A stretch of DNA of 64,000 nt, from assembly GCA_951406725.2 (NCBI GenBank), contig OX597820.1:82398001-82462000 (forward strand), in the 5' to 3' direction. The notes beneath the pieces are model-generated. The model had not been told where the DNA came from. It was given only the letters and a program-made list of their open reading frames with translations, and ran no database searches. The translations under genes were made by a program, and so were the position numbers. Origin of the DNA: Octopus vulgaris. Its lineage: Eukaryota. Shown here piece by piece: positions 1 to 64,000 of this stretch. How positions within the stretch are numbered: the first letter of the stretch is position 1; every line of letters starts with the position of its first letter.

Positions 1-150
1 AAAACAAAACAACCAATTTAATAAATGTTCGTCGTTCACAAAGTCCCTTTAAATATAAGCAAGAGGGAGAAAAGAGAGGACTCACTATATATATATGGTT
101 AAGCTATATATATATATATACATATAGCTTAACCATAAGCGATGGAGTAA

Positions 151-202
151 TCACTACTGATGAGCTTTAATTTCAAGCGAAACTGGCTTGCTAGTATTGC
201 GA
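151..202 (+). ncRNA. Type I hammerhead ribozyme-like motif (stem I decayed)
   Basis: CTGATGA(157-163)-GCTT..AAGC-GAAA-CTGGC/GCTAG-GTA(194-196); stems II and III pair, stem I is poor. Confidence 0.6.
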
Positions 203-382
203 CCTCGCTCGCTGTGGGGCCCTTTCCCTCCCCTGTCACTACATAGACAAGGTTCTTTTTGTGGGCGTAAGGGTCTTTAACTTTTGTTTCTAGCAATGTA
301 GGTGCTACCCTGCACCCTCAGTCACTATTAGTGACAATTGAGGTTTTCCTTTTTGGTTTTATATTGCGTCTAGCCCCCCTCG

Positions 383-384
<2 letters not shown>

Positions 385-447
<63 letters not shown>
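385..447. repeat. (TA)n microsatellite (one of dozens of TA/CA/GA/TATC/TACA/AAT/CTA tracts in the window)
   Basis: Direct dinucleotide repeat. Confidence 0.98.
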
Positions 448-448
<1 letters not shown>

Positions 449-1582
449 CATAATATGTGTATGTACGTGTATGCATGAATGTAAGTATGTATGTATAATG
501 CATTTTATTAAAAACTGACACCTTCGCGAATCGTTTCGCCCTGTTTGCTGGACGATTATGTAAAACAGAATTGAAATAGGATTTTTAAAATGCAACTAGT
601 GAACGGATTTGAATATGAAGACTAGCTTCGTTTGGATAATATAACTGAACAGAAGACTTTATTCATTGACAATATAACCGTCACTTGAAAAATATGCGGT
701 TGAAATAGGGTATCTGCTTCTTAGGAGAAAGAAAGAAAGAAAGGAATGGTATAGATATACGTATGGGAAAACACAAACACTCACACATGTAGGTGAATGT
801 AAAAGAAAAGAAGTTTATAAACGTGAGAGTGTAAGAAAGTTTAAAATTGTAAAGGAAATATCTAATTATATATAAATGATAAATATACAAAAAGAGGTGA
901 CAGTGACAGTAAAAATCGCGAGAATGTCATTGCATCATATTAAAATAGCGAACAGAGAATGAAACTAGATAGAAAAAATAAAACTACTTTATAACGTAAC
1001 TTTCCTACTTATAATTCCACAAACATCTTGAAGATTAGTTACGAAAACGTTATTAAGAGCAAAATATAAACTAAAAATGAGCACACAGACACATCGCTCT
1101 TGTAATGAACTAAGAACAGTGAGTTGTCACTCACTGAAAGCTACTTGGAATAAACGAAAAGTAAAAATAAAAATTATCTGACAATTACAATTTTGTCGGT
1201 TATAGCATAAATCCCCATCATTTTTGTTGCTTACAACAAAAACTCGACAATAAAAATGTCATTATTATTCACACAACAATCAGTAGATGAGACTGAGGCT
1301 GTTTCGAAATGTTTGTAGAAAATATAGATTCAATCAAAGTAGAATACATACATAATACAGAACAAATTGGCACAGTTTGTTTCATTCCATTGAAAATACA
1401 ATATGAAAATACATCTTCTATTATCACTGATGGTTGAATTTGACAAGTTCGAATGATAGGATAATGTTGTAGAAAGTAAAAGGATTTCTGTTTCGGCTTC
1501 AAGCCATGTTACACGAAAGACTGCAACATTACTGAGCAATAGTGAACGTAGTTTTCCACTACAAGGAGTGCTGATTGAGAAC

Positions 1583-1629
<47 letters not shown>

Positions 1630-2585
1630 AGTGTGTATATGTACATGACTATGTCTGTATGCACATGCAAGTGAATCTGTAATGTACCAACGAGTGCATG
1701 TGAGTGTGTATACATGCATAGTATAACAATCCAGCTATATGCGTAAACCAGTATGAATGCTGGCTAGAAAGTTGCGAATTTGTATTCTCAAAGAATTTGC
1801 TTTCGTGTATGAAATTGTCTATTCTGTTGACGTGGCATCACGTTTAATGGAACTTGTTCGGTTGTCAGGCAGTGTATCGAGAAAGCCATATACTTCGAAT
1901 GTAGAATGAATCTTGTTATCTATCTGTGTAAAGAGAGACATCTTAAGCACAATTGTATGTAGAACGATTCATGTCCTGTGTGTAGCAATGCATTCTAGGC
2001 TGTCTGTAGGCAATGCAACTGAGTTCAGGTTTGATAGGTATATCACTAGGCTGTGAGGGATTTCGTACGCTTGTTGATCTTGATGCATACTAATCGCTGG
2101 TTGGCTTCGACCGTTAAATGAACACTTGTGTCTCTACATCACAGACATACCACGAAATGTTGAACATAACTTTTTTGTATATTACTACACACGTTAATGG
2201 CTTACGAACATTATTGTTTCATAAAGGATTTATAAGGAAATATGAAAAGAAAAAAATATCGTTAACAAAGAAAGAACAAAGCTCGAACACAATTGTGTAT
2301 TCAATATATATTTGAAAGAAAAAAAATTTCTTACAGACATATACACACATACGTACGCAAACACACACACATGCCTCTCTCTCTCACTCTCTCTCTCTCT
2401 CTCTCTCTCACTCACTCTCTCTCTCTCTCTCTCACTCTCTCTCTCTCTCTCTCTCTCTGAGTGCTTGCGCGTGTGAGTGTCTGTGTATGTGAATGGATGA
2501 ATGACAAAAACAACCGGAAGTGTTATTATCCTACTAAAACGAACGAGAACCATAACACAATGAAATACTGAATAATAATAATAAC

Positions 2586-2650
<65 letters not shown>

Positions 2651-3284
2651 TGTTACGACTAACATTATTGGATGGTTGTAGTTCCTGTGTGTGAGAAAGT
2701 TTCCAATATTCGATAAATCTCATCTTCTTCCCAGCTTTTCTTGTCTTTTCCTGAATAAAACGACGTGGTTTGTGCATACAATAGTTTGACGTTAACACAC
2801 ACAATACCGTTATTTTGAAAAAAAAAAGCAAAATGAAAATAAAAAAGAGATTAAGGCCCTCATTATATCAATGCAGATATGTATGTTTTGTTAAATACGA
2901 TGATCATGTGTATAATCAAATACTTATATATATATATATAAATATAAATGTTAATATGTATATACATATATAAATGTATAATGTTAATATGTATATACAT
3001 ATATAAATGTATAAATGAATATGTAGATATACATATGAATGTGTGTATGTAAAAGCAATGTAAGTATCTGTGTGATTATGTGCGTGTATACACACACATA
3101 CACGTACACATAAATAAATATATGTACGTGTATATACGTGCATGAAAATATGCATGTATATATCTTTGTGTAACAGGGAGAAAGCGAACCCTATACATCA
3201 AGCAGAACATACTCTTTTATTAACTGAAATCCCTACAGGTTTGACTGAAGGGCCAAGAGTTTCGTGCCAAGGATAACAGATATA

Positions 3285-3640
3285 CAGGAGTGACTGTGTG
3301 GTAAGTAGCTTGCTTACAAACCACATGATTCTGGGTTCAGTCCCACTGCGTGGCACTTTGGGCAAGTGTCTTCTACTATAGCCTCGGGCCAACCAAAGCT
3401 TTGTGAGTGGATTTGGTAGACGGAAACTGAAAGAAGCCTGTCGTATATATGTATATATATATGTGTGTGTGTTTGTGTGTCTGTGTTTGTCGCCCCAACA
3501 TCGCCTGACAACCGATGCTGGTGTGTTTACGTCCCCGTAACTTAGCGGTTCGGCAAAAGAGACCGATAGAATAAGTACTAGGCTTACAAAGAATAAGTCC
3601 TGGGATCGATTTGCTCGACTAAAGGTGGTGCTCCAGCATG
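3285..3640 (+). mobile_element. tRNA-derived SINE with CORE-like central domain
   Basis: A/B-box-like head (TGTGTGGTAAG...GGGTTCAGTCCC), TGCGTGGCACTTTGGGCAAGTGTCTT core-like segment, internal (TA)/(TG) tract; more than 10 related copies in the window. Confidence 0.85.
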
Positions 3641-3651
3641 TCTCTAATGTA

Positions 3652-3697
<46 letters not shown>

Positions 3698-3904
3698 TAT
3701 ATATATATATAAATACATACATAAATATAAGGGTAGAAATTATTAAAATAAATAATTACCAGTAGTTCACATGCGAAATAAAAGTCATAATTTATAAAAT
3801 ATTTTATATAAGAGTTTATAAAGATTTCTACACGGTGAGAACACCCTTGACAGAACTTCTTACATGCTGAAAAGGGCAGTTAAAATCCAAACCACGATAA
3901 AAAG

Positions 3905-3976
3905 AACCCTACTGATGAGCTACATATGCCAAATTAATTCATTTGGTCATTAATAGCGAAACTTGAGTATAGGGTT
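3905..3976 (+). ncRNA. Intact minimal type I hammerhead ribozyme (Penelope pLTR type)
   Basis: AACCCTA-CTGATGA-GCTA..TAGC-GAAAC-TTGA-GTA-TAGGGTT: perfect 7-bp stem I, extended stem II, near-palindromic stem III, GUA cleavage triplet. Confidence 0.88.
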
Positions 3977-4536
3977 AACTAAATTTTAGTGGAACACCGA
4001 CTATGAACGTTTCATAGCAAAGCTTGTTACATAAATTGTAAATTACGCAGAACCAACCTTTGCTAATCTGCGTTCCTGTTACCAGGTCCTATGTATGTAA
4101 CATTAATCAACTTATGCAACATTCATCGATTAGCTATTAAACGTTCGTTGTTCATGTTTTACCTAATCCATTCCTTACTTTCTTGGATTGTTGTTCGCAT
4201 TTTCAATATGGGATGAGGTATGTAACTTTCGATGTTAATAAACTCGTTTTATTGTACAGTATACAGTCAAACTTTTGTCGTCTTTACTAGCTGCATAAAT
4301 GCTCGAAGATTACTAATTTCCTACACTTGGATGCCTGGATCGTACTTAACTAACACCATACTTGTGTGTGTGTGCGTGTGTGTGTGTGCGTGTGTGTGTG
4401 TGCGTGTGTGTGTGAGCGCGCGTGTTTGTCTGTATGTCTCTGTGTGTATATATATATATATACATATATAGGTTGTAAAATTTCTGCCTTTAGCTTGTAA
4501 AATTGCGAATTAGCTACCCTCCCCCATATGCGCGCG

Positions 4537-4592
<56 letters not shown>

Positions 4593-4753
4593 GGCGAGAG
4601 AGTTGGTATGTGAAAGCACGTGGTTGGATGTATAAAAGACAAAATAGAGTGAAAAAACTACAGAAGGCTTGTGTTATATGGTTAAAGAATATATTTAGAT
4701 CGTAATGTTAGAAAAATGTTATAAAATTTTGCATTATAGTAACATTGTTTTCG

Positions 4754-4792
4754 GAGAAATAACCGATTTCGTATTTTCTTTTCAAATTTCTC
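4754..4792 (-). ncRNA. Minimal hammerhead-like motif with U3:A8 variant core
   Basis: Minus strand GAGAAAT-TTGAAAA-G AAAATA C-GAAA-TCGG-TT-ATTTCTC: perfect 7-bp stem I, about 230 nt downstream of a PLE GIY-YIG stop on the same strand. Confidence 0.6.
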
Positions 4793-5021
4793 AAATTACT
4801 TTACCTATACTGTGTCATGTCTTCGCTATGTTGTGAAATATGGAGTTCTAGGCAGGGGGAGGTAATCAGGGATTTTTTTGTATAAGGGAGATAATGAAAA
4901 ATGTTGGGAATGACTAGGTTTTATGAATTTAACATGATTTGGTTTAGAAGAATAGAATGTTACAAGTGGTTAAGTTTTGCTTTACATTTTTTCAATGGGG
5001 TGAGTTTCATTATTTAAAATG

Positions 5022-5480
5022 TTAGAAATGGTTAAGTTTTGGCTTATATTTTTCAATGAAGAAGGTTTCCTTGTTTAATCTAACTTGTGTTGGTGTTCCA
5101 GTAGCACATTGATAGAATGGAAAGCTTATAAATTGTGGTAGTAGTTGCTTTGCGCATTTCTCATTGGAATGCAATCTGCTGTCGGTGCAGAGTGCATCTG
5201 CGTCTGAGCAATAATCCCTTGGACTCTATGTAGTTTTGGTGGCAGCCCGAGCATCTTATAACATAAATCAGGTTTTCTGAAGTAAAGTAAAGGCAGATTT
5301 GATATTGAATTTTTGTCCCTCTTTGAAAAGTAATTCTGATCCTTCCAGATGTTTGGGGCATGTTGCGCAATTTGGACGACCACATTTTTCACTGTTGCGT
5401 CCGTTATTTTAGAAAATAATCTTGCATTTGTGAGGATCCTTTTTCAGTGATTTCGGTTGTTTGTGGTTTTTAATGATCAT
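5022..5480 (-). pseudogene. Penelope-like retroelement (Neptune-type) Zn-linker and GIY-YIG endonuclease remnant
   Basis: Frameshifted translation: KQPKSLK.ILTNA, CGRPNCATC (CxxxxCxxC linker), SENLIYVIRCSGCHQNYI..LRRRCTLHRQQI, RLNKETFFIEKYKPKLN-HF-stop. Confidence 0.85.
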
Positions 5481-5564
5481 ATGTGTGTGTAAAATTTCCT
5501 TTAATTTGGGGGCCTTATGTAGCATTGGTAAATTCTGGGTGATGATGGTGAAGGCTTCTTTGTT

Positions 5565-5874
5565 TCGACCCCAGGACATTGTAAGCCTTATTCGATCGGC
5601 CTCTTGTGTCGAACCGCTAGGTTAGGGGCGTAAACACACCAACATCGGTTGTCAAGTGAGGGTGGGGGAACGGACATACACACACACACATACACACACA
5701 TATATATATACGACGGACTTCTTTTAAATTTCCGTCTACCAAATCCACTTACAAGTCTTTGGTTGGCCCGAGGCTATAGTAGAACACACTTGCCCAAGGA
5801 GCCATGCAGTGGGACTGAACCCGGAACCATGTGGTTAGGAAGCTAGCTTCTTACCACACAGCCGTTACTGTGCC
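5565..5874 (-). mobile_element. CORE-like tRNA SINE
   Basis: Reverse-complement homology to 3285-3640. Confidence 0.82.
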
Positions 5875-5934
5875 GATTACGTACATATAATATTATATAT
5901 TTCTTTACTGCATGTATGAAAATATATATGGAAC

Positions 5935-6150
5935 CGTGTGACTTAGTGGTTTTTGTGCCGCACTCATGACCGTAAAATTATTGTTTCGATTCCTGGGTGA
6001 CGCATCGTGTGTTGGAGCGGAACACTTCATTTCACGTAGCTTCAGACCACTCATCTGGCAAAAATGAATAATGTCTGCGATGAATAGGCGTCCCGTGCAG
6101 GGTTAGGAGGAAAATATATACGTCACAGAATCTGGGCAACCGGCCTTATA
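5935..6150 (+). mobile_element. Degenerate tRNA-derived SINE with V-domain-like segment
   Basis: TGACTTAGTGG / GTTTCGATTCC boxes, followed by CTGCGATGAATAGGCGTCCCGTGCAGGG, which resembles the V-SINE motif. Confidence 0.5.
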
Positions 6151-6335
6151 GATATCCAAAACTATCAAATGTCCTTTCCGGAGCTTTTGACCAACGCCGG
6201 CAAAAACCACCATATAAACCAAAATGAACATCTGATGAAGGACCTTTGGGCCGAAAGCACTAACGAATGTGGGCCTAATCGAGTAACTAACAACAAGGCT
6301 ATACGCAGATCACACGCCACTTGTAGGTTCTATCA

Positions 6336-6450
<115 letters not shown>

Positions 6451-6454
6451 GATC

Positions 6455-6667
6455 TTTCTTTTCTTTTTTCTTTTACTTGTTCAGTCATTTGACTGTGGCC
6501 ATGCTGGAGCAGCACCTTTAGTCGAACAAATCAACCCCAGGACTTATTCTTTGTAAGCCTAGTACTTATTCTATCGGTCTCTTTTGCTGAACCGCTAAGT
6601 TACAGGGACGTAAACACACCAGCATCGGTTGTCAAACGATGTGGGGGGCACAAACACATAGACACAT

Positions 6668-6699
<32 letters not shown>

Positions 6700-6871
6700 G
6701 AATATATATATACATATATACGACAGGCTTCTTTCAGTTTCCGTCAATCAAATCCACTCACAAGGCTTTGGTCGGCCCGCGGTTATAGTAGAAGACATTT
6801 GCCCAAGGTGAAACGCAGTGGGACTCAACCCAGAACCATGTGGTTGGTAAGCAAGCTACTTACCACACGCC
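6455..6871 (-). mobile_element. CORE-like tRNA SINE inserted in (TATC)n
   Basis: Near full-length homolog of the family; (TATC)n on both sides (about 6330-6450 and 6875-6992). Confidence 0.87.
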
Positions 6872-6897
6872 TACTATCTATCTATCTATCTATCTAC

Positions 6898-6992
<95 letters not shown>

Positions 6993-7449
6993 AAGTGAGT
7001 TGATGTATATCAACTGTAATTGAGTTAAATCATTATAATGCTATAATCATTGGTGGAATAAACCTGCCTATGTAAACAGATTCTGTAAAACGATAGGCTA
7101 AAGCAACATATAATAGTAAAAAGTAGCAAATCATAAATTTCACGTATGATTCATAATTAAATTGTTCTGTAGTGCTGTTTCAATAAATGGAGTAAAAACA
7201 TCATTTATATAATTAAGTAATTAACATACATGATTAATTAATTAAATTAATTAATTTGAATGTAATGGGTAATCCATTTTCTTAGGATGAAATATTTTAA
7301 ATATGATATAAACTAGACAGGATGAAAAAAAAAAGAAATAGAGAGAAAAGAAGACCCAGATAGATAGAAAGCGACAAAGGTGAAAAAAAAAATCCGACAA
7401 AGATGAAAAGCAAAAAAAAGAAAATGATAGAAAAAAATGACTGAGAGAG

Positions 7450-7612
<163 letters not shown>

Positions 7613-8186
7613 TGTGGAGAAGAGATGAGTTAACTATTTTCTCAGAAGAAAAAGCTGAAAAATCGAAATAATATTGTTTTAATTACGATATAAACGAGAC
7701 AGAAAGAAAAGCAAAAAAAAAAAAAAAAGAAAGAAAATAAGACCCAAGCAAAGGAGAGGGAGGGAGGAAGTGGAAGGAGAAGAGAAAATTAGGAAAAACG
7801 AAACGGAGATAAATGGCAGAGAAAAAACGAGAGAGAGAGAAAGAGAGAAAGCAACAGAGTAAGTCAGAGATAATAACCCACTATGTATATTTTTCTCTTT
7901 TTTCTTGCATAGATGTTGATGACTTTTCTGTCTCTCCCTCCCTCTCTTTTGCTTTGTCTGTCTGTCTCTCTCTGTCTCTCTCTTTGTCACTCTCTCTGTG
8001 CCTGTTTCTCTCTGTAATGGCAAATGAAAGAGAGGAAAGGAACGGGAGAGTGAAATGGCAGTGGTCAGAAGAATAGAAGTTGGTGAAGAAAAATAGAAAG
8101 CTGAAGGTTAGTAGACAGATGAATGTGAGAGGAATGGTACTGCTTACTGGCATGGGAGTAGACAGAAGAATGACAACTGATAGAAC

Positions 8187-8520
8187 CTATCTATCTATCC
8201 GCTCAGTCGAAGTAAACTCTCGGTTACTCGTTGGATCAGTGTCCTCCAGTCAGTTCTATCCTGGGCCGCTTCTTTCAGATTGGCTATGTCCATTCCGGTA
8301 TCACTCTTGATGGTGTCAAGCCAGTGGATTCTTGGTCGGCCTCTTCCTCTCTTGCCACTGATCATTTCGAGCATGATGTCCTTCACCAGGGATTTTCTCC
8401 GCATAATATGACCGAAATATGCCAATCTATGCTTGGTGATCCTAGCTTCTAGCGACATTTTCGGCCTGATCTGCTTAAGAACTTCTCCATTGGTGAGCCT
8501 CGCTGTCCACGGAATCCATT
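8187..8520 (-). mobile_element. 5'-truncated RTE-clade (BovB-like) LINE
   Basis: WTARLTN.EVL..RLAYFGHIMRR..SGKRGRGRPR..WLD..DRTDWR C-terminus; (ATAG)n tail; TSD CTGATAGAAC at 8177-8186 and 8521-8530. Confidence 0.92.
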
Positions 8521-8745
8521 CTGATAGAACAATGGCAGTAAATGCAGGCATGGCAGTTGGTAGAAGAATGATGGAGGCATGGAATTAGGTAGATGAATGG
8601 CAATAAAAGGGGTGAATTAAAGTATTTATCCGAAAGGTAGAAGAGAGACAAAATGCAGCGGAGGAATGTCAATTGATATAGGAATGGTAATGTGATGAAG
8701 AATGAAAGAAGGAAGCGGAATGGCATCCGAGATGGGAATGGTAAA

Positions 8746-8979
8746 GGCGGCGAGCTGGCAGAAACGTTAGCACGCCGGGCGAAATGCGTAGCCGTATTTC
8801 GTCTGCCACTACGTTCTGAGTTCAAATTCCGTCGAGGTCGACTTTGCTTTTCATCCTTTCGGGGTCGATTAAATAAGTACCAGTTACGCACTGGGGTCGA
8901 TAAAATCGACTTAATCCGTTTGTCTGTCCTTGTTTGTCCTCTCTGTGTTTAGCCCCTTGTGGGTAGTAAAGAAATAGGT
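8746..8979 (+). mobile_element. tRNA-derived SINE with Meta-domain-like core
   Basis: GGCGGCGAGCTGGCAGAA head, GAGTTCAAATTCC B-box, GC(T)TTTCATCCTTTCGGGGTCGATTAAATAAGTACC Meta-like motif. Confidence 0.85.
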
Positions 8980-9169
8980 ACTCGTTAGAGAAAGGGTAGA
9001 AGGTAGAAGAATAACAGTGGGTAGAGAAACCGTGGCAGATGACGAACAGAAATTGATAGAGGACAGGCAATATTTAGAAGGGTGGTAATAAATAAAGGAA
9101 TGGCAGTAAGTAGGGGAAAGATAGTTGATAAAGGAACGGTAGCAAGTTGCAGTTTTGAGTGTAGATATA

Positions 9170-9394
9170 TATTTCTTTACTACCCACAAGGGGCTAAACA
9201 CAGAGGGGACAAACAAGGACAGACAAAGGGATTAAGTCGATTACATCGACCCCAGTGCGTAACTGGTACTTAATTTATCGACCCCGAAAGGATGAAAGGC
9301 AAAGCCGACCTCGGCGGAATTTGAACTCGGAACGTAACGACAGACGAAATACGGCTACGCATTTCGCCCGGCGCGCTAACGTTTCTGCCAGCTC
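9170..9394 (-). mobile_element. Meta-domain SINE
   Basis: Homolog of 8746-8979; TSD GAGTGTAGATATA at 9157-9169 and 9395-9407. Confidence 0.9.
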
Positions 9395-11033
9395 GAGTGT
9401 AGATATAGGGATCATAGTACATAGAAGAAAGGTAGTGTAAAGAAGACTGATATTAGGGAGATGACTGGCATTAAGGAGACAGTAGACAGAGGAATGATGA
9501 AAGATAAAGGAAAGTAATTAAAGAGAAAAGCAGCATTAAATAGAAGAATGGCTGTAGACTGAGGAATGAATATGAATGGAAGAAAGACAACTGAGAGAGA
9601 GGAATCGCAATAGACTAAGGAATGGAGCTAGGTAGAATGGTGGTAGTAGCGATAGATTGGGGGTAAAAGATGGAGCATAGTTAAGAGAGAGAGAGAGGGG
9701 GGAGATTATGGTACTATTTAGAGGAATGTCAGTATATAAGAGATGGGCGGTGATAAAGAAATGGTACTAGAAACGAATACTGGCAATAGACATCATAATT
9801 GTGGTAGATAGAGGAATGGCTGAAGAGAGAGAAATAGCAATAGTAAAAAGAGGACCCTATCAATAGACAGAGGATTGTCAGTAGATAGAAGAATGATACA
9901 TGATAGAGAAACGCCAGTAGATGGGAAAACAGCAGTAGAACAAGGATTTGTAGGAGATAAAAGGATAATGGTAGAGGTATGCTTTAGATTGAGTAATTTC
10001 AGTATATAGTGGAGGTGCATTAAATAGATATAGGAATGATAGACATAGAAACTGGCATAGAACAGAGGAATGTCAGTAGAGAGATGAAAATAATTAAGTA
10101 TAAGAAAGGCATTGGCTAGAAGAATGGCTATAGGTGGAGTATTTAAATAGTATAGAGGAATGGTCGTATGTGGAGGGTTTGCAGTAGATGTGGCTGTTTT
10201 AGCGGACTGTCAATAAATAGAAGAATGTCAGAAGAAAATGCAATAGCTGTGGAGTACGGAGTAGCACTTGTATAGAGAAATGGCTGTAGGTACAAGAATG
10301 TCGGTAGATTGTAGAATTATCGTTGATAGAGGATTGGCGCTAGACACACGAATATTTTCAGATAGCAGAATGAAAATAGTTAGAATTATGACAGTACATA
10401 GCAGAATCTTTCGATTATCGGCTCTTGCCATATTTAGTTACATGCTGTTTTGTTTTGAACTTAAAATCTGATCGCCATGAATATTATCAATTGGAGTCAT
10501 TAAACTGAGTACCCCTTATGTACTTTGGTAGATAGTTCTGTCTAATTTACTCTCCACAAATTTGTAGTCTGTTATACATTTAAGCGTAGATTCTGAAAAT
10601 CCTACTGTAAATTTCTCTACTGTGTCTTTAATTTTTAAGATATAGCCAAAAAGTTAGAGTAAGGTTTAAGCTACATAACTGCTGGGTTTTTACATTTCGA
10701 AGGACAGAGATTCGGCGCTGCAAAACATCCTTACTTAATTTATGTTTCATCAGAAACTTTAATAAGGGGTCATGCAATTTACAGCTGTTTTTTTTAAAAA
10801 TTTTCTACAGCTACGAAAATAAGGTATCATCATTTTCTTTTAGTATCTCTGTTTTTTCAAATATGCCCAGTTGCTCTGTGTAGATGCTGAGTCTTTTGAC
10901 AAATTATCTGTTAGTCTCCTTTTCAAGAAGTTTTCTGTCTTGTTTTTGTATTTGTTCATTTGATTATCACACTTCACTTTTGTAACTTGTATCAATATAA
11001 GTTATTACTATTACTACCATTACACCAACAACA

Positions 11034-11104
<71 letters not shown>

Positions 11105-12714
11105 CACCACCACCACCAACACAACAACAACCACCACTGTCATAGCGTTAATTAATTTCTTTTCAGAAACTGGAGAAGTTTATTCTTATTGTATCAGTTT
11201 TAATGTTCAGTATTTAGGAGAAAGCTGGTGAAGAAAATCCATAAATCCATATCGGAGACTATCTCGTTTAGAATGCTTCAAAGCCATTATCAATCAGTGA
11301 TTTGGTAAAAATTACTGAAAATTCTGGAGAAAATATATCTCGCCAACTTATAATTGGCTAAACTACAATTATGATTTATTTCCTTGGCGCAAAGCCAATG
11401 ATTTATGGAAAAGAAGGCGGAGGTTTGGTTGGTTTAATCGTCCGTTATTATATTAACTTAGATCATCGGACGAGTAATATATTTGATTAACTTTGATATG
11501 TTTTTGGAAATTCTATCATACTGAAGACATTCTAATTTGTCTCATAAAAACGTTAATTTTTGGAGAAGCTTTTAACCCTTGGTGCAGACTATGCAAGAAA
11601 GCTAAGGTGGGCAGCCTTAGGCACAGACAATATAAGAGAGCTAAGAAAGGGGACCCCGCATCATTGCAAAACTTATATAGAAGTAACTGACAGTGAATAT
11701 TTGCAGCTCAGCAGCATCTGTTACAGTAAACCAAATTGAAAGTTTTTTTTCTATTTAAGATAATTCTCTTTCCTATGCTGCGATATATATTTAATGAGAC
11801 CCAGGGAATTAAAATTCAACGAAGAAAAGATTTGAATCAGAATCAAAACTGCTGTAACTAAACGTTGTAAACAAAATTTTCCGTGTTCCAAAGAAGTGGC
11901 TACCATCTGAAGTTTGGGTAAATTACAATAAAAAATCCCTGTTCAAGAAACCAGCAATTATCAGAGAAATTTAGATCGTGATGTAAGACAATTTCTAGAT
12001 TGAGCGCTGTGAATCAGCTGGATTCAAATATTTCTTTTTTTTTAATACTTTTTAGCACTACCATTTCACCGAAGATTAATTTTTTGGATTTAATGCTGTT
12101 ACACTCATAGAAAGAACATCTTTTAATATCCTTCCCGGACGCTTACTTTAATTTCTGTAATTAAGACACGTGATTGCAGTGAATGAGGGACAGTAGGTCG
12201 CAAATCAGATTTTTCCCCTATATAAATGCTAGACTATAAAGACAAATGGACAGCTTCTTCAAAATTTTCCTCAACAAGTAATTTCAGGAAACATAAATTG
12301 TAGTTATGATGGTCATCTACGGGAAAAAAGGCATGTTAATTCCTTATCTTTACCTTTTACTTGTTTCATTCATTAGACTGCGGCCATGCTGGGATACCAC
12401 CCTGGAGAATTGTTAGTTGAATGAATCGACCCCAATACTTACTTTTAAGCCTACTTTAAGCCTGGTAGTTATTATATCGAACTCTTTTTGCTGAACCGCT
12501 TGTCAAACGGCGGTGTCGGACAAGTACAGATACAAAGGTGCGCGTGTGCGCTCACACACACTCACACACATATGACGGGTTTCTTTTAGTTTCCGTCTAT
12601 CAGATGCACTCACAAAGCTTTGGTCAGTCTGAGGCTATAGTAGAAGACACTTGCACAAGGTGCCATGCAGTCAAACTGAACCTGGAACCATGTGGTTAGG
12701 AAGCAAGCTTCTTA

Positions 12715-12974
12715 TTTCTTTATTGCCCACAAGACGAAATACCTATTTCTTTACTGCCCACAAGGGGCTACACAGACAGGGGACAAACAAGGACAGACAA
12801 ACGGATTAAGTCGATGATATCGACCCCAGTGCGTAACTGGTACTTATTTCATCGACTCCGAAAAAATGAAAGGCAAAGTCGACCTCGGCGAAATTTGAAC
12901 TCAGAACGTAGCAGCAGACGAAATACTGCTAAGCGTTTCGCCCGGCGTGCTAACGACTCCGCCAGCTCACCACC
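12715..12974 (-). mobile_element. Meta-domain SINE (3' half of the 5S chimera)
   Basis: Full homolog of 8746-8979 with a partly duplicated CTTGTGGGCA(A/G)TAAAGAAATA tail. Confidence 0.9.
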
Positions 12975-13000
12975 TTTTTCTTTTCTTTTCTTTTCTTTTT

Positions 13001-13062
13001 AGCTTACAGCACCTAGGTTTCCCAAGCAGTCACCCATCTAAGTACTAACTAGGCTCGACGTT

Positions 13063-13093
<31 letters not shown>

Positions 13094-13119
13094 GCTTTCA
13101 ACGTGATGTGGCCGTAAGC
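13001..13119 (-). rRNA. Full-length 5S rRNA sequence (retroposed copy)
   Basis: GCTTACGGCCACATCACGTTGAAAGCAACGGTTCTCGTCCGATCACCGAAGTTAAGC...TTAGTACTTAGATGGGTGACTGCTTGGGAAACCTAGGTGCTGTAAGCT; 119 nt, helix I pairs; followed by (AAAAG)n instead of an oligo-T terminator. Confidence 0.95.
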
Positions 13120-13895
13120 AGGAAGCAAGCTTCTTACCACACACCCATGCCTGGACAAAACAAAAAGCAAATATATAAAACAGCAACAATAACATGTTCC
13201 AAATATAATAAGATGACAGGCTTTTTTTACGAGAGGAGTAAAAGTAATTGAATCAAAGTAACTACAGTCTTGGTATTTAATTCATTGAGCATGAGAAAGT
13301 AGAATGTAAAAATGGCATTTGAGGAATTTGAATTGAAGGCATAATGGGAGAATAATTGCTCTCTCCCGGTACAATTTACCAAATGTTGTATAAGTGGTCG
13401 ATTAAATAGACCTTCACCTCAATTTAATTGTAATTCTTTTATCAATACTAGAAAGATAGAAAGAGATAGCGACCGAATCAGAATTTAATATTTGGACCCT
13501 GGTGGTACGTAACTAAATACTTGTAAGGTAAAACTTTTAATCTGAAGTAAGAAAGGCGATAACATCTAAAGGTGCTCTTGCGGGTTATAACAGTTCGCAG
13601 TGAACAGGAAAAAATCTGATGTTTCAGACAAAGACAAACTTGTTTCATATCTTACGAATCTAAAATGATTGAAGTCAGAAAGCATATTTATGATTTAAAT
13701 ATATTGTAAGAATTTTCCTAGATGTTCTACCGATCTTTTAACCCCACTCGCCGTTATTCTAATAACAGCAATCCATTAATCTAATAACAGTAATCCATTC
13801 TAATAACAGTAACCCATTCATCTTAAACAGCCGTTGATATCATATATTTGCAAAAGTTTGGGCTAGCAGACCACGAATGGCTATCCTGTAGTTGA

Positions 13896-14210
13896 TATCA
13901 TCATCATCATTGTTCGACCGTGGTCGAGACAATGGAATTTACTATGTTACGCCAGACTTCACGGTCCATCATAGCATTACGGAGGTCCTGTTGCTGGATG
14001 CCTGAATCCCTGGAGATTACATCAGGGTAGGAGAGTGTGCACCCTCTGGTATTGCGAGTAGATGGCTTCCAGAGGAGAAGAGTAGAAATTACTTCTTTTT
14101 CAGCTCTACAACAATGTCCAGCAAACTGGAATCTCCTACCTTTCACAAGAGATGACACAGGTGGTAGTTTCCCATATATTTGCATTTTGGTTGGATGGCG
14201 CTTATAACTC
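13896..14210 (-). mobile_element. 5'-truncated RTE-group LINE 3' end
   Basis: IYGKLPPVS..RRFQFAGHC.RA..LLLW..MMDREVWR C-terminus and (TGA)n tail. Confidence 0.82.
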
Positions 14211-14489
14211 ATCTGTAGCTGGGTGTACTGGATACTCATATATACCACAGAATTCTATCAAGCATGCACAACAATGAACGGGCATATGTTTGGTGGCATG
14301 ATCTGAAAAATCTATCTTTTCCCTCATTTAAGACATGATCAATAATGATGGTCTAGACTAATTTCTCCCTCATACTATGTACGATCATATAATTAGTCCT
14401 TTTATTACACATCATTACTAACAATTATCAAGCTTCTAATTTCTCCTTGATATTACACATTAGCGTTTGATAACCAAGCCTTTATATTC

Positions 14490-14920
14490 TATCGTTTACT
14501 TGTTTCAGTTATTAGACTGCGGCCTTGCGGGGCAGCGGATGGGGGACCGCATTGACGGATTTGTAGTCGAATGAATCAACCCAATACTTTTTCTAAGCCT
14601 GTCACTTATTCTGTCAATATCTTTTGCCGACAGTTGTCAAATGAGGGTGAGGCACAAACACACGCACAAATACACGCACACACACACACACGCACACACA
14701 CACACGCACAAATACACGCACACACACACACACACAAACACACACAAACACACGCGCGCGAACACATACACACACAATCGATAGTCTTTCAGTTTCCGCC
14801 TACTAAATCCAAGGCTTTGGTCAGCCAGTGACTATAATAGAAGACACTTGCCCAACGCGCTGAATCTAGACCCAATGTGGTTGGTAAGCAAGCTTTTTAC
14901 AATACAGCCACGCTTGCGCC
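14490..14920 (-). mobile_element. Degenerate CORE-like SINE
   Basis: TTTACTTGTTTCAG..GACTGCGGCC tail and AGAAGACACTTGCCCAA core. Confidence 0.75.
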
Positions 14921-15454
14921 TAATTTACCTTTCAAACGTCAGCAATTATTTTGGTCAAGCCGTTCATTTCTTCCTCATAATTACTCTGTATCATTAATGA
15001 TGCGCAATACGTCAGTTTCCGCATAAATTACACGTATTCAGTAATGATGCTGAAACCTCTAATTTCTTCCTCATTCGCTAAGAATAATCAAAATCTTGAA
15101 TCTCACCTGTATATCACATATCTGTAATGATGATCAAGCTTGTAATTTGTCGTCATATTACCAATGATAATGATGGCCAAATCTCTAATTTTCCCCTCAT
15201 ATGCCCTATCATCATTAAGGACGGTCTCTAATTTCTCCCCCATATCATACATAACCACTAATGATGTCCAAGCTTCTTAATTCCCTCTCTCTTATCACAG
15301 ATCATAAGAAATAATGGTCAACTTTTTAATTTCACATCATTTCAGACATCTTCACTAATGATGTTGAAGCCTCTAAAATCTCCCTCATATCCCTCATCAT
15401 CACTAATGACTACCCAAGCCTATAACTTGTCCTCATATCACACATCATCAGTAA

Positions 15455-15630
15455 TGGTTTCAGATTTTGGTACAAGGACAGCAATTTTGAGGGAAGGCTA
15501 AGTCGATTGCATCGGTCTTAATACTCAACTGGTACTTAATTTATCGACTCCGAAAGGATGAAAGGAAAAAATCGACCTCGGCCGCATTTGAACTCAGAAA
15601 CAACGTGAAGGCGGACGAAATGCACGCTAA
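15455..15630 (-). mobile_element. Meta-domain SINE (alternative 3' tail)
   Basis: GGTACTTAATTTATCGACTCCGAAAGGATGAAAGG..TTTGAACTCAG. Confidence 0.78.
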
Positions 15631-15771
15631 CCATTCACAGTAATCATGGTCAACCATCCAATATCTCTTTCATTGCACGTTATCAGTTAAAGCGGCCAAG
15701 CTTCTAATTTTTACCCTTATTACGCACAGCAACCAGTAACGATGGTCAACCATCTAATTTCTCCCTCATAT

Positions 15772-16050
15772 TACTTAGATAACTTAGATATGTTTCGACC
15801 AAAGATTGGTCCAGGCCATGTCTAACTTAATAGCACCACCTTATAGGATTATTCGAATCCTGTTTAAGTCAAGTTTTGTTCAAGTAGTGAGTTCTTGTTG
15901 GGTGAGTTGGTGGCTTATCTGGTATTCTTTGAAGGAATCTATCCAGACTCCGTTTAAAGTTGATGGGATCCTTTTCCTCTTTGATCTCCTCGGGACAATG
16001 TTAAATAGGCAGGGCCTGTTGAGGAAAAGAAATTATGTTGCAGTGTACAG
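15772..16050 (-). mobile_element. CR1/L2-group LINE 3' end
   Basis: LFNIVPEEIKEEKDPINFKRSLDRFLQRIPDKP; the 3' tail (CCAGGCCATGTCTAACTTAATAGCACC on +) recurs at about 33630-33685. Confidence 0.65.
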
Positions 16051-16127
16051 TGTACATATTACATACTGTCCATGATGATGATGATGATGATGATGAAGCT
16101 TCTTATTTTCTCATTTAATATACACAT

Positions 16128-16281
16128 ACGCAAGCGTGGCTGTGTTGTAAGAAGTTTCCTTTCCAGTGACATAGTTCCGGGTTCATTCCCACTACGTGGT
16201 ATCTATGCTGTAGCCTCGGGCCGGCCAAAGCCTTGTAAGAGGATTTGGCAGAAGGAAACTGAAAGAAGTCCGTCGTATATA

Positions 16282-16327
<46 letters not shown>

Positions 16328-16535
16328 TGAGTGCACGCGTTTGTGTTTGTCTCCACCGCCGCTAGACTATTGGTGTTGGTGTGTTTACGTCCCCGTAATT
16401 TAGCGGTCCGGTAAAAATACCAGGCTTAAAAAAAGAAACTAGGTACTGGGGTCGATTTGTTCGGCTAAAAATTCCCCGAAGCGGTGCTCCAGCATGGCTG
16501 CAGTCTAGTGACTCAAACAAATAAAAGATAAAAGA
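16128..16535 (+). mobile_element. CORE-like SINE
   Basis: Family homology; ends in AAACAAATAAAAGATAAAAG. Confidence 0.82.
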
Positions 16536-17294
16536 TTATCAGTAATAACTGTCGAGCATCCAATTTCTTTCTTTTCCTCAGACACAACCAACCCTTACTC
16601 TACTCTTCCACTTCTTCCTTCCTTTCTAATTTATTAATTCATTATTTTCTGTTATTCGTCTGAAAGGTTAGATTAGGCGAACTTTGACTGAGCAAACTCA
16701 ATTCTTTTAAACGGTGTGGAAACTTTCGAGGTTAATTTGGCTGCTTATTTTAGAAGGTCATGCGACCTCATGGTCACACGACATCTCCGTTGGCATTTTG
16801 CTGCTGTTGTTGTTGTTGTCAATTTGATACCTTTTCCGTATTTGTTTAGTATTTTGTGCATCTTAGCTTGCTGATAATAATTTATTGCTGTCGGTGGTTC
16901 TACAGTTATGTCCTCCTCCTCCTCCTCTATGACTTACACCTTCTTAGAAGTATGACAGCAGACTGGCAGATGTCAGTACTAACGGACAAAGAGATAACTC
17001 TTCATGTCACCTTGTCACGGTCTCGAAAAGTCTAATACGTACGTAGATACATACAAACACGTGAATACATATTCATATACATTAACACACACACACACAC
17101 ACATGCATGTGTTCAATTATTTTCACGTTTGGTACATTTGCTGACATTAATTATACCAGTAGTAAGTTTCGTTGCAGCTGACGAAATAAAGCAATTTGTA
17201 CACCACTGGAATTGAGTTCTTTTCTTCTGTTTGTCATGTGCATGTGTGTGTCTATTTGTGCGCATGCATGCTTATATGTGTGTGTGTGTATTTT

Positions 17295-17493
17295 ATTTAT
17301 TTCAATCACTGGATTGTGCTCATACTGGGGTACCGGTTTAAAGAATTTAGTCGAAGAAATTGAGTCCAATACTTATATTTTAAAGTCTGGCACATTCATT
17401 CGTTCTCTGTTATCGAACCGCTAAGTTAAGAGGACGTAAACAAACCAACAACGATTTTCAAACACAAAATATAAATAAATATATACAAACATC

Positions 17494-17524
<31 letters not shown>

Positions 17525-17668
17525 TGGGTTTCCTCACAGTTTCCGACTACAAAATTTACTTACAAAGCGTTGGTCGACCCGAGTCTATGGAAGAAGACAC
17601 TTGCTCAAGGTGCCGAAACAACGTGGTTGCAAAGTGAGCTTCTTAACCACACAACCATACCTGCGCCT
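17295..17668 (-). mobile_element. Degenerate CORE-like SINE
   Basis: Family homology (AGAAGACACTTGCTCAAGGTGCC, TTAACCACACAACCATACCTGCGCC). Confidence 0.75.
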
Positions 17669-17808
17669 ATGTATGTATGTATGTATGTATGTATGTATGT
17701 ATGTATGTATGTATGTATGTATGCATGCGTGTATGTATGTATGTATGTATGTATGCATGCGTGTATGTATGCATGCGTGTATGTATGCATGCGTGTATGT
17801 ATATGCGT

Positions 17809-17920
17809 CATTATTCAGTTTTATTTCAAGATTTCTTGCCAATGAAGAAAAAGCCAGTTTCTAACATAGATACATGGTTCCTTCATTGGGATTTCAACAC
17901 AAACAACTGGGTATTTTTTT
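17809..17920 (-). mobile_element. 3' terminus of R4/Dong-like LINE inside (TACA)n
   Basis: CATTATTCAGTTTTATTTCAAGATTTCTTGCCAAT.. closely matches 31451 and 55787; (TATG)n on both sides. Confidence 0.75.
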
Positions 17921-18479
17921 ATGCATGTATGTATGTATGTATGTATGTATGTATGTATGTATGTATGTATGTATGTATGTATGCATGTGTGTATGTATGA
18001 CTAGTACTAACTTGACTGCAGGTTTTATGTCGGAATACCTTCTTCTAGGCCTTTCTTCAAAAGGAGGCTGCAAGCCATCAGTGTTAAGTCAATTTGAATT
18101 CAGAATTTTATTCTCCTATACTGGTTGTCTTAATCACGGCTTCGTTTCAAACCAGGAGCCCAATCTACCCCCATCAAATAGTCATGGCTTTGATAGTGCA
18201 GCCAATTAAGGGGACCGCATTACTATGACCTGGTTTTATGTCAGAGTGTCCTTCTAGAAGAGTTGCTTTCAATACCGCTAGCGACCCCCATCTATCCCCT
18301 ACACATAAAAAAGAAAACACGAAAAAGATATCTTGCTTGTCACTGGAATCTACTATTTTGACCAAGAGAGTGGCAAAAGTGTTGTACAAGTGTTTGTCAC
18401 TGCAATCCAATAAAGTACAAATGTCCCCGACAAAACACCATCATCATACGATCATCACTTATCAAAAGTCCTATGGCGA

Positions 18480-19530
18480 TAGAGGCATGGTGACGTATGT
18501 AGATTTGACCGGTTGGAAGCATACAGTAACAAATTTGCATATGGACAGGAACTTTTTCAGTGGAGAATCCTGTGTCTGAGCAGCCCTTTTAAGAACACTG
18601 CTCACCTGGATATAGTGGGAAGGTGCTACAAAAAGTGCACTAAAAACTGTCTGTTCTTTCTCTGCTGGTTAGTTTACTGCGGTTAACGGTGGTTCAATTT
18701 AACAGGAATGAACAAAGAATAGACATAAACAATGGTAACAAATATGCAAGAAATAAGGTTTCTCTTAAACTAGTTTGTTGGAATGTGAGAATCCTTCTAG
18801 ATCGGCAGATAGGCCTGAAAAAAGAACAGCTCTTGTAACAAAGGAGCTAAGGACTATGTTCCCTTGAAGTCAAAAGATGGAAGTCAGGTTATTAAAGATA
18901 CTTCTGGAATAATGAATAGATGGAGAGAACACTTTTCAAATCTTTTCCACAATTCTTCTGTAATAAACCTGGATATCATAAACAACATTCCGCAAAGAGA
19001 GATAGTGCCACGCATGAACGATACACTATCCACCAAAGAAGTAAATCTGGCATTATATAAACTGCGATCAGGTAAAGCTCCTGGATTGGATGGCATTCCA
19101 GTTGAAATTCTTAAAGCAAGTGGGGATCATATTTCATCCGAAATTCATAGCCTAGCAACTCGCGTCTGGAATGAATCTTCTGTGCAACAGTAAAGGATAA
19201 ATGGCATTCTAATCTCTGTATTCAAGGGTAAGGGCCCAAAAGCAGTGTGTGGTAATTCTAGAGTGATAACTCTCCTGGCACATACCGGGAAGATATTTTC
19301 AACGATTATGTTAGATCGTCTCGTTGAGAATGTGTGTCTACATGTGATTCTTGAAGAACAGTATGGTTTCAGACCTGAGCGAGGAACAATGGACATGATA
19401 TTATCTGCGAAGAAGGTTCAGGAGGAATTCTTAGAGAAACAAATGCCTCTATACCAGGTTTTGATAGATTTAACTAAGGTATTTGACACAGTAAACAGGA
19501 AGGTACTGTGAATTGTTATGTGTAAACTTG
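18480..19530 (+). mobile_element. Internally deleted RTE LINE remnant (putative 5'UTR, APE start, RT N-half)
   Basis: KLVCWNVR..RPEKRTALVTKEL joined to RWREHFSNL, GKAPGLDGIPVEILK, ITLLAHTGKIF, QYGFRPERGTMDMI, DLTKVFDTVNR. Confidence 0.88.
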
Positions 19531-19544
19531 ACATATCAGGACAT

Positions 19545-20068
19545 ATAAGAAAACCAGATCTTTCTGTCTCTTTCACCTGCAATCCTAAATGGGAGGAAAT
19601 AAAATCTAACTTTCTAGTGTTGCATCTTCTGTTATTGCAGCTACTCTCCTCAATGGAGGAAGAACTGCTCAGTCCATGTTCAAGCTCCCTCTAAACCTTG
19701 CAATGAAAGAATATCAAATGGGCAACATTTCCCAAAACTCTGCAATAACAAGGGTTCTCGAACAAACTTGTTTGGGATGAGTGTACTGTCACATCTTGGA
19801 GATCCAGAAGTACTTGATCGTACCCCGACCATCAAATACGCTGATGTAAATTGGCTATGTGAAAGAGCTAACGAAATGTTTGATAAACTCAAGCATAACT
19901 AGACACTAAAACTGGGTGCTGCCATTATGTTGGTTAGGCATCTTGACCCATCTCACCTGTGTAATGGAACTAGCTTAATCGTTACTTCTATGAAGCTCCA
20001 TGTCTTACAGGCAACAGTAATAACAAGTAGTCACAAAGGAGAAAATGTCTTTATTCCAAAAATCAAGT
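19545..20068 (+). pseudogene. Helitron RepHel fragments (Rep and PIF1-type helicase motifs)
   Basis: KPDLSVSFTCNPKWEEI; VASSVIAATLLNGGRTAQSMFKLP; VWDEC; LKLGAAIMLVRHLDPSHLCNGTSLIV..GENVFIPKI. Confidence 0.88.
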
Positions 20069-20113
20069 AAATTTTCTCATATAATTCACTTCTAAGATGC
20101 TTTTATAAGAATA

Positions 20114-21635
20114 CTAGCAGAAATACCCGGCGTTGCCCGTGTTACGTACAATTGAACAATTAGACTTTTCTGTTATATTTTCTCTAATGAACTGGAATAT
20201 CTGTTTCGAATTTCATCAAAATTGCAGATGAGGGATATTTCCCTCTTCACAAACCCCCCAAAAAATTGTAATCGTGCCACATATATCCCATACAACTGAT
20301 TTTTATGCGCAGATTCCAAAATTCCAGTCTTATTGAACCTGTTAAAAAGATTTTGCTCCTGAAAAATGAAGGTCATGGAGCTCTAAAATGTGAGAGTTAA
20401 GGCCCCTGTTGGGGGTGGGCATCTTAATGTCAACCAGAGAAGTTGAATTGTTGAGAATCTTTTTAACTTGGGTCTTATATCTATTGTTTGAATTTCTTTG
20501 AAATAGGAAATATATGTTCACTGGGTTTGTAAAAGAGAGCAAAGCTACAGGAAACCAAAAGACGAATGATCACAATAAGCAGTCAGTTACCCTACCCTAG
20601 TCGTTACCACTCCCAATGTAGGATTCCTCACCATCCAGGTGACAGGCACAGCCGTAAGATGCATTACGAATCTATAGCAATTGGAAGGCGTGACCCAACT
20701 GAAATAAACATTAACAACTGTGTGACGTGAGGGCTAAGGAGAAATGAAAGTTGGAGTTTGCAAATGACCACTATACTGATACGTAACTGGACAGAATAAA
20801 TTTACAATCTATAAATGTCTTTGAATAACCAGTCACTCATGGGAAGGCCTTGAAATCAATGTTACCATCTGGGGACTATGTGTGACCGAGTGATAATAAA
20901 AAGACTGAAAGGAGGTCTGCAATCAAATAACTTTACTCAACACTTTGCAACTGAATCAGTGGAGGCAAAGATGCCTCTCATTTACTTGACAATTTATGCA
21001 CCACATTGCAGAAATCACAATCTAAGTGTATGTCAAAGCAAACTCTTACACTCTTTCACCATTGAATTACAAATAATGCTCATCTTCTATGCTCGGATGA
21101 CCCCACAGCTTCCAAGAGTACAACTATTCGTCTTTGCTTAGATAAAATGACAAAATTGTGGGTGTTAAGTCCCCATGAAGGGGTCTTTCTAACTTGTAAG
21201 AAGATGAAATTTTATAAATATTACTTCATTTGTGTCTAATATCTATGGTTAAAATTTCATCAACAGCAAAAATATATGAATTGTCATGGGGGTTGTGGCC
21301 CTTATGCATAGAATATAATTTCCAAATTTCATAAAGATCCATTCCGTACTTTTGACTTAGATTGTATCATAAAAGAAATGACTAAAATTTGGGAGTTAAG
21401 AGATGTTTTTGTTTCACTTTTAACACGTAATACTGAAATAGTGGAGAAGATATGATATTGTTGTGGGCTCGCCCTAGGCAAGAAGTTAGAAGTTGTTTTG
21501 CCCATGACACTATATAAACCCTAAGTAAGGCATGTGTAAAATTCGAATGAAATTGGTTGTGTAGTTCTCAAGTTTTAGGGATTCACACAGACAGACAGAC
21601 ACACATTCTCAGTTTTATATATATATATATATAGA
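20114..21635 (-). mobile_element. Non-autonomous Helitron
   Basis: 5' TCTATATATA..AAAACTGAG then (TCTG)n; 3' CGGGCAACGCCGGGTA hairpin and CTAG; inserted between A and T with no TSD. Confidence 0.85.
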
Positions 21636-22208
21636 TATACTAAACACCAATACTTGACTGGTATACTTTGTTTTATCAACGTTAGAAAAGATGACTTCGG
21701 TGTTGACTTCGGTGGGACTCGAAATCGGAACTGAATATCACAAGACATTTTATCTGATGCTGTAACGATTCAGTTAATTTAATGCCAGCAACATTCGGCA
21801 ACAAAAATACATCTACCACAACAACAAGAGGAACGAAAACAACAGCAGTAACAGCAACAATAACATTAGTTTTATGATTTCTTACAAAGCATCAACGCCG
21901 CCATCACCGCCATCCCAGATAAAGCAATAAAGATTATAATTTAATTTGCATCCACCAATTTACAACTTCCATAGTTTTACATGATATTATGGCCGTCGAT
22001 TCAATATATATTATATATAGAGAAAACCGTTTCAAAAACATATAATATGATAAATGTTGATAAAACACAAATCATGATGTTTAATATAGCATTTTTGTAA
22101 TTCAACAAGAAATGTGGATAAAAATATTATCATTGATAAAAGTCTAAAAACAACAAACTGTGTCGCAACTTTGTATTCAGTTATATGTGCATATATGCGA
22201 GTGATTAT

Positions 22209-22257
<49 letters not shown>

Positions 22258-22406
22258 CGTGTGTATGTATGTGTGTGTGCGTTTATGTATGTATATATGT
22301 ATATACATTAATATAAACATACGGGTATACACATACATATATACACAAGTTTGTATAAATATATTCGTAAATGTATATATATGCATATGTATAAGTATAC
22401 CCCCCA

Positions 22407-22457
<51 letters not shown>

Positions 22458-23285
22458 ACTTACATATATATATATATATATATGTATAACTTACATATAA
22501 TACTTACAGGCATGTATATATGTTCATGTGTATGTAATTGTGTGTGTGAGTGTACGTGTGCGTATGTGCGTAATGTTTCTATTGTACAAATAGTCTAATT
22601 GAATTCGAGTCCTGTAACCTAAGCAGTTTGCATTTGGTTACTGCTGCTCTGTTCTTTATCAGTAAATACCATTTTGTCAATAATTGGCTTGCATGGCGTA
22701 CAATCGAATGCATTAGATGATTGTAACCAGGGAATATCGCCAAAATAGAAAATAACAAATACAATAATTACAACAATAACAACAACAACAACAACAACAA
22801 TAACAAGATGATGAACAACAACAAAAAGGTTTATTTTTAAACATTTCTGAATATGATCAACTTCTACAACAACAACAACAACAACAGCAGCAGTAGCAAC
22901 AACAACAACAACAACAACAACAGCAACAACAACAACAACAAAAAAACGGATATACTTAAGAACCAGCAAGCGGACGAAAGGAAAAGAAATGAAAGGAAAA
23001 AATGAAAGAAAAAATAGAAAAAAACAAAATGTAATGAGTCAAAAAGCAAAATAGAGAAAATAAGAAAAATAACCGAAAATCAAGAAAAAAGAAGAGCAAA
23101 TGCGAATTTCCATGCATCAATCAAAGAATTAGAGAAATGTTGACTGATCTAAGTAATCTAGTTTATTTTTCCTATTCTGGTGTACATTACAGATTGATAT
23201 GTAGAAGCCGTAATGTAGTTTTAGTTTAGCAAGTAGAAATAACTAATGTATATAGATCTACATACATACATACGTACAGGCAGAT

Positions 23286-23370
<85 letters not shown>

Positions 23371-23505
23371 TAGATAAATATGCACACATATTTATGTACA
23401 AATATATACATATATTTACGTGTGTGTATATATATATAATTATATATACATATGCAAGCCCGTATATGTGCACATATATGTGTGCGTATGCATGTCTTTC
23501 CCCGC

Positions 23506-23538
<33 letters not shown>

Positions 23539-23559
23539 GCATGTATATATATATAAAAT

Positions 23560-23826
23560 GGACTCTTCCGTCGTTAGACGACGTATCAGGGTTCGATAAT
23601 TTCTTATCCACACATGATTTGTTTACAGTGATCAAATGTTTGTGTACACATTAGACCACTCCCTCCATCAAATCAACATTATCAATACAGGTGCAACTGG
23701 TGCCACATGTTAGATGACGATTGATCGCAGAGCAACGTGAAATGAAGAGCACAACGCAACGCCCGCTCTGGCAATCGAACCCACGATCTCGCAATCGCAA
23801 GTGCAACATATTAACCACTGAGCCAT
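23560..23826 (-). mobile_element. tRNA-derived SINE
   Basis: TGGCTCAGTGGTTA A-box and GGGTTCGATTGC B-box; body not a tRNA cloverleaf. Confidence 0.65.
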
Positions 23827-23849
23827 GTTTCAGAAATGTAACCACACAC

Positions 23850-24511
<662 letters not shown>

Positions 24512-24651
24512 CAACATACAAATTTCTACACATGAACCCGGAGTTTCTACCCTTGACTTCAACCGTGTTTTCTGACGTGAATTTGCTACCCATGTTTCGG
24601 TTAAACGAATTTTCTATGCTGACAATAAACATAGGATAATTCATTCACCTA

Positions 24652-24723
<72 letters not shown>

Positions 24724-24789
24724 TATATGTTCACAAACAACTACATATGCATATATATTTCATACATACATATATGTATGTACATGAGT

Positions 24790-25950
24790 GTTGTACCGAA
24801 GGTGATGCAAAAGTGGTCATAAATTTTTTGTTAACTATCATAAGGTCGTTCAAACTGCTTATGTTGGTAGAGAAACTATTCTTCTTTACTAACTTCTCTT
24901 TCCTGCTTTTCAAGCAAAAATAACTTTGCTGTCATTAAGTTTCTGCCGAAGGATGAGTGCAACATGTCCGACATCCTCGGAAGACTATATGTTGACATGA
25001 ACAATGTGCACAGATAGATGGAGTTTAAAGAAGAGGAAACCATATTTTAAAGACAAGCCATGCAGCGCGGGGTGGGGGTGGGGGGACCTTCGACTGCGAC
25101 CACTGACACAAATCGCAAGTGAGTGGATGCAGCAAGTGTGTCTCAGTCTGTGAGTTGTTGCACAACTGTATTTCAGATAATGGGAAAAGCCTCAAATTGT
25201 CAGAAAGTGTGTGCAAAGTAGGTACCTTGGTTTGGCGGAGAGACTGGTGGACGTCTGCTCTGATATTCTGGAAGCTTTTGAGGCCAATAAAAATGCATTG
25301 CTTTTTATACTGATCTGGCGACAGAGGACGAAACGTGGTCCCATATTTATAAAGCGGAAACTAAGGCTCTGGCCATGGCAAGGCGTCACATATCTTTTCC
25401 ATGGACTAAAACGTTTGAGAGTCTCCTAACAGCACAGAAAGCCATGATGATTGTTCTTTGGAATAGCAAGAGTTCCGTTTCCTTGATTTTTGAGGAACGT
25501 GGCTATATCGTGAACTTCAAGTAGTACACTGAAACAATTAAAATCCTAAAGACGCTTTCAGAAGGCAAGAACCAAGTAAGATTCTGATAATACACATTAA
25601 CTATGACAATGTGTGACCGCACACATCTCTGACAAAGCAAGCAATTGGCAAATTAGGTTGGACAATTATCCCTAAGCCATCATAAAGCTATTTGTTTGGC
25701 CCAACGAAAGACAGTCTTCGAGCATTTGATGACCATATGGTGAAAATGATTTTGAAGGAGTGGGTACAAGAGTACTCACTTGGATTTTTTCAAAGGAGAT
25801 TTGGAAGTTGATCTCAGCGATGACGTAAGTAGAATAACAGTAATGAAAACCATGTTGAGTAGCACCTTCGTAAAGAGAAAAAGGTTGTGAAATTTGAATG
25901 ACCTATGTCAGTTAATAAAAAAGTTATGCTTACTTATTTCAGCAGTTTCG
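24790..25950 (+). mobile_element. Decayed mariner transposon
   Basis: AVIKFL.., KAMMIVLWNS, YTETIKIL, YDNV-stop-PHT (HDNARPH-like), LGWTIIP, YLFGP motifs with stops and frameshifts; weak terminal inverted similarity. Confidence 0.75.
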
Positions 25951-26087
25951 TTTGAAACTAAATACATACGTACATAAATACCTAGAAACATACATACATA
26001 CATACACACACATATACACATATATACTCACACATATACGTATATATTTATGCATATTTCATTCATATACTTATATATATATACATG

Positions 26088-26202
26088 GGATCCGGACAAA
26101 AGCCCCCTAGGACAAAACCCCACGGACAAAAGCCCCTCGAAAAAAAAACCCAATGGTTAAAGTGTGAAAGTGGACAGAAGCCCCTCGGACAAAGGCCCTA
26201 CG
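26088..26202 (+). repeat. GGACAAAAGCCCC-type short tandem repeats (probable DNA-transposon/MITE subterminal array)
   Basis: Five GGACA(A/G)AAGCCCC-like units, mostly at about 15-nt spacing. Confidence 0.55.
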
Positions 26203-27220
26203 GTTATATTTTTCGGTTCTTTTTTTTTTTTTTACTTGTTGCAGCTATTAGAATGTGTCCATACTGGGGCACAACCTTGAGGAATTTTTAGCCGAATGTA
26301 TCGACCGCAGGAATCATTTTTAGGTGATTTTTCACCAGCACATGAAGTTAAGCCTAGAAGGTCTCTCCACATGCTGGAAATAACAGCCAAATCTTACATT
26401 TTTAAAAATAATTTTACGTAAACAAAAACGGAAATTGCGGTTGGAAAAAAAACCGTTTATTTTCCAAAATTCTAATTTTTAAGGAAACAAAATATATTCA
26501 ATCGAAAATAAATAAGTAGAATAACAGAACAAAAGACTCTTTACTACTCAATGTCCATATTGTCTGAATTCTAAGAACAGGGAAAGCATTTACTTCAAGA
26601 AATGTGTAGAAACATAAAAACGATAAAAAGGACGTTTGAATGACTAGCCTTCGGCGCCATAATTCTGTTAGACTTTCGACAATTGGAGAAAGTTCGAAAG
26701 GTCAGCTTATTCTCATTAATCTGTAAGTGCTGAGTGAAGAAAACAAAAGACTTTAAATGTACATTTTAAAATGCTGATTTTTCTGCAACTAAAAATTCTT
26801 CAAGGTTATGGTCCAGTATGGCCGCAGTCTAATAACTGTAACAAGTAAAAAAAAAAAAAAATTTCTGGCGTCGATACGTTTAACTAAAAATTCTTATATA
26901 TATATATATATATACATACACATAAGCATACATACGCATAAAAAGCACATACACACACATATATATATACATATAGATATATACACATAAATATAAAAGC
27001 ATGACCACAAGTGCATAAACAAACGCACACAGGCACATATACCTGCATACATACAGAGAAAACGTACATACACATATACCTAAGAGTATAATAAGAACTA
27101 ATAAAAAATGAAAAGTAGTTAATAAGACTATTTAAGGTTAATGAAAAATAATTTGGACATATGTTTACAAGAAAAAGTCTTTGAACTTATATATATATAC
27201 ACACATGAATATATACATAC

Positions 27221-27251
<31 letters not shown>

Positions 27252-27439
27252 CGCACACACACACACACACACATTTATATATATACTTATATACTTATAA
27301 ATCTATATATACACATCTATGCATATACATCTATATATATACATATATATATACATATATACGTACACATACACATATACAAATGTATACATGCATACAT
27401 ATATTTATACGTACATACATATATGTAAACACAGCGGTC

Positions 27440-27662
27440 ATTTCAAAATGTAACCACAAGTGAATCGTTGGCGATTCTTTCCTCCGCCTTCTTTTTCTCT
27501 TGGACTTTCCTCCATCTCCTGTTTCTGACGAAGAGCTTTGCTCTAAACGGAAAAACCACCTGTCTTGCCTTCCCTGAGCATCTGCTAATACTTTGCATGT
27601 ACCTCTTCCTCGCGTCGTCGTTTTTTCTTGTGTTATTGTTTTTTTTTATTGGATTTGCTTTA
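27440..27662 (+). mobile_element. Approx. 200-bp pLTR-like module with minimal hammerhead (copy 2)
   Basis: GTTT-CTGACGA-AGAGC-TTT-GCTC-TAAAC (GAAA mutated); ends in (TA)n. Confidence 0.62.
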
Positions 27663-27806
27663 TATATATATATAAGATTAATCAGCCGAAATTGCGAGGA
27701 TGATCCGGTTCTTGACTGAAGATTGAAGGCTTCGAATGTCCCGTCCGTGTTTTTAGTTTCGTCTCCTACATGTTTTACGTTCTTGTCCCAGTTTGTATTT
27801 TCTTAC

Positions 27807-27893
<87 letters not shown>

Positions 27894-28739
27894 AGCACAC
27901 GCACGCACATTACGCCCACACAACCTACCCCCAACACACTCATACACAAATTCACATACACACCGATACATATACATACACACAATATATGCCTACACGC
28001 GCACACACACATACACATACGTATACACATATAGGCACAGACACACACATACACATACGCACACATAAACATGCGCACACATACGCACGCACACACGCAC
28101 ACCAATGCACACACCCCAAACTCACAACCCCACGGATACACGCATATACATCCATATATGCTTACACACACACATACAAACGCACACGTACACGCACATA
28201 CGACACGCACGCACATACACACACACAAATGGACCCACACATACATCCCATACACACGGCACACAATTATACATACATGTATACACACATACGCACGTAC
28301 AAGCACATACGCACACATACACTAAGTAAAGCACAGTTATTCGCCACACACCCAGACTCTACGCATACACACACGAACACACACATACATACGCACACAC
28401 ACACATTACAAACAAAACACATACACGATACATATACATACTCGCACACACACATTCTTCAAAGTAACAGTACTGACCTGTGGCAGGGACAAAAAACACC
28501 ACTCCTTATTCTACTAGCCCTACTATTAGCCCAACTACTAGCCCTTTGTTTACAGCCACAACCACACACACATACACACACGCACACACACACGTGTCAT
28601 CATTGCACACATACACACACACACGCACAGGCAGACTTCCGCGCACGCACATATCCACATTTACACACACATTCCTCCTCAACCATTCTGCTGTCTTTGA
28701 AAACATCTTTCTTCACCCTTTTCCTTCTGGTCTTTCAAA

Positions 28740-28945
28740 ATGTTACCTCGTGTGTACCGTTGGCGATTTTTTTCCGCTGTCTTCCCTTCTCTGGATCTTT
28801 CCTTCTCCTATGTTTCCGACGAAGAGCTCCGCTCGAAACGTTAAACCCTCCTTCTTTCCTTCTTTCCTGATCGTCCAATAATACTATATTTGTTCCACGT
28901 CCTCGCGTTGTTGTGTTTTTGTGCTTTCTTGTTTGGATTAACTTT
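28740..28945 (+). mobile_element. Approx. 200-bp pLTR-like module with minimal hammerhead (copy 3)
   Basis: GTTT-CCGACGA-AGAGC-TCC-GCTC-GAAAC-GTT-AAAC; ends in (TA)n. Confidence 0.68.
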
Positions 28946-28991
28946 ATATATATATATATATATACATACATATACACATATACATCTATAC

Positions 28992-29034
<43 letters not shown>

Positions 29035-29169
29035 TATATACCTACATACATATGTGCAGATGTATATACACATATATACATAATATGTATATATATATAT
29101 ATATATATACACATGTACATCTATATCTATATATATATACATATATATATATATGTACACATACACACA

Positions 29170-29236
<67 letters not shown>

Positions 29237-29944
29237 TAACAAGCAGTCCGTTAAACGTGCCTGTCAAAAATAAGTTAGTGATCCAGTGATATGCGGGAAG
29301 TGTAAGATATACGAATATTGTATGAAGTTTGAGCTCCGACAGAAAGATCCTAGGTATGGCTAAGTAATCAAACCACATCTGTAAATTTATTATACAGATC
29401 TTTCTGACTTAAATTATTTAGTTACAGTCATCATGGCTAAAAGATAATGGAATCTGATCTTTCTCTTTAGATTTACCTTTAACAATATGGTCAATATTGG
29501 AATATATTTTGGATTTTCTGACGACTAGAATTACTAATATCTGAAGGCAACAACGTTGTTATTTCGTTTCTATATCGTTTTTCGATTAACTAATTTAACT
29601 GTTTTTTGTATAACCGCTAAGTCGCTTACATTAGGTTTTTTTTTTAGTAATTGATGTTTCTTTTCGTAAAAAAATTGTATCTTTAGCAATATATAATCGA
29701 AATTACTGAAAAAAATCGCAGAAAATCTAGAACAACAAAGAAAAGTATTGACGTCTTTAAAAAAAAAAGTTAGAAAATTGTCTATCTTGTTTAGAAGTCA
29801 ATGACGGTAAATTGTGATCGTCAAAGTTTCAGTAACTTCTACTGGAATATCAAAACAGACACTGAAAGAAATCAATGATGGCCGGAATCTGGCTAAAATC
29901 CCTAAATGTATTGGTAATTGAATGGTAGAAACCTACAATAGCCA

Positions 29945-30010
<66 letters not shown>

Positions 30011-30022
30011 GAAACATACAAT

Positions 30023-30069
<47 letters not shown>

Positions 30070-30155
30070 ATTGAAGTTCAGTTGAATTTGGTACTTAAGT
30101 TGATGCACCAAGTCAGTCCGGTATTATTCGCACAGCACGAAGTAGGGTGAATGAA

Positions 30156-31404
30156 ATCAAAATAAGCAACAGGGTATCAAGTAGTGATGCAGTGTGACCG
30201 TTTCAAGCGACTCAATTTAATTGAACAATGCAATCATTACATCAATTTAAATGCAGTGCCATCTTCAGTTGCACAAATGAATAAATAGAATTTTAACAAG
30301 TAGGACACATTAATATAATTTTTCTCAAATATTTTAAAATATGGAAGAAATTCATGTTGTCGTTATTGTAGCTAAGAATAGACTACACTTCCAACAATCG
30401 CATGGATCCTGGTGCGGTTTTAGTGCTGTAAGGGATTGTAATTCATTTCTAATTCATTTATCACTTTATCAACTACTAAATCTAAGACTAGAAGACTTTG
30501 TTTTGAAGAAAGGACAAGAGTGAGTTGACAGCTCATGGATAAGTAACTGTCTACTTATTTTGGAGCACTCTATATCATAACAATATTGTTTATAATCAAC
30601 TACCCATAGTGCTTCAAAATAAATTTTCCTCTATTAAAATCTTAGGTTTCTTAGCGTCTTACCCCTTTAACTCATATTTAACATCATGATTTAAAATTTA
30701 CACTTACCTCGCCTCTTTTTATACACAGTTATACACAGTTATACACAGTTATACACAGTTATACACCGTCACTTAGCGGTTCGGCAAAAGAGACCGATAG
30801 AATAAGTACTGGGCTTACAAAGAATAAGTCCCGGGGTTGATTTGCTCGACTAAAGGCGGTGCTCCAGCATGGCCGAAGTCAATGACTGAAACAAGTAAAA
30901 GAGTAAAAGAGAAAAGAGAGAGAGAGTTACTTATATCCAACTGACTACTCCTAATATCTTATTTCCTCTCCGAGGAAAAGGGATACATATGTTAATATTC
31001 ATGACCATACCTATCCATGAGCTGTCAACTCACTCGTGTCCTTTATTCAAAATAGACACAGTCTTCTAGTTTTAGATTTAGTAGTTGATAAAGAGATAAA
31101 TGAATTAGAAATGAATTACAATTCCTTACAGCACTATAACTCCACCAGGCTCCATGCGATTTGTGTAGTCTATTCTTAACTACAATAGCAACAACATGAA
31201 TTTCTTCCATCTTCTTGCTCTTTTAAAATATTTGAGAAATATTATATTAATGTCTCCTACTTGTTAAAATTCTATTTGTTTATTTGTGCAGCTGAAGATG
31301 GCACTAAATTTAAATTGATGTAATGATTGCATTGTTCAATCAAATGGAGTCACTTGAAACGGTCGCACTGCATCACTACTTGATATCCTGTTGCTCATTT
31401 TGAT
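30156..31404. repeat. Approx. 390-bp imperfect inverted repeat (arms about 30156-30545 and 31008-31404) with hammerhead-like motif
   Basis: Arms are reverse complements with scattered mismatches and indels; CTGAAGA(31292)..GAAACGGTC(31356-31364) in the right arm; spacer holds (TTATACACAG)n and a SINE 3' fragment. Confidence 0.9.
30766..30925 (+). mobile_element. CORE-like SINE 3' fragment
   Basis: CTTAGCGGTTCGGCAAAAGAGACCGATAG..CCAGCATGGCC..GAAACAAGTAAAAGAG. Confidence 0.85.
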
Positions 31405-31450
31405 ATATATGCATATATGTAAATATGTATATGTATGTATGTGTTTGCAT

Positions 31451-31690
31451 CATTATTCAGTTTTATTTCACGATTTCTTGCCAATAGAGTAAGAGGCGAT
31501 TTCTAACCTAGATCTAAGGCTCCTTCATTGGAATTTCAGCATCAGCAGGATCATTTTTGTATGTATGTATATTTGTATGTGTACGCACAGATCTGTATGT
31601 ATTCTTTTATCTGTGTATTTTCATGCATATAATTGCATATCAAGACATGCTCGTATATACTTAAATGATAAACTTCTGGGAAGTTTTACA
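31451..31690 (-). mobile_element. Truncated R4/Dong-like LINE 3' end in (TACA)n
   Basis: Homologous to 55787-56200, including the last codons KTSQKFII-stop. Confidence 0.75.
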
Positions 31691-33379
31691 TGTGTGTATG
31701 TATGTATGTATGTATGTATGTATGTATGTATGTATGTATGTATGCATGCATGCATCTCTCTCTCTATCTATCTTTCAAAGTACTTTATATATTTCATACA
31801 CTTTATATACTTTATATTCATACCATTTATATACTACTTATACTTTAAACACTGTATACACACTCTGCACGTTCCGTAATTGATATACATCATAACTTTA
31901 TATACCTGATACATTCTATTGCCACCAGGCGAATATATAGCTGTCAGAAGTGGAATGAGTGTATGACGTTGCAACATAATGTAACAGTTACAGTGTGTTG
32001 TTATTCCTAGTGGCAAAAAAAACACTAATCAAACAGCTATGATCAAAAAGAATCAATCATGCAGTAAGAATTATAAGAAATGTATAAAGTGCATGCTTAT
32101 AAAGAATATCTGATCGTCTGATAACGGGACCTAGTTTTCAAAATAAAGTTAAATATATGCTTATTAAAAATATGATCAAACTTTTGTTACACTTCTTATA
32201 TTATTTACAGTGAAAATGTATGGGTTTCGCGTTACATCTCTTCGATATCAAAAAGCAGTAACAAGAGACCACGAGTAAGGACAGCGCAAAGTCTTACTTT
32301 CCATTGCTGTCATTACTATTTACTCTAATATTATATATATATTAATTTAGATTTTTCCTTTTTTGGACACAGTTACACAGACAGACACAGACAAAACACA
32401 AAGACAAGCACAGACAGACATATGTATTTAAAAATACCTATGTATTGAGTACTTCATATGTTGAGTATTTTTCTTATGTTATTATGCAGACGCATATAAA
32501 ATTTTTTATGTATCTTGTGTACAGTAGCACGAGTTTCATTAGAGCACACAACACTAAAAACGGTGTAAAATACACGAGGGAATAGATAAAAGCTAACTGT
32601 ACATCGAGACTGACTTTCTTGGCGTAAAATCCGTTATTTTCAAGAACGTCCATCGGAATCGCAGTTTTATTCAATCAGAAAGAGGCAGTTAGTTGATGTT
32701 AATAGCTAGTGCTGGGAATAACATCGTGACGTACATAGTGTTACGTAGTACTTAATCGTTTGATGGAAATACATACATAATATACAAACGTGATTATATC
32801 GAGATATGTAGTCTATTCTCTACTTATGACTCCACATATTCATTTTTACAGACCTATGCCAACATGTATATACATAGCTATGCTAACACTGCGACAATTC
32901 ACAAAAGACTTAAACGCAGACCATATAGAAATGAGTGTTTATTTCAAAGTTCTACATAAATAAATAAAGAGGAACAGATGAACGAGTAAAAGTGCTTGCG
33001 ACGGACTGTATTTTCGCCTCCAAGAAACTCACTGTAATTGAACAATTAGCCATTACACATTCTCTCTCTCTTTCCTTCTCTCTCCGTACACACACACACA
33101 CACACACAGAGGCATAGTTTTTCCACCCACTATCCTGTAATGCACTTGGATAAATTATCAGTGATGTTTTCGGGGGTCGTTAGGTGTTTCACCCAGTGTT
33201 TACTCAATCGGGGATTGTTGAAGTCATAGTTTGCATGCAGTTAGCACTGCTCTAGCTAGCACCCTATGTATATATACATCTCTCTCTCTCTATCTATTTA
33301 TCTCTTTCTTTTTGTATATATATGCACATGCACACAGACACACACGCTCACACACATACACACACACAAACATGTATAT

Positions 33380-33432
<53 letters not shown>

Positions 33433-33558
33433 CATATTCACATGTATGTAGCCAGTATGCGCATATGTTCCTCCAAGAAACACAGTGTCTGTCAATGAAC
33501 AATTAGTTAATACAAATATCTGTTCTTTTGTCTCCCTGTTACACACACATACACACAT

Positions 33559-33626
<68 letters not shown>

Positions 33627-34876
33627 ACTTTGATAGGTTTCGACCAGTATAGACCCAGGCCATGTCTAACTTAATAGCACCGCCTAGTAAAAATATATAT
33701 ATTTCAATGAAAATTAAGGATTAAATCTATATAAGATTTCATCAATTAGCCTGCGTGTAATACGAAGTACATAATTTGTTCATAATCAAGTTTGTTCATC
33801 TCAGCCACGTGCGAATAACCAAAATAGTTCAGTACTGAATAAAGACTGGTTTAATTTCATACATTTTAAATTAAGGATAAAATCTATATAAGCTCTTATA
33901 TATAATTATAGTAAGGGCAATTACGAGAGTTAATGCCACACGCTGGAAGAAGACGCCAAATGGCTCTAAACTACTTTATCACATATTCACACGCACTGAC
34001 AGCATGGGAATGAACAAAAAGATCTTTTGAATAAGTTTAGTCATATATCGAATGATTTCAAGTGAAGTAATACACTTTCCTATCATCAGCATGACAATAC
34101 CACAAATACGTAAATATAAACACCTATACATAACATATGAATACAACGTATCCATAGAGCATATACAAATGTTCACACTCATATACAAGTGAAAAATCTA
34201 GTTTGTTCATCTCAGTCTCGTAATTCAGCAATGAATAAATTCTGGTTTAATATTTATCAATTAGAATTAAGGATAAAATCTTTATAAGCTTTTATCAAAT
34301 AGCCAGGTGCAAAACCAATTAAGGTACAAATTATGTTTCTTAATTCGACAGGCAGAAATTAAATAAGAAATTTTAATGGAAAAGAAAGTATTGTACGGGT
34401 TGAAGCGAAATGTGTCACTCAATGAACCAAAGAGTCAGTATCGAAGGAGCCAGAAAGAAACCGTCGACAGCTGAAAAACACGAAACCGTACGGAGTGAAG
34501 TGAAATTAATGAAGATACTTCTGTCAGTAAATTATGAAATTACTTACATCAGTAATTGTGAACTTCTTTCTGTCGGTAATTTATTGTTTGTTTGTAAATA
34601 ACGATTCAAAACTTAAACTTAAAGTGAAAAAATTAACATAGAAGTGAAACAATGGCGTATGAAACTTGAAATTAAAAAGAAAAGTGTCTGAAAAATAAAA
34701 GTGAAAACAAGAGATATAAATAGGGAGATATGTTACAGAGAGATAGAGAATGATAGAGAGATGGATATATATATAAATATTATATGTCCGAGGTCAAATT
34801 ATTCATACATCAGAAGAATGGAAGTAATTGCTGAAGCCGTTTTTGCATTAAAAGTGAATACGCACACATCTCTATT

Positions 34877-34969
<93 letters not shown>

Positions 34970-34974
34970 ATCGC

Positions 34975-35018
34975 AACTGTCCGACGAACGGAAACTGGAA
35001 ACTCTGAGTAACACTTTG
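34975..35018 (+). ncRNA. Minimal hammerhead-like motif (U4C core)
   Basis: TGT-CCGACGA-ACGG AAA CTG-GAAA-CTCTGAG-TA-ACA, directly after (TA)n. Confidence 0.5.
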
Positions 35019-35470
35019 TTACTGCTTAAATAATACACATACACACATATATATATGAGTGTGTATATATATATACTTCTTCTTCATCATCATCGTTATC
35101 ATCATCATCGTCGTCATCGTCATCACCACCATCATCATCGTCATCTTCTCCTTCTCCTTCTTCTTCTTCATCGTCATCATCATCGGCACCGTCATCTTCT
35201 TCTTCTTCTTCTACTTCTCCACCTTCTACCCCCACTAATGTCTTTAAGTATAACGCCTACGCAGCGACTGCCGGTCGCCACTGCCCAGCCCAGATTTTCC
35301 CACTCCCACCCCCTCAAGAACTCACAACGACCTCGAATACACAAGTGCAAACAAGGGAGTCAGAGAAAGGCAGAATGCCACATATATCTGAACACTACTA
35401 TGGAAGTATTCCTTTAAAAAAACCTTTCTTCTAATTTTTCAAAATTTTTCAAAATTTAATTATTTAATCG

Positions 35471-35514
35471 TTACAGTTGAAAAGGTCTCAAAATGACCGA
35501 AACCGGTACTGAAA
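35471..35514 (+). ncRNA. Minimal hammerhead with U3:A8 variant core
   Basis: TTACAG-TTGAAAA-GGTC TCAAAAT GACC-GAAACCGGTA-CTGAAA; palindromic ACCGGT stem III; module ends in (TA)n. Confidence 0.68.
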
Positions 35515-35560
35515 GATTCACTATAAAATCATCTTAGCATTTTCTACTTTTGACTTGTTT

Positions 35561-35621
<61 letters not shown>

Positions 35622-36391
35622 CTATCTTTCCATATAATTAATTAGCTATATAATATTGCTATCATTTATTGTAACCGAGTTTAAATATATCGCACATATG
35701 TACATATGAAAAACGGATATTGCTTAATATAGCTACAATAGTTCTCACATAAAACACTGGTAAAATAGATCACATATAGCAAGGAGAAAATAGTTCTCAC
35801 ATATAACTTAGGTGAAAAAAGTCCACACATAACATATAACGCAGATGGAAAAATATGTTGAACGAAGGTATAATTGTGTTCACATATAATACATTTGAAA
35901 TAAATATCATATAATATAGATACAACAGTGCTCATATGAAATGCGCCTAGGAAATTAATGACACAAACTAAGTCAATACTGTAACTACATTGTAATTAAT
36001 CATTAACCTTTATTAGGCTTCAAGTTTTGCTGAGTATTTTTCATTCAAGATGTATACAACATTAGAGCAAAGATTGTTTCTAAATTAGATCTTGTTTTTT
36101 AAAATCGTAATATCAATACTAAATGCAGGCAAGTGGATGACTAATTACTTCTGTGATGTTGAAAACATGAGTCTATAGTTGTACATGACAGTGCTTTGAG
36201 GGTTTTGAGAAGAACGACGCATATAATTTTCCCAACGGTAAGAACCGACTTACCGTTTATAGACTATGTCCACAGATTGACGACAAAACAATAATAAGAA
36301 AATTCAATCAAGAAGCATAGACATTTATTTATTATTTACTGTGTGGTAGATAAATTCGTAGTCTGACTCGATGTTGTTGTAGCTGCTTCTG

Positions 36392-36463
<72 letters not shown>

Positions 36464-36469
36464 TATAGC

Positions 36470-39381
36470 GAGTGAAGATGAAATGGTCACAGAGAATGTT
36501 GACAAGGTTGTAATGAATGAAAGTGTTCAAGAAAATGATACTGGTTTAAGTTTTGAGAATGTAGAAGGACTGAGCGATGAAGACAGAGGAATGATCGAAG
36601 ACATGACTGGTACCATTGAAAGAAGTTTGGATATGGAAAAATGGATTCAAGAAAGTGGATAGAATTTTGTTCAGTGGGTGACTAGGAAGGTGGATAAAGT
36701 ACGGAAAGAAATTAAGACGGATAATATAACTGGAGCGTATACATTGATTAAAGCGTAAAAGAAGAAATGTAGTAAAAGAGCCTAGAGGTAAAGAAAGATA
36801 AAGCTATCAATGAATGAACTATTAAAATATATCAACACCTTAGAAAGAAAGAAACAAGGAGAAATCGGGAAGAAGGAGAAAGATCAGGAATTAGAACGTC
36901 GAGATAGGATCAAGAAAAAGGAGATTAAATATCGTTGTTGAAGAGTTAAAACAAAGGCTGCAGGTTAAAGCTACAAAAATTAAGAAACATGATCAAAGAA
37001 TTGAACAATATAAGACCAGCAGACTGTTCAACACAATCAGAAATGTGTTTATTAGAAGCTGAACAGAAAAGTCAACAACAGTGAGAAACTGGACGCTGGA
37101 TAAAGTTAGAGGAATAACATCTAATAACATTTTGGAATAACATCTGAGATAATGCAAAGAATCACAAGAAAGATGTTGAATATTTGAGGGAATTAAGACT
37201 GGAGAAAAATGAAGTGAAACAGAACAATATAAGAATAACGACCGAAGTGGTAACTTATCATACAACAAAGGTTACAAACTAGAAATGTCCAGGCTCGGAT
37301 AGGGTACAAGGGTACTGGCTGAAAATTTCCTTGCACTACACAAACGAATAGCAGCGCAAATGGATGAAATGGTCAGCAACGGGTTGGAAATCCCAGAATG
37401 GATAACCAAAGAGAAAACAGTTCTTTGCCAAAAGGACCCCTGTAAAAGCAATGCAGTTGTTGATAATTACCGGTCGATCTCGTGCCTGCTCTTGATGTGG
37501 AACTTAATGACAGGAATAATATCTAATTGTGTGTATGGCTTCATTGAAATGAACAACAAGCTGTCAGTAGAACAGAAAGGATGCAGAAGGAAAAACCTGA
37601 GGACAAAAGACCAATTTCTGATTGACAGAATGGTGCTGAGGTGCTGAAGGTCTGTAAGAAAAGGCATACTAATCTTGGTATGGCCTGGATTTTAGAAAGT
37701 CTTGAGTTGGTATAGGTGTCTGATAACATTAAAAATTTTATGTAGAGATCAATGAAGAACTGGAACGCAGAGTTAATATCACGTGGAGAACTTTTAGTGA
37801 AGATTAATGCCAGGAGAGGCATATTTCAGGGAGGTAGTCTGTCGCCATTGCTGTTTGTGACTTGTATGATACTTCTCACAAAAATATTACAGAAAGTGAT
37901 ATCGCGGTGCTCCTTGAAAAGTGGAGAAAGTTGAATCACCTGTTAAATATGGAAGATTTAAAGATCTTAGTTAAGAGTGAACATGAAATAAATGGTCTGA
38001 TTTTAACAGTGCAGATATTCAGTAAAGATGGAATTTTGGATTAAAAAGTGTGGTATGTTTATCATAAAAAAGAGGGAAAGCAGTATCATCTCATGATGTT
38101 GGACTATGCAATGGCGAGAGCATCAAGGATGTTGAGGTATCTGAGCATTTTGGAGTATGACAAAACAAGGAAAATTTTAAGCGAGAATGCTTCAAAAAAC
38201 CAAATTAAATATGGAGAGTAGACTCAATGGAAAGAACAAGATCAGAACAATGGATACATGCAGTCTTCTTAATACTATTTGGCGCAGGTGAAAAACCAGG
38301 AAAATGATGACAATGAACAAAAAACTGCACTCTAAAAACAATACAGATAGATTATATGTGCTTAGAAACAAAGGAAGGAAGAGGTCTCATAGGATGAAAA
38401 TCTGCGTCGTCAATGAAAAAAAAAAACAGTATGAGATTGAACGGTCGGCTGTCGCTGTATATATCACACGATACCAAGTGAAAATGTGATACACCCAAAA
38501 ATATTTAAGAAACAAGATGGAGAACAAAGATCGAACAATGGAAAATAAAAACAATGTATGGGTAATACCTCACAGAAAGCGAAAGACAAGACCAACAACT
38601 GGAGGTGGCTAAGGAAAAGTGACCTGAAAGGATGCACTGAGGCACAGGAAAAAGCTCTGAGAACTGATTATACCAAGTTCCGAATAGATGAGATCAGTGA
38701 ATCGCTCCTTTGTTGGATGTATGGCATCAAAAATGAAACAGTTTCATTTTGGACGAATGGCATAAAAAATGAAACAGTTTAACATATGAGTGAGTGTAGC
38801 AGATTGGCCCCAAAAGAATACCAAGGGAGGCATAAAAGTGTAGTTAATTATTGTCATTGGAGATTATGTGAGAAGTACAGCCTTGAAACTCTATTGAAAT
38901 GATACGAGCATAAAAAAAGAAGGCGTCACCGAGAATAACGAGTATAGTGTCTTGTGGGATTTTACTAGCGAGTGTGATTCAGTGATAGAAGATCGAAAAC
39001 CAGACATTGTTGTAGTCTATAAAATGATGAAGGGAATCAAGATCATAGATATTCCCATACCCAGGGATGTTCGAATGGGTGACAAAGAACTGGAAAAGAT
39101 TGAGAAGTGCAAGCCATTAAAAAATGAAATTGCACGAATATGGGAAATGAAGAACGTAACTGTCATCCCATTAATGGGAGCATAAACAACTACTTTTGAG
39201 AAATTGGGATAGACATAAGGGTAGAACGCACACAGAAAACTGGTCTATTGAGACAGCGAGGATTTTTGAGATTGGAACTTGGGTTAAGAGACTTTTTGGA
39301 ATCCTTGATAACAGGTTGTTTTTCGGTCTTAAAGAATTAACTGAAGCAAGTGAAATCGTGAGCTCTGAGAAGCGAAATGGA
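36470..39381 (+). mobile_element. Decayed R4/Dong-clade LINE (RT and restriction-like endonuclease)
   Basis: PEWIT..TVLCQKD, NYRSISCL, EQKGCR, RGIFQGGSLSPLLF, LNHLLNMEDLK, AQEKALRT, LWDF..D..IEDRKPDIV..IDI..EKIEK; ends directly in (AAT)n. Confidence 0.9.
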
Positions 39382-39453
<72 letters not shown>

Positions 39454-39520
39454 GATGAAAAATAAGGGAAAGTGGATATATAATGTTTCAGTATAGAGAT
39501 ATATTACACATATGTGTGTG

Positions 39521-39554
<34 letters not shown>

Positions 39555-39766
39555 TGTATGTATGTGTTTGTGTATGTATGTGTGTAAACATGCACACAGT
39601 TATATATTAGCATATACATACACATATTTAGGCGTAGATACATACAATTTACACAATCGTATGTACACACTCAATGTATATACATTTATATGTGTATGTA
39701 CGTGTGTATGTGGGTGGGTGTATGTATATATATCTATATATACGTATATGTGTATATATATATGTA

Positions 39767-39808
<42 letters not shown>

Positions 39809-39851
39809 GTATATATATATATGTATGTACGTGTATGCATGTGTGTGTGTA

Positions 39852-39882
<31 letters not shown>

Positions 39883-42269
39883 CTTCGCATGGTTTTATTA
39901 GTAAATAAAATGAGAACAATGCACCCAAATTTTCCTGTTCTGTTTATTTGTCATCAAAATTCGAGCTAATCTATTCTATTATCGCCTTTCTTCCCAAATA
40001 CTAACATTTATTACAAAGTTCGCTGAGCGGCAAGTAAATTATACTGTCTGTTAAAACAAAATATTTGATTATACGTGGCATCATTTGCCCTGTAACCTGG
40101 AATCATCAAACTGGAACCAGCGTTAGGTCAACGCAATTTTCAGACATAAAATACAGTTGCCGATTTAATTATGTATAACTGTTGAAACTAAATGTATTCA
40201 CAATTGCCGCATATATTTTTGTGTGATTGGTTTTTGCATAATTAAATCAGAAATTTCATTAGTAGCTTTTTCGAATCAGATTTAAAATGAATGTTGACAC
40301 ATGTAATTTATTCATTGGTAAACGTAATCTTGAGTACAAACTTGTTCAACTTGAAAAATACTGAGTACGTTTGTATGAGATAGAAATATGGAGGAATAGC
40401 ACTCCCTTTTTTGGCGACATCTGATGGCCCAGCTATCGTATTTATATGAGATGACGAACATGCAGAGTCGTAAGAGGATCATTGAGGTATTTACTTGGGC
40501 TCTCTATTCTCTGAGGTCGAATCTCACCGAGGCCAACGTTGCGTTCTATTCTTCCCGGCTCCAGAAACAGAGCATCAGTTCAGAGAGTGGATAGGCGAAA
40601 TTGTTAAAGTACTGGACGAGGTGTCTTGCTTTAACTCTTCCGATGTTTAGTGTTCTGAGTTCAAATTCTGTATTATATCATCGGCTTCCTGTTTGCGGGG
40701 AACGGTTCCGTCGTTACTCTGCGGCAGAAAATCAGTAGCAGGCGAAAATCATCCAGCATTAAAGATGAGAATACCGGATGAACATTTCTGCCTCATTGGG
40801 CTTTGTTGGTATCATACACCCACTGTTAATCACATGTCTAGACAAAATCCGTTCCTGCAGTTAATGTGAAAATATCTTACTGTTCTTTTATGTAGACAAT
40901 AAATAATTTGGTATCTTTCACATATGTGCTTCAGGGAGGCTTATCATCTCAATAGAGAAGATGCACTTTAATTCTTCCGCTACCCAGTGAAGCAATAGTC
41001 TAAATCACTCTATAGAGCAATAGCTTATCAGGATATAACATGAACAGTCTTCTTGATTTGCGTATAATATGGAAACAGTTCATTAAATATCGCGTATAAA
41101 TTTATATTTAATATATTCTTTCGGGGATGTAGCTGCTATTTCTAACATGCTGACCGATTGCATAGAGGTTCCCTGGGATAATTGACTTTCTTGCCGAGCG
41201 TCAGTTATCGACATTGCCTGTAAAATAATGAGACTGATTAAAACAATAGTAACCTCGTTCAGATACACAAAGAAAATAGTCACGTGCCTCGTTACAAAAA
41301 TCAATAATTTTGGTTGGAAAAATGTTAAACACTTCTAGATTCAAACAACGAAAGAGAAATGTGTAGGTGTATGATTAATCGATACCCAGACATATGGTTC
41401 TTAGTAGAATCGCTGGACACTAAAATGAACAAAGCATGCGAGATCAAACAGGACTAAAGCTTTTAAGAAAATTGGAAATCATTTGCTGTAAATCTGACAG
41501 ATTTATTTTTTCCTCGAGATATTGAATTTTGGACTGTTCACAACTACTAATGCATAAAATAGCTTTCAAAATTCTCAACTTTCAGTGCAGAGGAGGGGAA
41601 ACTATATTTGCAGATTAAAATAGAAAGTTTTTTGATGCAATTTAAAGGTTTTGTAGCCATTTGCAGTGATGTTTCGCATTTGATTTTACTTAGAAATTTT
41701 AATGAAAGCAAATTGGATTTGTCGTTTCTCTCGTGGAATGTTTGGCTGAAGAATTTTAAACGCAGATTATTAAGTTGAAATGTTCAGAAGAATTGTAGGA
41801 TTGTACATAAAATTACACTAACAAAGGTTAAGTACTGCTATTGTGGTTTAGCTTTGATGCAGGCAAATTCCAACAAACTTAAAATCCAGTCGTGACAATT
41901 TCGAACTTTTCTGGTAGAGTGTATTTAGGACTATGACGGCGGGGGTTTAATTTCTTTATTTCGTATCCAAATCAGTCGACAATATTGTCGCTACAGATTT
42001 GACTTGCGTTTTGTGGATTGTCATCTGTGGTAGGCTGTCGTTCTATCCAGGATCACATTTATTCTTTACTATATTTATGTCACGTGCATCGTCATCTCCA
42101 GTTTTCTTTGCTTTAAGCGGTAATTCTCGTCCTTGTTGATAAGTCTGTGTTCCGAAATGAAGTCAACTCATGAAATTCCGACTCAGAGTGACGAAATTGT
42201 AAGGTAGACAATCTGGTATATTATACATTCTATCAACTAATCACATTTAAAAGAACAGGAGCAACAGCA

Positions 42270-42344
<75 letters not shown>

Positions 42345-42345
42345 G

Positions 42346-42431
<86 letters not shown>

Positions 42432-42717
42432 ACAGCAACCACAACAATAGCAACCACAACAATATCAATACCAACAATATTGTTTCTAGCATAGGAAAAA
42501 GGCCAGAATTTTTTTGAGGAAGGAGTCAATTAATTCATATCCAATATTTGACTGGTCCATTATGTTATCGACTCCAGAGCTGTGAAAGGCAAAGATAACC
42601 TCACCGGGATTTTGAACTGAGACTGTAGAAAGAGCCATAATTAAATGCTAGACGACAATTTTACAGACTCCTAGCGATTCTATCCATCACTAGCAGCAGC
42701 ATCCCTCCTCCTCCTTC

Positions 42718-42771
<54 letters not shown>

Positions 42772-42901
42772 CCACCCACTAAACAGATTGTCTGAAATAA
42801 TTTTCCCAATACCGACCAACATGTCAATGCAGTAATTTACCAGAAAAAAGTAAAGCCTATACACTTGATGGGCAAGTTGTTGTTGCTATTGCTGTTATTG
42901 T

Positions 42902-42932
<31 letters not shown>

Positions 42933-43023
42933 GATTTGTGTGTCCATATGCCTGCATATCAGTCTGTATGTATGTGCATGTCCGTCTGTAGCTTGCAATA
43001 GTTTACATACATAAGAACTTCAG

Positions 43024-43243
43024 TAATAATAGTTTCAAATTCTGGTACAAGGCCAGCAATTTCGGGGGCAGGGAGTAAATCGATTATATCAGCCCAGTGC
43101 TCAACTGGTACTTATTTTATCGACCCAGAAAGGATAAAAGGCAAAGTCGACCTCGGTGGAATTTTAACTCAGAACGTAAATACGGACGAAATGCCGCTAA
43201 GCATTTCGCCTGGCGTGCTAACGATTCTGCCAGCTCGCTGCCT
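43024..43243 (-). mobile_element. Meta-domain SINE (alternative tail)
   Basis: Family homology; TSD TAAGAACTTCAG at 43012-43023 and 43244-43255. Confidence 0.9.
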
Positions 43244-43422
43244 TAAGAACTTCAGACACCATTACAGCGACGTCTTGCGGAAGAAATGAAAAACATTATC
43301 CCTGGCCAGAAACGTGAGAGTGTAGACAACGCTTTCACTATTGTTTATATGGTGGTGATTATGATGGTAGTGAGGTTGTAATTTTGTGGATAGGTACTGT
43401 AGTTAAGTATTTTTTTTATCTT

Positions 43423-43752
43423 CTACTTGTTTTAGTCATTTGATTGCAACTATGGTGGGGCACAGTCTTGAAGGGTTTTAATCGAATAAATCGACCACAA
43501 GACATTTTTTCAAGCTTAGTACTTATTCTATCGATATATTTTGCCGAACCGCTGATTTACGAGGACTTAAACACACCAAAACCGGTTGTCAAGCGGTGAT
43601 AGGGGACAAACAGATACAAAAACACAAGCGTAGACACACACACACACACACATAAAGATTTGATCGGCCCGGCGCTATAGCAGAAGATACTCGCTTAAGG
43701 TGACACGCAATGGGACTGAACCCCTTCTTACCACACAGCCATGCCTGCGCCT
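43423..43752 (-). mobile_element. Degenerate CORE-like SINE
   Basis: Family homology with internal deletions. Confidence 0.75.
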
Positions 43753-44266
43753 AAGCATATATAGTTTTGCACTATGGTTTTATGTATAATAATAGGAAAT
43801 CACTGTTTAGTGTTTCAATAGCTCAGTATTTAAGTTTGTGGAATTTCCAGTCTCTACCGTCACAAGCACCAACACTATCAGCATCATCATAACCACTATC
43901 ACTATCTTCACTACCACCTCTAATATCATCATAACCACCTCTACTATCAATCACCATAGATACCTACCATTTTAACTACCATTGCTATCAACATTACAAC
44001 CATCACCATCAATCAACAACACCTGACTGGTTAGCAAACTAACTGATAGACCTTCATTAATCTGCCATTAGCCTATACGCACGCTACATAACTCCATCAG
44101 CCATTTTGTATATTCTGATACTACAATAGTAGCTGCATCTCAGTCTAGCAAATAGTGTACTACCTTCATTTGAACTTAATCACTCAATCAGTCTTTGCGT
44201 TTCTCATCATACCCTCATTTATATTATTTTCTGAAACCTCACCAGACACCACCCTCCGACGATATA

Positions 44267-44832
44267 TTGGGTTGTTCGGAAAGTTCGTGCCGATTTTTAA
44301 AGGAAAGGAAAAGGTCAATAAATATTTGCTATTACATTTTTTATCAACCAGATATGGACCATTTTGTTGCACAATGCGTCTCCATCTTTCCTTTAACTTG
44401 AAAATATCCTCTTCTCAGAATTGAGGTGGTTTCGTGGCAAAGAATTCATCAAGGTATCTTTTTATGTCATCCAAATAATTGAAATTTTTACCATTAAGAC
44501 TATTCTGCAGAGACCTGAATGAGTGGAAATCTGAAGGAGCAATATCTGGTGAATATGGAAGGTGGGGTAACACATCCCAGCCAAGCTGCAGCAAATTTTG
44601 TCTGGTTCCCAAAGCATCAATTACCGAAAATGAACTTTCTTATCTTCCATTTTAAAAGGTTACAGAATTAACACAGATTATAGGAACATAAACCTTCTTC
44701 CACGAAAAGATGGCTTAAACTGTGCTCTAAATGGAGATGTAGTCAAATCCTATTTTCTGGACTCAACCATGTTCTAAAATAAATAGAAAGGTAAGCTACT
44801 ATAAATCGGCACGAACTTTCCGGAAAACCCAA
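44267..44832 (-). mobile_element. Non-autonomous mariner with TIRs
   Basis: Approx. 30-bp TIR TTGGGTTGTTCGGAAAGTTCGTGCCGATTT / AAATCGGCACGAACTTTCCGGAAAACCCAA; TA flanks; LGWDVLPHLPYSPDIAPSDFH transposase C-terminus. Confidence 0.93.
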
Positions 44833-45619
44833 TATTTTACAGGTATCAAACCTTCAAGAACGTATTTCACGTGTTTACCAACCTTGCTTAAACATCTGAC
44901 ATCCTCTGTTTGCCATATTTAAGGTCTTTGGCCTTTCTACATTCATTCTTCTCTCTACCCTTTGTTCATCTCGAAACATGGATTCTAATTCTAATATAAC
45001 ACTCTTCTTTCTTCTTCCCCCCTGTCACTGTCACTTCAATTCTTTAAGCATTTAGCTGTCCACAACTCATCTAAAACTTTGGCCTTCTGTCGCTCGCTCT
45101 CATTTACGGTTACATCCACTTGCTCACTCGCAGTCGGTGAGAACGGCCCAATTTCATCACAACCACTAACACTACAATAAAACATGACCACCACTACTAT
45201 TACCACAACTAACAGAAACACCCCGCTCCATATTATTTCATCACTATCACAGTCATTACAAAGAAAGCAGCCGCTACTACAAACACCAACACTGCCGCTA
45301 ATACCATCACCACCACCAGCAGCAGTACCACTAACACCACAACTCTCACCACCACTACTACTTCCTGCACAGCTTGCACTATTATCAGCACTACCACCGT
45401 TACTATCATCAGCATAACTGTCTAAACAACTATTAAGCTTATAACAAAGTTCAATACCCTAAGCAGTACTGTTACAAAATTACATACAACTACAAAAGCA
45501 ACGTCACCAATCACATGACTAACTATAACATCACCACCAACAACGTCAACATTATATTACTGCAGCACTACTACAATGACAAGTTATTGCTACAATACTA
45601 CTGCTGCTGCTGCTGCTGT

Positions 45620-45682
<63 letters not shown>

Positions 45683-46151
45683 CACTACTACTACCACTAC
45701 TACTACAACTACTCCGACAACGACAATTCTATAACAAGAACAAAGTGTGCTTTTACGATGAGTCAGAAGAAAATCAGTTGATTTTATCTGCCATAATTAT
45801 CTCATGTTTGACCAATAATTATATTGGATATTCGGAAATAACTTTGGCGTGACACTTGACCTTCAGGGTCAGATCAAAGTTATTTCTGAATCGTGATGGA
45901 TAAAGAAACACCATAATGATAAAGTGTTTTTTTTAAATATTATTTACAGATAGTTTATGTAATTTATTTAGAAATATTTCAATCAAGAAAAGGAGGTCAG
46001 GATAAAAAAAGAATTGAAAAGTGTATTGTGTTAAAAATAAATAAATTATTCATTTGGAAATAATGATTTGTATACCAGGTCATAGAGACATGACGAAAAA
46101 CACACACGTGTACGCACGCGCGCGCACACACACACACACTCATGTATATAT

Positions 46152-47645
46152 ATGATCATCATCATGATCATTTAACTTCTGTTTTTCTACTGGCATGGGT
46201 TGGACGATTTGACAGGACGGCGGCCACGCCAGACTCCATTTTCTGTTCTAGCACGGTTTCTATGGCTGGATACCCTTCCTTAAGCCAACCACTTTACAGA
46301 GTGTGCTGGATATTTTTATGTGTCACCATCACCAGTGATATTTACGTGGCACCAGCACAAGTATCAATTCTGCTGTGGTGGACAGGTCTTCTTGAATATA
46401 GCAAAGTGGCAGATATCTCGGTCCTTAGTCACCTCCTTTGTAAGGCTCAGTGTCTTGAAATCAGCCTTCAATACTGTTGTAAAGTGGGTTTCTCCCACTG
46501 GTTTGATGTGTGACTGCCGTTGTATTGTAGTTGTTGTTTACGCTAGTAGCCACAACAGTTACTAGTCATCGGATACTGTTGTATCTCTTCGTACCGGAAT
46601 AGTGAATACACCAACTTCTTCTGTCTCACTATCGCTGACAACTAGAATTGTCGACTCTCAACTCTTCGACTCTCGACCCTCTCTTGACGACCGGCTACTG
46701 GTCTATTTATATTGGCTAACTCCTACCACTTTTTTTTTTACTGGGAAGGGCATACAGTTTCACTATGCCTTGGATCTACATCCATACGCATCACATGATC
46801 AAATCAGCGCAGCTTTCCCTCTTGATATCTAATTCTCCTTATGCTTAACTTTTCTCTCAATACACTAGCGCTCTGTCACACACGTACACTAACATTGCAC
46901 ATCCAGTGGAGCATACTAGCTTCATTCCTCTTTAGTTTTCGCATGTTTTCTGCATTCAGGGCCTGTGTCTCACTATCGTGTTTGTATACATACATCATAC
47001 AATCTTCATTTCACCCGGATATACCTTTGGCAGCCAACAAGAGTAAAAGCTCTCAGAATTTTCTCCATCTTATTCATATTCTAGCGATTACGCTTTCCAT
47101 TCATCCTCCTCCACAATTAATTAGATTTTCTTGGTAGCAGAAATTATTCACTATCTCAAAAGAGCCACCTGAACAGTTGAGAAAATCGATTTCCCGAGTT
47201 TCTGTAGTTTTTATGGCTCATGTGCATCTTCCACATATAAACACTACTTTTTCTGATAACCTTCCTATTATTCCACTACACCTCTTGTGCGCCCATAACT
47301 TGCTCTCGGTACACTGTATAGAATTCCTGCCTACATCTTTCCTACATATCGAGGTGAGTGAGCAGTTACCTGATGGGTAAGTGTCTTACTAGAACCTTAG
47401 GGTAAGTTTACTTTAAGGCCTTTAGATTCCAGGTTTTGCTTCCGCACTTGGAATTTTTTTCTAGTTCTGTTACTGAATCTGCTAGATCATCAGCATATTG
47501 AAATTCCTAGGGGCAGCCGGTTTTCAATTCCTCTATTATGGTCTTCAGGACGATGATGAATAGGAGGGGGATGAGAATCGAACCCTGATGAACGCCTACC
47601 TGTACACTAAATTCATCACTACACCCATGATTAACTCTCATCTTA
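46152..47645 (-). mobile_element. Decayed RTE-X-like LINE
   Basis: FSVQVGVHQGSILIPLLFIIVL..GCP..YADDL; Cys-rich ICRKDVGRNSIQC..WAHKRCSGI insert; (TGA)n-like tail near 46155. Confidence 0.8.
46527..46730 (-). mobile_element. Possible LTR fragment nested in the RTE-X remnant
   Basis: Unrelated insert with TATAAATA, GAGAGTCGA repeats and an ..ACA end; no coding part or clear TSD. Confidence 0.3.
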
Positions 47646-47655
47646 ATGTGTATGT

Positions 47656-47688
<33 letters not shown>

Positions 47689-48179
47689 TATATAAAAAAG
47701 AACAAAAGTAACGAATGTTATATAAATATAGACTACATTTTAAATGTATCCCAAGTAAAACCATTTAGTAAACACGTAATCGAAAGATAAGCTATCAAAC
47801 TTTAATTCTCTATTGTCTCAACTATTTCTATTTTCTTATCATAACTCAACAAGGATTATATTGATTACAATATAGTAAATTATGTGCTATGATTAACAGG
47901 ATATATGGAACCGCCTTTGTATTGTAATATAAACTATTCAAGAATTTTAAAGCATCATATAAATTTTACTGTGATTGAGAGGGAGAAAATAGCTTTCAAA
48001 ACATTACCAATGTTAATCATACAGTTCATTTTCATTTTGCCAACCATTTTAAAGATATTTCAATTCATAGAATAATAAACACAAGGTTTAAAAGTAAAGA
48101 TAATTTTCTTTTTCATTTTATTAAACCTAATTAGCGAAGTATTAGATATTGTATTGATAAGTCATGGGTTTTTGTTCAA

Positions 48180-49240
48180 TACATATGTTTTCATATGGCT
48201 GAGATAAAGACCATATGTATTTGATGCCTTCTTGACTCTATTTGTCATTTCTTGTAGTATAGCTTCGGTCTTGGTAATTAGAACAGTATCGTCTGTATAC
48301 CTTTTGGCTAGAGATATGAGAGTCATATATCTTGATGTCCCCTTCTTCCTATATTGTTTCTCGCATTATCCAACCCGTGTAGATGTAACACAAGAATGGA
48401 GAAAGAATACAACCCTAACAAACCCCTTCCCATTTCTAGAAATATTTTGTGCTTTTATTATTTATTCGAATGCGGGTTCTTCAGAATGCCGAGATTAGAC
48501 TAGATGCTCCGCGTGTTGTTATATAGTTTGCACAGTCAAAGTCCTTTCGGTAGTCAATGTAGTTAAAGAAAGTTGTAAGGTTGCTTTTGTTTTCTGAAAT
48601 TATGTAGAGATTTTGCAGATGATCTTGTACCAGGTCCCCTTCCAAACCCGCCCTGTTCTTTAGGTATTTCTTCTCGAGAAATGGTCGCAAACATTTTAGG
48701 ATGATGGCCAACAGTACTTTACTTATATGTGGTATCAGAACGATAGTTCTATAATGTAAGGATGTTTGCAGCAATCTGAGGTACGTTCTTTCTCTCCAGA
48801 TCTTACAGCAGAGGTTGTGGAGAATTGTTATAGCACTCTCTCCTTCGCCGTTGATGAATTCAATCGGCAAAAGTGAAGGTAGAAAGAAAAGAAAAAGTAA
48901 ATGATAACATTAATCTAGGTAGTGAGAGGCTCGAATACGTCGAATTGTACATAAAATAAATGCGTTTGAAATGTGGGTGTATAGGAAAATGTGTCTAACA
49001 AGGATCACAAAGCAATTGTGAAAATTGTGAAAAAGCAAAAGCTCATCTATTATGGCAATATTTGAAGGAACAGAGGTTAGGAAAACATTATCATGGAAGG
49101 AAGAGTAAGGGACAGTAGATCAAGTGGCAGGCAAATGACGCAATGGATGGACACTATGACGAGCTGCTTGGACAAAAGTGGCAAGGTAAGTGATCAAAGT
49201 GCTGTAGGTCTACGGCACATGCCGCCGTCGCCGACGACGA
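48180..49240. mobile_element. RTE LINE remnant with inverted 5' part
   Basis: Minus strand 48180-48870: HYRTIVLIPHISKVLL, IDYRKDFD, YTDDTVL; plus strand 48955-49230: INAFEMWVYR, IMEGRV..RSSGRQ..QWMD. Confidence 0.72.
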
Positions 49241-49314
49241 CGATAACCACGTATCTTGTAATAATATAAATACGCATACACTTGTATGTATACATACACT
49301 AGTGTCTGTATGTA

Positions 49315-49360
<46 letters not shown>

Positions 49361-49423
49361 CGCATATATATACATATATATATATATATACACATATATA
49401 TATACATATATATATATATACAC

Positions 49424-49539
<116 letters not shown>

Positions 49540-49589
49540 TTGTACTTGTTTCAGTCATTTGACTGCGGCCATGCTGGAGCACCGCCTTT

Positions 49590-49755
49590 AGAGTGGTGAA
49601 AGAGTACAGCAGGGATCACCACCTCCTGCCGGAGCCTCGTGGAGCTTTTAGGTGTTTTCGCTCAATAAACACACACAACGCCCGGTCTGGGAATCGAAAC
49701 CGCGATCCTCCGACCGCAAGTCCGCTGCCCTAACCACTAGGTCATTGCGCCTCCA

Positions 49756-49757
<2 letters not shown>
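49590..49757 (-). mobile_element. 5' part of third tRNA-SINE family, abutting a CORE-like SINE tail (49543-49590)
   Basis: GTGGAGGCGCAATGACCTAGTGGTTAGGGCAGCGGAC..GGTTTCGATTCCC, matches 51781-52166. Confidence 0.85.
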
Positions 49758-49800
<43 letters not shown>

Positions 49801-50519
49801 TATATATACGTATATATATATAAATACGTACGCCCGCGCACACACATATGTACATATATGTGCTATCACAAGTACACAATGTTAGTATTAATCTAGTAGA
49901 ATTTATGCGTTACTCTTAACATAAATTATGTTATGTTGTTGCTGAAACATTACACATGCTTCATCATCATCAACCCCATTAACTTTGTGATTTAACGAAA
50001 AGACTAAAATTTAATTTCCATTTCACAAATGACTCAAAAGTTTAGTTTATGTTATCACGTTAAAGGCAAAAGCCTAAATTATAAGTTCGGTGTGAGTTGC
50101 CATGAACATCCCAGCGAAGAGATACATGATGGCGCACAAGCGGATATGAGACTGTATTCAAGGATTTAACAATATTGAAACAGTTCAAATGTTTTGAGAT
50201 ATTGGTCAGATCTGAATATATTTGATATCATTTGCTTTCAAATAAAAACTAGTTATTTTTTTTCTATAATGAAGTGTGTTTATTGTATCGGCCTAAATCC
50301 TTCAACGTCGTTTTATTTTAGAGATAGTTTAAAATGCTTAGGAAGAAAAAAATTATCAATAAATATGAATTATAAAGTCCTCAGACTCCAAACAAGGACT
50401 CCAAACAATCAGCACAAAAACGAAAATAATAAAATGTATAAAATAAAAGTGGAATGAGTTGGCGGAGTTATTGGTGTCATTGCTAGATTCTGATTAGCCC
50501 TGAGATTAACTGTGCTGTC

Positions 50520-52380
50520 GAGTAATAGATGGAGATGATAGTGAAAAGCTTTGTCATCGAGAGGAAGTGCTTCTCAAAATCGTTTTCGGTGTAATGTTAC
50601 AGGAAGTCACTTGGGATAAAGAAAACTGAGGAAATCTGGCAACACTGAACAATAAAGTATGAATTTTAGAATCCACCAGAGTAGAATAATATAAAAGCTT
50701 GTGGAAAAAAATTGGTTCAACAAAACTGATTTCCCTTTGAAAGCGAAAATAAAAACAACAACAAAAACAAAAAAATAACAGCAAATAAAAAAACTATGTT
50801 GCTTTTCCACGAATAGAAATTCCAACCGAAGATATCAGTCAAGAAAAGTGCAAAACAACAACGTAAACAACATAAAACTTTGTACGCATATATATTTGTT
50901 TCTTTGGAAAGTTGATTGAATTTTGTACTTCATGAATTTTCTTCAAGATTCTCAATTCCTAAGAAACTTGTTTGCATTCCATTCTGAAACCTAATCAAAT
51001 CAATGACCTGACTGGTAATGAGGATCTTATCCTGAAACAACTGTGTAGGGAAATTGTCTTTTCATGAATATTTCAACAAAGTTTTCTCCCCCCGCCAAAT
51101 CCGGGATAGTTAAAAAAAGAGCAATACGAGTAGATATTGTCTGGTATCAATATTATACACCGACAAAAGTAGCACATAAGAAAATCAAATGAGTACACAA
51201 CAACACGTGTCTGATAGTGCCAAGATCCCAGGAAACTGGCATAGCTTTTGGCAAATGCAGATAAAAAGAAAAGAGTTATTTACATACCTTTCGACAAAAC
51301 TTAAGGAAGTTCAGTTCCAAAACTATTAGTCTGCTCATTTTCGGATGCCACGAACTCAATGCAGAAAATGAGACAACAATTGGGTAATGCAATTCTGAGA
51401 AAATAGATACTCTGGTACACTATCTTCCTGTCCTCCAATATTATCTTTGGAATAGTTCATACCAAATACACAGATATTGAAGAAATACTGCTCAGAAATT
51501 TCCATTACTTCTTCACTGCAAATCTCAACTCATAAATCTTGATTTTATTACAAAATTAGAAAAGAAATTTTCAAACTTAGGGGAGACTACATGTAAAGGT
51601 GTGAATATCTTTTATGCTTTCTTTGGTTCAGAAAACACCACATCAGCTTTCATGATTAATAGAAACAATGTTGTTTCAAGATGAAGGACAAACCTACTGA
51701 AGAATTCATAACGGCCGTTAGAACACAAGTCAATTATTACAATTTGAAAAATGTTGTGGTGCATTTTATCTTCAATTTGTGGAGTGGAAGCACTCCGTCG
51801 GTTACGACGACGAGGGTTCCGGTTGATCCGATCAACGGAACAGCCTGCTCGTGAAATTAACGTGTAAGTGGCTGAGCACTCCACAGACACGTGTACCCTT
51901 AACGCAGTTCTCGGGGATATTCAGCGTGACACAGAGAGTGACAAGGCCGGCCCTTTGAAATACAGGTACAACAGAAACAGGAAGTAAGAGTGAGAGAAAG
52001 TTCTGGTGAAAGAGTACAGCAGGGATCACCACCATCCCTGCCGGAGCCTCGTGGAGCTTTAGGTGTTTTCGCTCAATAAACACTCACAACGCCTAGTCTG
52101 GGAATCGAAACCGCGATTCTACGACCGCGAGTCCGCTGCCCTAACCACTGGGCCATTGCGCCTCCACTTCAATTTGTACCCAGTGAGTCTTGTACTGATG
52201 GTTCCAATCAACTGAGTATAAATATTTTCTCTCACAAGTCTAAAGAATTAGAGAATGTCTCCAACGAGTGATGGATAAGACCAAGATGTCAAAGGGACAA
52301 CTTTCAAGCAAGATTTTGGATTACAGCCCATGGACCAATCATACCTCTGCAAAACTATTGAAAACAAGGAAGGCTATGAG
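50520..52380 (+). pseudogene. Academ-like (XPG/PIN-domain) DNA transposon protein remnant
   Basis: Colinear decayed motifs RVDIVW, IPGNWHSF..KELFTYLS, CNSEKIDT (HEEADT-like), TKYTDI (DTDV-like), FYAFFGSENTTSAF (FHAFTGCD-like), SPTSD..NFQARFW. Confidence 0.62.
51781..52166 (-). mobile_element. Full-length tRNA-derived SINE (third family)
   Basis: A/B boxes; TSD CTTCAATTTGT at 51770-51780 and 52167-52177. Confidence 0.92.
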
Positions 52381-53365
52381 GAAGACAAACGGCTTGCTTG
52401 AGTTTCGACTACGTTATTCTTGCAAAAGATGTTTTTAATCGCATGAAATATGTTCTCATTGTGCAAATGTAACAAAGTAAAAGTGAAATGAACATGTTCA
52501 TGTGTCTGAATATAGCCTAATAAATGGCTCATACATGCTTCCAAGTCAAAAAACATAGCTTAATATATTATTTTATAACAAGTTTTAAAACACTTTCAGA
52601 AATTGTAAAACTATTTAATGCATTTAATACTTTTCTTCAAATTCTTGGCATCTTTGATGAATTGTGGGATATGTAATATTATACAAACTTTTGATATAAA
52701 ATTTGATGATTTTCTTTTTGTTCTTAAGTATTTTTGAAATATATCTAAAATAAGATTATGTTAAAGGATTTACACTGATATAAAATAAACAGAATACCTT
52801 ACAGAGCCGAAATAATTGCAAGTATGATTGAAAATTTCCATTTGAAAGCAAATGACATCAAATGTACTTGTATCGGACTAATCAAAAGTAAAAGCTTTTT
52901 GAATGTTCTCACTTTCTTGGAAGATACAGGTTCAGAACTTCTTTGGGTCTCACATACACCCTACAAAGGTGATTAGGGTCTACCTCAGCAGAAGATGCAA
53001 TTGAGATACTTAGCTTTACTCGTATAGTTAGCATCACATACTACTTTACTCCAGTCAATTTGTTTTGAGGGATCTTCCACTAGTATTTTGTTCTTGCGTT
53101 AATTTTTCAGGCTTCCGAAACGTTAAGTTATCTATTCCTCGTGATAATTGAACTAGTACAGCTATTCCATGAAATCTGCTAAAGTTGAAATTGCGACACA
53201 ACATTCCATTATGCAAACCACTGCATATCGAAACATACAGAATGGTCTAAAGTTAGGCTGAGTCATGGTTCACTTTGAGCAAAAGATCTTTCAGCTGATT
53301 ATTTACCCCCATCCCTAGGTGAGCGCCTTGAGTAATGACTCTGTTAGCACAACAACAACAACAAG

Positions 53366-53406
<41 letters not shown>

Positions 53407-54147
53407 CGACAACAACTCCACCAACAACAACAATGTTGACTACATTACTAACAAAAGCAATAATATTCTTATTATTTTCGCCAATTAACCATTACTATGA
53501 ATGTCTTCAACAATGCCCAGCCTGTGACGTTCACCAATATAACTCGGAGTATACAATATTTGTTCATGCCTGACATTACCAAGTGAAATGGTAGGTCAGT
53601 AAACGTGACCTTTTCCAAGGTCAGGAATATAAGTGAGGTGAGGAGGACGTTATCCTCAGACGAGAAGGTTGCCTCGAATACTTACGGCAGAGTGAATTCG
53701 GCTAAAGGCACCATCCACAGGTTAGCTGGTTGCGTTAAACTTGGCAACAGACAAGAACTATATTTTTATAGGCTTCGATCTCGGTTTACTTTTATCGAAT
53801 TTCACTTTGGTGTAGCCCAAGCTAAAAACGAAAACACTTGTACATCAATGTATGGTGATACAGGATTGAATCTGAAACCAAAGAATCGCAAAGTATATGT
53901 TTGTGCTCATTGTAAGGGATGGATTCAGATATTTAGAACCATGGGTCCGTAGATATTATTTCGACTTTTAACTTTCTACCTACGTAGCAGAGGTAGTTTG
54001 GCACTAGACATCGATAGCAACGGCGCTAACAGTGACATATCTCCATCAAAAATAATCATACTTAAAACAAGCCATCATCACGACAGCAAACACTGCCGCT
54101 TCTAGCATCGCTACTGTCAATACCAACACTACTGTCACGACTGTTAC

Positions 54148-54350
54148 CACCGCCGCCGTCGCCGTAGTCGCCGCCGTCGCCGTAGTCGCCGCCGTCGTCG
54201 CAGTCGCCGCCGTCGCCGTAGTCGCCGCCGTCGCCGCATTCGCCGCAGTCGCCGCAGTCGCCGCAGTCGCCGCAGTCGCCGCAGTCGCCGCCGTCGCCGC
54301 CGCCGCCGCCGCCACCACCACCGCCACCACCACCACCACCACCACCACCA
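54148..54350. repeat. GC-rich compound trinucleotide/9-mer repeat (GCCGCCGTC/GCCGCAGTC, CCA)
   Basis: Direct tandem repeats. Confidence 0.9.
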
Positions 54351-54939
54351 GCAACAACAGCCGTTCAAGAATTTGGACCTGGAGATCTTCATTTCCAGCG
54401 ACTTCGAGGTCCACCTCCAAGTGGTGTCGAGTGTCAACGAAGAGCCCCCGACTACAACAAGACGACCAAAGTTTTTTTTTTCTTCCAAAGTCTGGGGTCT
54501 CCCGCCCCTAAGCCCTAGACCGTCACCTAATCACCCTTACCCGTCTTGTTGCTTAACAACAACAACAGCACCACTGTTAGCTCGACTAATACCACCATCA
54601 ACACTACTACAAGTAATACCACTGCCACCACCTCCAATAACACTAACATAATCATTGAAAACACAAACAACAACAAAAACAAAGTTATCCACAATGACTA
54701 TTCCCATTAATCCTACAACAACAACTATAATCAGTACTGCTACCAAGATTACCCTCACCATTGAACTCCATAAACTCGAACAGCAGCAGGACCATCAGTA
54801 CTACCGATACCACCACCACCACCACCACCACCACCACCACCTCTAGTTCCTTCCCAAATATAATAGTAACAATACAACAGTTAATACCACCACCACCACC
54901 ACCACCACCACCACCACCACCACCACCACCACCACCACC

Positions 54940-54971
<32 letters not shown>

Positions 54972-55386
54972 CAACAACAACAGCAACATAAATAATAACA
55001 AAAGCAACATACAACATCAGCAACAACAACAACAACATATCCCCTCTTACTGCCACCTACGTTATAAACATTGCGATCAGAACAACTATTACAAAACCTA
55101 AAAAAACACGATAAGCAGACAGCAGCAGCAGCAGCAGCAGCAGCATCACAAGCACTAGCACCACCACATGCGCCAGCACAGTACCACAACTACCAACGAC
55201 AGCAGCACTACAACCACCACCACCACTTCCAGCAGCAACACATCTGTAACGGCGATAAAAACATCAACAACAAAGTGTGTTTCTATGATGAGTCAGAACA
55301 GTTTTATTTGCTATAATTATTCAAAGTTTAACCAATAATTATGTTAGATATTCAGAAATAGTTTTGACATTCAGAGTTTCATTCTT

Positions 55387-55499
<113 letters not shown>

Positions 55500-55753
55500 C
55501 ACGGACAACTCATACTCATATACACAAACACAGACGTACACTCCTGCATACACATACGTACGAACATATGTATACATATGTACACACATACATCTATTAG
55601 TATGAGTATATATATATATATATATAAATCAATATTATTCTTTATTATTTAAATTACAGCAGGCCTCAACTAAATTACAGCAGGCCTTCAACTAAATGAA
55701 CTGTTAGCTAGAACACTTGTATAGGTATGTACGTTTATATATATATATATATC

Positions 55754-55786
<33 letters not shown>

Positions 55787-56637
55787 CATTATTCAGTTTA
55801 TTTCAAGATTTCTTGCCAATAAAGAACCGGTTTCTAAACTAGATCCTTCAGTGGAATTTCAACATCAACAACAGGCTATTTTTGTTTGTTTGTATGCATG
55901 TATGTATGTATGTATGCATGTATGTATGTATGTATGTATGTATGTATGTATGTATGTATGTATGTATGTATGTATGTATGTATGTATGTATGTATGTATG
56001 CATGTATGTATGTATGTATGTATGTATGTATGTATGTATGTATGTATGTATGTATGTATGTATGTATGTATGTGTGTATGTATGCATGTATGTATGTGCA
56101 GAGTTGTATGTTTTATGTATGTATTCTCATGCATATATTTACATATCTAGATATGCTCATATATACTTAAAAGATAAACTTCTTGAAAGTTTTACAGATT
56201 TTTACAGTTCCAGTGATCGATTGGAACTGTAGACTTCGAATTAGGTTTCTTTTTTCTGGTTTTGAGAAGCCTGATTTCTCAAGATTGGTATTTAGGCAGT
56301 ACGTTATATATCTCAGGGCTCCAATAATTACCGGTATAAGCCTGAACTTGTAATCTGCATAAAGTAATTGCAGATTTCTCCATAGTTTAGCATAGGTGTT
56401 CTTTTTTTCATTTTATGTTAACATCCACTGGGCAGCTAATTTCCGCAACTGTGCACAGTTTCTCTTCTCTATCCCCAAATCATTATATCAGGTCTTTTGT
56501 GCATACATTTTATTGAGGTCTTCACTGGTACATTCCACCAGTATCGCCTTCCATAAGTGGCTATGGCTTCTACCATATTGTGAATTTTTATTTCTTTTCC
56601 TCGGGATTATCATTCCGACGGATTTCATTATAGTGTC
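55787..56637 (-). mobile_element. Truncated R4/Dong-like LINE in (TACA)n
   Basis: RPDIMIWD..EISCPVD..IPVIIGAL..GTVKICKTFKKFIF-stop; (TATG)n at both ends and inside the 3'UTR. Confidence 0.85.
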
Positions 56638-56792
56638 GTATGTATGTATGTATGTATGTATGTATGTATGTATGTATGTATGTATGTATGTATGTATGTA
56701 TGTATGTATGTATGCATACATGTATGTATGTATGTATGTATGTATGTATGTATGTATGTATGTATGCAGCTATCTATCTATCTATCTTTCAG

Positions 56793-56830
<38 letters not shown>

Positions 56831-56877
56831 CGTGAAGTGTTACATTTTTAAGGTGCAGGTGTGCCTGTGTGGAGACG

Positions 56878-57035
56878 CAGATGTTACTGTGTGGTAAGAA
56901 GCTTCCTTCTCTCCCAAATGATTCTTGGTTCAATCCCCCTGCGAGGTACCTTAGGCAAGTGTCTTCTACTACAGCCCAGGGCAGACCAATGCTTTGTGCA
57001 TAGATTTGGTAGACGGAAACTGAAAGAAGTCCGCA
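56878..57035 (+). mobile_element. CORE-like SINE 5' part
   Basis: TGTGTGGTAAGAAGCTT..GGCAAGTGTCTTCTACT..GACGGAAACTGAAAGAAG. Confidence 0.8.
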
Positions 57036-57077
57036 TTATATATATATATACATATACCTGCATAAATACATACATAC

Positions 57078-57735
57078 TACTAAATTCCTAATAAATAAAA
57101 GAGATAGTAAAGCCATTGGAATTCCAAGATGACCAGTCCCAAAGTGTCATCAAGGTACTACTTCCCTCTGCGACATGACGTTGTCGCAAAAGCAATATAC
57201 AATGCCATTCGGAGAAAAGACTGTCCTGGAATAAATATAGAGAATCCCCCTGCTATTGAATACATAAATAAACATCAACAGTAGGAATACTCGTGAAACA
57301 TTCTCATCAAGACATCTGTCGATATTGTTGCTTGGGACACAAGAAAAACCATCATAGAAGTCAGCTGTCCTGCTGTTGTGACTATCTCTTTGAAAATCAA
57401 AAAGAAAGAAGTAACAATGGATAACTGCTACGAAACTTCCAGCTTCTATATCCAAGTTATTAATTCACAGTTATACTAGTAATAATTGGTGCACTTGGTT
57501 TTGTGAGTAAATGCCCAATTGTCAGTCTGGATAAAGTTGGATTTTCGAAGAAAGAATTTAACCAACTAACTCACACATTGCAGTAAGTGGAACAGTGAAA
57601 ATATGCAAGACTTTACTCAAGTTTAACATGTGACATTATTTTTATTATTTACATTTCAACGATGGAGCGTTGTATAATTATTAGAAATCAGCTCTTTTCT
57701 CTGAGGAAGCATCTAAATTATTAAAAGCTAGAGAA
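57078..57735 (+). mobile_element. Truncated R4/Dong-like LINE (REL domain)
   Basis: SSRYYFPLRHDVVAKAIYNAIR, IIGALGFV, GTVKICKT; preceded by CATACATA. Confidence 0.8.
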
Positions 57736-57804
57736 CACACACACACACACACACACGCATACACAGACACACAGACACACGGACACACACACACACACTT
57801 ACAG

Positions 57805-57835
<31 letters not shown>

Positions 57836-58990
57836 CATGTATATACATGCATGTGTAAGTCTGCAAAAGTGCATATCTCACACACCGTTTGAAATCCGGT
57901 GTTGGCTTATTTACGTCACTGTAAACAAGTAGTTCGGCAAAAGATCTAAATGAAAAAATACTGGGGTTGATATGTTTGATTAAAACCCTTCAAAGCATTC
58001 CCCAGCATGGCCGCAGTCCAATGAATGAAACAACAAATAAAAGATAAAAGATATATAGTACACATGCACGTTTACATAATACATGCATCCAGACACACAC
58101 ATACGCACAAACACCCACACTCACACAACACAATCGCACATACATATAGGTGTAGTATGGCCGAATGGTTAAGAACTTCTCTTTGCAATCATAAGGACTC
58201 GTTCGCTTCCGCTGTCTGGCATCTTGGACATGTGTGATTTTTTTGTATGCCTCTCTGTCGGATAGATTGTGCCAATAATTTAAAGGCCCTTAAATTATTT
58301 GTATAACCGATCCAACAACTCTCGTCACGCTTATTCCATCTGAGTATTGCAAGTGTCTGTTGAATACTCAGCCACTTACATGCTAAGTACAGTTGTTAAC
58401 TTGATAGAACAACTGAATATTCGTGATCAGAAATTCTGAGATCCATTTACATTTACCATGCAACCGGTATCATGTAATCCTAGTACTACCTGCTCCAAGA
58501 TCGACTAAACCGGCTCTCCCACTTGAGCAGCGTACGGCTCTTGTGGTTTCTGGACACCCAGTAAGACTAAAAAGACATATCGAAGGCTGGTAAGCTCCTT
58601 GTGGGCCAACGGCCATCCAGTTAGGGAAGACAATGGTAAACCACCGATGTCGTTGTCAAGAAAAGGTCATGGAAAATTCAGAACGAAGTAACACTATAGC
58701 TTAATCTGATGGCAGAATTCACATTTAATTGAGTAGACTTTCGCTGCAGTGTCACCAACGCGCTGCAACGCATACACGCTACTGTTAATATCACATTTAA
58801 TAGACAGCGTTATTCTAGTGGCAGGTCTTATATAGTGATTATATAGAGAGGGTTAAAGAATAGAGGAATACTTAGAAACTACTGACGTAGAAGTTTACTT
58901 GTAAGCTCTAAACACATACAATTGTTGTTGTTCAACTTTAGGAGTATAATTAAAGCTCAGAATGAGATTGAAACAGTAATCGCTCGATAA

Positions 58991-59073
58991 TGTAAAGTAT
59001 AGAAGCCATCTTATCATGGCTAACCCCCTCCCCTATGTGGTTAGCCATGATAAGATGGCTTCTATACTTTACA
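58991..59073. repeat. Perfect 35-bp hairpin with 13-nt loop
   Basis: TGTAAAGTATAGAAGCCATCTTATCATGGCTAACC (58991-59025) is the exact reverse complement of 59039-59073. Confidence 0.95.
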
Positions 59074-60582
59074 ACCTTAGGAGTCCTATACTGAAACCTT
59101 CCAGCTGTGTTCACACGTCTTCTATGTATAACTTACACCATTCCAGCATCCAGTTGCCCTCTACTACACCGTTGTTACTTAATAACACCTTAGAATGTCA
59201 TCTTATAAAACTGACCACTACATCAGCCATATTTCCATTTGATCAACTCCAGTATAGAACCTATGTTAGAAAATATTCACCGAAGACTAGCACACCAACT
59301 ATTTCCGATCCTCGACTTAGAGAATTTCTAAAGACATTACTATTATGTTGCTGTAATATTTTTAACGGTTTTATCGGAAATCTGACGCTACTTTCTCATT
59401 GATTTGCCGTTAATTTCCATAGTACCCTTATATAGAAGTGTTTAGTCATACGCTGTCGACTTTTTATTTACAATTGTCATATTATTTTGAAATGTAAACA
59501 AACTTTCCGATGAGTGACATTTTCGTCTGTTTTGTTGAAAACGGGTTTCATAAGTACTCGTATTTATATCCTGTCAACCACCAGTCTGTGTACACAGTAT
59601 TTTGTAACATTATGCGTTATGCCAATAGAATATATCCACTTTTCTTCTACGTGTAGTCTCTCACTCCCTCCCTCCATCGCTCACTTTCACTCTCTTTCTC
59701 TCCGTCTTTCCCTCACCCGCCTCTTTTTCTCTCCATCTCCCCTCTCTCTGTCCTTCTTCCCGTCTCTCTCGCCTCCTGAAACAACACAGGTTTCACTGCC
59801 GTCATTGTAGGTGTCTCCATCTCTTCTGAACGTTCCAAGTTTTTCGTGTCTGCTTATATTTAGTCAGCCTAGATGAAAAGTATCGTGTAGAGTGTTCCAT
59901 CTGTGGCCATCCCATCTATTTCCCAGACACAGACAAGATGCCCCGAAGAAATCATCATTCTGTTCGTCCTATTCCAGACAGCTGTATTATTTCAAGCGCA
60001 CAAAACATGCACAGCCACAAATCCTACACAATCACACACATTCATACACACATACACATCCCACTCACATACAAGTATACAAACACGCTACACAGTATCC
60101 TTATATCTACCAATAAACAGCCACACATAGCCACATATACATACCGACATCCATATATATACACAAAAACCATATATGCTCACGTACATACGCACCTCTC
60201 GCGCTCTCGCATATATCCAAATACTGACATACACAGACTATACCAGCTACCGATCAACATAATTGTAAATGTAAACACTTAAACACACGTGATTGTAAAA
60301 ATTCTTCCACTTCTGCCCGATGTTGATAATGCTAGCAGTAGACGACAACCACAACCATTCCGTCCACCAACCTTCATTTATACTGATTTCTAACATTTTT
60401 TTCGACAAATTATCTCAACCCTGGGAGATGGGTCAATTACACTAATTCATGCATCAGTTGCTTCTTATTACAACGATTCCAGAGCCATGAAGCACCATGT
60501 CGACTTCGACAGGATTTCAACTGAGAACGTAAAAGGCCATTACTAAATACTGCATAATATTTTGTCGAATATTATACGTACA

Positions 60583-60985
60583 GGCGGCGAGCTGGCAGAA
60601 ACGTTAGCACGCCAGGCGAAATGCGTAGCCGTATTTCGTCTGCCGTTACGTTTTGGGTCCAAATTCTGCCGAGGTCGACTTTGCCTTTCATCCTTTCGGG
60701 GTCAATTAAATAAGTACCAGTTACGCACTGGGGTCGATATAATCGACTTAATCCGTTTGTCTGTCCTTGTTTGTCTCCTCTGTGTTTAACCCCTTGTGGG
60801 TAGTAAAGAAATAGGTATTTCGTCTGTCTTTACGTTCTGAGTTCAAATTCCGCCGAGGTCGACTTTGCCTTTCATCATTTCGAGATCGATAAATTAAGTA
60901 CCACTTGCGTACTGGGGTCGATCTAATTGACTTGCCCCCCGCCCCAAATTTCCGGTCTTGTGCCTACGGTAGAAAAGAATATTAT
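60583..60985 (+). mobile_element. Meta-domain SINE with partial tandem second unit
   Basis: Full unit to about 60815, then re-entry at GTATTTCGTCTG with a second Meta domain and a different tail. Confidence 0.88.
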
Positions 60986-61039
60986 ACATGCATACATACA
61001 TACATACATACATACATACATACATACATACATACATAC

Positions 61040-62112
61040 AGCAGTGATGTTGACAGGCTCTACCTAAGAAGAAATGAAGGTGGTAGAGGCCTGAGATTAA
61101 AGCAGACGGCCTTCAAAATCCGTATGGTATCACTCAGGAAGTATCTGCTAAACAACAACAGCTAAAATAGATACATTAATGCAGGGCTCTATTACACCAG
61201 AGAAGACCTAGATAGAAAGCACTTAGCATATAAACCAAAAAGACCATGCATGGGTATGTTGCCCGGAAGATTGAAGTAGACAGTAGAATGGACACGAAGC
61301 GCAGCATCTCTTGGACACAAGACCACTACATCACATCACACTTTGAAGGCTGTGAGTTTGCAATTCAGGAACAGGAGATTGCCACAAAGTATCTGGTGAA
61401 GAAGAAAGACAGTGATGCTCTTGTAATCCCAAGGCTATGTCAGGTTTCTGTGGAAGACATTACGCATGTGAATAGCAGCGGTCGTAAAATGTCACGGTAC
61501 TATCTCCCTATGCGGCACGATGTTGTTGCTAAAATAATTTACAATGTCATTCGCAAAAAGACTGACCTGAAATAAACTTAGAAAATCCCTGTTATGGAAT
61601 ACATTCATAAACACCAACTCAAGGAATACTGGTAGAAAATTCTCATCAAAACCTCTGTCAAATGTAAACGTAAGAGATCGGATATTGTTGTTTGGGACAG
61701 CGGGTGCAAAGGTATGTACCATCATAGAGGTCAGCTGCGCGGCAGATATAAATATCTCTTTGAAAATCAAAGAGGATATCTATGGACAACTGCTTCGAAA
61801 CTTCCAGTTTCTATATCCAGACTATGAATTCATACTCATACCAATAATAATTGGAGCACTAGGTTTTGTTAGTAAACGCTTAAAGGAGAATCTGGATAAG
61901 CTGGGATTTTCAGAAAGAAATTTGACCGGCTAATTCGTACATTACAAGTGCAATTTGTGAGTGGAATAGTAAAAATATGCAAGGCTTTTCTCAAGTCCCA
62001 AATATGAATTTTTCTGTGTTAACTACATCTCAAAGATGGAGCCTTGTATCTTTGTTGGAAACCGGCTCCTTCCTCAGTGAAAGGTTTATAATAATTAAAA
62101 AATTAGAAGAGA
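61040..62112 (+). mobile_element. Truncated R4/Dong-like LINE between (CATA)n tracts
   Basis: SDVDRLYLRRNEGGRGL, MHGY, AIQEQEIATK, RHDVVAK, IEVSC, IPIIIGALG; (CATA)n at about 60986-61039 and 62112-62248. Confidence 0.88.
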
Positions 62113-62264
62113 CATACATACATACATACATACATACATACATACATACATACATACATACATACATACATACATACATACATACATACATACATACATA
62201 CATACATACACACAGACAGACAGACATACATACATGCATACATACATAGTTATATTATGATAAT

Positions 62265-63780
62265 ATGATCAACATCAAGAAACAACTAGAACTAGTCACA
62301 ACATTCTCACGAGATATAGGAATGGCGTTTGGGCAAGATAAATGCCCATGCATGATAGTCAACCGAGGAATGATTGTCGACCAGGCAGAGAATATGTACA
62401 TCAACGGCTTGTCTATATTCCCTATCTCTCACGATGAAAGCTACAGCCACCTCGGAATCGGCGAGAATGTTGCATACATTAGTGTTGTGATTAAGGCCAG
62501 AATAACAAAAGAGTACTTCTGCAAACTCTTGAAAATATGGAACTCAGAGCTGTCTGCATTTAACGTGCTCGTATCTCGCAATGCTTTTGCAGTTTCAGTG
62601 CTAGTGCCAATATTTGGGATATTGGACTGGACACTCGATAATATACACTGCCTTAACATCACAACCAGAAAGGTGCTGATAATCACTGGTAACTTCTACA
62701 TTAACTATGACACCTTTAGTATTTAAGTGAGAGACGAAGTGATGGCGCTAGAGGCATAAGGTCAGTTCAAACAGCCCTTGAATGTCGTATTGTATCACTC
62801 AGACAACATCTACTGAACAATAAAGAAAGAAATGAGTATATTAAATGCATACTCAAAAGTGAGAGCCACAACATCTTCAGAGTTGGAGAATACATGCGGC
62901 CCAAAGGAGGTTGCACTGATCTACTTAAGCAGAAGCTTGGAGAAGAAGCAGGCAGCATACCAACAAAAAGCAATGCATGGATACATATCACGTAAGCTAG
63001 ACAGCGACAACAGCATTGGCAGGAAGAGTAGTGTCCCCTGGACATGCGATAGGTACATTACATTGTACCTAGAAGGATATGCCTTCACAATCCAGGAATA
63101 GGAGATAGCTACTTAATACCTGATATATAGGAGGGACAAAGATACTACCAAGCTTCCACGTTGTAATAAAAAAAATGTCGGCTCTGCTATACCAGTGTGG
63201 AAGATATCATCAGCTGCCCCAAAATGTCTGCGAGATACTACTTGCTCCTGAGGCATGATATAGTTGCAAAGGCTATTTACAATGCTATTCACAGGAAGGG
63301 CAGCCTTGACGTATACATAAGAAGCAGCAGGTATGCACACCTTTAAAAACAAGGAATATTGATGGAACATGCCAATAAAAATATCAATTTGGTACAAGCA
63401 TAACAGACCTAATATTGTTGTGTGGGACTGGGGAAAAACCATGCATTGTTGTAGAGGTCAGCTGTCCAGTGGATGTGTATGTACAATCATTAGTCCAGGA
63501 AAAAGAGAACATTTATGGCGAATTAATGTAGAACTTACAGCTCTTGTGTTCTGACTATAAATTCCCATTTGTACCTATCGTTATAGGTGCATTAAGTTAT
63601 GTACTAACAAATTTGCAAAAAAACCTAGAAATACTCGGTTTCACGAAGAAAAAGCAAAAGAAACTGACGCGGATTCTCCAAATCCAATCTATTAGTGGCA
63701 CAATGAAGATTTGTAAGACATTCCAGAAATTGTCCATCTGAGATTCTTATGTGAATAGATACTCCCATTTGAGTGTATGT
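62265..63780 (+). mobile_element. Decayed R4/Dong-like LINE (RT C-half and REL)
   Basis: FSRDIGMAFGQDKC, YSHLGI, MHGYI, NRPNIVVWD, VPIVIGAL, GTMKICKTF. Confidence 0.86.
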
Positions 63781-64000
63781 ATCGAAACTTCAACAAACAC
63801 ACCAACTCAACCACGTATTTATATACACTGGGAACTCTCTGCACTAAAAGTCTTGTCACTTTATTAGCGACCGGCTTGAATGCTCTTACGAAATTCTTTT
63901 TTAAAAAAATGAAAGAAAAATCACACACACACACACACACAAACACACACCACATAATTTTACAAGACGGTAAAAATTTGAGGTCATAAAACGTCTCTGA

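What the first reader, a model, noticed from the sequence alone, without database searches (positions are those of the whole stretch)
12698..13136. 5S rRNA-SINE chimera retroposed as a single unit (17-bp TSD)
On the minus strand the order is: complete 119-nt 5S rRNA (13119-13001), (AAAAG)n linker, complete tRNA/Meta-domain SINE, tail. The whole 405 bp is bracketed by one direct repeat, AGGAAGCAAGCTTCTTA (12698-12714 and 13120-13136), inside an older CORE-like SINE, and it starts exactly at 5S nucleotide 1. Known: 5S-derived SINE3s and template-switch chimeras such as U6-L1 exist in other lineages. Inference: this is either a member of a dimeric 5S+tRNA SINE family with two Pol III promoter types, or a one-off RT template switch. 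The missing oligo-T terminator after 5S would allow read-through into the SINE.
Basis: partly seen in the sequence, partly recalled or inferred. Interest (0 to 1): 0.72.

Follow-up and report, generated by a model that had tools for sequence, protein, structure and literature searches.

The report
Genome-wide 5S rRNA-retroposon chimeras
A whole 5S ribosomal RNA copy sits fused in front of a short jumping element inside one 17-base duplication; it is not a new element family but one of some 200 or more separately made fusions in this genome, where almost every stray 5S copy sampled is such a hybrid, likely because reverse transcriptases jump onto unfinished 5S RNA.

Summary
Observation confirmed: complete 5S (Rfam 107.6 bits), A/G linker and full SINE inside an exact 17-bp duplication that splits an older SINE. 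It is neither a dimeric SINE family nor a lone accident. Of 50 dispersed 5S copies taken in coordinate order, 49 are followed within about 25 nt by a repeat start, none antisense. Partners are four SINE types and several tail pieces. All 17 fusions with this SINE have different linkers. Copies lack gene upstream DNA but keep the precursor's 3' trailer with 1-7 T, often plus 1-3 extra bases; U6 and pre-tRNA are captured by the same partners. Best reading (inferred): a LINE reverse transcriptase finishes the SINE, then jumps to the 3' end of a pre-5S RNA. This copy is likely dead: an internal T6 would stop Pol III before the tail. The class is known (U6 chimeras with L2/RTE partners), but human 5S chimeras are few, mostly antisense and truncated. 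This scan noted single 5S and 5.8S chimeras on other DNA of this genome before; the 5S census is added here.

The parts
13120..13136 (-). target-site duplication, copy 5' of the insert
   Evidence: exact 17-bp repeat, not extendable
13001..13119 (-). 5S rRNA copy from nt 1, of the 'G61' 5S class absent from the C4 gene cluster
   Evidence: Rfam RF00001 107.6 bits; G61 in 0 and A61 in 126 array motifs; 6 differences from the commonest array gene, 4 from the closest listed
12977..13000 (-). A/G-rich linker (AAAAG-type repeat); likely an oligo(A) tail on trimmed 5S RNA or untemplated bases, later expanded
   Evidence: sequence; 15 of 15 A-tailed 5S copies have a partner at the end of the A run; origin inferred
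12715..12976 (-). full-length SINE with A/B-box-like motifs (12964-12954, 12902-12892) and a doubled 3' tail (12761-12746, 12730-12715)
   Evidence: boxes judged by eye
12861..12866 (-). T6 run, predicted Pol III stop before the SINE tail
   Evidence: only T run of 4 or more in the insert
12698..12714 (-). target-site duplication, copy 3' of the insert; its first bases continue the SINE tail repeat
13137..13152 (-). 5' start of the older host SINE
12574..12697 (-). rest of the older host SINE, split in its head by the insertion

Best explanation
This is a single insertion of a whole 5S copy fused to a whole SINE, likely made when a LINE reverse transcriptase primed on the SINE tail at the target, ran to the SINE's 5' end and jumped end-to-end onto the 3' end of a not yet mature 5S RNA. 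Shown: anatomy, one duplication round the whole, unique junction, and that nearly all dispersed 5S copies sampled here have the same design with freely mixed partners. Inferred: the jump itself, that the captured RNA was a precursor (U-ended or oligo(A)-tailed), that strict tail recognition makes piggy-backing the main way for 5S to be copied, and that this copy is dead on arrival.
For: 17-bp duplication round the whole unit, starting with bases that continue the SINE tail. 49 of 50 position-sampled dispersed 5S copies have a repeat start within about 25 nt (46 by score, 3 by eye), 0 antisense; control 1 of 200 positions. Array-type upstream element before 0 of 50 dispersed copies, while 127 of 128 array genes have a T4 within 20 nt and dispersed copies keep such trailers. 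T-run length 1-7 in 35 loci of one trailer class; 11 of 20 with the host-type SINE have 1-3 extra bases. Linkers distinct in 17 of 17, 25 of 25 and 28 of 30 loci by partner. Duplications of 6+ nt round the whole unit in 15 of 36 against 3.9 in shuffles. Same partners behind 15 of 17 dispersed U6 copies and behind a 113-nt tRNA with trailer. PMC4476161 section 10 and passages: L2/RTE-type LINEs give only chimeras. PMC8857657 abstract: jumping by R2 RT requires untemplated addition. PMC6789731 passages: RtcB ligation falls sharply with a 3'-OH or a 5'-triphosphate.
Against: 21 of 36 testable loci show no duplication of 6+ nt and several of the 15 positives are microsatellites; the largest partner class was not tested for duplications. 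The LINE that moves this SINE was not found among 30 RT loci. 9 of 20 junctions have no extra base, and the common extra 'AT' may belong to the SINE start. References for partners were cut from the sample itself; 5 of 49 are single-member classes whose direction is set by construction. No empty site was seen. A scan note (e1-8799442, untested here) argues for RNA ligation of U6 in this genome.
Confidence: 0.77

Rival explanations
1. The two RNAs are ligated first (RtcB or another ligase) and the fused RNA is then retroposed through the SINE tail.
For: Shown for human U6/L1 (PMC6789731 passages). Gives the same order, strand and one duplication. The short LINE-tail partners start at a sharp site, as a cut RNA would. 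Scan note e1-8799442 reports U6 joined at predicted ribozyme cuts in this genome (not tested here).
Against: Partners are often whole SINEs from nt 1, expected to carry a 5'-triphosphate (established Pol III knowledge); pre-5S is expected to end in 3'-OH (recalled); extra bases at 11 of 20 junctions; 5S, U6 and pre-tRNA share the same partners and junction style.
Confidence: 0.13
2. Two steps at this locus: a 5S copy with an A/G tail made the 17-bp duplication, and the SINE later inserted into that tail, its own 7-nt duplication hidden in its tail.
For: The last bases of the linker match 7 nt of the SINE tail; one other locus (L037) has an ambiguous linker-like match after the tail.
Against: Those 7 nt are the family's own tail motif; 0 of 15 A-tailed 5S copies stand free; 0 antisense partners in 50; the duplication starts with bases that continue the SINE tail.
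Confidence: 0.05
3. Member of a dimeric 5S+tRNA SINE family spreading from a master copy by 5S read-through.
For: 16 exact-pattern loci join 5S to this SINE; 5S was added to a tRNA SINE head once before (PMC4494074, PMC4824008 passages); PMC13282606 Table 1 lists one '5S' SINE family with 7 insertions in an octopus, undescribed in the passages seen.
Against: 17 of 17 linkers differ; nearest neighbour of a chimeric SINE half is another chimeric half in 4 of 16 (0.39 expected by chance); best pair identity 0.925-0.94; internal T6.
Confidence: 0.03
4. Assembly artefact or chance neighbours.
For: Repeat-rich region.
Against: Exact duplication; contigs of two other runs run from the flank side into the 5S (X2; X6), though with only 27 nt on the 5S side; control 1 of 200.
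Confidence: 0.02

Closest known systems
U6 chimeras with L2, RTE(X) and their SINEs (Mon-1, AnolisSINE2) in platypus and anole (Doucet et al. 2015, PMC4476161; section 10 and passages read)
   Same: Small RNA 5', retroelement 3', SINE partners, short or no duplications, almost no free-standing copies, template switching proposed.
   Different: Here 5S (plus U6 and pre-tRNA), an invertebrate, about 225-260 copies by an exact 21-mer against 40 and 16 analysed there; precursor trailers kept; many full-length from nt 1, whereas platypus U6 parts are nearly all 5'-truncated.
Human 5S/LINE-1 chimeras (Law and Burns, bioRxiv 10.1101/2025.02.02.635956; sections 3, 21, 26 part 1 and passages read)
   Same: 5S joined to a retroelement within one duplication.
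   Different: There 10.5% of 253 chimeras, often antisense and truncated (twin priming proposed); here same strand, intact 3' end with trailer, and the rule rather than the exception.
U6/L1 chimeras by RtcB ligation (Moldovan et al. 2019, PMC6789731; passages read)
   Same: Whole Pol III RNA ending in T run, same strand, unique junctions.
   Different: Needs cyclic phosphate and 5'-OH; partners there are 5'-truncated L1, here often whole SINEs with extra bases.
SINE3 and 5S+tRNA composite SINE heads (Kapitonov and Jurka 2003; Nishihara 2006, as cited in PMC4494074, PMC4824008, PMC4758252 passages; originals not read)
   Same: 5S sequence placed 5' of a tRNA-type SINE; template switch to 5S is the proposed origin.
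   Different: Those are amplified families with one shared junction; these are unamplified, independent fusions, i.e. the proposed starting step.

Membership tests
5S-headed SINE family (SINE3 / 5S+tRNA dimer) | 5S-derived head at the 5' end | tested here: met
5S-headed SINE family (SINE3 / 5S+tRNA dimer) | many copies share one junction with independent flanks | tested here: not met
   17 of 17 linkers distinct; only exact-pattern and sampled loci examined
5S-headed SINE family (SINE3 / 5S+tRNA dimer) | copies descend from a master | tested here: not met
   nearest neighbour chimeric in 4 of 16 against 0.39 expected; identity 0.83 among chimeric halves, 0.82 to 23 free copies
5S-headed SINE family (SINE3 / 5S+tRNA dimer) | no Pol III stop before the tail | tested here: not met
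   T6 at insert nt 254; sequence only
5S-headed SINE family (SINE3 / 5S+tRNA dimer) | transcribed as one Pol III RNA | not testable with these tools
   no raw RNA reads available
Small-RNA/retroelement chimeric retrocopy | small RNA 5' of a retroelement 3' part, same strand | tested here: met
Small-RNA/retroelement chimeric retrocopy | one duplication round both parts | tested here: met
   17 bp here; enriched but not general across loci
Small-RNA/retroelement chimeric retrocopy | copied from RNA: no upstream gene flank | tested here: met
   starts at nt 1; array upstream element in 0 of 50; the upstream of the G61 source gene is unknown
Small-RNA/retroelement chimeric retrocopy | unique junction, no further spread | tested here: met
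Small-RNA/retroelement chimeric retrocopy | both parts absent together from the orthologous empty site | tested here: inconclusive
   contigs break in the repeats
RtcB-ligated chimera | 2',3'-cyclic phosphate on the small RNA and 5'-OH on the partner | not testable with these tools
   RNA end chemistry not visible in DNA
RtcB-ligated chimera | partner begins at an internal cut, no added bases | tested here: not met
   SINE starts at its first base here; 11 of 20 junctions carry 1-3 extra nt; the short LINE tails would meet the first half
MetaSINE (inner SINE) / CORE-SINE (host) | conserved central domain | tested here: inconclusive
   no reference sequence obtained; 0 motif hits in 2 of 3 supplement files of PMC4824008; labels remain recalled

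The most novel reading that the evidence does not exclude
In this genome LINE reverse transcriptases capture nascent Pol III RNAs so often (3 to 5 of 30 copies of one LINE tail carry such a head) that 5S, U6 and pre-tRNA heads are constantly grafted onto every active SINE: a standing factory of proto-SINEs whose junctions record the 3' ends of precursor RNAs, including A/G-mixed tails and a 5S gene class that is lost or missing from the assembly, and which settles the jump-versus-ligation question in favour of jumping for non-L1 elements.
Probability: 0.5. Interest if true: 0.62.

Novelty: new variant of a known kind. Interest (0 to 1): 0.47.

Why it matters
Template switching onto 5S is the textbook guess for how 5S-headed SINEs arose, but it was inferred from finished families. 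Here the unamplified first step is present in hundreds of independent copies with readable junctions, so the rules (which RNA ends are caught, how many bases are added, why most are sterile) can be counted. It also gives a natural test set for jump versus ligation outside L1, and warns that automated '5S SINE' families and 5S gene counts in such genomes may be these hybrids. The single locus itself is most likely inert.

Tried and rejected
ARAGORN on the window: 0 genes. Source gene of the G61 5S class: 62 exact matches, none in a cluster (two lie 2 kb apart on C11); 71 matches to its trailer, also dispersed; I read 30 of the 71 and all were fusions; source not found. LINE sharing the inner SINE's tail: none among 30 fetched of 150 scored RVT_1 loci. 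My first guess that the short tail belongs to an RTE LINE was dropped: its ORF has RVT_1 and motifs I recall as CR1/L2-like; the clade was not fixed by any tree, and searches gave only generic RT hits. Five longer LINE stretches were fetched and used only as part of the BLAST pool. Meta-domain check failed for lack of a reference (one supplement file not searchable). Sequencing runs: no RNA holder listed; contigs could not show an empty site; generic 'skip' joints come from other host-SINE copies. The first duplication scan was too loose and was replaced, which missed L032 and L046 (seen). Rfam E-value scan was swamped by microsatellite/miRNA noise. Literature: 8 searches listed no paper on 5S chimeras in cephalopods; PMC13282606 has 0 occurrences of 'rRNA' or 'chimer' in its main text, its supplements and Repbase/Dfam entries were not seen.

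Full report
Observation. The two 17-bp repeats at 12698-12714 and 13120-13136 are identical and cannot be extended; between them lie 405 bp. On the minus strand these are a complete 5S rRNA (Rfam model 1-120, 107.6 bits), a 24-nt A/G linker and a SINE that has 7 other matches in the window. The flanks rejoin into an older SINE on the same strand, cut in its head. The labels 'Meta' and 'CORE' are recalled and were not verified. The window lies on C7 of G000, 2.8 Gb; the repeats look like octopus SINEs (recalled; scan notes say the same).

True 5S genes. A cluster on C4 holds 128 full-length copies in the 160 kb I fetched, with a shared upstream element, and 127 of 128 have four or more T within 20 nt. 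The window's 5S differs from the commonest gene at 6 of 118 sites and belongs to a 'G61' class found 0 times in the cluster against 126 for A61; 62 exact G61 matches show no cluster. Its source gene is lost or unassembled (inference).

Census. An exact 21-mer of the 5S 3' end has 375 matches, 117 in the fetched cluster, leaving 258; the density on C1-C3 (50 in 624 Mb) gives about 225. These are lower bounds; the similarity search had 1462 candidates, 40 scored. I fetched 50 of the 52 non-cluster rows listed (one skipped as already seen as L009, one not fetched; 275 matches were not listed). In 46 of 50 a repeat starts on the same strand within 25 nt by score, in 3 more by eye, and 1 has only a (TA)n run; none is antisense; 1 of 200 control positions passes the same test. 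Partners: host-type SINE 18, LINE-tail pieces 16, the window's SINE 5, a second tail 3, a third SINE 2, five single types. The partner references were cut from the sample, so the five single types match by construction; each had 8-41 BLAST hits in the pool of fetched DNA, self included.

Not a family. A pattern for 5S joined to this SINE gives 16 loci. Over all 90 distinct loci fetched, linkers are distinct in 17 of 17 for this SINE, 25 of 25 for LINE tails and 28 of 30 for the host type; chimeric SINE halves are no closer to each other (0.83) than to 23 free copies (0.82), and the nearest neighbour is chimeric in 4 of 16. The window's insert has a T6 at nt 254, so Pol III would stop before the tail and the proposed 400-nt RNA is unlikely. 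By the logic in PMC4494074 (passages), abundant free partners and unshared junctions mark independent chimeras.

What was captured. Dispersed copies lack the cluster's upstream element (0 of 50) but carry short trailers like those of genes. In 35 loci of one trailer class the T run is 1-7 long, and 11 of 20 with the host-type SINE have 1-3 further bases before the SINE start. All 15 distinct A-tailed copies, the window's included, have a partner at the end of the A run; about 6 of them have G within the run, which recalls TENT4-type mixed tails (recalled, untested; slippage could do the same). The capture is not limited to 5S. Of the first 30 of 206 U6 3'-end matches, 7 are a gene array, 6 a tandem duplication of one chimera, and 15 of the other 17 have the same partners, whole SINEs included. 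Of the first 30 of 1718 exact copies of one LINE tail, 7 run on into a LINE body, about 21 begin at one sharp site, and 3 carry a Pol III RNA head confirmed by Rfam on 20 loci scanned (full U6; a 113-nt tRNA, likely intron-containing, with trailer; another tRNA), 2 more by eye. That tail belongs to a non-LTR element with an RT ORF; clade not fixed.

One event or two. In 36 loci with a definable partner end, a duplication of 6+ nt round the whole unit occurs in 15 against 3.9 in 1000 shuffles (maximum 9), of 10+ nt in 6 against 0.8. Several are microsatellites and 21 have none; clean cases are L001 (17), L013 (11), L006 and L011 (6), and L032 (14) and L046 (about 16, one mismatch). Host-type partners were not tested. 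At the window's locus a hidden 7-nt duplication for the SINE alone is formally possible, but no free A-tailed 5S copy exists among 15 and the duplication begins with bases that continue the SINE tail, as priming would give (inference; PMC6007223 abstract and section 16 describe such a link for RTE-related elements). Contigs from runs X2 and X6 (organisms A and C) cross from the host side into the 5S with 27 nt on the 5S side, under the tool's 31-nt rule, a weak sign that the insert is real and shared.

Mechanism. Most likely a LINE RT primes on the SINE tail, reaches the SINE's 5' end, adds a few bases and jumps to the free 3' end of a pre-5S RNA, copies it to nt 1, and the insert is sealed with one duplication. 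Support from print: R2 RT needs untemplated addition to jump (PMC8857657 abstract); LINEs with strict tail recognition give only chimeric U6 copies, with SINE partners and short duplications (PMC4476161). The rival, prior RNA ligation, is proven for human U6/L1 but needs a cyclic phosphate and a 5'-OH (PMC6789731 passages), which fits poorly with whole SINEs and pre-5S; it fits the sharply cut LINE tails better and a scan note argues for it with U6 (untested). The mover of this SINE was not found.

Comparison and novelty. It works like, and passes the testable criteria of, small-RNA/retroelement chimeric retrocopies; it fails those of a SINE3 or dimer family. It differs from human 5S/L1 chimeras, which are 10.5% of 253 and often antisense and truncated. 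Eight searches listed no report for cephalopods; one octopus annotation lists a '5S' SINE family of 7 insertions without comment in the passages seen. Earlier scan notes treated two other 5S fusions in this genome as one-off accidents and counted about fifty 5.8S fusions; I saw them after forming my reading. Verdict: new variant of a known kind; the locus is ordinary and likely inert, the genome-wide pattern is the point of interest.

Noticed in passing
L143-L172 (first 30 of 1718 exact copies of a 42-nt LINE tail): About 21 of 30 begin at one sharp site at the foot of the 3' stem-loops; several related tails share that edge. A protected or cut ~55-nt RNA may be retroposed on its own.
   Followed up: partly
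L143:1549-1655, L150:1559-1671, L171:1410-1480: Full U6, a 113-nt tRNA (likely with intron) with trailer, and another tRNA fused to the same LINE tail; L153 and L161 look similar by eye.
   Followed up: partly
G000:C4:35.20-35.34 Mb (L097-L112): 5S gene cluster, 128 full copies, mixed orientations, a 507-bp tandem stretch, several sequence variants; lacks the G61 class.
   Followed up: yes
L241-L247 (C1:139.42 Mb) and L235-L240 (C1:132.4-132.5 Mb): A U6 gene array of 7 at about 1.1-kb spacing, and six tandem ~20-kb duplicates of one U6-tail chimera.
   Followed up: no
L079, L093, L096, L271: Short repeats of the 5S start (or of the junction) just upstream of the 5S copy, as from repeated jumps at the 5' join.
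   Followed up: no
window 12761-12715; L013, L018, L032, L041, L046: The inner SINE family often re-enters its own body after the tail, giving tandem bodies; the window's copy has a collapsed second unit.
   Followed up: no
L205-L227 and unlisted rows: A young non-LTR family with many intact 949-aa frames and an (ATT)n tail; not seen as a partner in the 5S sample.
   Followed up: no
L252: U6 3' end followed directly by another U6 5' part, a possible U6-U6 fusion.
   Followed up: no
window 12340-12580: A further SINE ending in the shared stem-loop tail lies just beyond the host SINE on the same strand.
   Followed up: no
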